Positions 1-64,000 of a stretch of DNA of 64,000 nt are shown in pieces (position 1 is the stretch's first letter; the number at the start of each line of letters is the position of its first letter). Position numbers and translations under genes: made by a program. The notes under the pieces were generated by a model that did no database searches, was not told the origin of the DNA, and saw only the letters and a program-made list of their open reading frames with translations. The DNA is from Pristiophorus japonicus (Eukaryota): the NCBI RefSeq assembly GCF_044704955.1, contig NC_092001.1, positions 19,530,001-19,594,000 on the forward strand, read 5' to 3'.

Positions 1-135
1 GGGATAGTGCAGGGGGCAGCGATTGATGGAGGGAGGGATGGACCTATGGAGGTCAGCAGGATTGGAGGGAGGGATGAAGGGAGAGAGGGAAGGAGAGACG
101 GATTGAGGGAGGTAGAGATGGTGGGAGGGAGCGAT
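1..135 (+). repeat. GGA/GGGA purine-rich low-complexity tract (unit A)
   Basis: Runs of ggagggagggatgg; paralogous tracts at ~14965-15155 and ~27465-27635. Confidence 0.85.
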
Positions 136-338
136 GCATTTTCTCCCAATTTACCCGATCAAATCTCCTCATGATTTTGAACATCTCGATTCAGTGGCCC
201 ATAACCTGCTGGGCTCTAAGGAGAACAGTCCCAGCTTCCAGCTGATCTGATGGTGCAGCTCACAGAGTGTAAAACTCAAGTTCCGTGAGTCCTGCTGCCT
301 GAGACACTTCCAGAGGTTCCTTGTGGAATCGCTGACAC

Positions 339-365
339 TTTTATATGGACGCGGTGGAAATCCCA
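339..365 (-). promoter_or_regulatory. Candidate core promoter, unit A: NF-kB-like site plus TATA box
   Basis: Minus strand reads TGGGATTTCC-accgcgtcca-TATAAAA; the arrangement is conserved in units B and C. Confidence 0.5.
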
Positions 366-512
366 GCGTGGGAATGAAATCTCATGCAAGAGAAGAGAAC
401 TCGCCCCTGATAATTTAACAGATCGGTGTAAGACTGGGCTCAGTCCCTGAACTTCAGACACGATGAGCTGAATGGCGACATTTTAAAATACAAGTTGTGA
501 TATGTTCAAGCC

Positions 513-958
513 TCGGCTCAGTGGGATCGCTCTATTCTCTGACACAGGTCACAGATACTAAACCCCACTCCAGAGAACTGAGTCCATAATCTATGCTGAC
601 ACATCCGATGCCAATACTGAGGGAGTGCTGCAAGGTCAGAGGTGCCGTCTTTTGGGGCAGACATTAAACTGAGGTCCCATCTTCCCACTCAGTTGGATTT
701 GAAGGACTCATGGCACTATCTTAAAGAGCAGAGGAGTTCTCCAGGGAATCCAGGTCAAATATTTATCCCTCAATCAACATCTGAAAAACAAATTATCTGA
801 TCATTATTTTATTGCTGTTTGTGGGATCGTGCTGTGTGCAATTTTGCTGTCACCTTTCCTACATTACTTCAGTGATCACACTTCCAAAGTAATTCATTGG
901 CTGTAAAGCACTTTGGGACATCATGGGATCATAAAAGGTGCTATATTAATGCAAGATG
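513..958 (+). mobile_element. Deu-domain tRNA-derived SINE (SacSINE1/AmnSINE-like), unit A copy
   Basis: tRNA-like head (ggctcagtgg), central body, 3' tail tgtaaagcactttgggac...aaaggtgctatattaatgcaag. Confidence 0.7.
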
Positions 959-1571
959 TTTCTAAATGTCAACATTTGAAAATACAAGTTGCGATATATG
1001 AAAAGCTCATACATAAGTCAATTGTAAGACAATCCTCTGGTCACTGGTTTAACTTGTTTAGTTTCAGTGGGTTACATCTTCCACTCAATTGAGATCCAGT
1101 GGAATAGCAGCCTGTTCGGCAGCAGAACTTTCAGAACTGAATTTTTAATTTGAATATTTGTTCCCTTTGATATAAATCACATCTGTTCCAATTGAATAAA
1201 AGTCATGCCAAAGTCACTGTTCAATATATTTTCATTAATGTTCTTCCAACTGTCAATATTCTTAAAATAAATCTTGTTGTGAGTTGAAACGAATTAATAA
1301 GTGCCTGTGTTGATCTGATTTTGCTGTCATGAACACTTCATGGAAACCAGTGTGACACATATGTAAATAAACACAGAAATAGAACACCCAGATTAGAGTA
1401 TTGAGCGACAGAAATACAATAAATGTTTCCCCACCAACACAGCAGAGAAATAAACAGAGAAAGAAATGCAGATTCCAGCATCAATTGTTTTTTGGTATAT
1501 TTCTCTAAATTATAGGAGAATAAAGTAAAGATGATAACCATGGTCAGAATGGCATAAGATTCTAGTCACCA

Positions 1572-1750
1572 TATATAGTGACATCACAAATGTGTCAGTG
1601 GGGAGTTCCTGTATCTTCTCCCTCTTCTATTTCCACTTTCATTCTTGTCTCTCAAGAATGGATAATTTTCATTCCCCCCCAACTAGATGTTAACATCGAA
1701 GAAAGGTTTTCCTTGAGCCCTAATGATATGTCTCGAATCAATTTGATTGG
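1572..1750. promoter_or_regulatory. Conserved motif block, unit A: CRE-like decamer, E-box, kB-like, IRF-like, CCAAT
   Basis: AGTGACATCA 1577-1586, CAAATG, GGGGAGTTCC 1600-1609, TTTCCACTTTC 1630-1640, ATTGG 1746-1750; 31-nt core identical in all three units. Confidence 0.5.
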
Positions 1751-1799
1751 AGTACGCAGAAGCTGCTTTAATCCAAAATATGACCTCTGCATTAAATGA

Positions 1800-1945
1800 T
1801 CTGGGAGTGTTTGATGTGACAATGTCGTGGTAGCTTTTCAATGAATCTAACCCACGCTGTACCTCCCTTGGGGTGTTTGATGGGGCAGTGGAGAGGGAGA
1901 TTTACTCTATATCTGACACATGCTGTATCTGCCCCGGGAGTTGCA
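1800..1945 (+). repeat. Short degenerate array of the ~67-bp minisatellite
   Basis: ctgggagtgtttgatg...ctaacccacgctgtacc units, same family as 54530-55480. Confidence 0.75.
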
Positions 1946-2144
1946 GGGTTTAATGCAGTAACAACTGAAGCAGGGTCTAGCTTAATATAAACAGCGACAG
2001 GGACTTGTGTAACAGAAACAAAGGCATGGCATATTCCAGTAATATCTGAGACAGGGTCTACAACAATATTAGTAGTTCTAGTGAAGTAATAACTGTTGTA
2101 GGGCCCAGTGCAGTAATTACTGACACAGGGACATTGTTTAATTG

Positions 2145-2560
2145 GTTCCCGACATGTGGATGTGGGTCTAGGTTACTAGATAAAAATTGACTGACTTTCC
2201 CGAATTGCCCTTGGAAAGCAGGTGGTGAGCTGCCACCTTGAACCGCTGCAGACCGTGAGATAAAGGGACTCCCACACTGTTAGTGAGGGGCTGCCATGAA
2301 TTTGATCCAACGACTATGAAGGAATGCTGATAAATTTCCCAAGTCAGCATGGTGTGTGATTTAGAGGCGGACGTGGAGGTGATGGTGTTCCCATGAACCT
2401 GCTGCCCTTGACCTTCTAGGTGGAAGAGGTCGCAGGTTTAGAAGGTGCTGCCGAAGATGTCTTGGAGAGTTGCTACAATGCACCTTGTGTATATTAATCC
2501 CCACAGACATGGTGCGCCGGTGGTGTAGGGAGTGAATATTTTACGTGGTGGATGGGGTAA
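2145..2560 (-). mobile_element. Non-LTR retrotransposon-like 3' fragment
   Basis: Resembles a recalled shark LINE 3' region; paralogous remnant at ~30960-31160. Confidence 0.4.
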
Positions 2561-2609
2561 TATAAACTGGAGGAGGGTCTAATATAGTAATAACTGAGAT
2601 AGGCTCTGT

Positions 2610-3790
2610 TGTATTATCGAATTGTAGAACGGTGACAGCACAAAATGAGCCCTTTCAGCACATAAAATACATGGCGCTCTCTGCAACAGTATTTCAGCCA
2701 ATCCACTCCACCGCCCTTTCCCGTGGCCCTGTGAATTTTCTTCCTTCAGGCACTTAACAATTACCTTTGGAATGCCACGATTCAATCTGTCCCCACCACA
2801 CTTTCAGGCCGTGCATTCCTGATCCTAACCACTCGCTGCGTAAAAATGTTTTCCCCATGTCGCCTTTGGTTCTTCTACTAATCAACTTAAATCTGTGTCC
2901 TCTGTACTCGACGTTTCCACCAGTGGGAACAGTTTCCATCCAGCTACTCTGTCTGGACCCTTGATGAATCTGAACTCCTCTATCAATTCTCATTTCAATT
3001 TCTCTGCTCTCAGGAGAACAACCCCAGCTTCTCCAGACTATCCATGTAACCGACGGACCTTATCCCTGGAACCGTGCTTGTAATTTTTTTCTGAATCCTC
3101 TCTAATGCGTTCATATCGTTCCTAAAGTGCAGTGCCTAAGTTGAATAAAATATTCCAGTTGAGGCTGAACCAATGTTTTACAAACGTTCATCATAACTTC
3201 CTTTCTTTTGTAGTCTATTCCTCTCTTTATGAAGCCCAGGATCCCATAATCTTTTTAACCACTTTCTCAGCCGGCCCTGCCAAATTCAATGATATTTGCA
3301 CATTTACTCCCAGGTCTCTGTGTTCATGAATCCCCTTTCGAAGTGTACTCTTTAATTTAAATGGCCTCACCACATTCTTCCTACCACAATGCATCAAGTC
3401 ACACGTTTCTCCGTTTCATTTTCCATGTGTCCACACATTCCAACCGCATGTCTATGTCCTCTTGAAGTCATCACTATCATTCTCAGTGTTCACTATACTT
3501 CCAAGCTATGTGTCATCTGAAAATTTTGAATTGTGCCCTTACACCCAAATTTAAGTCATGTATATAAATCAAGAATCGCAGTTTTCCTAGTAACAACCGC
3601 TGCAGAACACCATTGTGTACATTCCTCCAGTCCGAAAAGAACAACTGGTCACCACTACTCCCTGGTTGCTGTCACGCAGCCAATTTTATATCCATGCTGC
3701 CACTATTCCCTTCATGCTATGGGCTTCAACTATGCTGGCAAGGAAATTATCAAGGCACTTAACAAATATCTTTTGGAAGTCCACCACATC
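2610..3790 (-). mobile_element. CR1 LINE 3' fragment (degenerate ORF2)
   Basis: RGHRFKL..R.. CR1 C-terminal motif in ORF 2754-2993; paralog at 31230-32380. Confidence 0.8.
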
Positions 3791-4271
3791 AACCATAGGA
3801 ACTGAGACTGTGTCTAGTGCAGTAAAATCTGTGACCGGGTGCAGTGTAATGAGAGAATCAATAAGTCAGATAATTACAGATTTATTAATCACATTCCATG
3901 TACAGGTGCAGTTTCATTTTTACCATCACTTGCACCAATAATCCCACACGCCAGGTGTACATCAGGGGATTCTGTATGATGCTGAGGTGATCACTGGACA
4001 ATAAAGCTCAGAGACTGGTGGGTGGCTGCTCATTATGCTGGATGTGATTTACTCGCCTTTCCCACTAAATACTGCTGACAGACATGGGCACCTTGTTAAT
4101 GGAATGGTAAGTGTGACATCTTGTTCTAAACAAGACAATGTTTTATCAATAAACGTTAAAGGATTAAACGATCTGCAATTCGCTGTTGAAGACAATAAAA
4201 TGCTGAAAAATAATGGTTGAAGCTAATAATTTATCTTTGTGGTGTGCACTATTAATGATTTGTTTTGTACT

Positions 4272-4370
4272 TACACACACACAGAGACACAAACGTATAC
4301 ACACATACACACACACACATATACACACGCATTCTCTCACTCACACACACATATTCACAAAAATACACAT
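4272..4370 (+). repeat. Imperfect (CA)n microsatellite
   Basis: acacacacacagagacacaaacgtatacacacatacacacacacac. Confidence 0.9.
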
Positions 4371-5089
4371 ATAGCAAACACTTTGTGTGTGCTCACTTCA
4401 GTTGCTGTCAAATTAATGTGATCTTTTGTTCCGGCGGAGATTCTGAACCTGCTGCCACCCAACTGGCGGTGCTGTGAAGTCCCAGTTCCATGATCTCTCT
4501 GACACAATCAGTGGGTCACGTGAAAGCTCAATAGAAAATACTGCATGAAACACAATCCTCAACATTAAAGAACTGGGAGAAATTGGCACAGGACAACACA
4601 AGTGTGAATGAGTGATATTTAACACACAGCGTGCCACGCAGTCGTGCACGGTGCAGTGAATGGCTACCCTTCAGTCCTGTCACTCAATCCCAGTCCATCT
4701 CTGGGAGATGTTACAGTGTTCACCCCATCATCGCAACAGACATATTACCACACTACGCCATGTCAAGGAGACATTGCACACAAATCTTGATAGCTATTAA
4801 ACTAAACTTATGTTGCAATCAAAAATTATTGCATCCTCCGACTCACACATATATATATCTTTATTTACATTAATATATATCGATCCGTCTCTATATCTTC
4901 CGTCTATCGAACAGATGCAAGGTCAAGTCCAGAAATAACTGAGGCAGGGTCTGTTGTACAATAAATTGTGTTACAGTCCCTGGAGTGGGAGTTTATCACG
5001 AAATTATCTGAGACCGAGGCGAAAGTGAGACAAACTGAGCCACGTTTGACACAAAAAGATATTGTCTTGTGAAGTGCAATGGATACATG

Positions 5090-8000
5090 GCCCAGTGTAA
5101 CATAAAAGGGAGACAGGGTCTAGTGTAATACAAACAGAGACAGGGTCTAGTGTAATATAAACAGTGACAGTGTCTAATGTAATATAAACAGAGACTATGT
5201 CTCGTGTATATGATCAGAGACAGAGTCGAGTGTAATAGAAACAGGGACAGGATCTTTTGTAATATAAACAGAGACAGGGTGTAGTGTAAAATAAACAGAG
5301 ACAAGTTCGAGTGTAAAATAAATATGGACTGGGCCTAGTGTAATATAAACAGGGACAGTGTCTCGTGTAATATAAATAGGGACAGGGTCTAGTGTAATAC
5401 AAACAGAGACACGTTCGAGTGTAATATACACAGAGCTAGGCATTAGTGTAATATAAATAGGGACAGGGTCTAGTGTAATATAAACAGAGAAAGGGTCTGG
5501 TGTAATATAAACAGATACAGGTTCTGGTGTAATTTAAACACAGAAAGGGCCTAGTGTAATATAAACAGAGACAGGTTCTAGTGTAATAGAAACAGAGACA
5601 GGGTCGAGTGTAATATAAACAGAGACATGGCTGAGTGCAAATTAAACAGAGACATAGTCTCGTGTAATATTAAAAGAGATAGGGTCTAGTGTAATATAAA
5701 AAGAGACAGGGTCTAGTGTAATATAAACAGTGACAGGGTCCAGTGTAACATAAACAGAGACAGGGTCTAATGTAATATAAACGGAGAAAGGGTCTAGTTT
5801 AACATTTACAGAGATAGTGTCTAGTATAATATAAACAGGGACAGTGTCTGCTGTAACGTAAACAGAGACAAGGTCTAGTCGAATATAAACAGAGACAGGG
5901 TCGAGTGTAATATCAACAGACTCAATGTCTAGTATAATATAAACTGTGCCAGGGCATAGGGTAATTTAAACAGAGATAGTGTCTAGTGTAACATTTACAT
6001 AGACAAGGCGTAGTGGAATATAAACAGAGACAGGGCCAAGTGTAACATAAACTGAGAGTGGGCCTTATGTTATATAAACAGAGACAGGGTCGAGTGTAAT
6101 ATAAACAGAGACCGCGTCTCGTGTAATATAAACAGTGACAGGGTCCAGTGTAATATAAACAGAGACAGGATCTAGTGTAATATAAACAGTGAAAATTCCT
6201 AGTGTAATATAAACAGAGACAGGGCCTAATGTAATATAAACAGAGAAAGGGTCTAGTGTAACATTTACAGAGATAGTGTCGAGTGTAATATAAACAGGGA
6301 CAGGTCCGAGTGCAATATAAACTTACACATGGTCTCGTGTAATATTAAAAGAGACAGGGTCTAGTGTAATAAAAACAGAGACAGGGTCTAATGTAATATA
6401 AACAGTGACAGGGTCTTGTGTAATATAAACAGTGACAGGGCCTTGTGTAATATAAGCAGAGAAGTGGTCTAGTGTAATAAAACAGAGACAGTGACTAGTG
6501 TAATATAAACATAAAGAGGCTCAAGTGTAATATAAACGGAGACAGTGTCGAGTGTAATATAAACAGAGGCAGGGTCTAGTGTAATATAAACCGAGACAGG
6601 GTCTAGTATAATATAAACAGTAACAGGGTCCAGTGTAATAGAAACAGCGACAGGGTCTAGTGTAATATATACAGTGACAGTGCCCATTTTAACATAAACA
6701 GAGATGTGTTGAGCATAACATTTATATAAACAGTGCGTAGTGAAATATAAACAGAGACATGGTCTACTGCAACATAAACAGAGACAAGGCCTTGGGTAAT
6801 ATAAACAGGGACAGGGTCTGATGTAATATAAACAGAGATATAATCTGGTGTAATAAAAACAGAGAAAGTGCCTCGTGTAATATAAACAGTGGCAGGGTCT
6901 AGTGTAATATAAACAGAGACAGGGCCTAGTGTTATATAAACAGAGACAGGGTCCAGTGTAATATAAAAAGACAGGGTCTAATTTAATATAAAAGTGACAG
7001 GGTCTCGTGTAATTTAACAGAGACAGGGCATTGAATAATATAAACAGAGACAGGTCCGAGTGCAATATAAACTGAGACATGGTCTCGTGTAATATTAAAA
7101 GAGACAGGGTCTAGTGTAATAAAAAAAGAACAGGGTCTAATGTAATATAAACAGTGACAGGGTCTTGTGTAATATAAACAGTGACAGGGTCTTGTGTAAT
7201 ATAAACAGAGACATGGTCTAGTGTAATAAAAACAGAGACAGTGACTCGTGTAATATAAACAGAAAGAGGCTCAAGTGTAATATAAACGGAGACAGTGTCG
7301 AGTGTAATATAAACAGAGAAAGGGTCTAGTGTAATATAAACCGAGACATGGTCTCGTGTAATATAAACAGAGACAGGGCCCAGTGTAATATAAACAAAGA
7401 CAGGGTCGAGTGTAATATAAATAGAGACAGGGTCGAGTGTAATATAAACAGAGACAGGGTCTAGTGTAATATGAACAGAGACAGGGCCACGTGTAATAGA
7501 CATACAGACAGGGCCTAGTGCAATACAAACAGAGACATCGTCTAGTGTAATATTAAATTAGACAGGATCCAGTGTAATATAAACAGAGACAGGGTCTAGT
7601 GTAATATAAACAGAGAAATGGTCCAGTCTAATATAAACAGAGACAGGGTCTAGAGTAACATACAGAGAAATGTTCTCGTTTAATCAAAACAGAAACAGTG
7701 CATAGTGTAATATAAACAGAGACAGGCTCAAGTGTTTTATAAACGGAGAAAGGGTCGAGAGTAATATAAACAGAGACAGGGTCTAGTGCAATACAAACAG
7801 ATACAGTGTCTAGTGTAATATAAAAAGTGACAGGATCCAGTGTAATATAAACAAAGACAGGGTCGAGTGTAATATATACAGTGACAGTGCGTAGTTTAAT
7901 AAAAACTGAGAGAGTGTCGAGTTTAACATTTACATAGACAGTGCGTAGTGGAATATAAATTGAGACATGGTCGACTGCAACATAAACAGTGACAGGGCCT

Positions 8001-9475
8001 TGTGTATTATAAACAGAGACATGGTCTAGTGTAATATAAACAGAGAAAGTGCGTAGTGTAATATTAACAGGGACGGGGTCTGGTGTAATATAAACAGAGA
8101 CAGGGTCTAGTGTAATATAAACAGAGACATGGCCTAGTGCAATATAAACAGAGACATGGTCTCGTGTAATATTAAAAGAGATAGGGTCTAGTGTAATATA
8201 AAAAGAGATAGGATCTCGTGTAATATAAAAAGTGATAGGATCCAGTGTAATATAAACAAAGACAGGGTCTAGTGTAATATAAACAGAGACAGGATCCAGT
8301 GTAATATGAACCGAGACCGGGTCTAGTGTAATATAAACAGAGACCGGGTCTAGTGTAATATAAACAGAGACAGGGCCTCGTGTTATATACATATAGATAG
8401 GGCCTAGTGCAATATAAACAGAGACATCGTCTAGTGTAATATTAAATGAGACAGGAACTGGTGTATTATAAACAGAGACAGGGTCTAGTGTAATATAAAC
8501 TGTGACACGGTCTAGTGTAATTTAAACAGAGAAATGGTCCAGTCTAATATAACCAGAGACAGGGTCGAGTGTATTATATACACAGAGACATGGTCTTGTG
8601 TAATCAAAACAGAATCAGTGCCTAGTGTTATATAAACAGACACAGGCTCAAGTGTTTTATAAACAGAGAAAGGGTCGAGTGTAATATAAACAGAGACAGG
8701 GTCTAGTGTAATATCAACAGAGACAGGGCCTAGTGTTATATAAACAGAGACAGGGTCTAGTGTAATATCAACGGAGACAGGGTCTAGTGTAATGTAAATC
8801 GAGACAGAGCCTAGTGTAATATACATAGAGACAGGACCGAGTGCAATATAAACAGAGACATCGTCTAGTGTAATATTAAATGAGACAGGATCTAGTGTAA
8901 TATAAACAGCGACAGGGTCCAGTCTAATATAAACAGAGACAGGGTCTAGTGTAATGTAAATTGAGACAGGGCCTAGTGTAATATTAACAGAGACAGGGCT
9001 GAGTACAATATAAACAGAGACATGGTCTCGTGTAATATTAAAAGAGACAAGGTCTAGTGTAATATAAACAGAAGACAGGGTCCAGTGTAATATAAACAGT
9101 GACAGGGTCCAGTGTAATATAATCAGAGACAGGGCCTTGTGTAATATAAACAGAGACAGTGTCTAGTGTAATATAAACAGGGACAGGGTCTAGTGTAATA
9201 TAAACAGAGACGGGGTCTAGTGTAATATAAACAGTTGCAGGGGTCCAGTGTAATATAAACAGAGACAGTGTCTAGTGTAATATAAACAGAAACAGTGCCT
9301 CTTGTAATATAAACAGAGACACGGTCTAGTGTAATATAAACAGAGAAACGGTCCAGTCTAATATAAACAGAGACGTGGTCTAGTGTAATGTTAAATGAGA
9401 CAGGGTCTAGTGTAATATAAACAGAGACAGGGTCTAGTGTGATATAAAATTTGACAGTGCCTAGTGTAATATAAT
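5090..9475 (+). repeat. 27-bp tandem satellite array (~160 monomers), consensus AAACAGAGACAGGGTCTAGTGTAATAT
   Basis: Head-to-tail 27-nt repeats; the 9-aa periodic ORFs (TLDPVSVYI) are by-products. Confidence 0.97.
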
Positions 9476-9649
9476 GATAACAACAGAAGACATAGGATTA
9501 GGAGAAGGCCACCTGGCCTCCTTGAGCCTGCTACACCTTTTTATAAGATTATCGCTGATCTGATCATGGACTCAGCTCAACTTCTCTGATCACTCCCCAT
9601 AACCATTTATTCCCTCATCGCTCAAAGATCGCTCAAGAAAAATATTTTC

Positions 9650-11400
9650 CGTAGAGGAGGAAAGGGTGTAAGAGAAGGGATATCAATCCATGGCTAACGA
9701 AGGAAATAAAGAACAGTATTCAATTTAAAACAAGCGCTAACTGGCCAAAACTAATGGAGTACAGAAGCCATCGAAGCATGACGAAAAAAATGATTTAGAA
9801 AGGGAAGATGGAGTATAAAAGTAAATTGGCACGAAATATAAAAACAGATCGCAAGAGTTTCTGGAGGTATATAAAAAGTAAAAAAGTGGCTGGAGTAAAT
9901 GTTGGTCCCTTCGAGGACGAGACTATGGAATTAGTAATTGGGAACATGGAGATGGCAGAATGCTGAACAAATATATTGTATCAGTCTTTAGGGTAGAGAC
10001 ACTAAAAATATTCCAACAGTGGATCTTCAATGGGCTGTAAGTGGGCGAGGAACTTAACACAATCACAATCACTAAGGAGGCGGTGCTCAGTAAGATAATG
10101 GACTAAAGGCAGTTAAATTCCCTGGACCTGATGGTTTGCATCCTAGCGTCTTATGACAATTTGCGACAGGGATAGTGGATGCATTGGTTGTAATTTACCA
10201 AAATTCCCCGGATTGTGGAGAGGCCCCAGCAGAGTGGAATACTGCAAATGCAAAGCCCCAATATTAAAAAGGAGGCAGATAAATAGCAGGGAACTATAGA
10301 CCAGTTTGCCAAACATCTATGGTTGGGAAAATGTTGGAGTTCATTATTAAAGAAGCAGCAGCAGAACATTTGGAAAAGCAAAATTCGGTCAGGCAGAGTC
10401 AGCATGGATTTATGAAGGGAAGTCTTGTTTCACAAATTTGCGAGAGTTCTTTGAGGATGTAATGAACAGGGTGGACAAAGGGAACAAATTGATGTGGTGT
10501 AGTTGGTCTTCCAAAAGGCATTTGACAAGGTTCTACATTAAGGTTTACTGCACAAGATAAAAGTTCACGGGGTTGGGAGCAATATGTTAGCATGGATAGA
10601 GGATTGGCTTAAGAACAGAAAGCAGAGAGTCGGGAGCCATGGTTCATTCTCGGGATGACAATCAGTAACAAGTGGGGTGTCGCAGGAATCAGTGCGAGGT
10701 CCCCAAATATTTGCAATCATTTTAACGACTTGGAGAAAGGGACTGAGTGTAACATCGCCAAGTTTGTCGACGATACAAAGATGGGAGGAAAAGCAATGTG
10801 TGAGGAGAACACATAAAATCTGCAAAAGGACATAGACAGGCTGCGTGATTAGGCAAAAATTTGTCAGAGGAGTATAATGTTGTAAAATATGAGGTTATGC
10901 ACTCTGACAGAAAAAAATCAAAGGGCAAGTTATTATTTAAATGGAGAAAGATTGCAAATTACTGCAGTACAGCAGGACCTGGGGGTACTTGTGCATGAAA
11001 AACAATCGGTTAGTGTGCAGGTACAGCAAGTGATCAATAAGTGCAATCGAATATTGGCCTTTATTGCAAAGGGGATGGAGTATAAAAGCAGGCACGTCTT
11101 GCGACAGTTGCCCAGGATATAATTGTTCCCATATTTACGAAAGTATATACCTGCTTTGGAGGCAGTTCAGAGAAGGTTCACAAGGATGCTTCCAGAGATG
11201 AGGAGGTTGAATATTGGGAAACGTTGAGTAGGTTGATCCTCTACTCATTGGACCTCAGAAGAATGAGAGGTGATCCTCTCGAAACCAACAGATTATGAGG
11301 GGGCTTGACAAGGTGGATGCAGAGAGGATGTTTCCACCGATAGGGGACACTAGAGCTAGAGAGAATGATCTTAGAATAAGGGGCCACCGATTTAAAACCA
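9650..11400 (+). mobile_element. CR1 LINE ORF2 fragment, many frameshifts
   Basis: QHGFMKGSLV, kfvDDTK RT motif remnant, RGHRFKT. Confidence 0.85.
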
Positions 11401-14040
11401 AGACGAATACAAAATATTTGTTCAGATTTTCTGCCATTTCCATGTTCTCCATTACTAATTCCCCGGTCTCGTCCTCTAAGGGACCAACATTTAGTCTAGC
11501 CAATCTTTTCCTTTTTATATTCCTATAGAAACTCTTGCTATCTATATTTATATTTCATGCTAATTTACATTCATAGTCTATGTTCACTCAGAGAATTGTG
11601 AACCTGTGAATTCCCTACCACAGAAAGTTGTTGATGCCAGTCGCTAGATATATTCAAAAGGGAGTTAGATGTGGCCCTTTCTGCCAAATGTATCAAGGCG
11701 TATGGAGAGAAAGCATTCATGCGGCACTGAAATTGAATGATCAGTTTTGTTCATGTGGAATGGTGGTGCAGGCTCGAAGGGCCCAATGGCCTATTCCTGG
11801 ACCTATTTCACATGTTTCTATGTTTCTATGTTTCTAATCATTTTGTTAGTCTTTCATTTGTTGCCTTTTAAACGTTTCCCAATCTTCTGTCCTCCCACTA
11901 GTTTTGCCCCCTTGCTTTTAATTGGAAACGTCCTTTATTTCTTTATTTAGCCACGGGTATGAGTAGAAATATCCTCTCTGCCTCCACCTTGTTGTGTCCC
12001 CTCATTATCTGATTAGTTTCAATCAGATCATCTCTCATTCTTCTGAACTCCAGTATGAACAGGTCCAACCTACTTAACATATCTTCATAACTCAACCCCC
12101 TCATCTCCTGAATCAATCTTGTGAACATTCGCTGAACAGCCTCCAATGCAAGTATATCCTTCCTTAAATACGGAGAACCAAAACTTTAAGTAGTCCTCTC
12201 GGTTTGGCTTCATCAATACGCTGTACACTTTTGCCGACTCACTTAGCCTGTCTATATCCATTTGTCGATTTTTTTGTGTCCTCCTCACAATTTGCTTTCC
12301 CACCCATGTTTGTATCATCAGCAAACTTGTCTAACATTATACTTGATCCCTTCACCCAAGTCATTACTATAGATTGTAAATAGTTGAGGACCCAGCACCA
12401 ATCCCTGTGGCACCCCTCTAATCACTGTTTGCCAACCAGAAATGACGTATTTATCCTGATTCTCCGATCTGTTAGTTAGCCAATCCTTTAACCATGCTAA
12501 AATATTGCCTCCAACCACAAGGCCTTTAATATTGTGCAGTAACCTTTTTATGTGGCACCTTATCGAATGCCTTCTGGAATCCCAATACACCACATCCATT
12601 GGTTCCCCCTGATCAACCCTGTATGATACATCCTCAAAGAACACCAGCAAATTTGTCAAACATGATTTCCCTTTCATGAAACCATGCTGACTCTGTTTGA
12701 TTGAATCATGCTTTTCCAAATGACCCACTACCGATTCATTAATAATGGAGTCCTGCATTTTACAATGACAGATATTCGGCTAACTGGTCGATAGTTTCCT
12801 GCTTTTTGTTGGCCTACTTTTATAATAGCGGCATTACATTTGCGGAAATTTTGGTTGAAAACAACAAATGCATCCATTAGCTCTGCAGCCACTTTCTTTA
12901 AGACCCTAGGATGTAAACCATCAGGTCCAGGGGACTTGTCCGCCTTTAGTCCCATTATTTTACAGAGTGCTACTTCATTAGTGATAGTGACTATAATAAT
13001 TCCTCCCTGCCTAAAACCCATTGATTATCCACTATTGGCCTGTTTTTAGTTTCTTCTACGTGAAGATCAATAAAAAATATTTGTTCAACGTCTCTGCCAT
13101 TTCCCTGCTTTCCATTATTAATTCACCAGTCTCATCCTCCAGGTGACCACCATTTACTTTAGGCACTCGATCCTTTTTATATACCTGTAGAACCTCGTAC
13201 TATCCATTTTTATATTTCGTGCTGGTTTACTTTTATAATCTATCATCGTTCTGTTCATCTTTTGTTCAGTTGTTCTTTCCTGGCTTTCAAAAGATTCCAA
13301 TCCTCTGGCCTCCCACTAGTCTTGGCCACATTGTACGCATTTGTTTTCAATTTGATACCATCCATTATTTCCTTATTTAGCGACGGATAGTTATCCCTTC
13401 TCTTAATTGGGATATATTTTTGTTGAGAGACATGAAATATTTCCTTAATTGTCTCTCACTGCTCATCAACTGTCCCATACTTTTATCTATTTTCCGAGTC
13501 CATTTTGGCCAACTCCGCCCTCATACCTTTGAAGTCTTATTTATTAAACCTGAGGACACTGGTTTGACAATGAACTCTCTCTACCTCCAACTGAATTTGA
13601 AATTCAACCAAGTTATGGTCACTCATAGATCAGTCCGGCACAGAAGGTGGCAATTCAGTCCATAGAGTCTGTGCTGGCTATTTCGAAGAGCAATCCACTT
13701 AGTCCCACTCCCCCACTCTTTCCCGATATCCCTGCATTTTATTCTCATTAAAGTATTTATACAAATTCCTTTTGAAAGAAACTATTGAATCTGTATCTAG
13801 CACCTTATCAGGCCGTACTCTACAAATCCTAACTAGTGGTTGCATAGAGAAGTTCGTCCACATATAGCCTCTAGTTCTTTTGTTAATCACCTTACATCTG
13901 AAACAGTTTCTATTTAGTTACTCTATCTAAACCCTTGATGATGTTAAACACTTCTATCAAATCTTCTCTTCGTCTTCTCTCCTCTAAGGAGAACAATAAA
14001 ATCTTCTCCATTCTCTCCACATTAACTGATGTCCCTCTTT
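11400..14040 (-). mobile_element. Nested CR1 fragments, mostly minus; a plus-strand 3' end with (tttctatg)n tail lies at ~11585-11835
   Basis: ORFs 11943-13021 give QHGFMKGKSCLTNLL, GVPQGLVLGP, KSPGPDGLHPRVLK. Confidence 0.85.
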
Positions 14041-14044
14041 CCTG

Positions 14045-14226
14045 GTCATCATCATAGGCATAGGCAGCCCCTGGAATCGAGGAAGACTTGCGTCCACTCT
14101 AAAAGTGAGTTCTTACGTGACTGAACAGTCCAATTTGGGATTTGCAGTCTCTGTCGCAGGTGGGACATCCAGTCGTTGAAGGAAATGTGGGTGTGACTGG
14201 TTTGCTGCACGCTCCTTCCGCTGCCT
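14045..14226 (-). mobile_element. RTE-clade LINE 3' end
   Basis: Reverse complement of the RTE 3' end at 42050-42209, including the (ATG)n tail (catcatcatagg); paralog at 26585-26735. Confidence 0.75.
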
Positions 14227-14551
14227 GGTACTAGTCTACTAAATCTCCTCTTAACATTCTCTGCTCGAAGGAGAACAGCCCCAGCTTTTCCAGTCTCTGC
14301 ACGTAATTTGAAACCCCCATTCCTGATGCCTTTGCAGTAAATTGCTGCTGTACCCTCTCGAAGGTCTTCACGTCATACCTAAAGTGTGGTCTTCAGAATT
14401 GAACACATTATTCCAGCTGGGTCCGAACTAGTGTTCCTAGTCATTCATCCCTGGTACCAATCTGGTAAATCTCCCCTCACACTTCTCTGCTGTAAGTAGA
14501 ACAGCCCCAGCTTCTCCAAGTCAGTCCGCGTAGCGAATACGTGTGTCCTAC

Positions 14552-14600
14552 CGTCCCGTACACACAATGACAGCGAGCTCCAGGCGGGAACTGGCCTGTC
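14552..14600 (-). other. Candidate 49-nt exon 2 of the unidentified minus-strand gene (unit B)
   Basis: Polypyrimidine tract + ttcag acceptor, gtagga donor; same 49-nt length in unit C. Confidence 0.4.
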
Positions 14601-14964
14601 CTGAACAGTGAGAAGGTGGAGGGAAAAGAAACAGCTGAAAATCCACGATGTCTTAAAACAATTTTTAAATGGTGATCCTTATTTGTTTTATTTAAAGAAG
14701 GAAAATTATCCTGATTGCCCCAACTAGAATTTCTCACCAGTGCCAGTTCCCCAGCCAACTCCCTCTCCGGAAATTTCACCATTTTTATCTCTGTCAGTTT
14801 TATTCGGGGTGGGGTTAACTATATATATTTACCTTCGCTGTCTCTCTTATATGTAAATATGTGTGAAAGCCCGGTGAAGGAAATGGATTCATAAAATTCC
14901 AGCTGAGAAATTCTAATACCTGGAAGGAGAGACACTGCAAAGAGAAAAATAAGAATCGGTTGTG

Positions 14965-15155
14965 TCGAAGGAGGGATAGAGGCTGGGAGGATTGGAGCAA
15001 GGGATGGGTGGAGGGAGGGAAGGTTGTAGGGATGTAGGTAGGGAGGGAGAGATGGTGCAGGGAGGGAGCGATTGATGGATGGAGGGCTGGAGGTATGGAG
15101 GGCAGGAGGAATGGAGGAAGGGAGTGTTGGAGAGATGGTGGAGGGAATGATGGAC
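14965..15155 (+). repeat. GGA-rich purine tract (unit B)
   Basis: ggagggaggga repeats. Confidence 0.85.
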
Positions 15156-15353
15156 TATCTCCCAAATTACCCGATCAAAACTCCTTATCATTTTTAACAC
15201 CTCTAATAAGGGCCCAGAACCTGCTCGGCTCGAAGGAGGACAGGCCCAGCTTCCAGCTGATCTGATGGTGCAGCTCACACTGTGTTTAACTCAAGTTCCG
15301 TGAGTCCTGCTTCCTCGGGCACTTCCCGTTGTTCCTTGTGGAATCACTGACAC

Positions 15354-15380
15354 TTTTATATGGGCCCAGTGGAGATCCCA
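15354..15380 (-). promoter_or_regulatory. Candidate core promoter, unit B: degenerate kB site plus TATAAAA
   Basis: Minus strand TGGGATCTCC-actgggccca-TATAAAA. Confidence 0.45.
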
Positions 15381-15524
15381 CTGTGGAAATGACACCGCAG
15401 GCAAGATACGAGAACTCGCACCTGAAATTAAACCGATCGGTGTAAGACTAGGCTCAGGCACTCAACTTCAGACACGATGAGCTGAATGGCAGCATTTTAA
15501 AATACAAGCTGTCATATGTTCAAT

Positions 15525-15968
15525 TCTCGGCGCCGTGGGATCGCTCTTTCCTCTGACTCAGAAGGTCACAGGTACGAAATTCCACTCCAGATACCTGAGC
15601 CCATAATCTATGCCGACACGTCCGGTGCCAGTATTGAGACAGAGCTGCACGGTCAGCGGGGCTGTCTTTCGGGGCAGACAAACTGAGGAACCATCTTCCT
15701 ATTCAGGTTGATTTAAACGACTCGAGGCAAAATTTTAAAGAGCAGAGGTGCTTTCCAGGGTTTCCAGCGCAAATATTTATCCCTCAACCAACATCTGAAA
15801 AATAGATTATATGATCATTATTTCATTGCTGTATGTGTATCGTGCTAAGCACAAATTGGCTGCCACATTTCCCAAATTACATCAGTGACCACACTTCCAA
15901 ATTAATTCATTGTTTTTAAAGCACTTTGGGACATCATGAGGTCTTGAAAGGCGCTATATAAATGCAAG
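15525..15968 (+). mobile_element. Deu-domain SINE, unit B copy
   Basis: Homologous to 513-958; tail gaaaggcgctatataaatgcaag. Confidence 0.7.
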
Positions 15969-16498
15969 GTGTTTGTAAATGTCAACATTTGAAAATACAA
16001 GTTGCGCAATGTGAAAAGCTCACACATCAATGCAATTGCAGGAAACTCCTCTGGTCACTGCTTTAACTTGTTCAGTTTCAGTGGATTAAATCTTCCACTA
16101 AATGGAGATCCAGTGGAATAGCAGCCTGTTCAGGGATGTTCCACTGATTTCAGCAGCAGGACTTTCAGAACTGAATCATTAATTTTAATATTTATTCCCT
16201 TTGATATAAATCACATCTGTTCTAATTGAACAAAACTGAACCCAGCATTACGGTTCGAGATTTTTCTATTAATGTTGTTCCAAATGTTAATATTCTCAAA
16301 ATAAGCCATTGTTGTGAATTGAAACTAATCAATAAGTGACTCTGTTGATCTGATTTTGCTGCCATGAACACTTGATGGGAACCAGTGAGGCGTTTATGTA
16401 AAGAAACACAGAAATAGACGTCCCAGATTAGGGTATTGTGTGACAGAAACACAATAATTTGCCCCAGCAACACAGCAGAGAAATAAACAGAGAAAGAA

Positions 16499-16680
16499 AT
16501 GCAAATGTCTCAAAAGATTCTAGCAACAATTGTTGTTTGGTACATTTCTCTAATTTAAAGGAGAATAAAGTAAAGATGATACCCACGGACAGAATGGAGA
16601 TAGATGCTTGTCACCGTTTATAGTGACATCACAAATGTGTCAGTGGGGATTTCCTGTATCCTCTCCCTCTCCGATTTCTA
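16499..16680. promoter_or_regulatory. Conserved motif block, unit B; IRF-like part interrupted by CR1
   Basis: ATGCAAAT 16499-16506, AGTGACATCA 16622-16631, GGGGATTTCC 16645-16654; the remainder resumes at ~20242. Confidence 0.5.
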
Positions 16681-16683
16681 ATT

Positions 16684-19600
16684 TAAGAACATAAGAATTA
16701 GCAACAGGAGTAGGCCATCTAGCCCCTCGAGCCTGCTCCGGCATTCAATAAGATCATGGCTGATCTGGCCGTGGAATCAGCTCCACTTACCCGCCCGCTC
16801 CCCGTAACGCTTAATTCCCCTATTGGTTAAAAATCTATCTATCTGTGACTTGAATACATTCAATGAGCTAGCCTCAACTGCATCCTTGGACAGAGAATTC
16901 CACAGATTCACAACCCTCTGGTAGAATAAATTCCTTCTCAACTCGGTTTTAAATTGGCTCCCCCGTATTTTGAGGCTGTGCCCCCTAGTTCGAGTCTCAA
17001 CGACCAGTGGAAAAAACATCTCCGGCTCTATCTTTTCTATCCCTTTCATTATTATAAATGTTTCTCTAAGATCACCCCTCATCCTTCTGAACTCCAACGA
17101 GTAAACACCCAGTCTACACAATCTATCATCATAAGGTAACCCCCTCATCTCCAGAATCAGCCCAGTGAATCGTCTCTGTACCCCCTCCAAAGCCAGTATA
17201 TCCTTCCTTAAGTAAGGTGACCAAAACTGCATGCAATACTCCAGGTGCGGCTTACCAATATCCAATAAAGTTGCAGCAGGACCTCCCTGCTTTTGTACTC
17301 CATCCCTCTCGCAATGAAGGCCAACATTCCATTCGCCTTCCTGATTACCTGCTGCACCGGCAAACTACATTTTGGGATTCATGCACAAGGACCCCCATGT
17401 CCCTCTGCAACTCAGCATGTTGCAATTTGTCTCCATTCAAATAATATTTCCTTTTACTGTTTTTTTCCCCCCAAGGTGGATGACCTCACACTTTCCATCA
17501 TTGTATTCCATCTGCCAAACCTGAGCCCATCGCTTAACCTATCCAAATCCCTTTGCAGCCTCTCTGTGTCCTCTACACAACCCGCTTTCCCACTAATCTT
17601 TTTGTCATCTGCAAATTTTGTTACACTACACTCTGTCCCCTCTTCCAGGTAATCTATGTATATTGTAAACAGTTGTGGTCCCAGCACCGATCCCTGTGGC
17701 ACAGCACTGACCACCGATTTCCAATCCGAAAAGGACCCATTTATCCCGACTCTCTGCTTTTTGTTCGCCAGCCAATTCTCTATCCATGCTAAAACATTTC
17801 CCCTGAATCCACGTACCTCTATCTTTTGCAGTAAAATTTTGTGTGGCGCCTTATCGAATGCCTTTTGGAAATCTAAATATACCACATCCATCGGTACACC
17901 TCTATCCACCATGCTCGTTATATCCTCAAAGAATTCCAGTAAATTAGTTAAATATGATTTCCCCTTCATGAATCCATGCTGCGTCTGCTTGATTGCACTA
18001 TTCCTATCTAGATGTCCCGCTATTTCTTCCTGAATGATAGTTTCAAGCATTTTCCGCACTACAGATGTTAAACTAACCGGCCTCTCGTTAACTGCCTTTT
18101 GTCTGACCCCTTTTTTAAACAGACGCGTTACATTAGCTGTTTTCCAATCCGCTGGTACCTCCCCAGAGTCCAGAGAATTTTGGTAGATTATAACGAAAGC
18201 ACCTGCTATAACTTCCTCCATCTCTTTTAATACCCTGGGATGCATTTCATCAGAACCAGGGGACATATCTACCTTGAGGCCCATTAGCCTGTCCAGCACT
18301 ACCCCCCTAGTGATAGTGATTGTCTCAAGGTCCTCCCTTCCCACATTCCTGTGACCAACAATTTTTGGCATGGTTTTTGTGTGAATTCCGAAGCAAAATA
18401 ATTGTTTAAGGTCTCAGCCATGTCCACATTTCCCATTATTAAATCCACCTTCTCATCTTCCAAGGGACCATGATTTACTTTAGTCCCTCTTTTCCGTTTT
18501 ACATATCTGTAAAACTTTTAATATCTGTTTTTATGTTCTGTGCAAGTTTACCTTCGTAATCTATCTTTCCTTTCTTTATTGCTTTTTTCGTCATTCTTTG
18601 CTGTTGTTTAAAATTTTCGCAATCCTCTAGTTTCCCACGAACCTTGGCCACCTTATACGCATTGGTCTTTGATTTGATACTCTCCTTTATTTCCTTGGTT
18701 ATCCACGGCTGGATATCCCTTCTCTTACCACCTTTCTTTTTCATTGGAATATATTTTTGTTGCGCACTATGAAAGAGCTCTTTAAAAGTCCTCCACTGTC
18801 CCTCAATTGTGCCACCGTTTAGTCTGTGTTTCCAGTCTACTTTAGCCAACTCTGCACTCATCCCGCTGTAGTCCCCTTTGTTTAAGCATAGTATGCTCGT
18901 TTGAGACACAACTGCCTCACCCTCAATCTATATAACAAATTCAACCATACTGTGATCACTCATTCCGAGAGGATCTTTTACTTGGAGATGGTTTATTTTT
19001 CTTGTCTCATTACACAGTACTGGATCTAAGATAGCTTGCTCCCTTGTCCGTTCTGTAACATACTGTTCTAAGAAACAATCCCGTATGCATTCTATGAATT
19101 CTTCCTCCAGGTTACCCCGTGCGCTTTGAGTTGACCAATCGATATGTAGGTTAAAATCCCCCATGACTACTACCGTTCCTTTTTCACAAGCCTCCATCAT
19201 TGCTTGATTATTGCCCGCCCCACCGTGAAGTTTTTATTTGGGGGCCTACAAATTACGCCCACCAGTGACTTTTTCCACTTACTAACTCTAATCTCCACCC
19301 ACAATGATTCATGATTTTGTTCATCAGAGCCATTATCGTTTCTCACAACTGCCCTGATATCATCCTTTATTAAGAGACCTACCCCACCTCCTTTCCCTTC
19401 TTGTCTATCTTTCCGAATCGTCAGATACCCCTGTATGTTTAATTCCCAGTCTTGACCACCCTGCAACCATGTTTCTGTAATGGCCACCAAATCATACCCA
19501 TTTGTGATGATTTGTGCCGTCAACTCATTTACTTTATTTCGAACACTGCATGTGTTTCGGTAGAGTGTTTTAAACCTAGTTTTTAAACCATGATTTCTAG

Positions 19601-20240
19601 TTTTGACCCCTCCTGCAGCCCCTTTATATTCAGTGGCCCTATTTGTATTTTGCCTTGGGATTCTCTGCCCTCCACTTTTACTCATTTCCTTTCTGTCTTT
19701 TGCTTTTGTCTCATTTTTGTTTCCCTCTGTCTTCCTGCATTGGTTCCCATCCCCCTGCCATATTAGTTTAATTCCTCCCAAACAGCACGAGCAAACACTC
19801 GCCCGAGGACATTGTTTCCGGTCCTGCCCAGGTGCAGACCGTCCGGTTTGTACTGGTCCCAACTCCCCCAGAACCTGTTCCAATGCCCCATGAATTTGAA
19901 TCCCTCCCTGCTGCAACGCAGCTCAAGCCACGTATTCATCTGCGCTAGCATGCGATTCCTACTCTGACGAGCACGTGGCACTGGTAGCAATCCCGAGATT
20001 ACTATTTTGAGGTCCTACTTTTTAATTTTGCTCCTAGCTCCTTAAATTCGTACCGTCGAACCTCATCCTTTTTTTTTACCTATGTCGTTGGTACCAATGT
20101 GCACTACGACAACTGGCTGTTCTCCCTCCCTTTTTAGAATGTCCTGCCCCCGCTCTGAGACAACCTTGACCCTTGCACCAGGGAGGCAACATACCTCCTG
20201 AAGACTCGGTTGCGGCCGCAGAAAAGCATGTCTATTCCCC
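16684..20240 (-). mobile_element. Long 5'-truncated CR1 LINE: ORF1 esterase (SGNH) part, ORF2 APE endonuclease + RT, 3' tail; inactivated
   Basis: VCCLPGARV..VVVHIGTND; YDLVAITETWL; VVMGDFN; YLDFQKAFDK, VPQGSVLGP, KFADD; (ttcttatg) tail at 16684-16697. Confidence 0.93.
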
Positions 20241-20419
20241 GTTCCGTCTTGTCCTATATTTCCGTCTTGTCTCTCAAGAATGGATAATGGGCATTCCCCC
20301 ACAACTAGATATCTACAACTAACAAAAGTTTTCCTTGAGCCCTAATAATATGCCTTGAACCAAATTGATTGGAGTCTGCAGAGGGAGCTATAATCCAAAA
20401 TATGACCCATGAATGAAAT

Positions 20420-20630
20420 GATCTGGGGGTGTTTCATGGGACAATGTAGAGGGAGCTTAACATTAAACTAAATTGTGTGTATCTGACCTGAGAGCATTTA
20501 ATGGCACTGCGTAAATGGTGCTTTACATTACATCTAAACCATGCTGTACCTGCCCTCGGGGTATTTAATGGAGCAGTTTAGAAGGAGTTTTACTCTGTAT
20601 CTGACACATGTTGTACATGTCCCGGGAGTT
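20420..20630 (+). repeat. Degenerate ~67-bp minisatellite (unit B)
   Basis: gggacaatgtagagggagctt...ccatgctgtacctgccc. Confidence 0.7.
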
Positions 20631-20680
20631 ACAGCATTTAATGCCGTAATAACTGAGGCAAGTTCTAGTTTAATATAAAC

Positions 20681-21200
20681 TTAGCATGCAGCTACAGCAG
20701 GCAGTAAAGAAAGCAAATGACATGCTGGCCTTCATAGCGAGGGGATTTGAGTATAGGAGCGGATAGCTCTTATTGCAGTTGTACATGGCCTTGGTGAGAC
20801 CACACTTTGAGTAATGTGTGTAGTTTTGATCTCCTAATCTGAAGAAGGACGTTCTTGCTATTTAGGGAGTGCAGCGAAGGTTCACCAGACTGATTCCAGT
20901 GATGACAGGACTGACATATGAAGAAAAACAAATCAACTAGTCTTATATTCACTGGAGTTTAGAAGAATGAGAGGGGATCTCATAGAAACATATTAAATTC
21001 GGACGGGATTGTACAAGTTAGAAGCAGGAAGAATGTTCCCGATATTGGGGAAGTCCAAAATCACGGGTGACAGTCTAAGGATAAGCGGTAAGCCATTTAC
21101 GACCGATACGAGGAGAAACTTCTTCACTCAGAGAATTGTAAACCTGTGGAATTCACGACCACATAAAGTTGTTGAGATCAGTTGGTTAGATATATTCAAA
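20681..21200 (+). mobile_element. CR1 3' ORF2 fragment
   Basis: RRNFFTQRIVNLWNS motif. Confidence 0.85.
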
Positions 21201-22260
21201 AGTCACTGTTTTCCAACCGGAAAATGACCCATTTATCGCGACTCGCCGATCTATTTGTTAGCCAATACTGTGTTCCAGGGACTGTTGCTAGATTGCAACC
21301 AATGTATCCACTATTTCTATAGCCACTTCTTTTAAGACCCTTGTAAGCCAACAGGTACAGGGGACTTCTGCGCCTTTAGTCCCATTATTTAACTGAGACG
21401 ACTTCATTATTGACGGAGATTGTAATAAGTTCCTCCCTCCCTATAGCCCTTTAATTATCCACTATTGGAATGTTTTTAGTGTCTTCTAACGTGAAGATGG
21501 ATATTAAATATTTGTTCAACGTCTCTGCCATTTCTTTGTTCTCTATTATTAATTCCCCAGTCTCATCCTCCACGTGATCAACATTTACTTTAGCCACTCT
21601 TTTCCTTTTTATGGAACTGCAGAAAATCTTACTATCTGTTTTTATATTTCGTGATAGTTTACTTTTATAACCTATCTTCCCTCTCTTTATCATCTGTTTA
21701 GTTTGTCGTTGCTGGCTTTTTAAAGTTTCCCAGTCCTCCTGCCTCCCATTTGTCTTGGTCACATTGTACGCATTTGTTTTTAATTTGATACCATACCTTA
21801 TTTCCTTATTTGGCCGCGGATTTTTTTCCCTTCTCTTACAGTCTTGCCTTCTCATTGCATATATTTTTGTTGGGAGTTATAAATATCTCCTTAAATGTCT
21901 GCCACTCAAAATCAACATCCCATACTTTTATCAATTTTCCCGGAACCTTTTCGCCAACTCTTCCCTCATACCTTTGTCGTCTTCTTTACTTAAGCTTTGG
22001 ACACTGGATTTGAGAACAAACTATCTCACCCTCCAACTGAATTTGAAATTCAACCATATTATGGTCACTCATAATACGGCACAGAAGGTGCCAATTCAGC
22101 ACATCGTGTCTTTGCCAGCTCTTTCGAAGAGCTATCCAGTTCGTCCCACTCCCCGCTCTTTCCCTATATCCCTGCATTTTATTCTCCTTCAAGTATTTAC
22201 ACAATTTCCTTTTGACTGCTACTATTGAATATGTATTTACCGCCCCATCAGGTAGTACAA
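21201..22260 (-). mobile_element. CR1 fragments paralogous to ~12420-13820
   Basis: SRNIKTDSKIFCSSIKRKR; same CR1/CR1 junction (ggtcactcat) as at ~13620. Confidence 0.8.
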
Positions 22261-22262
22261 TC

Positions 22263-22475
22263 TGATACACTCGTAATAAAGGATGAAACTGAGTACTGTG
22301 AACAATGAACAAGTGTGACCTTAGCTCCTTTAAAAAGACTCCAGTGTGCCAGTACCTCGTGGGTGGCCTGCTTACATACCGTGGTCCAAAGTAATGCTGG
22401 GATCCCTTGGAACTCCAATAGATAGTCACTCTGGTGTTGATGTACTACATGGTGCAAGGTGTTAAATAAATAACA
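22263..22475 (-). repeat. 3' LTR (213 bp, TG...CA), preceded by a polypurine tract
   Basis: Minus strand starts TGTTAT and ends TATCA; PPT gagggagtga at 22476-22485; homologous to 26495-26581. Confidence 0.8.
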
Positions 22476-25400
22476 TCACTCCCTCGTAAAATAATAGTTG
22501 CACTTATTTACAGGGTGAGACAATCTGGGGCTTTTCGCACCCTTGTCGATCATCTCGGTACAAATGCGGGTGTGGGTGGATTGGTTAGTTCTTTACTCGG
22601 CAGCTGGGCAGCCGGCCTTGCCGGGCTGCTGGGGATGGTGAGTTCGGCTTTGTGGTCAACCATTATGTCGGTTGCAATTTGTGTGTATTCTGGAGGGTCA
22701 AATTTGGTGGTGTCTTCTGCGGGTTGTTCGTAGCTGTTGGAGAACCGCAATTTGATTTGGTCCAAATGTTTTCTGCACGTTAGTCCATTGGCCAATTTGA
22801 CCTGAAACACCCTGCTCCCCTCTTTGGTGATGACCGTACCAGCGAGCCATTTGGGACCATGTCCATAATTCAGTACAAACACTGGTTCATTGACCTCAAT
22901 TTCGCGTGACAAATTTGCGCGGTCATGATACAGACTTTGTTGATGCTGCTTGCCCTCCACATGATCAATGAGGTCAGGGTGAACAAGAGAGAGTCGTGCT
23001 TTTAGCGCCCTTTTCATGGGCAGCTCGGCTGGGGGAACCCCGGTGAGTGAGTGGGGTCTGGTGGGTAGCTGAGCAGCACTCGGGATAGTCGGGTCTGCAG
23101 TGAGCCTTCCATCACTCGTTTCAAGCTTTGCTTGATGGTCTGAACTGCCCATTCTGCCTGGCCGTTGGATGCAGTTTGAGTGGGGAAAATCTGACGTGCT
23201 TGATCCCATTGCGGATCATGAATTCCTTGAATTCAGCACTGGTGAAGCACAGCCCATTTTCGCTGACTAGGACATCAGGAATGCCCTGCGTGGCAAATAT
23301 GGCTGGTAGGCTTTCAAAGGTGGCCGTGGGCGTGCTGACGCACATTGTAACACACTCAATCCATTTTGAGTAAGCATCCATGACAACCAAGAACATTTTG
23401 CCCAGCAATGGCCCCGCATAGTCCACATGGATCCTCGACCACGGTTTGGAGGGACACGACCACAAATTAGCGGTGCCGCTCTGGGTGCATTGCTCTGCTG
23501 AGAGCATGTGTTGCACTGGTGCACGCATGACTCTGAATCTGAGACGACGCTAGGCCAACACACATGGGATCTGGCTATGACTTTCATCAATATCATGCCT
23601 GGGAGAGTGCTGTGCAATTCACAGATGAACGTATCTATGCGTTTCTTTGGAAAGTCCACGCGATTAACGCACAACAGACAGTCCGCCTGCAAGGACATTT
23701 CATTAATGCGCCTGTGGAACGGCTTGATTACCTCCTGCACCTCCGCTGGGACGCTGGACCAGCTCCCATGGAGGAAACAGTTAATTAAACCAAGGACAGT
23801 AAAGGATCCTGGATGGTCCAGGTTCTGACCTGCCGGAGTGTAATAGGTGACGTTTCGTTTTCGAATGCATCCATTATCATGAGCCAGTCCACAGTCTGTT
23901 CCATTTCCACCACGGTGGGGGGCTATGGTAGCCGACTGAGAGCATCAGGGCAGTTCTCTGTGTCAGGCGTGTGGCGGATTACCTAGTTGTATGCTGACAG
24001 CGTGAGCGCCCATCTTTGGATGCTGGCAGAGGCATTGGTGCTAATCGCTTTTCTCTCAGAGAATAGCTTGTGGTCAATTTCAAGCTCAAACTTGAGGCCA
24101 AACAAACACTGGTGCTTTTTTTGAATCCCGTAAACGCATACCAGAGTCTCTTTTTCAATCATGCTGTTGGCCCTTTCGGTCTTGGACAAGCTCCTGGACA
24201 CATTAGTGACCGGTTTCAAAATCCCCAATTTTTTAGCCTGTTGTAACAAGCAGGCTCGCACTAATTGTTTATAATGGTTATACAGGGCATGCAGCTTGTT
24301 TGAACACAACAGATTTCATGCTTTCTCAAAGGCAGCCTCTTGTGAATTACCCCAGACACAGTCGTCTCCCTTGCGCAGTAGCACATGTAGGGGTTGTCGC
24401 AGTGTGCTTAACCCAGGTAGGATATTACCAAAATCATTAAGGAGCCCCACAATCGATTGCAGCTCTGTCACGTTCTGTGGTCTCGGCACGTTCTTGATGG
24501 CCTCCGATTTGGCGTTGGTGCGTCTGATGCTGTCTGCTGCGATTTTACTTCCCATGAACTCGACCTCTGGTTCCAGAAAAAACACTTTGAGCGTGTCAAC
24601 ATTAGTCCCACGAGATCCAACCGACAAAGAACCTCTTCCAGATTCTTCAGCTGCTCAATGGTGTCCAGACATGCAAGTAGTATTTCGTCCTGGAAGACCA
24701 CGGTGCGAGCAACCAACTTTAGCAGGCGTTCCATGTTCTATTGGAAGATTTCTGCAGCCGACCGTATCCCGAACGGGCATCAGTTATACTTGAACAGAGC
24801 TGTGTGTGTTGGTGCAGGTGAAGTCTTTCAAAGACTCGTCCAGCTCCTGCATCATGTCGGCCGCGTTCAGGTCCAGCTTGGTGAACGTCTTCCCTCCAGC
24901 CAGGTTCGCAAGTAGCTCATCTGCCTTGGATAGCAGATACTGGTCCTGTAGCGAAAAACGGTTAATCGTTACTTTATAGTCCCCACAAATTCTAACCGTG
25001 CCGTACTCTTTAAGGACCGGGACAATCACACTGGCCCACTCGTTGAATTCCACCGGCGCGATGATGCCTTCTCGCTGCAGCCTGTTCAGCTCAATTACCA
25101 CGTTCTCATGCATCATATACGGTACCGCCCGTGCCTTGTGGCAGATGGGTCGTGTACCGGGAACCAAATGGATCTGCACTTTCGCCCCCGAGAAGCTTCC
25201 AACGCTTGGATCGAATAACGGTGGAAATCTGCTCAGAACCTGGGCACATGATTCATCGTCGACGGACGAAACCGCTTGGATGTCGTCCCAGTTCCAACGA
25301 ACTTTTCGGAGCCAGCTTCTGCCAAACAGTGTGGGGCCATCCCCTGGCATGACCCACAGCGGGAGTTCATGTACAGCTCCATCATAGGATACTTTGACTT

Positions 25401-26480
25401 CTGCACTGCAAATTACAGGGATTAATTCCTTCGTGTAAGCCGTTAGTTTGGTGTGAATGGGGCTGAGTTTGGGCCTCTGTGCGTTGTTGCACCACAGCCT
25501 GTCGACGGCCTTTTTTACTCATTATGAACTGACTCGCACACGTTCCACCGATACTGGAATTCAGTTCAGTTCAACTTTCAACATTATTGGTGGATATTTC
25601 GTGGTGAATGAGTGTACCCGATACACTTCTGACTGCTCGGTACAAGTCTCCAATTAAATCTGATCTACAGTTGATAGATCTTCCTCTGCAATGTTGTGGT
25701 TTGCAGGGTTTGCAGCTTTCCTGCACATTCGCTGGAGGTGTCGCATTGTTCAGCAACCGTTGCATAGTGCTTGAAGCGGCATTGAGGGGGCGACTTTCAC
25801 CTACAATGCCATCAAGGTGTAAATTGCTATGCATTAACGATTGATGGCAGACCCTGGGTCATCTGAGATCGTCCAGCATTCGCCAGAGTGTACGTTCTGC
25901 CATCAATATTCCTGCTGGAAAATGACGTTACTTTGAGCACAGGACTGGCCGAAAAATTTTGCTCTGTGAAATTTATTTGGTGTTATCGCTGGTGGACATC
26001 GCTATGGCCTGATATAGATTCAGGGTTTCAACTGTAAATAGTTTGTGAAGGATTACATCATTGCAAAAATGTCTCTAAGCATTTGTTCTCGGAATCCCTC
26101 AAATTCGCAATGTCCTGCGATGCGCCTTCTTTTAGTGACATAGCTTACCACATCCTGGCTCTCCGACCGTTGAAACGTGTAGAACCGATATCTCGCCATC
26201 AAAATGCTTTCCTTAGGATTCCCGGACCAGCATACACAATTCTTCATAGGATTTAGCTATTGGTTTCACCGGAGCCAGAAGGTTCTTCATGAGGCCATAG
26301 GTTGTTGCCCCACAAAGAGTAAGGAGGATCACCCTTCATTTGGCAGCGTTCTCGTCCCATTCCAGCTCATTGGCCACGAAGTATTGGTCGAGTCTCTCCA
26401 CGAAAGCCTCCCAATCACCCTCTTCTGATAATTTTTCCAGGATAACAACTGTTCTTTGCATTTTTGCACGGTTGTTCGTT

Positions 26481-26581
26481 ACCGCGTCACCAATTGATAC
26501 ACTCTTTAAAAAGATGGAACCGAGTATTCTGAACAATGAATAAGTGTGACCTTAGCTCATGTAATAAGACTGCAGAGTGCC
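26481..26581 (-). repeat. Truncated 5' LTR (26495-26581) and primer-binding site (26481-26492)
   Basis: tgatacactc...aagtgtgaccttagctc matches the 3' LTR; the LTR end is followed by TGGTGACGCGGT. Confidence 0.75.
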
Positions 26582-26584
26582 CGT

Positions 26585-26735
26585 CTAGGCATAGGAAGTC
26601 CCTGGAAATCGAGGAAGGCTTGCTTCCACTCTAATAGTAAGTTCTTACGTGACTGAACAGTCCAATTCAGAAATTACAGTCTCTGTCAAAGGTCGGATAG
26701 ATAGGCGTTTCACGCATGCTCCTTCCGCTGCCTGG
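26585..26735 (-). mobile_element. RTE 3' end (unit C paralog of 14045-14226)
   Basis: taggcatagg..atcgaggaag.cttg..tccactctaa. Confidence 0.7.
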
Positions 26736-27058
26736 TACTAATCTACTAAATCTCCTCTTAACATTCTCTCCTCTAAGGAGAACTGCCGCAGTTTCTCGAG
26801 TCTCTCCATATAATTTAATTCCCCTTCCCTGATGCGTTTGCAGTAAATCTCTTCTGTACCCTCTCGAAAGTCTTCATGGCATTCCTAAAGTGTGGTGCCC
26901 AGAATTGGACACAATACTCCAGCTGGGTCCGAACTAGTGTTTCTAGTCATTCATCCTTGGGACCAAATCTGTTAAATCACCCCGCACCCTACTCTGCTGT
27001 CAGGAGAACAGCCACAGCTTTTCCAAGTCAATCCGCATAGCAAGAGCTTGCGTTCTAC

Positions 27059-27107
27059 CATCCCCGACACTCAATGGCAGCGAGCTCCAGGCGGGCACTG
27101 GCCCGTC
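27059..27107 (-). other. Candidate 49-nt exon 2 (unit C), ending ...GGATG|gtag
   Basis: Pyrimidine tract + gag acceptor, gtagaa donor; homologous to 14552-14600. Confidence 0.35.
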
Positions 27108-27464
27108 CTCAACAGCGAGAAGGGGGACGGAAAAAGAACAGCTGAAAGTCCAGGATGTCTTAAACAAGTTTTCAAATTGTTAACCTATTTTTTTGTTTGA
27201 AGTAAAAATATCCTGACTGCCCCAACCAGAAATTCTACCCAGTGGCCCATCCCCAGCCAACTACCTCTCCCGAAAGGTCATCATTTTATTTCTTGTCAGC
27301 TTTATTAGGGTGGGGGTTTACATATATATATTTGTCATCGGTCGCTCTCTTATTTGTTAATATATATGAAAGCCCGTTGAAGGAATTGGGCGCAGAAAAT
27401 TCCAGCTGAGGAATCCTCATCAATGGAAGCAGAAACATTGCAAAGGAAAAAATAAGAATCGATT

Positions 27465-27635
27465 GGGCTGAGGGAGGGATGGAGGGAGGAATGAGTGGAG
27501 CAAGGGAGGGGTGGAGTGAGGGAGGGATGGACAGAGGGAGGGAGGGATGGGTGCAGGGAGGGAGCAGTTAATGGAGGGAGGGATGGTGGATTTGAGGGCG
27601 TGAGTGCGGGATGAAGGGAGGGAGGGAGTGATGGA
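27465..27635 (+). repeat. GGA-rich purine tract (unit C)
   Basis: ggagggagggatgg repeats. Confidence 0.85.
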
Positions 27636-27779
27636 GATTCTTCCAGTTTACCCGATTGAAACTCCTCATGATTTTGAACACTTCTATTAAATCTGATCAT
27701 TCTTCGCTCTGAAGAGAACAATCCCAGCTTCTGCTGCTCTGATGGTGCAGCTCACACAGTGTAAAACTCAAGTTCCTTG

Positions 27780-28718
27780 ATTAATAAGAACATAAAAAGA
27801 AGGAACAGGATTAGGCCATTTGACCCATCAAATCAGCTCCGCCAGGATCACTAAGATCATGGCGGATCTGATCATGGACTCAGTTCGACATCTGTACCCA
27901 CTCTCATTAACCTTTACTCCCTAATCGCTCAAAACTCTGTGCATCTCCATCTTACATATATTGAAAGACCCAGCCTGCACAGCTCTCCGGGGCAGAGAAT
28001 TGCATAGATTTACAACATCTCTGAGAGAAGAAATTGCTCCTCATCTGTTTTAATTGGCGGCCCCTTATTCTGAGACTATGTCCCCAAGTTTTAGGTTCCC
28101 CTCTGAGTGGAAATATCCTCTCTGCATCCAACTTGTCGAGCCCCCTCATTATCTTATATGTTTCGATAAGATCACCTCATTCTTCTGAACTTCAATGTGC
28201 AGAGGCCCAACCTACTCAAACTATCTTCATAAGTCAACCTGCTCATCTCCGGAATCAACATAGTTAAGCTTTTCTGAACTGCATTCAATGCAAGTATATC
28301 CTTTCTTTAATACAAAGAGCAAAACTGTCCGCAGTACTCTAGGTCTGGCCTCACCAATACCCTGTACAGTTGCAGCAGGACATCTCTTCTTTTATAATCT
28401 ATCCCCCTTGCAATAAAGGCCGACATTCCATTTGCCTTCCTGGTTAATTGTTGTAATAGTATACTAGCTTTTTGTGTCCCAAGCACCAGGACCCCCAGAT
28501 CCCTCTGTACTGCACTACTTTGCAATTTTTCTCCATTTAAATTACAATTCGCTTTTTTATTCATACTGCCAAGCTGGATAACCTCACATTTCCCCATATT
28601 ATACTGCATCTGTCATATTTTTGCACACTCACTTAGCCTGTCTATATGACTTTGCAGATTTATTGTGTCCACCTCACAGTTTGCTTTCCCAACCATCTTT
28701 GTATCGTCAGCAAACTTG
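27780..28718 (-). mobile_element. CR1 3' fragment inserted into the unit C candidate exon 1
   Basis: Splits caagttcc|gtgagtc, which is intact in units A and B; QRDLGVLV, LEYCGQF motifs. Confidence 0.85.
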
Positions 28719-28772
28719 GTGAGTCATTTGCCTTGCGCACATACAGATTTTTCGTTGTGGAATCGCTGACAT

Positions 28773-28799
28773 TTTTATATGGCCCCAGTGGGAATCCCG
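28773..28799 (-). promoter_or_regulatory. Candidate core promoter, unit C: kB-like site plus TATAAAA
   Basis: Minus strand CGGGATTCCC-actggggcca-TATAAAA. Confidence 0.45.
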
Positions 28800-28961
28800 T
28801 GCACAATTACAACAGAGCGGGAATAAAATCCCGAGGAATAAAACAGGGCTCACCGCTGGCAGTTATATAGATCGGGGTAAGTCTGGGCTTCGGCCCTGAA
28901 CTTCAGACACGATGAGCTAAATGGCAACATTTTAAAATAAAAGCTGTGATATGTTCAATTA

Positions 28962-29410
28962 TCGGCTCAGTGTGATCACTGTCGCCTCTGACTCAGTAGG
29001 TCACAGATACTAAACCCCACTAAAGAGACCTGTGCTCATAATCTATGCTAACCCGCCCGGTGCCAGGACTGAGGGTGTGCTGCAAGGTCAGAGGTGCCGT
29101 CTTTTGGGGCAGACATTAAGCTGACGTCCCATCTTCCTGCTCAGGTGGATTTAAAGGACTCATGGCACTATTTTAAAGAGCAGAGGAGTTTTGCGCAGTT
29201 TCTAGGGCAAGTATTTAACCCTCAACCAACATCTGAAAAATAGATTATCTGATCATTATTTCATTGCTGTTGGTGGGATCTTGCTGTGCACAATTTGGCT
29301 GCCACGTTTCCTACATTACAAAAGTGACCACACTTCAAAAGTGTTTCATTGCCTGCAAAGCATTTTGGGACATCAGGCGTTCATGAAAGGCGCTATATAA
29401 ATGCAAGTTA
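28962..29410 (+). mobile_element. Deu-domain SINE, unit C copy
   Basis: Homologous to 513-958 and 15525-15968. Confidence 0.7.
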
Positions 29411-29929
29411 TTCCTAAATATCAACATTTTAAAATATAAGTTGCAATATGTGAAAAGCTCAGATATTACCATGATTTTCAGACACTCTGATGGGCATTGT
29501 TTTAACTTGCTCAGTTCCAGTGGGTAAAATCTTCCACTAAATGGAGATCCAGAGGAATACACCTGGTTCCGAGATATTCCACTGATTTCGACAGCAGAAC
29601 TTTCAGTTATTAATTGTAATATTTATTCTCATTAATATAAATCACATCTGTTCTAATTGAACAAAACTGAAGCCAACGTCACTGTTGATATGTTTCTATT
29701 TCTTTGCACCAACTCTCAATATTTTTTAAATAAGTCCTCGTTGTGTGTTGAGACTGATAAATAATTGACTCTGTTGATCTGATTTTGCTGCCATGAATAC
29801 TTCATGGGAACCAGTGAGGCGTTTATGTAAATAAACACAGAAATAGAATTCCCAGATTAGAGTATTGTTTGACAGAAACACAATAAATGTTTCCCCACCA
29901 ATACAGCACAGAAATAAACAAACACAGAA

Positions 29930-30230
29930 ATGCAAATGCCTCAACAGATTCCACCAACAATTGTTTTTTGCTACATTTCTCTAAATTAGAGGAGAATAAA
30001 GTAAAGGTGATCCCCACGGTCAGAATGGGGAACGATTCTAGTCACTGTATATAGTGACATCACAAATGTGTCAGTGGGGATTTCCTGTATCCTCTCCCTC
30101 TCCTATTTCCACTTTCAGTCTTGTCTCTCAAGAATGAATAATTGGCCTTCTTCCACAACTGGATGTTAACATCAAACAATAGTTTTCCTTGAGCCCTAAT
30201 GATATGCCTCGAACCAATTTGATTGGACCG
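29930..30230. promoter_or_regulatory. Conserved motif block, unit C (most complete copy)
   Basis: ATGCAAAT 29930-29937, AGTGACATCA 30053-30062, GGGGATTTCC 30076-30085, TTTCCACTTTC 30106-30116, CCAAT/ATTGG near 30214-30226. Confidence 0.5.
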
Positions 30231-30279
30231 TGCAGAGGGAGCTTTAATCCAAAATATGACGAGTGAATTAAACGATCTG

Positions 30280-30680
30280 CGAGTGTTTGATGAGACAATG
30301 TAGAGGAAGTTTTACCATTTATCTAAAACGTGCTATACCTACCCTGGGAGTGTTTGATGGGACAATTTAGCGGGAGCTTTACACTATATCTAAATCGTAC
30401 TCTACCTGCCCTGGGAGTGTTTGATGGGACAGTGTAGACGGGTATTACTCTGTATCTAATCCATGCTGTACCTGCCTTCTGATTGTTTAATGGGACAATG
30501 TAGAGGGAGATTTACTCAGTATCTCAACCGTGCTGTACCTGACCGGGAAGTGTATGATGGGACAGTGTAGACAGTGTAAAGGGAGCATCCCTCTCGATCT
30601 AACCCGTGCCATAACTGCCCTAGTGGTGTGGAGGGCGCTTTACGCTCTATCTGACACATAATGTCCCTGTCCTGGGACTT
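30280..30680 (+). repeat. ~67-bp minisatellite array (unit C)
   Basis: ctgggagtgtttgatgggacagtgtaga repeats. Confidence 0.85.
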
Positions 30681-31229
30681 ACAGGGTCCAGTGCTGTAAT
30701 AACTGAGACAGGGTCTAATCTAATATAAACAGAGACATGGTTTAATTTAGTAATGTGAAAGGATGGGACTAGTATAATATAAAAGTGTCGTTGTCTAATT
30801 TAATATAAACAGAGACAGGTTCTTGTGTAATAGGAACAAAGGCATGGCATATTCCGGTAATAACTGAGACAGGGCCTGGAACAATATCAGTAGTTCTAGT
30901 ACAGTAATAACTGACGTAGGGCCTAGTGCAGTAAATACTGATTCAGGGACATTGGTTTATTGTTTCCTCACATGTGGCTGTGGGTGTCGCTGGCAAGGCC
31001 AGCAGTGACGCCTCTTTATCACAGAGATTATGAAGGAAGAGTAATAAGTTTTCAGGTCTGGATGATGTGTGATTTTGAGGAATACGCGGAGGTGATGGTG
31101 TTCTCACTGCAGACATGGTGCGCTGGTGATGGAGTGGTGAATATTTAACGTGGTGGATGTGGTGCTATAAACTGGAACACGGTCTAGTATAGTAATAACT
31201 GAGATAGGCTCTGCTGTATTATTGAATCT

Positions 31230-32380
31230 TAGAATGGTTACAACACAGAAGAGTGTCAGTCAGCACATATAGCATGCGCTGCTCTGCTGCAAGATTATTT
31301 CAGCTTGTCCACTCCCCTACCCTTTCCCTGTAAATTGTCTTCCTTCAGGTAGGTATCCAATTCCCTTTGGAATGACACGACTGAAGCTGCCCCCAACACC
31401 CTTTCAGGCAGTGCATTGCAGATCCTAACCATTCGCTACGTAAAAACATTTACATCAGTTCGACTTTGATTCTTCTGCCAATCACCTTAAATCTGTGTCC
31501 TCTGTTTTTGACCCTTCCACTAATGAAAACAGTTTCTCTCCAGCTACTCTGTCCAGATCCCTTATTATTCTGAACACCTCGATGAAATCCCATCTCAAAT
31601 TTCTCTGCTCGAAGGAGAACAACCCCAGCTTCTCCAGACTATCCTTGTAAGCGAAGTACCTTATCCCTGGAACCACATTTGTAAATCTTTTCTGAATCTT
31701 CTCGAAGGCCTTCTCATCCTTCCTAAAGTGCTGTTCCCAGAATTGGCCACAATACTCCAGTTGAGGCTGAAACAGTGTTTTATAAATGTTGCTCATAACT
31801 ACCTTTCGCTTGTATTCTATGCCTCAATTTATGAAGCCCAGGATCCCACATGCTTTTTTAAACATTTTCTCAGCCTGCCCTGCCATCTTCGATGATTTGT
31901 GCAAATATACCCCAGGTCTCTGCGTTCATCCACCCGCTTTAGCATTGTACCCTTTAGTTTATATTGCCTCTCCTCGCTTTTCGTACCAAAATGTATAACT
32001 TCACAATTTTCTGCGTTTCGTTTGTCACGTGTCCACCCATTCCACCAGCAAGTCTTGGTCCTCTTGAATTCGTCACTATCCTCCTCACTGTTCACTGTAC
32101 TTACAAGTTTTGTGACATCTGAAATAATTGTATTTGTGCCCTTACACCCAAGTCTAATTCATGAATATAAACGAAGAGAATCCGTGTTCCTCATACCATC
32201 TGCTGCAGAACACCATTGTATACCCTCCTCCAATCAAAAAAAACAGCCAGTATTCTCTGGTTCCTGTCAGTTAGCGAATTTTATAACCACGCTGCCCCTG
32301 TCCTTTTTATTCTATGGCTTTCAACTTTGCTGGCAAGGATATTATCTATCAAAACCTTTTAGAAGACCATCACATCAACT
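31230..32380 (-). mobile_element. CR1 3' fragment (paralog of 2610-3790)
   Basis: QPQLEYCGQFW, LEKLGLFSFEQR. Confidence 0.8.
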
Positions 32381-32494
32381 ATACAGTGCAATAAAAACTG
32401 CGACGGGATCCGGTGTAATGAGAGAATATTAATATGCATCGATCCATCTATCTATATTCTGCCTTTATAACGTATGCATGGTCAAGTGCAGAAA

Positions 32495-33240
32495 TAACTG
32501 AGACATGGTCTGTTGTATAATAACTAGATTCATGGTCTAGTGCAGTTATATTTTAGATAAACTCGAGAGTAAAATGAAGAGGAACAGGATATAGTGTAAT
32601 ATATTTCAGACATAGTCTAGGACAGGAATAACTGAGACAGAGTCTAGTGCAATCAGACAGGGACGGGGCCTAGTGTAATATATTTCAGAGATGATCTCTG
32701 GCAGTGATAACTGCGACAGGGTCACGTGTAACATAAACAGGGACAGGGCCTGTTGTAATATAAACGGAAACAGGGTCTAGTGTAATATAAACGGAGACAG
32801 GGTCTAGGGTAATGTAATCAGAGACAGGGTCTAGATTAATTTAACCCGAGACAGGGTCTAGTGTAATATAAAAAGAGACAGGGCCTAGTGTAATATAAAC
32901 AGAAACAAGCTTTAGTGTCATATAAACAGAGACAGGATCTAGTGTAATACAAACAGAAACAGGGTCTAGTGTAAAATGTACAGAGACAGGGCCTCGTGTA
33001 ATATAAACAGAGACAGGGTCAAGTGTAATATAAACAGAAACAGGGTCGAGTGTAATATAAACAGAGACAGGGCCTCGTGTAATATAAACAGAAACAAGGT
33101 TTAGTGTAATCTTAAACGAGGCAGCGTCTAGTGTAATATAATCAGTGACTGGATCTAGTGTAATATAAACAGAAACAGAGTGTGGTGTAATATAAACAGA
33201 GACAGGATCTAGTGTAACATACACAGAGACAGGGTTTAAT
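32495..33240 (+). repeat. 27-bp satellite array
   Basis: Same monomer as 5090-9475. Confidence 0.9.
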
Positions 33241-34427
33241 TTCAAAAGGCTTTTGACAAGGTGCCACACTAGAGACTGGTGTGCAAAATCAAATCACATA
33301 GTATTGGGGGTAATATACTGACGTGGATAGAAAAGTGATTGGCAGACAGGAAGCAGAGATTCGGGATAAACAGGTGCTTTTCAGAATGGCAGGCAGTGAC
33401 TAGAGGAGTGCGGCAGAGCTCAGTGCTGGGACCCCAGCTCCTTACAAGATACATCAATGATTTAGATGAAGGAATTGAGTGTAATATCTGCAACTTTGCA
33501 GATGACACTAAACTGGGTGGCGGTGTGAGCTGTGAAGGGAACACTAAGAGCCTACAGGGTGACTAGGACAGGTTCGGTGAGTGGGCAAATACTAGGCTGA
33601 TGCAAAATAATGTCGATCAATCTGAGGTTATCCACTTTGGAGGCAAAAACGTGAAGACTGAATATCATCTGAATGGCGGCAGATTAAGAAAAGGGGAGGT
33701 GCAACGAGACCTGGGTGTCATGGTTCATCAGTCCTTGAAAGTTTACATGCAGGTACAGCAGGCATGGAAGAAGGCAAATGGCATGTTGTCCTTCATAGCT
33801 CGGGGATTTGAGTATAGGAGCAGGGAGATCTTACCGGAGTTGTACAGGACCTTGGTGAGGCCTTACCTGGAATATATGCTCAGTTTTGGTCTTCTTATCT
33901 GAGGAATGACCTACCTGCTATTGAGGGAGTGCAGCGAAGGTTCACCAGACTGAATCCCGGGATGGCAGGACTGACATATGAGGAGTAACTGGATAAACTG
34001 GGCCTTTATACATTGGAATTTAGAAGGATGAGATGGGTTCTCATAGAAATTTACAAGATTCTGACCAGACGGGACAGATTAGATGTGAGTAGAATGTTCC
34101 CGATGTGAGGGAAGTCGAGAATCAGAGGACACAGTCTTAGAATAAGGGGTAGACCATTTAGGACTGAGACGAGGAGAGACTTCTTCACTCAGAAAATTGT
34201 TAACCTGTGGAATTCCCTAAAGCAGAGAGTTGTTGATGCCAGTTCATTGGATATATTCAAGAGGGAATTAGATATGGTCCTTACGGTTAAGGGGATCAAG
34301 TGGGATGGAGAGAAAGCAGGCAAGTGGTATTGAGCGTATGATCAGCCATGATCTTATTGAATGGTGGTGCAGTCTCGAAAGGCCGAATGGCCGACTCCTG
34401 CACCTATTTTCTAAGTTTCTATGTTTC
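33241..34427 (+). mobile_element. CR1 3' fragment inserted in the satellite
   Basis: Begins at FKRLLTRC/FQKAFDKV region; NFADDTKLGG; ttctaagtttctatgtttct tail. Confidence 0.9.
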
Positions 34428-34834
34428 TAATGTAATATAAACAGAGCGAGGGTCTAGTGAAACATAAACAGAGACAGGGTCGAATGTAATATAATCAGAG
34501 ACAGGGTCTTTTTTCATATAAACGGAGACAGGGTCTCGTGTAATATAAACAGAGACAGGGTCTAGTGTAATATAATCAGTGACAGGGCCTTGGTTAATAT
34601 AATCAGAGACAGGATCTTGTTTAATATAAACGAAGACAGGATCTAGTGTAATCTCAATAGAGAATGCGTCTTGTTTAATATAAACAGAGACAGGGTCTAG
34701 TGCAATATAAACAAAGACAGGGTCGAGTTTAATATAAACAGAGACGGGGTCTAGTGTAATATAAACAGAGACAGGGCTTAGTCTAATATAAAAAGATTCC
34801 TTGTCTACTGCAATAATAACTGTGACAGGATCTA
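34428..34834 (+). repeat. 27-bp satellite array (continuation)
   Basis: Monomer repeats resume after the CR1 tail. Confidence 0.9.
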
Positions 34835-37800
34835 GGGCTAGAACCTCCACTTTTATGCTTATCACCCTAAAATGGTTATTTTAAACCGCGTGGGCATTAA
34901 AAAATGGTTTTCAGATCGTCTGCTTCTCACCTATTCGCAAAACAACTAGTTTACATTTTTGAAAATTGCGTTACTGCAAGCGATATCAAATGGGCGGTAG
35001 CATTAAATTATTTTGTCCTGCCGTAAACTGTGGCCATCCTTAGCAACGGCATGGCAATGCTCGAATCCCACGATTCAGGAGGTCAGGGTCATCATGACAT
35101 GCGCAGAAGAGGAGACAGAGAGAGATGGAGCTCAGAGGGACTGAAAGTATGTGTGGCTGTGGTCTGTGCTTGTCCGGCTGTTGTGGAGATTCAGTTTTAG
35201 CAAAAAGCCTACTAAGCACCAAGAATATAGTTGGCACAGAGTCTTTGTCCAACAAAAAAGTTATAATATGGATGGGATGGAGGAGGCCCTCGAGCTGGTA
35301 GCTAGGAAGACTGGTGGTAGAGGGCGCCCAGTGGTCCCGGAAGACCGCACTGCATCGCAAAATGCCGCACCCCCATTGCCAACCACTCATGAGAGCGAGT
35401 AGCAACATATTGCTTCTGGCTCAGAGCACCTTCCCACCTCAGGACCGTTCTCTCCCGCATCCATCCAAACAGCGGTTCGGCCGTCACCCAGTAATGAAGC
35501 TTTGCCTGAGGACCTCCTCGGCCAGGCAACTTGGAGTCAGGAGGGGAAGGGGTGGAGGTGGGGAGGAGAAGCGGGGGTGTGGTGGGGAGAAGGGTTACTT
35601 TGTATAGAAAAACTGATGATTTCAAGTTAATGTTTGGTTCACATTTCTTTTAACGAAACCTTGTAGCACATTGGCTCAGAAAGCTACACCATTATATGCT
35701 GGTGATTTCTTTAAATGAAAGGGTAAAGTCACACTTAACTTCAATCAACTTAAACTTTAACTGTCAACAAGGTGATGCCTCCATTGATTTATGACATGCA
35801 CACCCAACAGTGTGTCAGCCTTTTAAATAACACCAACGTTCTTTCAGGCAAAGCGATCATTGATGAATTCCTGACGTAAGGCTCTTGCAGCTATGAAGCC
35901 ACCATTGGCCCTTTCATGCGGTCTACAGTTGGAAGGCGGAATGGTTTCAGCATCAGCCTGATTGTCTGGGCCAATGACAGCGTCCGCTTCCTCGTCCTCC
36001 TCTTCCTCTCTCTAGCGAGGTGGACTGTCAGACTCATCAGGCAATTCTTGTTCCCTCCCGATAGCCACGTCGTGCAGCGTGGAGCACTCCATCACGAATT
36101 TAGCTAATTGATCAGGGTGGTATTGTATCTCGCCTCTTGAGTGGTCCAGGCATATAAAGTGCTGCTTCAGCTCACCAATGTTTTTCTCCACGATATTGCG
36201 AGTTTCTCTCTGGCATTCATTGCATCACCTCTCGGATTCGGTGTGGGTGTCACGCAGGGGGTGTCATCAGCCAGGTGGTGAGACCATAGCCTTTGTCACT
36301 AAGCACCCAGCATTGACCTGGTAGCTGATTGTTAAACAAGTCAGGTACATTTATCTCACGCAGCATGTGAGCATCATGGATGCTGCCCGGAAATTGAGCA
36401 TTCACGACTAGTGTAATTTACTGGTGATCAAAAACCAGTTGGACATTCAGGGAGTGGAATCCCTTGCGGTTCCTGAAAACCTCAGCATTCTGAAAAGGTG
36501 CCCACATCGTGGTGTGCGTACAGTCTATTTCACCCTGCACCTTGGGGAAGTTTTTCATTCTGGAGAATCCTAGATCCCTCTCACTCTGTGCCTCCCATGT
36601 GATAGGGAAGCCGATCAATTCCCTCCTGTGATCTGACAGGGCTTCCGTGACCTACCTGTCGAAAGCAGCGATGTGTGGCATGCTGATAAAGTCCGCAAAT
36701 GTCTCCAAATGTGGCTTGAAAAGAACCCGAGGTTTAGAACGACAGTGCTGCAGTGATTTTGACCTTGAAGAACAGTGAAGTACTGATGGTGGTGACAGGC
36801 TGCAGATCTGTCCTTATCAGCTGGCATTCCTCAGTCATAACCTCTTTGTGGAAACATAGAATCATAGAAACATAGAAACATTGAAAATATGTGGAGGATT
36901 AATAAATCGGCCCTTCGAGCCTGCACCACCATTCAATAATTTCATGGCTGATCATTGACCTCAGTACCCTCTTCCTGCTTTCTCTCCATACCCCTTGATC
37001 CCTTTAGCCCTGAGGGCCATATCTAACTCCCTCTTGAATATATCTAACAAACTGGCATCAACAGCTCTTTGCGGTAGAGAATGCCACAGGTTCACAATTC
37101 TCTGAGTGAAGAAGTTTTTCCTCTTCTTGATCCTAAATGGCTTACCCCTTAATTTTAGACTGTGACCTCTGGTTCTGGACTTGTCCAACATCGGGAACAT
37201 TCTTCCTGCATCTCAGCTCTCCAGTCCCGTCAGAATTTGAGATCCCCTCTCAATCTTCTAAACTCCAATGAATACAGGCCCAGTCGATCCAATCTCTCCT
37301 CATATGTCTGTCCAGCCGACCTGGGAATCAGTCTGATGAACTTTCGCTGCACTCCCTCAATAGCAAGAACGTCCTTCCTCAGAGTAGGAGATCAGAAGTG
37401 AACTCAATATTCCAGGTGATGCCTCACCAAGGCTCTGTACAACTGCAATAAGACTTCCCTGCTCCTTTACTCAAATCCCCTAGCTATGAAGGTCAACATG
37501 CCATTTGCCTTCTTCACCGTCTGCTGTACCTGCATTCCAACTTTCAATGACTGATGTACGATGACACAAAGGTCTCGTTGCACCTCCCCTTTTCCTAAAG
37601 CGCAGTCTCTGAAGTCATGTGGTGTCGGGCAAGTCGAGATAAGAATGCCTCTGCTTGTAATTGCGGTGGATGTAACATCTGGTCCTCCTCATCTGTCTGT
37701 CATGTCTTATATTGAGCACATAATGCAATGGAATGTTCTTTCGGCGATGCCGAGTCTACTGCATGTAATTGGTCACCAACAGAGAGTGAGAAAGGACAGG

Positions 37801-38472
37801 CACCATTGCTGTAGCTCTCTGTTGTGCACCGATTGGTCACAAACAAGCAATGCCCCGACGGAGACACCTCTTCAATTACAATCGGTCACAGTATAGTCAA
37901 GATGTTTTTACAGATGTTCACATCAATTGCAACGACCTGCAGATTACATCCGAACTCCGTCGAAGTTGAAGCACAGCAGCCTTTTAAAGAACACGACACA
38001 TGATCTAGAACATGGCGTCCATAACGCTGTGATTCATTCCGGTTAGTTCCAAATTTACTGGGCGTTTTCTTGCGAGAGCGATATTGTGAGCGATATGTGT
38101 GCGAGGTGGAGAGATTGATGCTGGACGATCTCATGGCCGCTAGTTTCATTAAATATGCTCTTTCCTACAAAAAAGGGTGGGCCCGCATTAATATTGAATC
38201 TCGACGTTAAATCAGTCTGGCAATTAACACTGGGTGATATTATGGGCGTTGAATTCTGCTGATTCAACTTAAAAAATGTGAACGGGCAGTATTTTTTTCC
38301 CCAGCGTTAAGCACATGGGGAAAGTAATGCTCGGCGATAATTTTCCGAAAAATGCCTGCCAGTTTCGATTTTATGTCAAAAAGATTGATATATGGTCATT
38401 ATACGTTATTTCAGTTGTAAAATGGGCGTTAAGTCGGCGTTAAGCATGCAAAAAAAGTAGTCGTTGTAACCC
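34835..38472 (-). mobile_element. Decayed PIF/Harbinger DNA transposon (DDE_Tnp_4/HARBI1-like transposase remnant)
   Basis: FPKVQGEIDCTH...FRNRKGFHSLNVQ, FPGSIHD, DKGY, NIVEK; imperfect TIRs (GGGCTAGAACCTCCACTTTT vs GGGTTACAACGACTACTTTT); CTA/TTA flanks. Confidence 0.85.
36853..37595 (-). mobile_element. CR1 3' fragment nested in the Harbinger transposase
   Basis: RTRGHSLKLRG, NFFTQRIVNLW; (catagaaa)n tail. Confidence 0.88.
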
Positions 38473-38532
38473 TTAGAGTTTTAGATACAGAGACAGGTCT
38501 TAGTGTAATATGAACAGAGAGATGATGCAGTT

Positions 38533-39480
38533 ATAGAATCATAGAATCGAAGAATGATACTGTACAGAACGCGTACATTCAGCTCACTGGTTCCTGTGCC
38601 GGCACAAAGTTGAAAGAACAACCAATTAATCCCACTCCCCCTGCTATTTCCCAATATCCCTGCATTGTTTCCAAATCCCTTTTGAAATGTGTTATTGGAA
38701 CTGCGTCCAGCACCCTATCAGGCAGTGTATTCCAGATCATCACATTCTGTGTATTTCTTTTTCCTCATTTCGCCTCTGGCTCTTTTGCCAAGTATCTTAA
38801 ATTTATGTCCTCTGGTTACAGACCCGTCAGCCACAGGAAAATAATCTTCGTAGTTACTGTTTCAGAACCCCTCACAATCTTGAACATGTTTATCAAATCT
38901 CCTTTTAAACTTCTCTACTCCAATGATAACAATCCCAATGCCCCGAAGGTCTACACGTAACTGAAGTATTTCATCCATGGTACTACACTGGTAAATTCCC
39001 TCTGCACCCTTTGCAAGGCCTTACAATCTTTCCTAAAATGTGGTGCCCAGAATTAAACACAATACTTCTGCTGGGGTATAACCAATGTTTTACAGATGTT
39101 TAACAACAAGTTCCTTGCATTTGCACCCTATTTTTCTATTTATAAAAACGAAAGTTCGTGTATACCTTCTGCATTCCAGAGCAGAACAACTTGCTGCATT
39201 AAAACATCTCTTCATCTCCCCTCTGTCTTTTTTTGCAAATGATCTTAAATCCATGTCCTCTGGTTACCGACGCTCCTGTCAGTGTAAACAATTTCTCACG
39301 ATCAACTCTATCAAATTGCTTCATAAAGGGAAGGATATAACAGACAGAGGCATTTATTTCGGATTGTTGCCAGCGATTGATTTGTAAAATTTGGTTCGGA
39401 TAGGGTATTAACCAATGCTGGTCGATGGAGTTAAGATAACGATCATCCGTCATCTAATTGAATAGAGTCGTGGTCTCGTG
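38533..39480 (-). mobile_element. Degenerate CR1 3' fragments
   Basis: atagaatcatagaat tail; TRGHGFKII motif. Confidence 0.7.
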
Positions 39481-39529
39481 CAGCACCAATTGAGAAAGGG
39501 TACCATGCAATTTAAACAGAACAACCGTA

Positions 39530-40293
39530 TAATTCATTAAACACAGAGACAGAATGGAGTGCAATATAAAGAGGTGACATCGTCTCGTGTAATAATAACT
39601 GCGACAGGGCCTCCTGTAATATAAATGGAGGCATGGTGTAGATTGTAATAACTGAGAGTGTCCAGTGCATTATAAACAAAGACATAGTCTATTACATTAA
39701 AACTGAAGCAAGATTTTGTGTAACATGAAGAGATACATATGCGAGTGCAGTAGTAAATGAGACAGTATCCAATTTAAGACAATATGAACAGTGGCTTGTT
39801 CCAGTGTAGTAATAACTGAGACAGGGCAACGTGTAATATAGACTGAGACAAGGCCGAGTGCAGTCTAATCAGAGACATGGTCGAGTGCAATGATAACTGA
39901 GACAGGTCCCAGTGTAATATAAAGAGAGACCTGTTCTCCTGCAGTACTAACAGAGAGAGCCTTTTGTAATATAAACAGAGACATGGCCCAGTGTAATATG
40001 AACAGACGGAGGGCCTAGTTTAATATAACCAGTGACCAGGTCGAATGCATTAATGCAATATTAACAGAACCAAAGTCTAGCACAGTACTAACGGAGACAG
40101 GACCGATTATAATATACAAGGGATATGTTCTAATGCAGTAATAACTGAGACAGCATCTAGTGTAATATAAAGTGAGACATTGTCTAGTGTAATATAAACT
40201 GAGACATTGTCTAGTGTAATATAAAAAAAGACGTTGTCTCGTGCAATATAAACTGAGACAAGGTCTATTTCAGCATAAACTAAGACATGCCCT
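39530..40293 (+). repeat. Degenerate 27-bp satellite array
   Basis: actgagacattgtctagtgtaatataa monomers. Confidence 0.8.
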
Positions 40294-41010
40294 ATAGAAG
40301 CTTTTACTGTCTGTTTATGTGTGTCGGTGGTTTACTCTCCTATTCTATTTTCCCTTTCTTGATCAATTTCTTGGTTTTCCTTTGCTGAATTCTAAAATCC
40401 TCCCAATCCTCAGGCTTACTACTACTTTTGACTACATTATTAATCTCTTCCTATATTATTAATCTCTTCCTTTGATTTAATACTATCTTTAACTTCTCTT
40501 GTTATCCATGGTTGGACCAATTTTCTTGCACGATTTTTGTGCCTTAAAAAAGGTATGTTTGTCTTAACTTATGCATTAATTCTTCACATGCTATCCATTG
40601 CTTGTCTACCATCATACCTTTTAATACAGGTTCCCAACACGCCCTCATAGCTACGTAGTTTGCTTTGTTTAGACTTAAGTCCCTAGTTTTGGATATAACT
40701 AAATCACTTTGAAATTTCATATAAAATTCTGTCACATTGTGGCCACTTTTCCCTATCGGCCCGTTTTCTACAAGGTAATTAATTAACCCTTTCTGACTGC
40801 ACAATACTAGATCTAATATCGCCTGTTCCGTTGTTGGTTCCTCAACATACTATTCGAGAAAACCATCTTGTATTCATTCCATGAATTCATCCACCACAAT
40901 ATTACTGCAAATTTGGTTTGCTAAGTCTATATGTAGATTTAAATCCCCAGTAATTACTATATTACCCTTGTTACATGCACCTCTAATTTTCTGATTAATA
41001 TTGTGCCGTT
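40294..41010 (-). mobile_element. CR1 ORF2 endonuclease-region fragment
   Basis: GNIVITGDLNLHID, GKSGHNV motifs. Confidence 0.75.
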
Positions 41011-41019
41011 TCTCATTTA

Positions 41020-41298
41020 TTTCTGCACTAGACCATATTTTATTTACATTATATCCCGACCATGTTATATTACACAAGTCCCAATCTCAATTATTACTGA
41101 AACAGATATTTTATCTGTTTGTTTAACCCGTTTGATATTACACTGCCGGAGTACTGCACTGCATACTGTCTCTGTTTGTATTACGCTAGACTCTGTTGCT
41201 ATTTATTTTATGCTAGAACCTATATCAGTTATTACAGCACTAGACTATGTCTCTGTTTATATTACATGGATACCTGTCTCTGTTTATATTACACTAGG
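41020..41298 (-). repeat. 27-bp satellite, inverted orientation
   Basis: tgtctctgtttatattacactag monomers on the + strand. Confidence 0.8.
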
Positions 41299-42209
41299 CA
41301 TGAAAGCATGGTCCTTACACTAAACATCCATAAGACAAAGGTCATCCACAAGTCTGACTCCACCACACTAACCCCAAGTCATCAAGATACAGAGCGTGGC
41401 CCTGGACAACGTGGACCACTTTCCATACTTCGGGAGCCAATTAACAACAAGAGCAAACATTGATGACAAGATTCACTACGCCTCCAGTGTGCCAGCGCAG
41501 CCTTCGGCCACCTGAGGAAAACAGTGTTCGAAGACCAGGCCATCAAATCTTCCACCAAGCTCCTGATCTACAGGGCTGTAGTGACACCCGCCCTCCTGCA
41601 TAGCTCAGAAATGTGGATCACAAACAGGAGACACCTCAAATCGCTGGAGAAATACCACCAACAATTTCCCCGCAAGATCCTGCAAATCCCCTGGGAGGAC
41701 AGACCCATCAACATTAGCATCCTTGACCAGGCAAACATCATCAGCATCGAAGAACTGACCACACTCGACCAGCTCTGCTGGGTGTGCCAAAGTGTTGCAT
41801 GCCTGACCCAAGACTCCCAAAGCAAGCGCTCGACTCCGACACTGCAAGCGAGTCCAATATGGCAGAGGAAGCGTTTCAAGGAATCCCTCAAAGTCTCCTT
41901 GATAAAATGCAACATCCCGACCATCACCTGAGAGTCCTTGGCCAAAGGCCGCCCTAAATGGAGGAAGTACACCTGGGAGGCTGCTGAGCACCTCGAGTCT
42001 CATCGCCGAGAGCATGCAGAAACCAAGCACAGGCAGCAAATGGAGCGAGCGGCAAACCAGTTCCTCCCACCTTTTCCTTCAACGGCTGTCTGTGTTACCT
42101 GTGACAGAGACTGTAATTCCCAGATTGGAATGTTTACTCACCTAAGATCTCATTTTTAGAGAGGAAGCAAGTCTTCCTCGATTTCAAGGGACTGCCTATG
42201 ATGATGATG
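41299..42209 (+). mobile_element. RTE-clade LINE 3' fragment with (ATG)n tail and 6-bp target-site duplication ACTAGG
   Basis: STKLLIYRAVVTPALL, RKILQIPWED, C-terminal CxxC..H zinc motif (CVTCDRDC...THLRSH); actagg at 41293-41298 and 42210-42215. Confidence 0.88.
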
Positions 42210-42519
42210 ACTAGGTCCTGTCTCTTTTTATATTCCAGTGGACCATGTCTCTGTTTATAATACACTAGACCCTGTTGCTGTTTATTGTATGCTAGACCCT
42301 GCCACTGTTAATATCACACAAGACACTGTCACTGTTTATACTACACTAGACCCTGTCTCTGTTTATATTACACTAGACGCTGTCCCTGTTGATATTAGAC
42401 GATACCCTGTCCCTGTTTATATTCAAATAGACCCTGTCCCTGTTTACATTACACGAGACCCTGTCTCTGTTTATATTACACGAGACCCTGTCACTGTTTA
42501 TATTGCGTAAGGTCCTGTG
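42210..42519 (-). repeat. 27-bp satellite, inverted orientation (continuation)
   Basis: cactagaccctgtctctgtttatatta monomers. Confidence 0.88.
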
Positions 42520-43079
42520 TGAAGTGGCCTCACAAATTAACAGAGTAATTTAAATAATTTTGAAAAACTGAAATTAGTGGTGCGCACTCAGCCAGTACAG
42601 CATAACATCAGCTTTTAAAAGAGAAAATAATGTAAATGATATGTTGGTTTGCAGCAGAGTACAGGTAACCAGAATTCTGGTGGCAAGCAATATGGGACAT
42701 GCAAATAGTTACAAATCCAAAACCAACTACAAAGCAGGAGCACGGGGAAACTGACTTCATAAGCTGAAAGATTACATGCGATCTGTCCAGTGTAATCTCC
42801 GGCAATCCGATGCAAACAATGCTACATCTTGAATAGTTGGAAAAAAGGGAACTATCAAATAACCAGGCTTACAGGGCACCTCAGTGCCACCAGAACAGAA
42901 CATGAGGACAAAGCAATCAGCAGGCATTTCATGGAACGTGGGGTTAAGTCCCAAGAAATTATGGGGCTTGAAACCAAAATGAGCTGGACAACCCCACAAA
43001 GGAAGAAGACAGAGAGGGATTCTGGGAATGAGAAACCCAGTTAACAAATTGACTCAATCAAATATAAAACGAGAAAAAT

Positions 43080-43325
43080 GTGACCCCGATCCAAACCTAA
43101 AGTAACCCCCATGGATCAATGGAAAGCCTACCGTAACACTAACTCTAGCTCACAAAACGGATCTCTGATGCAAACCTTAACACCAACACTAATCCATAAC
43201 ACCAACCATAACCCCGACTCTAACCCTAATGAAACTAACCCGAGTGACCCCAAAACTACCGACCCAAACTCTAACCTCAACCCAAAACCTAAAATACCTT
43301 CAACCATAAGCATAACTCGATCTTA
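43080..43325 (+). repeat. Degenerate (CCCTAA)-like C/A-rich tract
   Basis: ctctaaccctaat, aactctaacctcaacccaaaacctaaa. Confidence 0.5.
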
Positions 43326-43759
43326 AGCACGACTATTCTTTCAAGTAGTTAAATCAAAGTTAAAGGCTCTAACACATGCCTTGAAACACAACTATACCCC
43401 GGGCTGTAGCTGGTTAATAGCAAGCAGAATGATCGGAAAAGCAATAAGAGGCATGAGACAAATAAAACGCAGGTACCAATGAGAAAAGCCTCAAGAAATG
43501 AAAATACAAACACAAGAGAGGACAATCACCCTATTTCCTATAAAGGAAACCATTACAGCTGTAAGGAGGGATGATATGTTGGAAGGATCATCAAATGATT
43601 CCATATAGATTGAACGGAAGAACAAAAAAGGGACAAACACACAACTGTAGATCCCTAAACAGTTAGAGGGAGATAGAATAGCAAATATACAGCTACATTT
43701 GTGAGAAGTCCAAAAACAATAGGGAACATTAGTAGGGGGTGACAACTACCCTAGAACCC

Positions 43760-46100
43760 TTAAGATGCATTCAGAAGATATTTTTTTAGGCAAAACGTAG
43801 GAATGCCATCGAATAGTTCTGGATTTAATTTTAGGGAATTAAACTGGCCAGTAGGAAGGGGTATTAGTGGGAGAGCATTTTGAATCTTTTGATCAAAATT
43901 CAGTTATATTTAGCATAGTTATGGAAAATGTAGACCAGGGGTAAATGTCGAGTGGGGAAAGGCCAATTTTAATAAGCTGAGATTTGATTTAACAAAGGTG
44001 ACACGAAACAGCTACTTCAAGGTAAATCAGCGTCAGAGCATTGGGAGGCATTCAAAGCAGAGATAAGGAGGGTACAGAGCAAATATGTTCCCACAAAGAA
44101 AAGTGGTGGGACTCCCACATCTCGATCCCCTGGATGTCCCGGAGCACACAGAATAGTATAAGGGAAAAAGCGAAGTTTTTGGCAGGTACCGAAAACTCAA
44201 TACTGCAAACAACCTAGGGGAGTATAGAAAGTGGAGGGCTGAAATGAAAAGGGACATTCGGAAAGCAAAGAGTGGGCATGGAAATGTTGGCAAGTAAAAT
44301 CAAGGAAAACCCAAAGCTGGTTTATAAATACATAAAACGCAAGGGAATAAATGAAGAAAGTGTAGAGATGAAAACGGTAATCGATGTGTGGAGGCAGAAG
44401 ACACTGGTATGGTTCTCAATACATACTTTGCGTCTGTCTTTACAGACAGAGGGACAATGCAGACACTGTAGTTATGAGGAGGAGTGTGAAATATTAGATC
44501 GGATAAACCTAGAGACAGATGAAGAATTAAGTGGTTTAGCATCTTTAAAAATAGACAAATCACTAGTCGCGAATGTAATGTTCCACTGGCTGTTAAGCGA
44601 GGCAAGGGAGAAAAGAGCGCAGGCTCTGACCATCATTATTCAAACCTTTCTGGTTACAGGCATGGGGGCAGAGGACTGGAGGACTGCTAACATTGTGCCA
44701 TTGTTTAAAGAGGGAGAAACGGATAGACCGAGTAATTATAGGCCATTCAGCCTAACCTCGGTGGTGGGAACATTATTGGAAAATGTTCTGAGGGACAGAA
44801 TAAATGTTCATTCAGGATATCACAGATTAATCAAGGACTGTTAAAATGGTTTTGTTAAAGGAATGTCATATCTGACTAAATTGGTTACATTTTTTGAGGA
44901 GATAATGAGGAGGGTCGATCAGGAATCATTTGATGTAATCTACATCAAGTTCAGCAAGGCCGTTGACAAGGTCACACAAGGCAGGTTGATAAGAAAAAGT
45001 AAAAGCCCATGGGATCCAAGGGAAACTGGCAAGTTCGATCCAAAATTGGCTCAGAGGCAGGAAGTAAAGTGGAATGGTCGATGTTTGTTTTTGTGACAGG
45101 AAAGATGTTTCCAGAGGGGTTCTGCAGGGCTCTGTATTAATTCCCTTGCTTTTTATGTTATATATCAATGATTTGGACTTGAATGTCGGGGGCATGATTA
45201 GGAAGTTTGCAGATGATACAGCAATTGACAGTGTGGTTGATATTGAGGAAACAGCTGTAGACTACAGGAAGATATATATGGACTGATCAAATGGGTAGAA
45301 CAGTGGCAAATTAAATTCAATCTGGAGAAGTGTGATGTACTGCAATTGGGGAGGGCTATCAAGGCAAGGTAATAGACAATAAATGATAGAACACTGAGAA
45401 ATGTAGAGGGACAGAGGGACGGAGTGCATGTCCACAGATCTTTGAAGGTAGCAGGACAGGTATATAAGGTGGTTAAGAAGATATACAGGATACTTTATTT
45501 GAGTAGCCAAGGCATAGAATAAAGGAGCTGGGCGGTTATGCTTGAACTGTACAAAACACTAGTTAGGCCACAGGTGGAGTACTGCGTGCAGCCTGGCCAC
45601 CACATTTAAGGAAATATGAGATTGCACTCGAGAGGGTACAAAGGAGGATAATGAGGATCTTGCCAGGACTGGAGACTTTTAGCTCTGAGGAGAGTTTGGT
45701 TCGGTTTGGGTTGTTTTCTTTGGAACAGTGGAGGCTGAGGGGAGATTCAATTGAGGAGTATAAGATTATGAAGTGTCTCGATAGGGTGGATAGGAAGTAC
45801 CTATTTCCCTCAGCAGAGAGACCAGTAAGTAGGGGACATAAAATTAATGTAATTGGTGGAAGGTTTTGAGGGGAGTCGTGGAAAATTTATTTCACCAGAG
45901 TGTGGTGGGGATTTTTGACTTACTGCCTGAAATGGTGGTGGAGGCAGAAATTCTCATCACATTTAAAAAGCACATGATTATGCATTGGAAGTGCCCTAAG
46001 CTACAAGGCTGCGGACCAAGTGCTGGAAAGTGGGATTAGGCTGGATGGCTCTTTTTTTAGCTCAGGGACGATGGGCGCAATGGCCTCATTCTGTGCAATA
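43760..46100 (+). mobile_element. CR1 ORF2 fragment to the 3' end, degenerate
   Basis: DWRTANIVPLFKEG...NYRPFSLTS, GVLQGSVL, KFADDT, RGHKI. Confidence 0.87.
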
Positions 46101-46605
46101 ATCCTCTCTGAATCTATGACAACATTTCAATATTTAATTACTATTAAAGAACCATTTAATCTTCTCCGATCTAAGTAGAACAATCCCACTTTCTCCAGTC
46201 TCCTCATAACTGAAATACTTCACTCTTATAAATTACTAGACGTTCTGCTCCGCAGCATCACCAAGGCCTTGACATACTTTCCATGGTCTGGATTGGACTA
46301 AATCTAATCTTTATTTCTCCTTCTAATTCTAAGGATGAAAGCTCTCTTTCAATTGAACTGAGCAGTAATCTGAGTATTATTAAATATTGATTGATAGCAA
46401 TGCTATAACTTGTTCTGAGAATGCAGACGCTGACTTATCAGCTCAGCAACAGCAGCCTCTGCATGATTCCTGTTTCAATAAGATCACTTTCGCCACCTAC
46501 TGGTGATAACTATCTACTGCAAGCGCCAGAGTTTTTTCAACATGATTATTTAATTCCACACACAACATCTTGCATTTTCCCAGTGACGTTCACCCAGAGG
46601 TATTT

Positions 46606-47420
46606 CTCAGAGCAAACCACGAGAGAGCCAAGATATCAGGTGGAGTTAAGGGAGAAAGGATCCAATTACTGCTGCAAATTCTGAGAAGATTTTCTTGGGC
46701 AGATGTGAAGTGATATAGGAATATAAGAAGTAGGAGCCACACGGAAGCTGGAGCCTGCTCTGCCATTCAATATGATCATGGCCCATCTTCGACATCAACT
46801 CCACTTTCCCGTCCGATCCCCATATCCCTTGATTCTTCTGGAGTCCATAAATCTATCGATCTCAGTTTTGAATATAATCAAGGACTCAGCATCCTCAGCC
46901 TTCTGGGGCAGAGAATTCCCAAGATTCACAAACCTCTGAGTGAAGAAATTCATCCTCATCTCAGCCTGATATGGTTGACACCTTATCTTGAGATTATGCT
47001 GCCTATTTCCAGAGTCTCCGGTCAGCGGGACAACCTCTCAGCATCTAGCCCGTCAATCCCCCTCAGAATCATATACGTTTCAATGAGATCGCCTCTCATT
47101 CTTCCAAACTCCAAAGGAATGTCTCAGAGCAAACCACAAGAGTGCTAAGAAATCAGGAGGAGTTAATGCAGAAAGAACACAATTACAGTTATCAATTCTG
47201 AGGAGGTTTTCATGGGAAGGTGTGAAGTTATATAAGAACTTAAGAATTAGGAGCAGGAGTAGGTCACAAGGCCCCTCGAGACTGCTCCGCCATTCAGTCC
47301 GATCATGGCTGATCATCTACCTCAACTCAACTTTCTTGCTTTAAGCCCATATCCCTTGATTCACCTGGAGTACAAAAAACTATGTATCTCAGCCTTGAAT
47401 ATATTCAATGACTCAGCAGG
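46606..47420. repeat. ~517-bp diverged tandem duplication including a CR1 3' end
   Basis: ctcagagcaaaccac...gtgaagt.atat..gaa..taagaa.taggagc at 46606 and 47123. Confidence 0.7.
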
Positions 47421-48799
47421 TTTTGTGGATTCTGGTGGCTCAGATAGGTCGCAGGATCTGGGAATCATTCCCAGGTATAACAAGTCATGTGAAATTATCT
47501 CAATATTACCAATGGGGATGTTCCTTGCCAGTACGAGTATATTGTTGCTGGGCAGATTTGTGTACAAATAGTTTCCATTCACAGGTGGTTGCAGTTGGCT
47601 TTCTATCTCTGATCAGCGGGCGGGAAACAGCTAGTTGTTTTTCTGCACCGAACCAGCAGATGTTTTATGCAAGTTACATTGTCAATTCTCGCCCGTCCCT
47701 GATGGTGAAATTGTGGATCTCTGTGACAAAATGTGTGGGAGAGATATGGACTGTGCGTGGGTGGGATCAAATTGGAAATTAATTCTTCGACTACTGAATC
47801 AGGAGGCAACAGCCATCTAAAATATATTTTTGATGGCATGACCTTAAATACATGATGTTTCGTGTATGACATGTGCAGTACAGAAGACAATCTAATTAGA
47901 GCAATGCAAAGCATTTGATGCATCAATTAATGAAGGACAAATCTTCTCCGGATTGTTCTATTACAATCTAGCAGACGGCAATTGATGCCGGTGCTGGTAT
48001 CACATATATATATAGATGTACAGATATAAAGATCGCAATAATCCATATCACAATTCTTGGTCCCTTTGATAATTTATACTTGACCCCATGAGCTGCAGTC
48101 TGCCACGTTACAGTCCCAGTGATGGAGCCTTTGACCGGGAATTCTAGTTACTCAAGTTTTGAACTAATTGTCATTGACAGCCTTTGTATTTTTAAATAAA
48201 ACACGCTCTGGTACAACTTGAGAGACATACACTTGGCATCACAACAGCTGGCCATAGCTCGGATAAATTCAGCACCGAATCAAACTGCACGATGGCGACA
48301 CTCAATTAACGCATTTATTATAATGATTTCCCTTTCCAGGTGCAAATTAAAATGTTACCTCAAAGCAATAATATCCCGAAGCTACGGATAATCGGTTCAC
48401 ACTAATCGACAACGTTTAATCTTTAGTGTTGAGGACATTTCCATGGTCGGTGGGACAGTCATGTAATTTCGATTAGAGAGCGACGCAGCGTGATTTAATT
48501 CTCACCCAGATAGCTTTGGGCGGACTGTGCGAACTCCTCACAATTATACAGATAGGTGTAGATCTTCACTTTTAACAATTAGAATTGCTCAGCGTGAAAT
48601 AATGTAACAGTCTTCACACGGGTGGACTAAGATTCAGTGCCCGATTTGGTCAGGGACGATTGTATTAAGTGTGGAGCTGCACAGGCGCGATGGATGCTAT
48701 CTGATAAAATGTAATGTTGTTCCCAAACTTAGCTTTCCCTGCTATATAACCGGGAAGCATATCCATCCCAGAAGCAGTTGCTGATCACAAAAATAAATT

Positions 48800-49065
48800 C
48801 TTCCATTTATATAGCTGCTTTCTCGAAAACAGGATGCTCTTTCGAGACAATTAACTCCGTTTTGGAGTGTTATCGCTGTTGTAATGGAGGGAAACACGGC
48901 AGCCAATTTGTGCAAAGCACGATCCAACTAACAGCAACGTGATACATGACGAAATGATATTTTAGTGAAGTTTGTTGAGGGATAAATATTGAACAAACAC
49001 AGGGAAGAACTCCCCTGCTCTTGTTCGAAATAATGCCATGGGATATTTTACATCCACCTGAGAGG
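48800..49065 (-). mobile_element. Deu-domain SINE fragment
   Basis: Reverse complement of the SINE body (gttgagggataaatatt...gaactcccctgctc). Confidence 0.65.
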
Positions 49066-49329
49066 AATTGGACACGGAGTCAATGTGAGCTGTTTGTGGG
49101 GAATGTAAATCCTGACACTGATTCAGTGTTCTACTGAAAATCTTTTCGATATTCGGTATATCATCCCCAGCAGTATATCGGCAATCGAAGTCAAGGTAAT
49201 TTTGGGTAATGTACAGAAAACACGGATTATTAATGATGTATTATATTTTACACAGCTGGATTCAGACAGGAAAATAGGGGAGGAGTCAGTCTGCTGCTGG
49301 TGGAGGCGTGTGGCTCCCAGTCACCATCC

Positions 49330-49386
49330 CCCTCTCTCTCACACACACACACACACAAACACACAGGGGACCGGACAGTTTAAATA
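49330..49386 (+). promoter_or_regulatory. VH promoter region: (CT)n(CA)n tract and TATA-like TTTAAATA
   Basis: TTTAAATA 49379-49386, about 90 nt upstream of the leader ATG; no octamer seen nearby. Confidence 0.5.
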
Positions 49387-49474
49387 GCGTGACCCAGCTC
49401 CAGGTTCACAATCAGAAGGCGGTGTTTCGGCGCCGAGACACCTTCCCGAGACAGTTACACCGAGAGACCCGACG

Positions 49475-49520
49475 ATGGGACTTGCCCCGTGTCTCTGTTT
49501 GTTTCTGGCCTGCTTCACCT
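49475..49520 (+). pseudogene. IGHV: Ig VH leader exon (MGLAPCLCLFLACFT)
   Basis: 46-nt phase-1 signal-peptide exon, gtgagt donor at 49521, 122-nt intron. Confidence 0.9.
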
Positions 49521-49642
49521 GTGAGTATTCCTCGCTGCTTCCGTGACACAATACAAGGCGGCTTCAGATATTGTGTTTTCATTGCTATTCATTGATGTAA
49601 ATGTTCTCGAATGTAATTACAATTTATTTCAATTACTGACAG

Positions 49643-49945
49643 ATGTCCAGTCCGAAATCGTGCTGACCCAGTCGGCTTCTGTGTCGATGAAGCCCGGAGA
49701 ATCTCACAAACTGTCCTGTTCAGTGAGCGGGTTCAGTTTGAACAGCTACGACATGCACTGGTTGAAACAAGTTCCCGGGAAGGGGCTGGAGTGGCTGCTT
49801 GCTTACGATAAAGCGTCCAGTAGCATATATTACGCGCCTGGAGTGGAAGGTCGGATCATCCCTTCAAGTACATGTTCCACAACCTACATCGAGATCAAGA
49901 ATCTGAGAACCGAAGACACCGCCATGTTATACTGTGCAAGAGACC
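49643..49945 (+). pseudogene. IGHV: Ig VH exon, open frame, IgW-like (YVQS-EIVLTQ...C...W...LYCARD)
   Basis: Acceptor ag 49641-49642; canonical Cys, WLKQVPGKGLEW, EDTAMLYCAR. Confidence 0.95.
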
Positions 49946-49984
49946 CAGAGCGACCCGAACCCATCTTGGGCTCGTACAGAAACT
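49946..49984 (+). other. VH 23-RSS with mutated heptamer
   Basis: CAGAGCG + 23-nt spacer + ACAGAAACT. Confidence 0.85.
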
Positions 49985-50335
49985 GAACAAGTGCAATTGC
50001 AGCAACTTCCATCGAATTCTAGGTCAGTAACGGTGTAAAGTATATCAAGAGATGTGTTTCACCTACATTGCAAGAATGTATTTGCTACAGCAATAAACTG
50101 TTTAAGAATAAAATGCACATTAACTAACTTTGTATTGATGAAGATGATTTATCGTTACTGTGTCCAGGATTAAAAACGAGGATTCAATGAAAGCTTTAAT
50201 ATTGTAACTATGGGTAGGATTTTGGTCCATTTCTGCGCTCTCAGAAAGAATCATCATTCGACAATCAAAATCTGATAAACCTTTCTGTTGATTGAGTAAT
50301 TTATTTTCTGACAGCGTTAATCAGACAATGAGTAG

Positions 50336-50416
50336 CGTATTTGTGCGGGTCCCTGCCACTGTGGTACAACAGGGGTGTCACGGTGCTGTACACGGCGAGC
50401 GTCTCGTACAAAAACC
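50336..50416 (+). other. IGHD: DH1 (GTACAACAGGGGTGT, 50364-50378) with 5' 12-RSS and 3' 22-RSS
   Basis: CGTATTTGT-12-CACTGTG / CACGGTG-22-ACAAAAACC. Confidence 0.93.
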
Positions 50417-50636
50417 CCCCACACGGAGTTTGCTCATGCCTGCGATCATTGCCACCGCAGGAGATTGGAAGCAAACGAGGCTTGAAAACAAGCAATGGGT
50501 CGAAGTAAAATAGATAAATAAAATGACCAGCACAACTTGAAATATCTGGTTGCTGCACTCTTATGGGAGTCGGAATGCAGTTTTTTAGAGCACTGTGCAA
50601 TTTAGTCTCTGTATTTTACAGTTAACTGTCAGCTGA

Positions 50637-50705
50637 AGTATTTGGCACGGCGTGTCTCACTGTGGTACAGTGGGTGGCACAGCAATTACTGTCAATACAA
50701 AAACC
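50637..50705 (+). other. IGHD: DH2 (GTACAGTGGGTGG, 50665-50677) with 12/12 RSS
   Basis: AGTATTTGG-12-CACTGTG / CACAGCA-12-ACAAAAACC. Confidence 0.92.
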
Positions 50706-51029
50706 CCTCGGCACTAATTGAGTATGTCTGGGTCAGTGCTCGCTTTCACAATCCACTGTATCTTCAGTGAAGTCCTATTTATGTCCAGCACTGTCCTACC
50801 AGCACAGTTTAATATGGATAAACTGATCATTATTCATTGATCAGTTGGTAATTTCATGAACTGTTCACGGGTTGCTCTGTGAAATATATAACACCAGTGC
50901 ATTTATAAAGAGTGAACAATATCCATTAATACATTTATCATTTTATGAAGATCCATTGTGGTTTTACTTTGCCTCTGCGATGTGAATATTTAAACTAATG
51001 TTGGATTGCTGTCTGTTTTACGCAGTGCC

Positions 51030-51116
51030 GGTTATTGTGTGACCCAGCCCCGGGAATGTAACTCTGTGACTTTCTCGACTACTGGGTACAAGACACCATG
51101 GTGACAGTGACAACAG
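51030..51116 (+). pseudogene. IGHJ: JH (51069-51116, FLDYWVQDTMVTVTT) with 23-RSS
   Basis: GGTTATTGT-23-CTCTGTG; gtaag donor at 51117; WGQG motif altered to WVQD. Confidence 0.93.
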
Positions 51117-51450
51117 GTAAGAAACATTCACTCTTTCTGCATCTGTGGAATTTGTGTCTTTATTGTATATTTCTGTTTATTTCAATAATTCACTGATTTG
51201 CTGGGTTCAGTACTGAGATTTGTTGCTATGTTTCATTTGATTCTGCTGCAATGCTTTTATGGAATGAAACTGCTTCTCCACAGAACATGTTGCTGAGGGA
51301 TTGATCCCCAGATTGGTGTGATTTGGTGTTTATCTGCCGATGGGACTCTGTGCCTGGGTTACTTTAAACACCCAATGGTTGATAAATCCTTTGGTGTTTC
51401 TGCAATGCTTAGTCTCTGCAACATCTAATTGCTGCATATTTTCTGATCAA

Positions 51451-51458
51451 ATGCAAAT
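51451..51458 (+). promoter_or_regulatory. Octamer motif in the J-C intron (candidate intronic enhancer element)
   Basis: ATGCAAAT ~335 nt downstream of JH. Confidence 0.35.
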
Positions 51459-54400
51459 ATTATATTTAAATGTGTTTGAAAGGTGTTTCTGGGCAGAAAC
51501 ATAAAGCTTTAGATGTTATAAGTAAATGTAAGATATTTTATTGTGTTTTATTTTTTGATAATTGCAATGTCATTTATTGATCAAAAGTTGACGAATGCTC
51601 ATATACGTGAAATGTTACTGTAATGAAGAACTATATAATTAATATTTTTGTGATATGAATCAGGTTGAACTTAATACAAATTAATAGAAATAGCACGCAA
51701 TAGCACAACAATATCCTATATCAATATTAATTGATTAACATGATCCGTCTAATCACAATTCTGCTCTCATTATTTTATATTTATATTTATTTCAATAATT
51801 AATTCGTTCAGTGATAGACGATTTCGCTTAATTCTGCATTGACATGTTTTGGCAATGTTACATTTGATTCCGCTGAAACTGTTTATACAATTAAGCTGCT
51901 TCTCCACAAAACATTCTGTTGTTGTATTCAGCCGCTCAGTGCTGTGGTTTGCTGTTTATCTGCTGAGCAGAGAGTGTGCCTGGGATACTTTGAATAACAA
52001 AACTTTTGTGAAACTGTTCGGCTTTCGTGCGATGTTTATCTCAATGACATCAAACTGCTGCAAGTTTTTATGATCCGTTTAAAACTGTTTCAAAGATAAT
52101 TGTAGGCAGCCAAAAAGTAGGTTTTATAAATCAAAAATCGTCACTAAATAATGTTCTCCATCTTATTATTTAAGTGAGAAATACAGGTTCAACTATAATC
52201 TATGATTTATGGTGCACACATTTAATCCATGAAATGTTGCTGTAATTTCGAATGATACGATTAAAAATTTGCAGGTTGAAGGGGAGTTAAATAAATATAA
52301 CTCAAACAATTATAATGCGGTAATATTGCCCAATATCACTAAATATGCGATGCAATTAATATTCTTGTATTAACCATTATTCGCATCCCACAATTCTGCT
52401 GCGCACTGGTCCCAATTAACGTGAGCAGAAAATTTTAGAGGCTGGCGACAATTTCTGATTAGGTCTGAAATGATTTTAATAGCAGCATACTGATTCCACC
52501 GCAGTTCAAGGAGGGTCTGAAATTAATTATCTCCCTGTTTTAAACAGATCCACAACAGATTGTATTCAATTATCAATTAAATGCGAGTTGTAAATTACAG
52601 TTTGTAAATGTCATCAATCTGACGAGTTATTAAATTCTAAAATTATGTAATTTCTTCAATTAAATTTTTTGTTTCATAGCGAGACAATTATCATTAAACT
52701 AATCTGTACCGTTTGTAAGATGATAGCCTGAGCGTTAGACGTCGCTGGCAGTCAGAGCATTGTTCATATGATTCTATTTAAATTCAAGGAAAGTTCAGGC
52801 TGACAGACACACAAACCATTCAACGTCAAGCTGATTAATTTAATTACCATAAGGTCAATGTTATTTTTGAATTGAATAACAACATCCAGTCTCCCTTAGC
52901 TGTGCTGCAAATGGGGTAGAATTATAGAGAGTGAACACATTACATTTAAGAGTTATGGTTAACTGTGGTTCACGTTAAATTGATCACAAAATACTCTCCT
53001 CCATTTGCTCATGAAATGTCAGTGTCGCAGATGGCCTGAATGAATTCTTCCCCGCCAATATTACGTTGATCATTCTGGAAAGTAGTTTCAATAAATAGCT
53101 TAATAATTAATTTACGGGCATTGTGTGAATTACAGGAGTAAAATATAAAAAAAGATTCTCTATGTTATTAAATAGCGGAGTCTATGTTACCGACTGCACA
53201 CTTGTCTGTTGCCTGTTACTTCATAAAATATATTTTACAGGTAAGAATGAGGATAATGTTTAAACTGGAGGGCCCTGATTTAGAAAACATATAGCGTTAC
53301 AGCCCATCGATAGTTAGTGAGATGAAACAACGGCCAGACATTGAACTATTTAAAATAGTCCACTCCTAAATCCATCATGTGAAATCCACTCTGAGAAAAG
53401 AGGGAGTTTATGTTGTATCAGAGAGTTCAGAAACATGCAGAGTTTACATGTGTTGCTAGAGAGCGGGAATATATTGGAAGCTCCTGATCATTTTAACTTA
53501 TTCAAATTTGATTTTAATGAAGTAAACATAATATATTAGTCTGAATGTCTTCATCTTTTAATATGATTCTTAATATGTTAAAATTGATAAGTGATATTTA
53601 ACTTAACTGAAACGCTAATATGTCACACGTTACGAAGCAGGAACAGGATTAAAATGAATATTAACTAATTTTATTATAATGCAGTATTAGATCAGCAAAC
53701 ACCAATATTACTTTAGAGTATAATATCAGTGTGAACTCATTAACCATTAATGACCTCCCACAATTGCGTTGTATAGGATTACAGTTACTGCAACATCTCT
53801 AGGTTTGGCGAGAATTTTAAATTAAGTCAAAGATTAACTTAGTAAACAATACTTGTCTTACTCAATATGAATAAGGTGTCGCCGCAGATTTTAATGAATT
53901 AACTTCGTGTTTTGCCTCGATGATTTTACAGGTTATATTTAATTATGAAATTATATTGAAGCAGTGGCTAATCGCTTTTCAATGTAACTGTTTCCTGATT
54001 TGTTAAATTCCTATTCTGAAAGGGAGTCCCGATTAAATGCAGCAAATTACCATGGAATGAAGATTATTTCGATATAATTGTTTTCAGGATTTGTACAATT
54101 GTAGAGATGGAGGGAGACATGATTGGAAGTCGAGGAAAGTTTTCCAAATTAATATCAGTTTAATTTTTTTTTAAACGTGCACTTTTGAGATGATCGGAAA
54201 TTGACAAGAGATCAATTGTAAATCAGCTTTATTGAAACTGACAGATGGCACCGATCTATCTGCTGAGAGCAAGATTGTGCCTGTTCTCTTTCAGTGCGCC
54301 TGCTCACTGTGTGAGAATCAGGAGCCCTCCTGCTTGGCTGTAAGCCTTCCGGTTTGTCCTCTTGTATTTTGTTGAGTACAATTCGACTCATTTATTTCAG

Positions 54401-54529
54401 AAGCTTGTATCTGTGAAAAATGTGACAGTTTCAGGTTAATTTTGAGAAGGCATCTCACAATAGGGACCAATAACGCAATTTGTGGCATTCAGAAGCAGAA
54501 GTTCAAAAACACTTCTTTTAAACTGTTGA

Positions 54530-55480
54530 AGGAGCTTTAATCAGTATCTAACCCGTGTTATACCTGTCCCGGGAGTCCTGATGGGACAGTGTTGAGAGAG
54601 CTATACTCTGTATTTTAACCCGTGCTCTACCTGCCCCGGTACTGTTTGGTGCGACAGTGTAGAGGGAGCTTTACTCTGTATCTAACCCCCTGTACCTGCC
54701 CTGGGAGTGTTTGATGGGACAGTGTCGAGGGAGCTTTACTCTGTATCTAGCCCCTTGCTGTACCTGCCCTGGGAGTGTTTGATGGGAGAGTGTAGAGGGA
54801 GCTTTACTCTGTATCTAACCCCGTGCTGTACCTGCCCTGGGAGTGTTTGATGGGACAGTGTAGAGAGAGATTTACTCTGTATCTAACCGGAGATACCTGC
54901 CCTCGGAGTGTTTGATGGGACAGTGTCGAGAGAGATTTACTCTGTATTTAACGCATGCTGTACTTGCCGTCGGAGTGTTTGATGAGACAGTGTCGAGGGA
55001 GCTGTACTCAGTATCTATCCCATGCGGAACCTGCCCTGGGAGCGTTTGATGCGGCAGTGTGGAGGGAGCCTTACTCTGTATTTAACCATTGCTGTATCTG
55101 CCCTGGGACACTGGGAGTGTTGGATGGGATCGTGCAAAGGGAGAATTTATTCTGTATCTAACCCGTGTTGTAGCTGCCCTGGGTCAGTCTGTTCGTGCAA
55201 TGTATAAGGAGCTTAACTCTGTATTTATCCCGTGCTGTAACTGTCCCGTGACTCTTTCACAGGACAGTGTAGAGGCAACATTTACTCTTTATCCAACTCG
55301 TGTTCCATCTGCCGTGTTAGTGTTTGGTGGGACAGAGTAGATGGAGCTCTGCTCTCTATTTAACTAGTGCGCTACCTTATCTGGACTGTTTGACAGTGCA
55401 GTATTGACATGGCTTTTCTCGAAATCAATCCCTTGATACAGCTGAGCATAGAATGCAGAGGGAGCTTTACTCTATATTAT
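54530..55480 (+). repeat. ~67-bp minisatellite array in the J-Cmu1 intron
   Basis: Unit ctgggagtgtttgatgggacagtgtagagggagctttactctgtatctaaccccgtgctgtacctgcc, roughly 13 copies. Confidence 0.92.
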
Positions 55481-56219
55481 TTGTAATATAACAGAACTGA
55501 AAATGCTTTATCCAGGGGCATTCAAGGAGACTTAATTTGCAGCCAACTAATAAAGTTCGAGTTAGCAAGCCAGATATGTTCAAATAAATATTTCCATTGC
55601 TCCAATGAAACAACAATGCCTAAATTGAGTTTAACCTTATCGCAATATAACTGCTTCATTTTTGATGAATTGATAAACGTTTAACATTTTGAGTATTAAA
55701 TAATGATTGAATGAGATTGGCCTGATCTTGAGTTCAATTTCAGAACAAGCCGTTTCTGGAAAAGATTGAAATGGTCCAGAAAGCAGCGCCTGTTCTGATC
55801 TGATGGTAGGCTGGAAGTTAATTTGACAATTTAACTGGTGAATGTCGAACTCTTGCTTCAAATAACAATCATGGGAACGTTATGTTTGAAATCAGCATTT
55901 CGTTCAGTTGTTTTTTTTTAATGCACCAGCTAGGGACAGACGCAGGTCAGATGCAGTTTTTTGACTGGGTCACAACACAAGGCACACAGTAACTGAACTG
56001 CATTTCTGTGAAGCATTTAAAGAGATACATTCAGCCTGCGATGAATTGCCATTCACAATAATATTTCAGACTCTGTAACGGTATCCAATTGAATCGTTTG
56101 AGCCAAATTTCTCAGATCCTTTATTTTAAATGTCCCATTTCACTATAACAGACAATAAACACAGATCTGATAGTGGTGTTCAACATGATGAAGCGTTTCT
56201 AGAACCTAACCCTCTCTTT

Positions 56220-57170
56220 TAAAAAATAATCCCCTCCTTTTCCCTCTCGTTCTTTTGCCAATTATTTTAAATCTGTGACCTTTGGTTAACGACGTAATCA
56301 CCATTGGAAATCTTTTCTCCTGACTTGCTTTGACAAAACCTGTCTCAATTTTGAATACCTCTATTAGGCCTCAATTCATTTTCACTGCTTTAATACACAA
56401 TCGCAGATTTTCTAATCTTTCCACCTAACTGAAGCCTCTGGTCCTTTATATAATTCTGGGGCCTTGTCATCCATTCTAAATTGTGGAGGTCAGAATTGTA
56501 TACACTACAGCATCCGACGTCTAACCAGTGATTTGTAAAGGTTTAGCATGACACCCGTGATTCTGTATTCAAGGCCCCTTTTACAATGGCAATAACGCAT
56601 ACAATTTCGTAACCTTCTTATCAACTTGCCCAGCCACCTTCAAAGAAATGTGAATATGTACTCCCAGGACTCTCTGCTCTGGCACCTCCCTCAAATTAAT
56701 GCCTGTTAGATTATATTGCCTCTACATGTTGTTCCTCCAAAATGCATTAAATTGTATCTGGCATGTGCCTGCCCATTTCACCAATCTGTCGATGCACACT
56801 TGAAATCCGCTGCTATCCTGCTCACACATTCCCACGTTGTCAAGTTTGCATCATTCGTGAACTTGTAAACTGTATTCCCTATAAACAAGTCCAGGTAATT
56901 TATATATATAACAGGAAAAGCAATGTTGCTCATACCGACCAAAGGGCGACCCCACTACTTTTCCGTCAGAAAAACATCTGTTCACCACTGCTCGCTGCCT
57001 CCTCTCCCGCAGCCAATTAAATACCCAAGTTACCTCCATCCCTTCAATCACATGTGCTTCTATTTTCCGAATCATTCTTTTATGAGATACTTTATAAAAT
57101 GTCATTTGAACATCGATATATACCACATCTGTTGCAACACCATCATCGACCCTCTCTGTAATTTTACGGT
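56220..57170 (-). mobile_element. Degenerate CR1 fragment
   Basis: VYID...FYKVSHKRMIRKI, WVFNWLRERRQR. Confidence 0.75.
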
Positions 57171-57469
57171 ATAGACCGAGATTTCAGTATTTGACCAATA
57201 AGCCACAGGTGTTTCAGTAATCCGCACTAACCAGAATCGAGAGTTACCCATATCAGCAGTAACCAGGTTCATTAACCTTTGTCCTTCCTAGCATAGACCC
57301 GGCTGATAACCAATCGATTTATAATGTTTAAGGTTTGCCAATATTAGGTATTTAGCGAAGAAAACCTGTACTGATGTTTAGATTATTTTCGGTTCGAACA
57401 ACACAAAGAAGAGACTGCAACGACCCAGAAAGCAGTGCATGTTCTCACTGGCAGGAGGCTGGAGAATAA

Positions 57470-58165
57470 TTTGTAAAATTAAATGGAGCTTTTAAAGAGC
57501 ATCGTTCCATATAACCAGCTTTGGGAACCGTACATCATTCGGATTATTTCATGGAGTGATTCGGAAGAGGAAGATCAGGAGACATCCAATCAGTAACAGG
57601 GGACAGATCACAACTCATACTGCATCGCTCTTCCTCGAATTCTGAGCAGGAAAGAGATAGGCCCGAATCAATCCCGATTGAGATCAAACTTGAATCCTAG
57701 ATATCAGGCTGCGCAAAAGTTCCCGGTTCAAATCTGAGCGCTGAAGTAATCAATTCACATTTTAAAGGAGACTTCAACCATTTATTGGAACGTCCTATAT
57801 TTTCCTGGGAACAAAGAAGATTTAGAAGAATTCTGATAGAGGGGTTTTGGAAATATGAAGGGTTTTATGAAGGGATTCGGGAAACATATTTCCCCAGGTC
57901 GGTGAGTTGGTGAGTAAATGGCACTGATTGAATATCTGCAGCAAAGGAATGAAGGGAGAGGGTATTATTGTATTATTCTACATAGGTGCTGTTGGGACAT
58001 GAGTTGTCCTATCAGAAAGAGGGCTGCATGCAGAATCCATAACAGCTTAATAAAATTGAACGTTTGAGAAGAAGATTGGGAATTGGAAGGTGAACGGAAT
58101 TGGTGGAGAGATCGTACAGAGGCGTGATGGGCCGAATAGCCTCCTTCCGTGATTTGAAGTTGTAT
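57470..58165 (+). mobile_element. Highly degenerate CR1 3' fragment
   Basis: 3' end tgatgggccgaatagcctccttccgtg. Confidence 0.5.
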
Positions 58166-58923
58166 GACTTTATCTGTCTCGGTCATGTTTATAAACATGC
58201 CAGGATTTAAAAAAAGTTAATACAACTAGTAGATCTTGCTGTAGAAGTTGTGAGATTAGGATAATTCACCCCACCGCTATTCAACCAAGTGTATCCCCTG
58301 AAAACAATACTTGCATTTATATAGCGCGTTTAACGTAGTGAAACGTCCCAAGACGATTCATAAGAGCTTAAGGAGGTAAAATTTGATATCAGGCCACATA
58401 AGCAGTTTCCTTTAGTATGGTCAGCAGTGATTCTGGCGATTGACCAACATCTTGGTCCAAGAGGTTAGTTTAAGCAGCATCTAAAAAGTGGAGAGTTGAC
58501 TTCACTTTAATATCATGGAATGGCCTGATTCCGTGCTGCTAATAAGATTCTGAGAGCAAAAGGATGCAGGGAGGAACTCAGAATATATAATGTGAAATAA
58601 TCTACTGTAAAAGTGATTGGGGATTGAGGGGAGAGTTCCATAATAGCAGGAAGAAGTCCACGATACAATATTCCAGCATTCACTCCGTACAAAGGAGCCT
58701 GCTGGGCAGAATGCCCCTTTAAGTCTCGTGACTATACTTATGTACAAGACTGGAGTTACGTGGAGGCGTTTCACGTCGGGTCTCATAACTCCTAGTAATT
58801 CAAATGTTGACGGAGGGTATGATCGGTAAATGATGGATTTAGTTCACCACGTAGTGAAACGTTTAGTTGTTTGGTTATATTATAAGCACTGATTACAGAG
58901 TCTGCTTGGCCAATCTTTCCCAG

Positions 58924-59223
58924 CGACACCATCTGCTCCCAAACTCTATGCCCTGCTCTCCTCCTGTGAACAACCCGACACTGGCGGCACCTTCACCTAT
59001 GGCTGCTTAGCGATGGACTACTCCACGGAAATCACCAGCCTTTCCTGGAGGACAGAAGAAGCGCCGCTCACCACTGGATTGAAGACCTACCCGTCAAACA
59101 TCAACAAGGATTGAGCCGACACACTGAGCAGCCAGTTAACCATCAGCAAGTCATTGGTGGGGAGTAGCGCAATCTACTGCGAGGTTCGACGAGGTGGCTC
59201 GGTCTGGGACGTAAAAATGCCAG
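58924..59223 (+). pseudogene. IGHM: IgM constant exon Cmu1 with in-frame stop (TGA 59112-59114)
   Basis: [17 protein letters not shown]...YGCLAMDYS...TTGLKTYPS...*...SSQLTI...IYCEVRRG; ag/gt boundaries; 300 nt. Confidence 0.95.
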
Positions 59224-59239
59224 GTGAGTTCTGTGGGAT

Positions 59240-60150
59240 ACAAGGAAGGCAAATTGTGAAAAGCAGAGATGATATGTTCAACTTCTATACAACCTTGGTT
59301 AGACCAGACTTTGAGTAATGTGCACAGTTCTGGTCTCCATCTTACACTTAGAGTCATTGCACAGCTCTGGTCTTCATATCACACAGCGAGTGCTGCGTAC
59401 AGGTCTGGTTTCCACATCATATTTAGAGTATTGTACACAGATAAGGTCTCCATAACATATTAAGAGTGCTGCATACACGTCTGGTCTCCATAACACATCT
59501 TAGTGTGCATTCCGATCTCCAAATCAAAATTCGAACACTGACATAGTTCTGGTTTCCATATCACACTCAGAGTACTACGCACATGCCTGGTCTCCATATC
59601 ACATATAGAGTAATGTACACTGCTCTAATCTCCGGATTATATCAACTGTAAAGTGCATAGTGCTGGTTTCCATATTATAAGAATGATACAGAGGCACAAG
59701 GACGACACCAGAACTGAAAAATTGCAACTGTGAATAATTGCTGAACGGAGTGGGATTCGTTTCTCCAGAAAAGGGAAGGCTGAGTGGTGATCAAATGGTG
59801 GTCTTTAAAATTATGAAGCGATTTAAAGGTTAAACGTAGATAAAATATTTTGCTTGAGCAGGAGCCCGATATTGGGGCCATAAATATAAGATATTCACTA
59901 ATAAATCCAATAGGGAGTCCAGGAGAAAGTTCTTCACCCAAGGAATTGGTAAAATATGGAACTCCCTGCCGCATGGAATACGAGGCGAATATCATAGATG
60001 CGTTTCAGGCGAATCTAGATAAGTACAGGAGGGAGAAAGCCATCGAAGATTATGTTGATAGCGGCTAGGCAACAGGGAGAGAGGAGGCCCATGTGGAACA
60101 TAAGCATAGGCCTGTTGGGCCTAATGGCCTGTTTTGGTGATGTAGATTAT
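59240..60150 (+). mobile_element. CR1 3' fragment containing an internal ~38-bp tandem expansion (59312-59680)
   Basis: LYTTLVRPD..YCxQFWSP region repeated, then CR1 sequence resumes. Confidence 0.7.
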
Positions 60151-60226
60151 ATGTTAAAAACCACTTTAAAGTTCTTAATTGTTTGGATTGTAACAAATAA
60201 TCGCCATAAAATGTATTTTCTTGCAG

Positions 60227-60527
60227 GTCGTGTGGTACATCATCCAGCTGTTATCCTTACCTTGAGTTCCAAGGAAGAAATCGCCAGAAGCAGATCTGCA
60301 ACCGCCGTGTGTTCAATCATCGATTTCCATCCAAAGTCACTGACCGTGAATTGGCTGAAGAATGGACAAGTTATGAAATCGGGCTTCATCATGTGAGGTG
60401 AATGGGAACTTCTCGGCGAGTCGTCGACTGACATTCTCCGCCGCGGAATGGTTCGCCCACTCAGTCTATACCTGCCAGGTCTCTCATCAAGGAATTACCC
60501 AAAACCGAACGATCACCAGATCTCCGG
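60227..60527 (+). pseudogene. IGHM: IgM constant exon Cmu2 with frameshifting ~11-nt deletion at ~60391
   Basis: HPAVILT.SSKEEI...[20 protein letters not shown] / [11 protein letters not shown]...[13 protein letters not shown]; exon is 301 nt. Confidence 0.93.
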
Positions 60528-60839
60528 GTAAGAGACACAGCCCCGGGAAGTTCCGGATCATTCTGAGCGCTGATCTCAGTCAGGGCTTTTATCGTTATTA
60601 GTAAAAAGCACAGAACTATTTCTCATTTCTAATCATACAATTTGTTTTTCCTTTCGGTGTAAGCCCTGACTTAGGATTCCTCACGGTTCATGATTCCGTC
60701 ACTTCGCCAACGTTTGCCCTCTGCTTGCCCTTAGTCTCAGCGTTATCCTGAGTTTCCTGAGCATATTGGGAGCGACAGTCGGTGTCTCCAGGCCTTTACA
60801 CTGTAAGGGCCACTGCTAGAAATTGCTAGAATGGTTGTC

Positions 60840-62125
60840 GACGAATAAAGGCACCTTGGACTGCATGTCCACAGATCCCTAAAGTTAGCACGCCAGCTTG
60901 ATAAGTGGGTTAAGAAGGCAGACGTTATATTTACCTTTATTAGTCGAGGCATGGAATAAAATAGCAAGGAGCTTATGCTTGAACTGTATAAAACACTTGT
61001 TAGGCCGCAGCTGGAGTAGCACGTGCATTTCTGGTCACCAGGTTACAGGAAAGATATTGCTGCACTGGAACGGGTGCAGAGGAGATTTACCAGGAAGTTG
61101 TCTGGGCTGGAGAATGTTGGCTATGAGGAAAGATTGGATAGGCTGGGTCTATTTTGTTTCGAACAGAGGAGACTGAGGGGAGACCTGATTGAGATGTATA
61201 AGATTATGAGGGGCCTTGATAAAGTGGATAGGAAGGACCTGTTACCCTTGGCAGATGAGTCAACAACCAGGGGACACAGATTTAAAGTAATTGGGGCGAG
61301 GTTTAGAGGAGATATGAGAGGAAATGTCTTCATCCAGAACGTAGTGTGGGTCTCGAAATCACTACCTGAAAGGGTGGTAGAGGCTGAACACCTCACTACA
61401 TTAAAAATAAATATTGGATATGCAATGAACCTACAGGGCTACGGACCAAGAGCTGGAATGTGGGATTAGGCTGGAATGCTCTTGTTTGGCCGGCATGGAA
61501 ACGATGGGCAAAAATTGCCTCTTTCCATGCCGAAAATGTCTCTGATTTTATGACCTGCCTTTTTAGAACACAGCATTCAGTTCTGGGCACCGCACCGCAG
61601 GATGGATAAACTGGCTTTAGAGCGGGTGCAATGCAAATTAACCCGAATGATACCGGGCTAAAACGGCTAAATGATTAGGACGGGTTAAGCTTGTATTCCT
61701 TTGTGTAGAATGTGAAGAGGCGATGTAATTGAGGTGTTTACGTTGATAATTGGAACTGATGTGGTAGATAGCGAGAATATATTTCCTCTGGTGCGGTACT
61801 TCAGGACCAGGGACAGAACCTTAAAAGTAGATCTTCACCATTCAGGGGTAATGTCAGGAAGGATAATTTCACACACAGTCTCGTGTACATCTGGAACTCT
61901 CTCCACCAACCTCCCCCCCCCCCCCCCACGGACCTCCCAAAGCTGTTGAGGGAAGGGGTCAATTGAACATGTCAAAACTGAGATTGATAGATCTTTGTTA
62001 GGCAAGGGTGTAAAGGGTTGCACAACCAAAGCGGGTAGATGGTGTTGAGGTAGATATCAGCCATGATCTGATTGAATGGCAGAACAGGATGGATGGGCTG
62101 AATGGACTTCTCCTGTTCCTATGAC
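60840..62125 (+). mobile_element. Two consecutive CR1 3' fragments
   Basis: HFWSPGYRKDIAALERVQRRFTR, TRGHRFK; second 3' end at ~62125. Confidence 0.85.
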
Positions 62126-62841
62126 ACTATTACTGTCCTGCATTTATATTTCTTCCTTACTCTCTCTCACTAGACATGATAAAAGCTCACTAATGACAGA
62201 AATATAACAAAAAACTACTTCACATCAGTATTGCAATTTATTCCACATGACAAAAGACCCGTTGAAATTCCCTTACCACGACCTTTTACTTCTGCTCTGC
62301 CGTGGGAGGGGCGGGGGCTGCGACTGGTTCCTGCACATTTTCATCAACCCCAAAATCACAAGACACCAGAAAATTAACTTTGTTTCCTGTTGCAACTATA
62401 ATCCTGGATTTGATTTGACACTCGTTTTGAACCAATGCAATTTCCATGTAGAGCTCTTCATCCTGGGGGTTGAGCCATTATATTGAGGGGAAATGCGTTC
62501 GCGCAGAAGGATCGATAGACGGGCGTAAAGGAGCAAGGATTTTCGGGACGAGCGCTATTCAGTGCATAACACAATTGCACCGAACGTTATTCAATGTTTT
62601 ATGTCGGGTCTTTGCCTCACAGCCGATCACAGGTGGCTCTGGGTGCAAATACACAGGAAATGTTAAAGAGACTCCCGGGATGGCTGCCAATTCGTTGTCC
62701 TTCCAATAATGATGGTTGTTAAGCAACAACGAGAGGTTAATATCTCAAAGGTGATTTATTCTACTTTTGGGAGTTAAGCAGAATGCTGCTATCCTGACTC
62801 TGGAGATGAAGCTTTGCTTGACTTTCATTTCTGCTTCACAG

Positions 62842-63147
62842 AAGATTCCTCGTGCAACGATCCAACAATCACTCTTTCGCCGCCGTCACTCGAGCATGTC
62901 TTAATGGAGGCGACAGTGACCTTAACCTGCATCGTGTCGAATGCTCCTTTTGGAGTCACCGTGTCCTGGGAGCGGAAAAAGGACATTTTGAAACCAGAGA
63001 ATCACGCTGAACAGGGAGAGGCCGATAGTGTGATCATCAAGTTAGACATCTCGACACAAAACTGGCTGAGTGGGATTGTGTTTGACTGCGTGGTGAGCCA
63101 TCGGGATATGCCGACTCCGATCAGAGGTTCCATCCACAAGGAAATGG
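62842..63147 (+). pseudogene. IGHM: IgM constant exon Cmu3 (open frame)
   Basis: [34 protein letters not shown]...[16 protein letters not shown]; ag/gt intact. Confidence 0.95.
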
Positions 63148-63663
63148 GTGAGCGGCGTGATTGTTGGAACACGTGAGAGGCTGTGACTATTCCCGGTCCT
63201 TGTACATGGGCCAATTCGTTCTAATAAGTATTTTAATAGATTACTTTGATAATTCAAATGGTAATCCCACGAACTAAATACTCTGGGATATGGGATGATG
63301 CATTTAAGGGGAAGTTAGATAATTGCAGGAGGGAGAAAGCAATAGAAGGACATATTGCGTGGTTTCGATGGTGAGCTGGGAGTAGGCTCGTGTGGAGCAT
63401 AAAAGTTGGTATAAATCAGTTGGCCGAATGGCCTGGTTCCTAGCAGTGAATCCTATGTAATTTTCCAGTACAACTCTTCAAGCTCCCAGAGAGAAGGATT
63501 TTATTCCATTTTGATCTGGGCTGAAAAACTGGACATGCCACAGAGGCGAAATTGTGAATCCTTAAAAATTCCGCGCAAACCACATATCTCGCGCATTTAA
63601 ACACCGGTGTCATTGTCTCTGGAAGTCTCCAGTTCATTGATGTTTATTGTAATTGATCTGCAG

Positions 63664-64000
63664 CTAAAGATCCGCGGGAACCGGTCGTGTCTGTCCTCCT
63701 GCCCTCGGCAGAAGAAATCTCCGCTCAGAGGTTGGTCAGCCTCACCTGCTTAGTGAGAGGTTTCTCCCCCCGAGAGATCTTCGTCAAGTGGACCGTCAAT
63801 GACAAGCCGGTGAATTCGGGCAACCACACGGACACCGAGGTGAAGACGGATAACAGCAGCAGCTCTTTCTTCACGTACAGCCTGTTATCCATTGCAGCCG
63901 AGGAGTGGGTCAGCGGTGCTTCTTACTCCTGTGTGGTAGGACATGAAGCCATCCCCTTGAAGACCATCATCAGAACAGTCAATAAATCCAGCGGTAAACC
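63664..64000 (+). pseudogene. IGHM: IgM constant exon Cmu4 (open) into the start of the secretory tail; truncated by window end
   Basis: [35 protein letters not shown]...[12 protein letters not shown]...VNKSSGKP; internal G|GTAAA donor for the TM form at 63993/63994. Confidence 0.96.

Follow-up and report, generated by a model that had tools for sequence, protein, structure and literature searches.

A family of shark IgM clusters with an IgW-type leader and V segment in the germline of Pristiophorus japonicus

The window considered here is a stretch of 64,000 nucleotides of Pristiophorus japonicus DNA (GCF_044704955.1, contig NC_092001.1, positions 19,530,001 to 19,594,000), the 3' part of which carries an immunoglobulin heavy-chain cluster. 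Exon and RSS mapping bears out the original prediction that a leader, a VH and Cmu1-4 lie here unrearranged, as do two D segments and a J, with RSSs in the order V-23 / 12-D1-22 / 12-D2-12 / 23-J. The parts of the locus are the following (window positions).

49175..49474, plus strand: promoter and 5' UTR of the putative foreign module, family-specific, upstream extent not fixed
near 49379, plus strand: TATA-like TTTAAATA in the module promoter
49475..49520, plus strand: leader exon, IgW-type, MGLAPCLCLFLACFT, sharing residues with IgW-type leaders
49521..49642, plus strand: leader-V intron, aligning neither with IgM nor with the genome's own IgW
49643..49945, plus strand: VH exon with an open frame, placed in the IgW V clade by trees and by identity to horn shark W26
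49890..49985, plus strand: putative junction interval between IgW-type module and IgM backbone, from the FR3 end to the RSS nonamer
49946..49984, plus strand: V 23-RSS with damaged heptamer CAGAGCG
50364..50378, plus strand: D1, IgM-type, with a 12-RSS (heptamer 50357-50363) and a 22-RSS (heptamer from 50379)
50665..50677, plus strand: D2, IgM-type, with a 12-RSS on both sides
51069..51116, plus strand: JH with 23-RSS, damaged in the window (WVQDTMVTVT; siblings have the IgM-type FR4 WGQGTMVTVT)
51117..58923, plus strand: J-C intron, 7.8 kb, IgM-type throughout, aligning in long blocks with C23 IgM clusters
54531-55108: 67-bp minisatellite in the J-C intron, common to canonical IgM introns
58924..59223, plus strand: Cmu1, with an in-frame stop
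60227..60527, plus strand: Cmu2, with a deletion and frameshift
62842..63147, plus strand: Cmu3, open
63664..64000, plus strand: Cmu4, open; the secretory tail and TM exon lie just past the window end

A split codon (T+AT) across the leader and V exons yields the Y of ...FTYVQS. A motif scan of positions 1-49400 found no Ig-like exons and hence no neighbouring IgW donor; the long frames and repeats of that region resemble retroelement fragments and minisatellites.

The window cluster is a pseudogene with four lesions: its V-RSS heptamer is CAGAGCG (CACAGCG in 14/14 siblings), its J reads WVQDT, Cmu1 contains a TGA at 59112-59114 and Cmu2 an 11-nt deletion near 60390. The copy thereby lacks the intact RSS, the WGxG J and the open C exons of a functional IgH gene. 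These lesions had gone unmentioned in the original prediction.

The cluster belongs to a family of 15 paralogues on 12 contigs, mostly 86–97% identical in long blocks, in which every V lies 12.4–13.8 kb 5' of a Cmu3 and has its own J and Cmu (15/15). Thirteen of them retain open V and Cmu1-4 frames, and the module promoter occurs at 16 family places across the genome. No family V (0/15) is accompanied by an omega C, and the seven omega-type C matches sit on other contigs or chromosomes. Among 11 siblings dN/dS is 0.26 for Cmu2, 0.27 for Cmu3 and 0.43 for Cmu4; the sibling value of 0.86 for Cmu1 counts against the explanation favoured below. Changes among sibling Vs are concentrated in CDR1, CDR2 and the FR3 loop. 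Because the V-Cmu layout recurs in 15 diverged clusters it is no assembly chimera, and an assembly artefact or a haplotype duplication is ruled out by the same copies.

The isotype affinity of the V was examined in trees that contain neither holocephalan V nor TAILV sequences and in which sequences were labelled IgW from a single curated record, from gene models and from linkage to C exons other than mu. Canonical IgM Vs form their own clade (100/97-99) and the family Vs group with IgW Vs (96/87 under the C20 model, 100/99 under LG); a tree that includes the leaders still unites the family with horn shark W26 and the genome's own IgW Vs (96/93). The original prediction had treated placement of the VH inside IgM V clades as fatal to it; the V falls outside the IgM clade, although the family with IgM survives AU tests on about 100 columns (p 0.112, 0.138), as does IgW without the family (p 0.161, 0.193), and adding leaders did not decide between them. 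The long FR3 of ASKDxSNNIF type and the MRxAISL leader of canonical IgM VH are also absent. When the horn shark IgW V W26 was used as query (66 matches), the top 15 were the 15 family Vs (62–68%; window copy 63%, intact siblings 62–68%), and lower ranks were occupied by own IgW Vs (47–55%) and IgM Vs (38–52%). The family V is IgW-type at 24 of 30 diagnostic columns and IgM-type at the other 6. The leader shares 8–9 of 15 residues with four IgW-type leaders, 3–5 with seven IgM leaders and 9–10 with two catshark relatives. Searches of PDB and Atlas returned only generic Ig matches naming no isotype, and protein searches with the V mostly bony-fish sequences (1 shark among 58 matches, none among 39 longer proteins).

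The FR1 and FR3 motifs singled out in the original prediction are present in the window VH, and their reading as IgW features is upheld for the leader and V as a whole (trees, leader residues) but fails in part for FR1: KPGESHKLSC also occurs in bony-fish VH and is therefore ancestral, not IgW-specific. Many residues shared by the family V and IgW Vs are likewise ancestral. The V trees, the W26 matches and the leader residues support the predicted heritable presence of an IgW-type leader and V on an IgM cluster.

The position of the change of type can be bracketed. Local alignment of the promoter is not significant against canonical IgM (z 1.0–1.9) or own IgW (z 2.6), while the promoters of two canonical IgM clusters align with each other at 76%. 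Against the leader introns of two canonical IgM clusters, which are 85% identical to each other, the leader intron of the module reaches 53–54% (z about 0). No donor DNA was found, as promoter and leader intron match own IgW clusters no better than IgM. Beyond the YYC codons the DNA scores z 12–14 to IgM against 3–5 to IgW, D1-D2 DNA z 32 against 1, and the first 500 bases 3' of J z 83 against −1.5. Just 3' of J the family is 75–79% identical to canonical IgM, two canonical clusters being 73% identical. The D segments, their RSSs and the J FR4 are IgM-type, and the J-C intron matches two C23 IgM clusters over long blocks at 66–75% identity; repeats alone match the IgW cluster. Canonical IgM, and not IgW, is thus the match for D1, D2, J and the J-C intron over its full length, which by alignment leaves promoter, leader and V as the sole foreign part. 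IgW-diagnostic residues run to about 49896 and the IgM alignment begins at 49891, so that the type probably changes at the 3' end of V or in its RSS (~49890–49985). The breakpoint in or near the J-C intron that had been proposed, as in a germline isotype switch, is rejected: a scan of the intron for an IgW-to-IgM change found it IgM-type along its whole length.

Among known systems the family most resembles the elasmobranch IgM minicluster, outlined as V-D1-D2-J-Cmu1-4-sec-TM (PMC5192425, PMC2191167). Layout, D, J, intron, the 23 / 12-22 / 12-12 / 23 RSS pattern (V heptamer damaged in the window), a single C, four Cmu exons (two of them defective in the window cluster), the mu secretory tail and the TM exon agree with it; the leader and V, which fall outside the clade of canonical IgM Vs, and the unalignable promoter and leader intron do not. 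The V clade, leader type and shortened FR3 are those of IgW VH (horn shark W26, P83907; bamboo shark and ray IgW-type models; own C13-type clusters). IgW clusters, described as having six to eight omega constant domains (PMC6795676), differ in that the family has no omega exons, has IgM-type D and J and is 51–61% identical to own IgW Vs. Nurse shark somatic IgW-to-IgM switching (Zhu 2012, Zhang 2013, as described in PMC4279169 and PMC6795676) also places an IgW-type V on a mu constant region. A switch product would have its junction 3' of J and donor-type D and J, whereas the family is germline, unrearranged and multicopy with a junction 5' of D1. IgM1gj has a germline-joined VDJ and has lost Cmu2 (PMC5192425); here V, D, D and J are split and Cmu2 is present. 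The family Vs, each with its own J and Cmu, also differ from TAILV. The latter (TCR-delta-associated Ig-like V) is an orphan VH that lies in the TCR alpha/delta locus and lacks a D-J-Cmu of its own. A divergent nurse shark VH family is said, reportedly by Rumfelt in 2004, to be the orthologue of a monotypic horn shark family. The family V may correspond to this second horn shark VH family, which accompanies the main IgM family (PMC2191167); that family is also divergent, but single-copy against 15 copies here. No germline IgW-V/Cmu cluster was found described in the literature searched, the main primary papers, which may describe the V family, lying outside that search.

Related sequences occur beyond this genome. 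In Scyliorhinus torazame the V of scyTo_0014239 is 81–89% identical to family members, and its adjacency to the Cmu gene model scyTo_0014240 is read from consecutive tags and a common contig size (159,436) rather than from DNA. A public record, P0277, is a rearranged chain (leader-V-CDR3-J-Cmu1-4-secretory tail) carrying a family-type V, 86% identical to that of an intact sibling. Family and catshark Vs form one clade (97/96, 99/96). The family Cmu, however, groups with this genome's canonical Cmu (100/100) and not with the same-V catshark Cmu, and cross-species monophyly of family Cmu is rejected (p 0.0002–0.002).

The best explanation, held with moderate confidence, is an IgM subfamily of 15 members whose promoter-leader-V was captured from IgW by an old germline event and later amplified; an old and amplified capture, not a one-off, is the best reading of the copies. 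We infer its direction (IgW to IgM), age and route as follows. A single crossover in the conserved 3' end of V or in the RSS would have placed the IgW module on an IgM cluster, probably before the split of sawshark-like and catshark lineages and most likely by ectopic homologous recombination in shared FR3-end/RSS sequence, a germline RAG cut at the heptamer being an alternative route. Given the non-monophyletic Cmu, a single origin requires that backbones and canonical IgM clusters went on exchanging sequence afterwards; this would account for a Cmu tree ordered by species and not by V type. Intact siblings would rearrange V-D1-D2-J within their own cluster, as other shark IgM, and would yield IgM, membrane-bound as well as secreted, whose binding framework is of IgW type. 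A bolder form, advanced only tentatively, is an unrecognised ancient hybrid IgM subclass. In it the IgW promoter-leader-V would have been grafted onto an IgM cluster at the very position of the V-RSS, with germline RAG as a possible agent; the subclass would be expressed, would have persisted in the two major lineages of sharks and would have been amplified to 15 genes here.

The strongest competitor, rather unlikely, is a retained ancient lineage: the family V would descend from a VH ancestral to both isotypes and never have left IgM, canonical shark IgM Vs being derived and the IgM-like backbone a product of later homogenisation among mu clusters. It accommodates the higher identity of the family V to bony-vertebrate Vs (51–60%) than to shark IgM Vs (42–53%), the ancestral FR1 motifs, the AU result for an IgW-only clade, a Cmu that follows species (backbones having exchanged anyway) and 5' non-coding DNA that matches no IgW cluster. 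Against it, three trees nest the family among IgW Vs, nearer to shark IgW Vs than the ray IgW-type Vs are; the FR3 shortening and derived residues are common to family and IgW Vs (K39, G64, P72, E84 and I85 of the family V are absent from 10/10 outgroup Vs); and the leader is IgW-type. Separate capture of related IgW modules by the sawshark-like lineage and by catsharks would fit the non-monophyletic Cmu but is improbable, as the Vs of both species form the single clade noted above at 85–89% identity, far above that to any sampled IgW V, own included (51–61%). Joining of a whole IgW VDJ unit to Cmu in the J-C intron is very improbable: it agrees with the IgW-type V and leader, with DYLDYWG being common to some family Js and IgW J and with the somatic switching described in the sources above, yet survives only if the IgM-type D segments, RSSs, J FR4 and DNA 3' of J were all overwritten later. 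Assembly chimera, the original prediction's own caveat, or convergence of an IgM V is scarcely credible, given 15 clusters on 12 contigs, the same V in a catshark and in a rearranged chain, and the IgW-type leader and diagnostic columns.

Shark IgM and IgW clusters have been regarded as autonomous, each with V families of its own. A heritable IgW-type V on a rearranging IgM backbone, conserved between distant sharks, indicates that germline transfer of V modules from one isotype to another can occur. The family provides a mappable example of the kind of transfer proposed for IgNAR, by way of NARTCR V transfer into an IgW cluster (as outlined in PMC12227049, section 6, and PMC4279169); both involve heritable movement of a V module between receptor loci, but here two conventional heavy-chain isotypes are concerned and the junction can still be confined to an interval. 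Mu transcripts with an IgW-like V may arise without somatic switching, and a V alone is insufficient to call an isotype. If the hybrid subclass is real, shark V modules and D-J-C backbones would reassort heritably across isotypes, which would offer a route from separate clusters towards the V pool shared by IgM and IgD.

The window holds one member of a family of IgM clusters in which an IgW-type leader and V stand ahead of IgM-type D, D, J and Cmu1-4. Its first two exons, placed on the window sequence, are:

49475-49520, leader exon
49643-49945, V exon

They are followed by two D segments and then a single J, all still unrearranged (signals 23 / 12-22 / 12-12 / 23), and, after a 7.8-kb intron, by four mu exons; the secretory tail and transmembrane (TM) exon lie immediately past the window end. 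This copy is a pseudogene, with a V heptamer CAGAGCG, a J reading WVQDT, a TGA at 59112-59114 in Cmu1 and an 11-nt deletion in Cmu2. Upstream of 49400 a motif scan of the window turned up no Ig-like exons, just minisatellites and frames resembling retroelement fragments, including a 27-bp minisatellite (5110-9474, ~162 copies) that yields spurious long ORFs and retroelement-like fragments throughout 9600-45000. Inside the J-C intron, a 67-bp minisatellite (54531-55108) common to canonical (ordinary shark) IgM introns occupies a switch-region-like position.

The feature is real; the window copy is dead but the family is not. A search of the same genome (150 scored out of 443 candidates) returned 15 Vs at 78-100% identity, the next match down being at 59%, and each of the 15 is followed, 12.4-13.8 kb further on and in the same orientation, by a Cmu3 match. 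All 15 clusters were inspected: V and Cmu1-4 frames are open in 13, the broken ones being the window copy and that on contig C27 (19.72 Mb). By inspection RSS, J, C, tail and TM are all free of lesions in seven (the first copy on contig C3807, C687, both C90 copies, C1478, C3347 and C2057), and in the six remaining open clusters the nonamer is weak, the J is altered, D segments are pre-joined or lacking, or the TM is defective or falls beyond the stretch inspected. Because most long blocks share 86-97% identity from one cluster to another, the clusters are paralogues. The 11 closest siblings with open frames have dN/dS values of 0.26 for Cmu2, 0.27 for Cmu3, 0.43 for Cmu4, 0.86 for Cmu1 and 1.18 for V, where changes mostly fall in CDR1, CDR2 and the FR3 loop.

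Some family members are partly germline-joined or have lost a D (D-J joined at C645, 1.01 Mb; D1-D2 joined at C158, 1.8 kb; a single D at C3, 330.68 Mb). A sixteenth, broken copy (C25, 3.28-3.29 Mb; stretches L091 and L092) has a germline-joined VDJ with deletions and then a Cmu1 with a stop. Open family-type Cmu1-4 exons at C1198 (1.02-1.05 Mb; L073, L074, L097), whose intron minisatellite appears expanded, have no V, D or J within 20 kb upstream. Orphan family/IgW-like V fragments stopping after GLEW (C12, 55.63 Mb, L078; C8, 32.83 Mb, L090) are 74-77% identical to the 5' half of the family V.

By its sequence affinities the family V is IgW-type. With W26 (P83907), a curated IgW V from horn shark, as query, the 15 family Vs are the top 15 of 66 matches (62-68%), against 47-55% for the genome's own IgW-type Vs and 38-52% for canonical IgM Vs. 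Of the 15 leader residues compared, 8-9 agree with those of four IgW-type leaders, against 3-5 for seven IgM leaders. In line with the original prediction of an IgW-type V, a tree built from 49 Vs recovers the family, represented by seven of its 15 copies with two catshark-type Vs, as one clade (97/96) within the IgW group (96/87), apart from the clade of 17 canonical IgM Vs (100/97), and family plus IgW reaches 100/99 once a long cow branch is removed; AU tests rejected neither family-with-IgM (p 0.112, 0.138) nor an IgW-only grouping (p 0.161, 0.193). When leaders are added, the family joins the genome's own IgW Vs and W26 (96/93), the wider IgW group being without resolution there. IgW-type states occupy 24 of 30 diagnostic V columns, many of them ancestral, as would suit the main rival, an ancient V lineage kept on IgM with a homogenised backbone; K39, G64, P72, E84 and I85 are absent from 10 of 10 outgroup Vs, and we consider that rival unlikely.

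Of the seven contigs bearing a non-mu C exon, six carry the genome's own IgW-type Vs. The IgW label of the seven clusters (C13, 186.99-187.05 Mb; C3873, C3019, C2079, C3281, C3915 and C221) is partly inferred, since C13 alone was followed from V past both D segments and J into the C exons, and the likeness of its J and first C exons to W26's J and to a ray model sharing that V type was judged by eye. Segments in these clusters lie very far apart: on C13, D1 follows V by ~11 kb, and across the clusters the second C exon stands 34-140 kb from V. On C3281 V and J are germline-joined, and together the Vs make up a long-branch clade in which two CDR2/FR3 types occur. Clusters at C23 (64.67 Mb, L093), with V-J germline-joined, and C2090 (0.23 Mb, L095 and L096) are, from their motifs, presumably IgNAR-like.

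The window's D1, D2, J and J-C intron all fall in blocks that match canonical IgM clusters at 66-80%, whereas against the IgW cluster V, J and repeats match and nothing else. The D1-D2 segment scores z 32 to IgM versus 1 to IgW, the first 500 bases 3' of J z 83 versus -1.5, and the V-D1 segment just z 5 versus 2-4; D2-J was compared with IgW, the canonical IgM cluster chosen carrying a D2-J fusion, and has no match there. Immediately 3' of the YYC codons, similarity to four IgM clusters reaches z 12-14 and that to four IgW clusters z 3-5. The 5' side differs: the family leader intron shares 53-54% identity with two canonical clusters whose own mutual identity there is 85%, whereas just past J the family is as near to this pair (75-79%) as the pair's members are to one another (73%). 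The family promoter gave no alignment to canonical IgM clusters, nor did the family's 5' non-coding DNA align to the genome's own IgW. These comparisons bracket the ancestry change at about 49890-49985, which contradicts an isotype switch in the germline and suggests that the promoter-leader-V module was replaced on an IgM backbone. We think it fairly probable that an IgW promoter-leader-V was joined onto an IgM RSS-D-D-J-C backbone by a single germline crossover, which would have fallen within the conserved FR3 end or the RSS, and that the hybrid cluster would then have been amplified. RAG cleavage of the heptamer would be a possible alternative route, because germline joining is ascribed to RAG acting in germ cells (PMC4279169). 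An isotype switch broken in or near the J-C intron, as first proposed, is contradicted by the D1-D2 and post-J scores and by the intron itself, which is IgM-type with only repeats matching IgW.

In the catshark S. torazame, the V scyTo_0014239 shares 81% identity with the window V and 85-89% with intact siblings, and the next locus tag, scyTo_0014240, whose contig has an identical length (159,436), is a Cmu model. A public protein chain (P0277, 573 residues) in the same 90% cluster as this model carries a family-type leader and V, CDR3, IgM J, Cmu1-4 and secretory tail; the chain looks like what a rearranged transcript would encode, suggesting that the family-type subclass is expressed in a catshark-like animal. 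A Pristiophorus japonicus IgM V and a canonical V of the present genome are 94% identical, so the source is probably a sawshark or a near relative. Sawsharks and catsharks represent the two main shark divisions, one each, which split very roughly 250-300 million years ago. Cmu groups by genome (10 of 10 clusters sampled from this genome together, 100/100) and does not follow the V tree. Monophyly of family Cmu across species was rejected (p 0.0002-0.002, the second run leaving out sturgeon and two faulty gene models). A germline-joined IgM cluster at C23 (65.43-65.44 Mb, L079 and L080) has a canonical V and promoter, with Cmu and J-C intron closest to the family (Cmu 85/86; 99/95 on Cmu1-2), and looks like a further V/backbone recombinant. 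From this cluster and the discord between the trees it follows that V modules and backbones were reassorted more than once; the junction in the window may come from the latest such exchange.

In the literature covered, somatic IgW-IgM switching is described (PMC4279169, PMC6795676), as are a monotypic second VH family in horn shark (PMC2191167) and nurse shark pseudogene groups 6-8 (among PMC12227049, PMC5192425, PMC4279169, PMC6795676, PMC2435157 and PMC2191167), and V transfer is proposed at the origin of IgNAR (PMC12227049 section 6, PMC4279169). The literature searched yielded no description of a germline IgW-V/Cmu cluster; the family V may already have been published as a divergent VH family.
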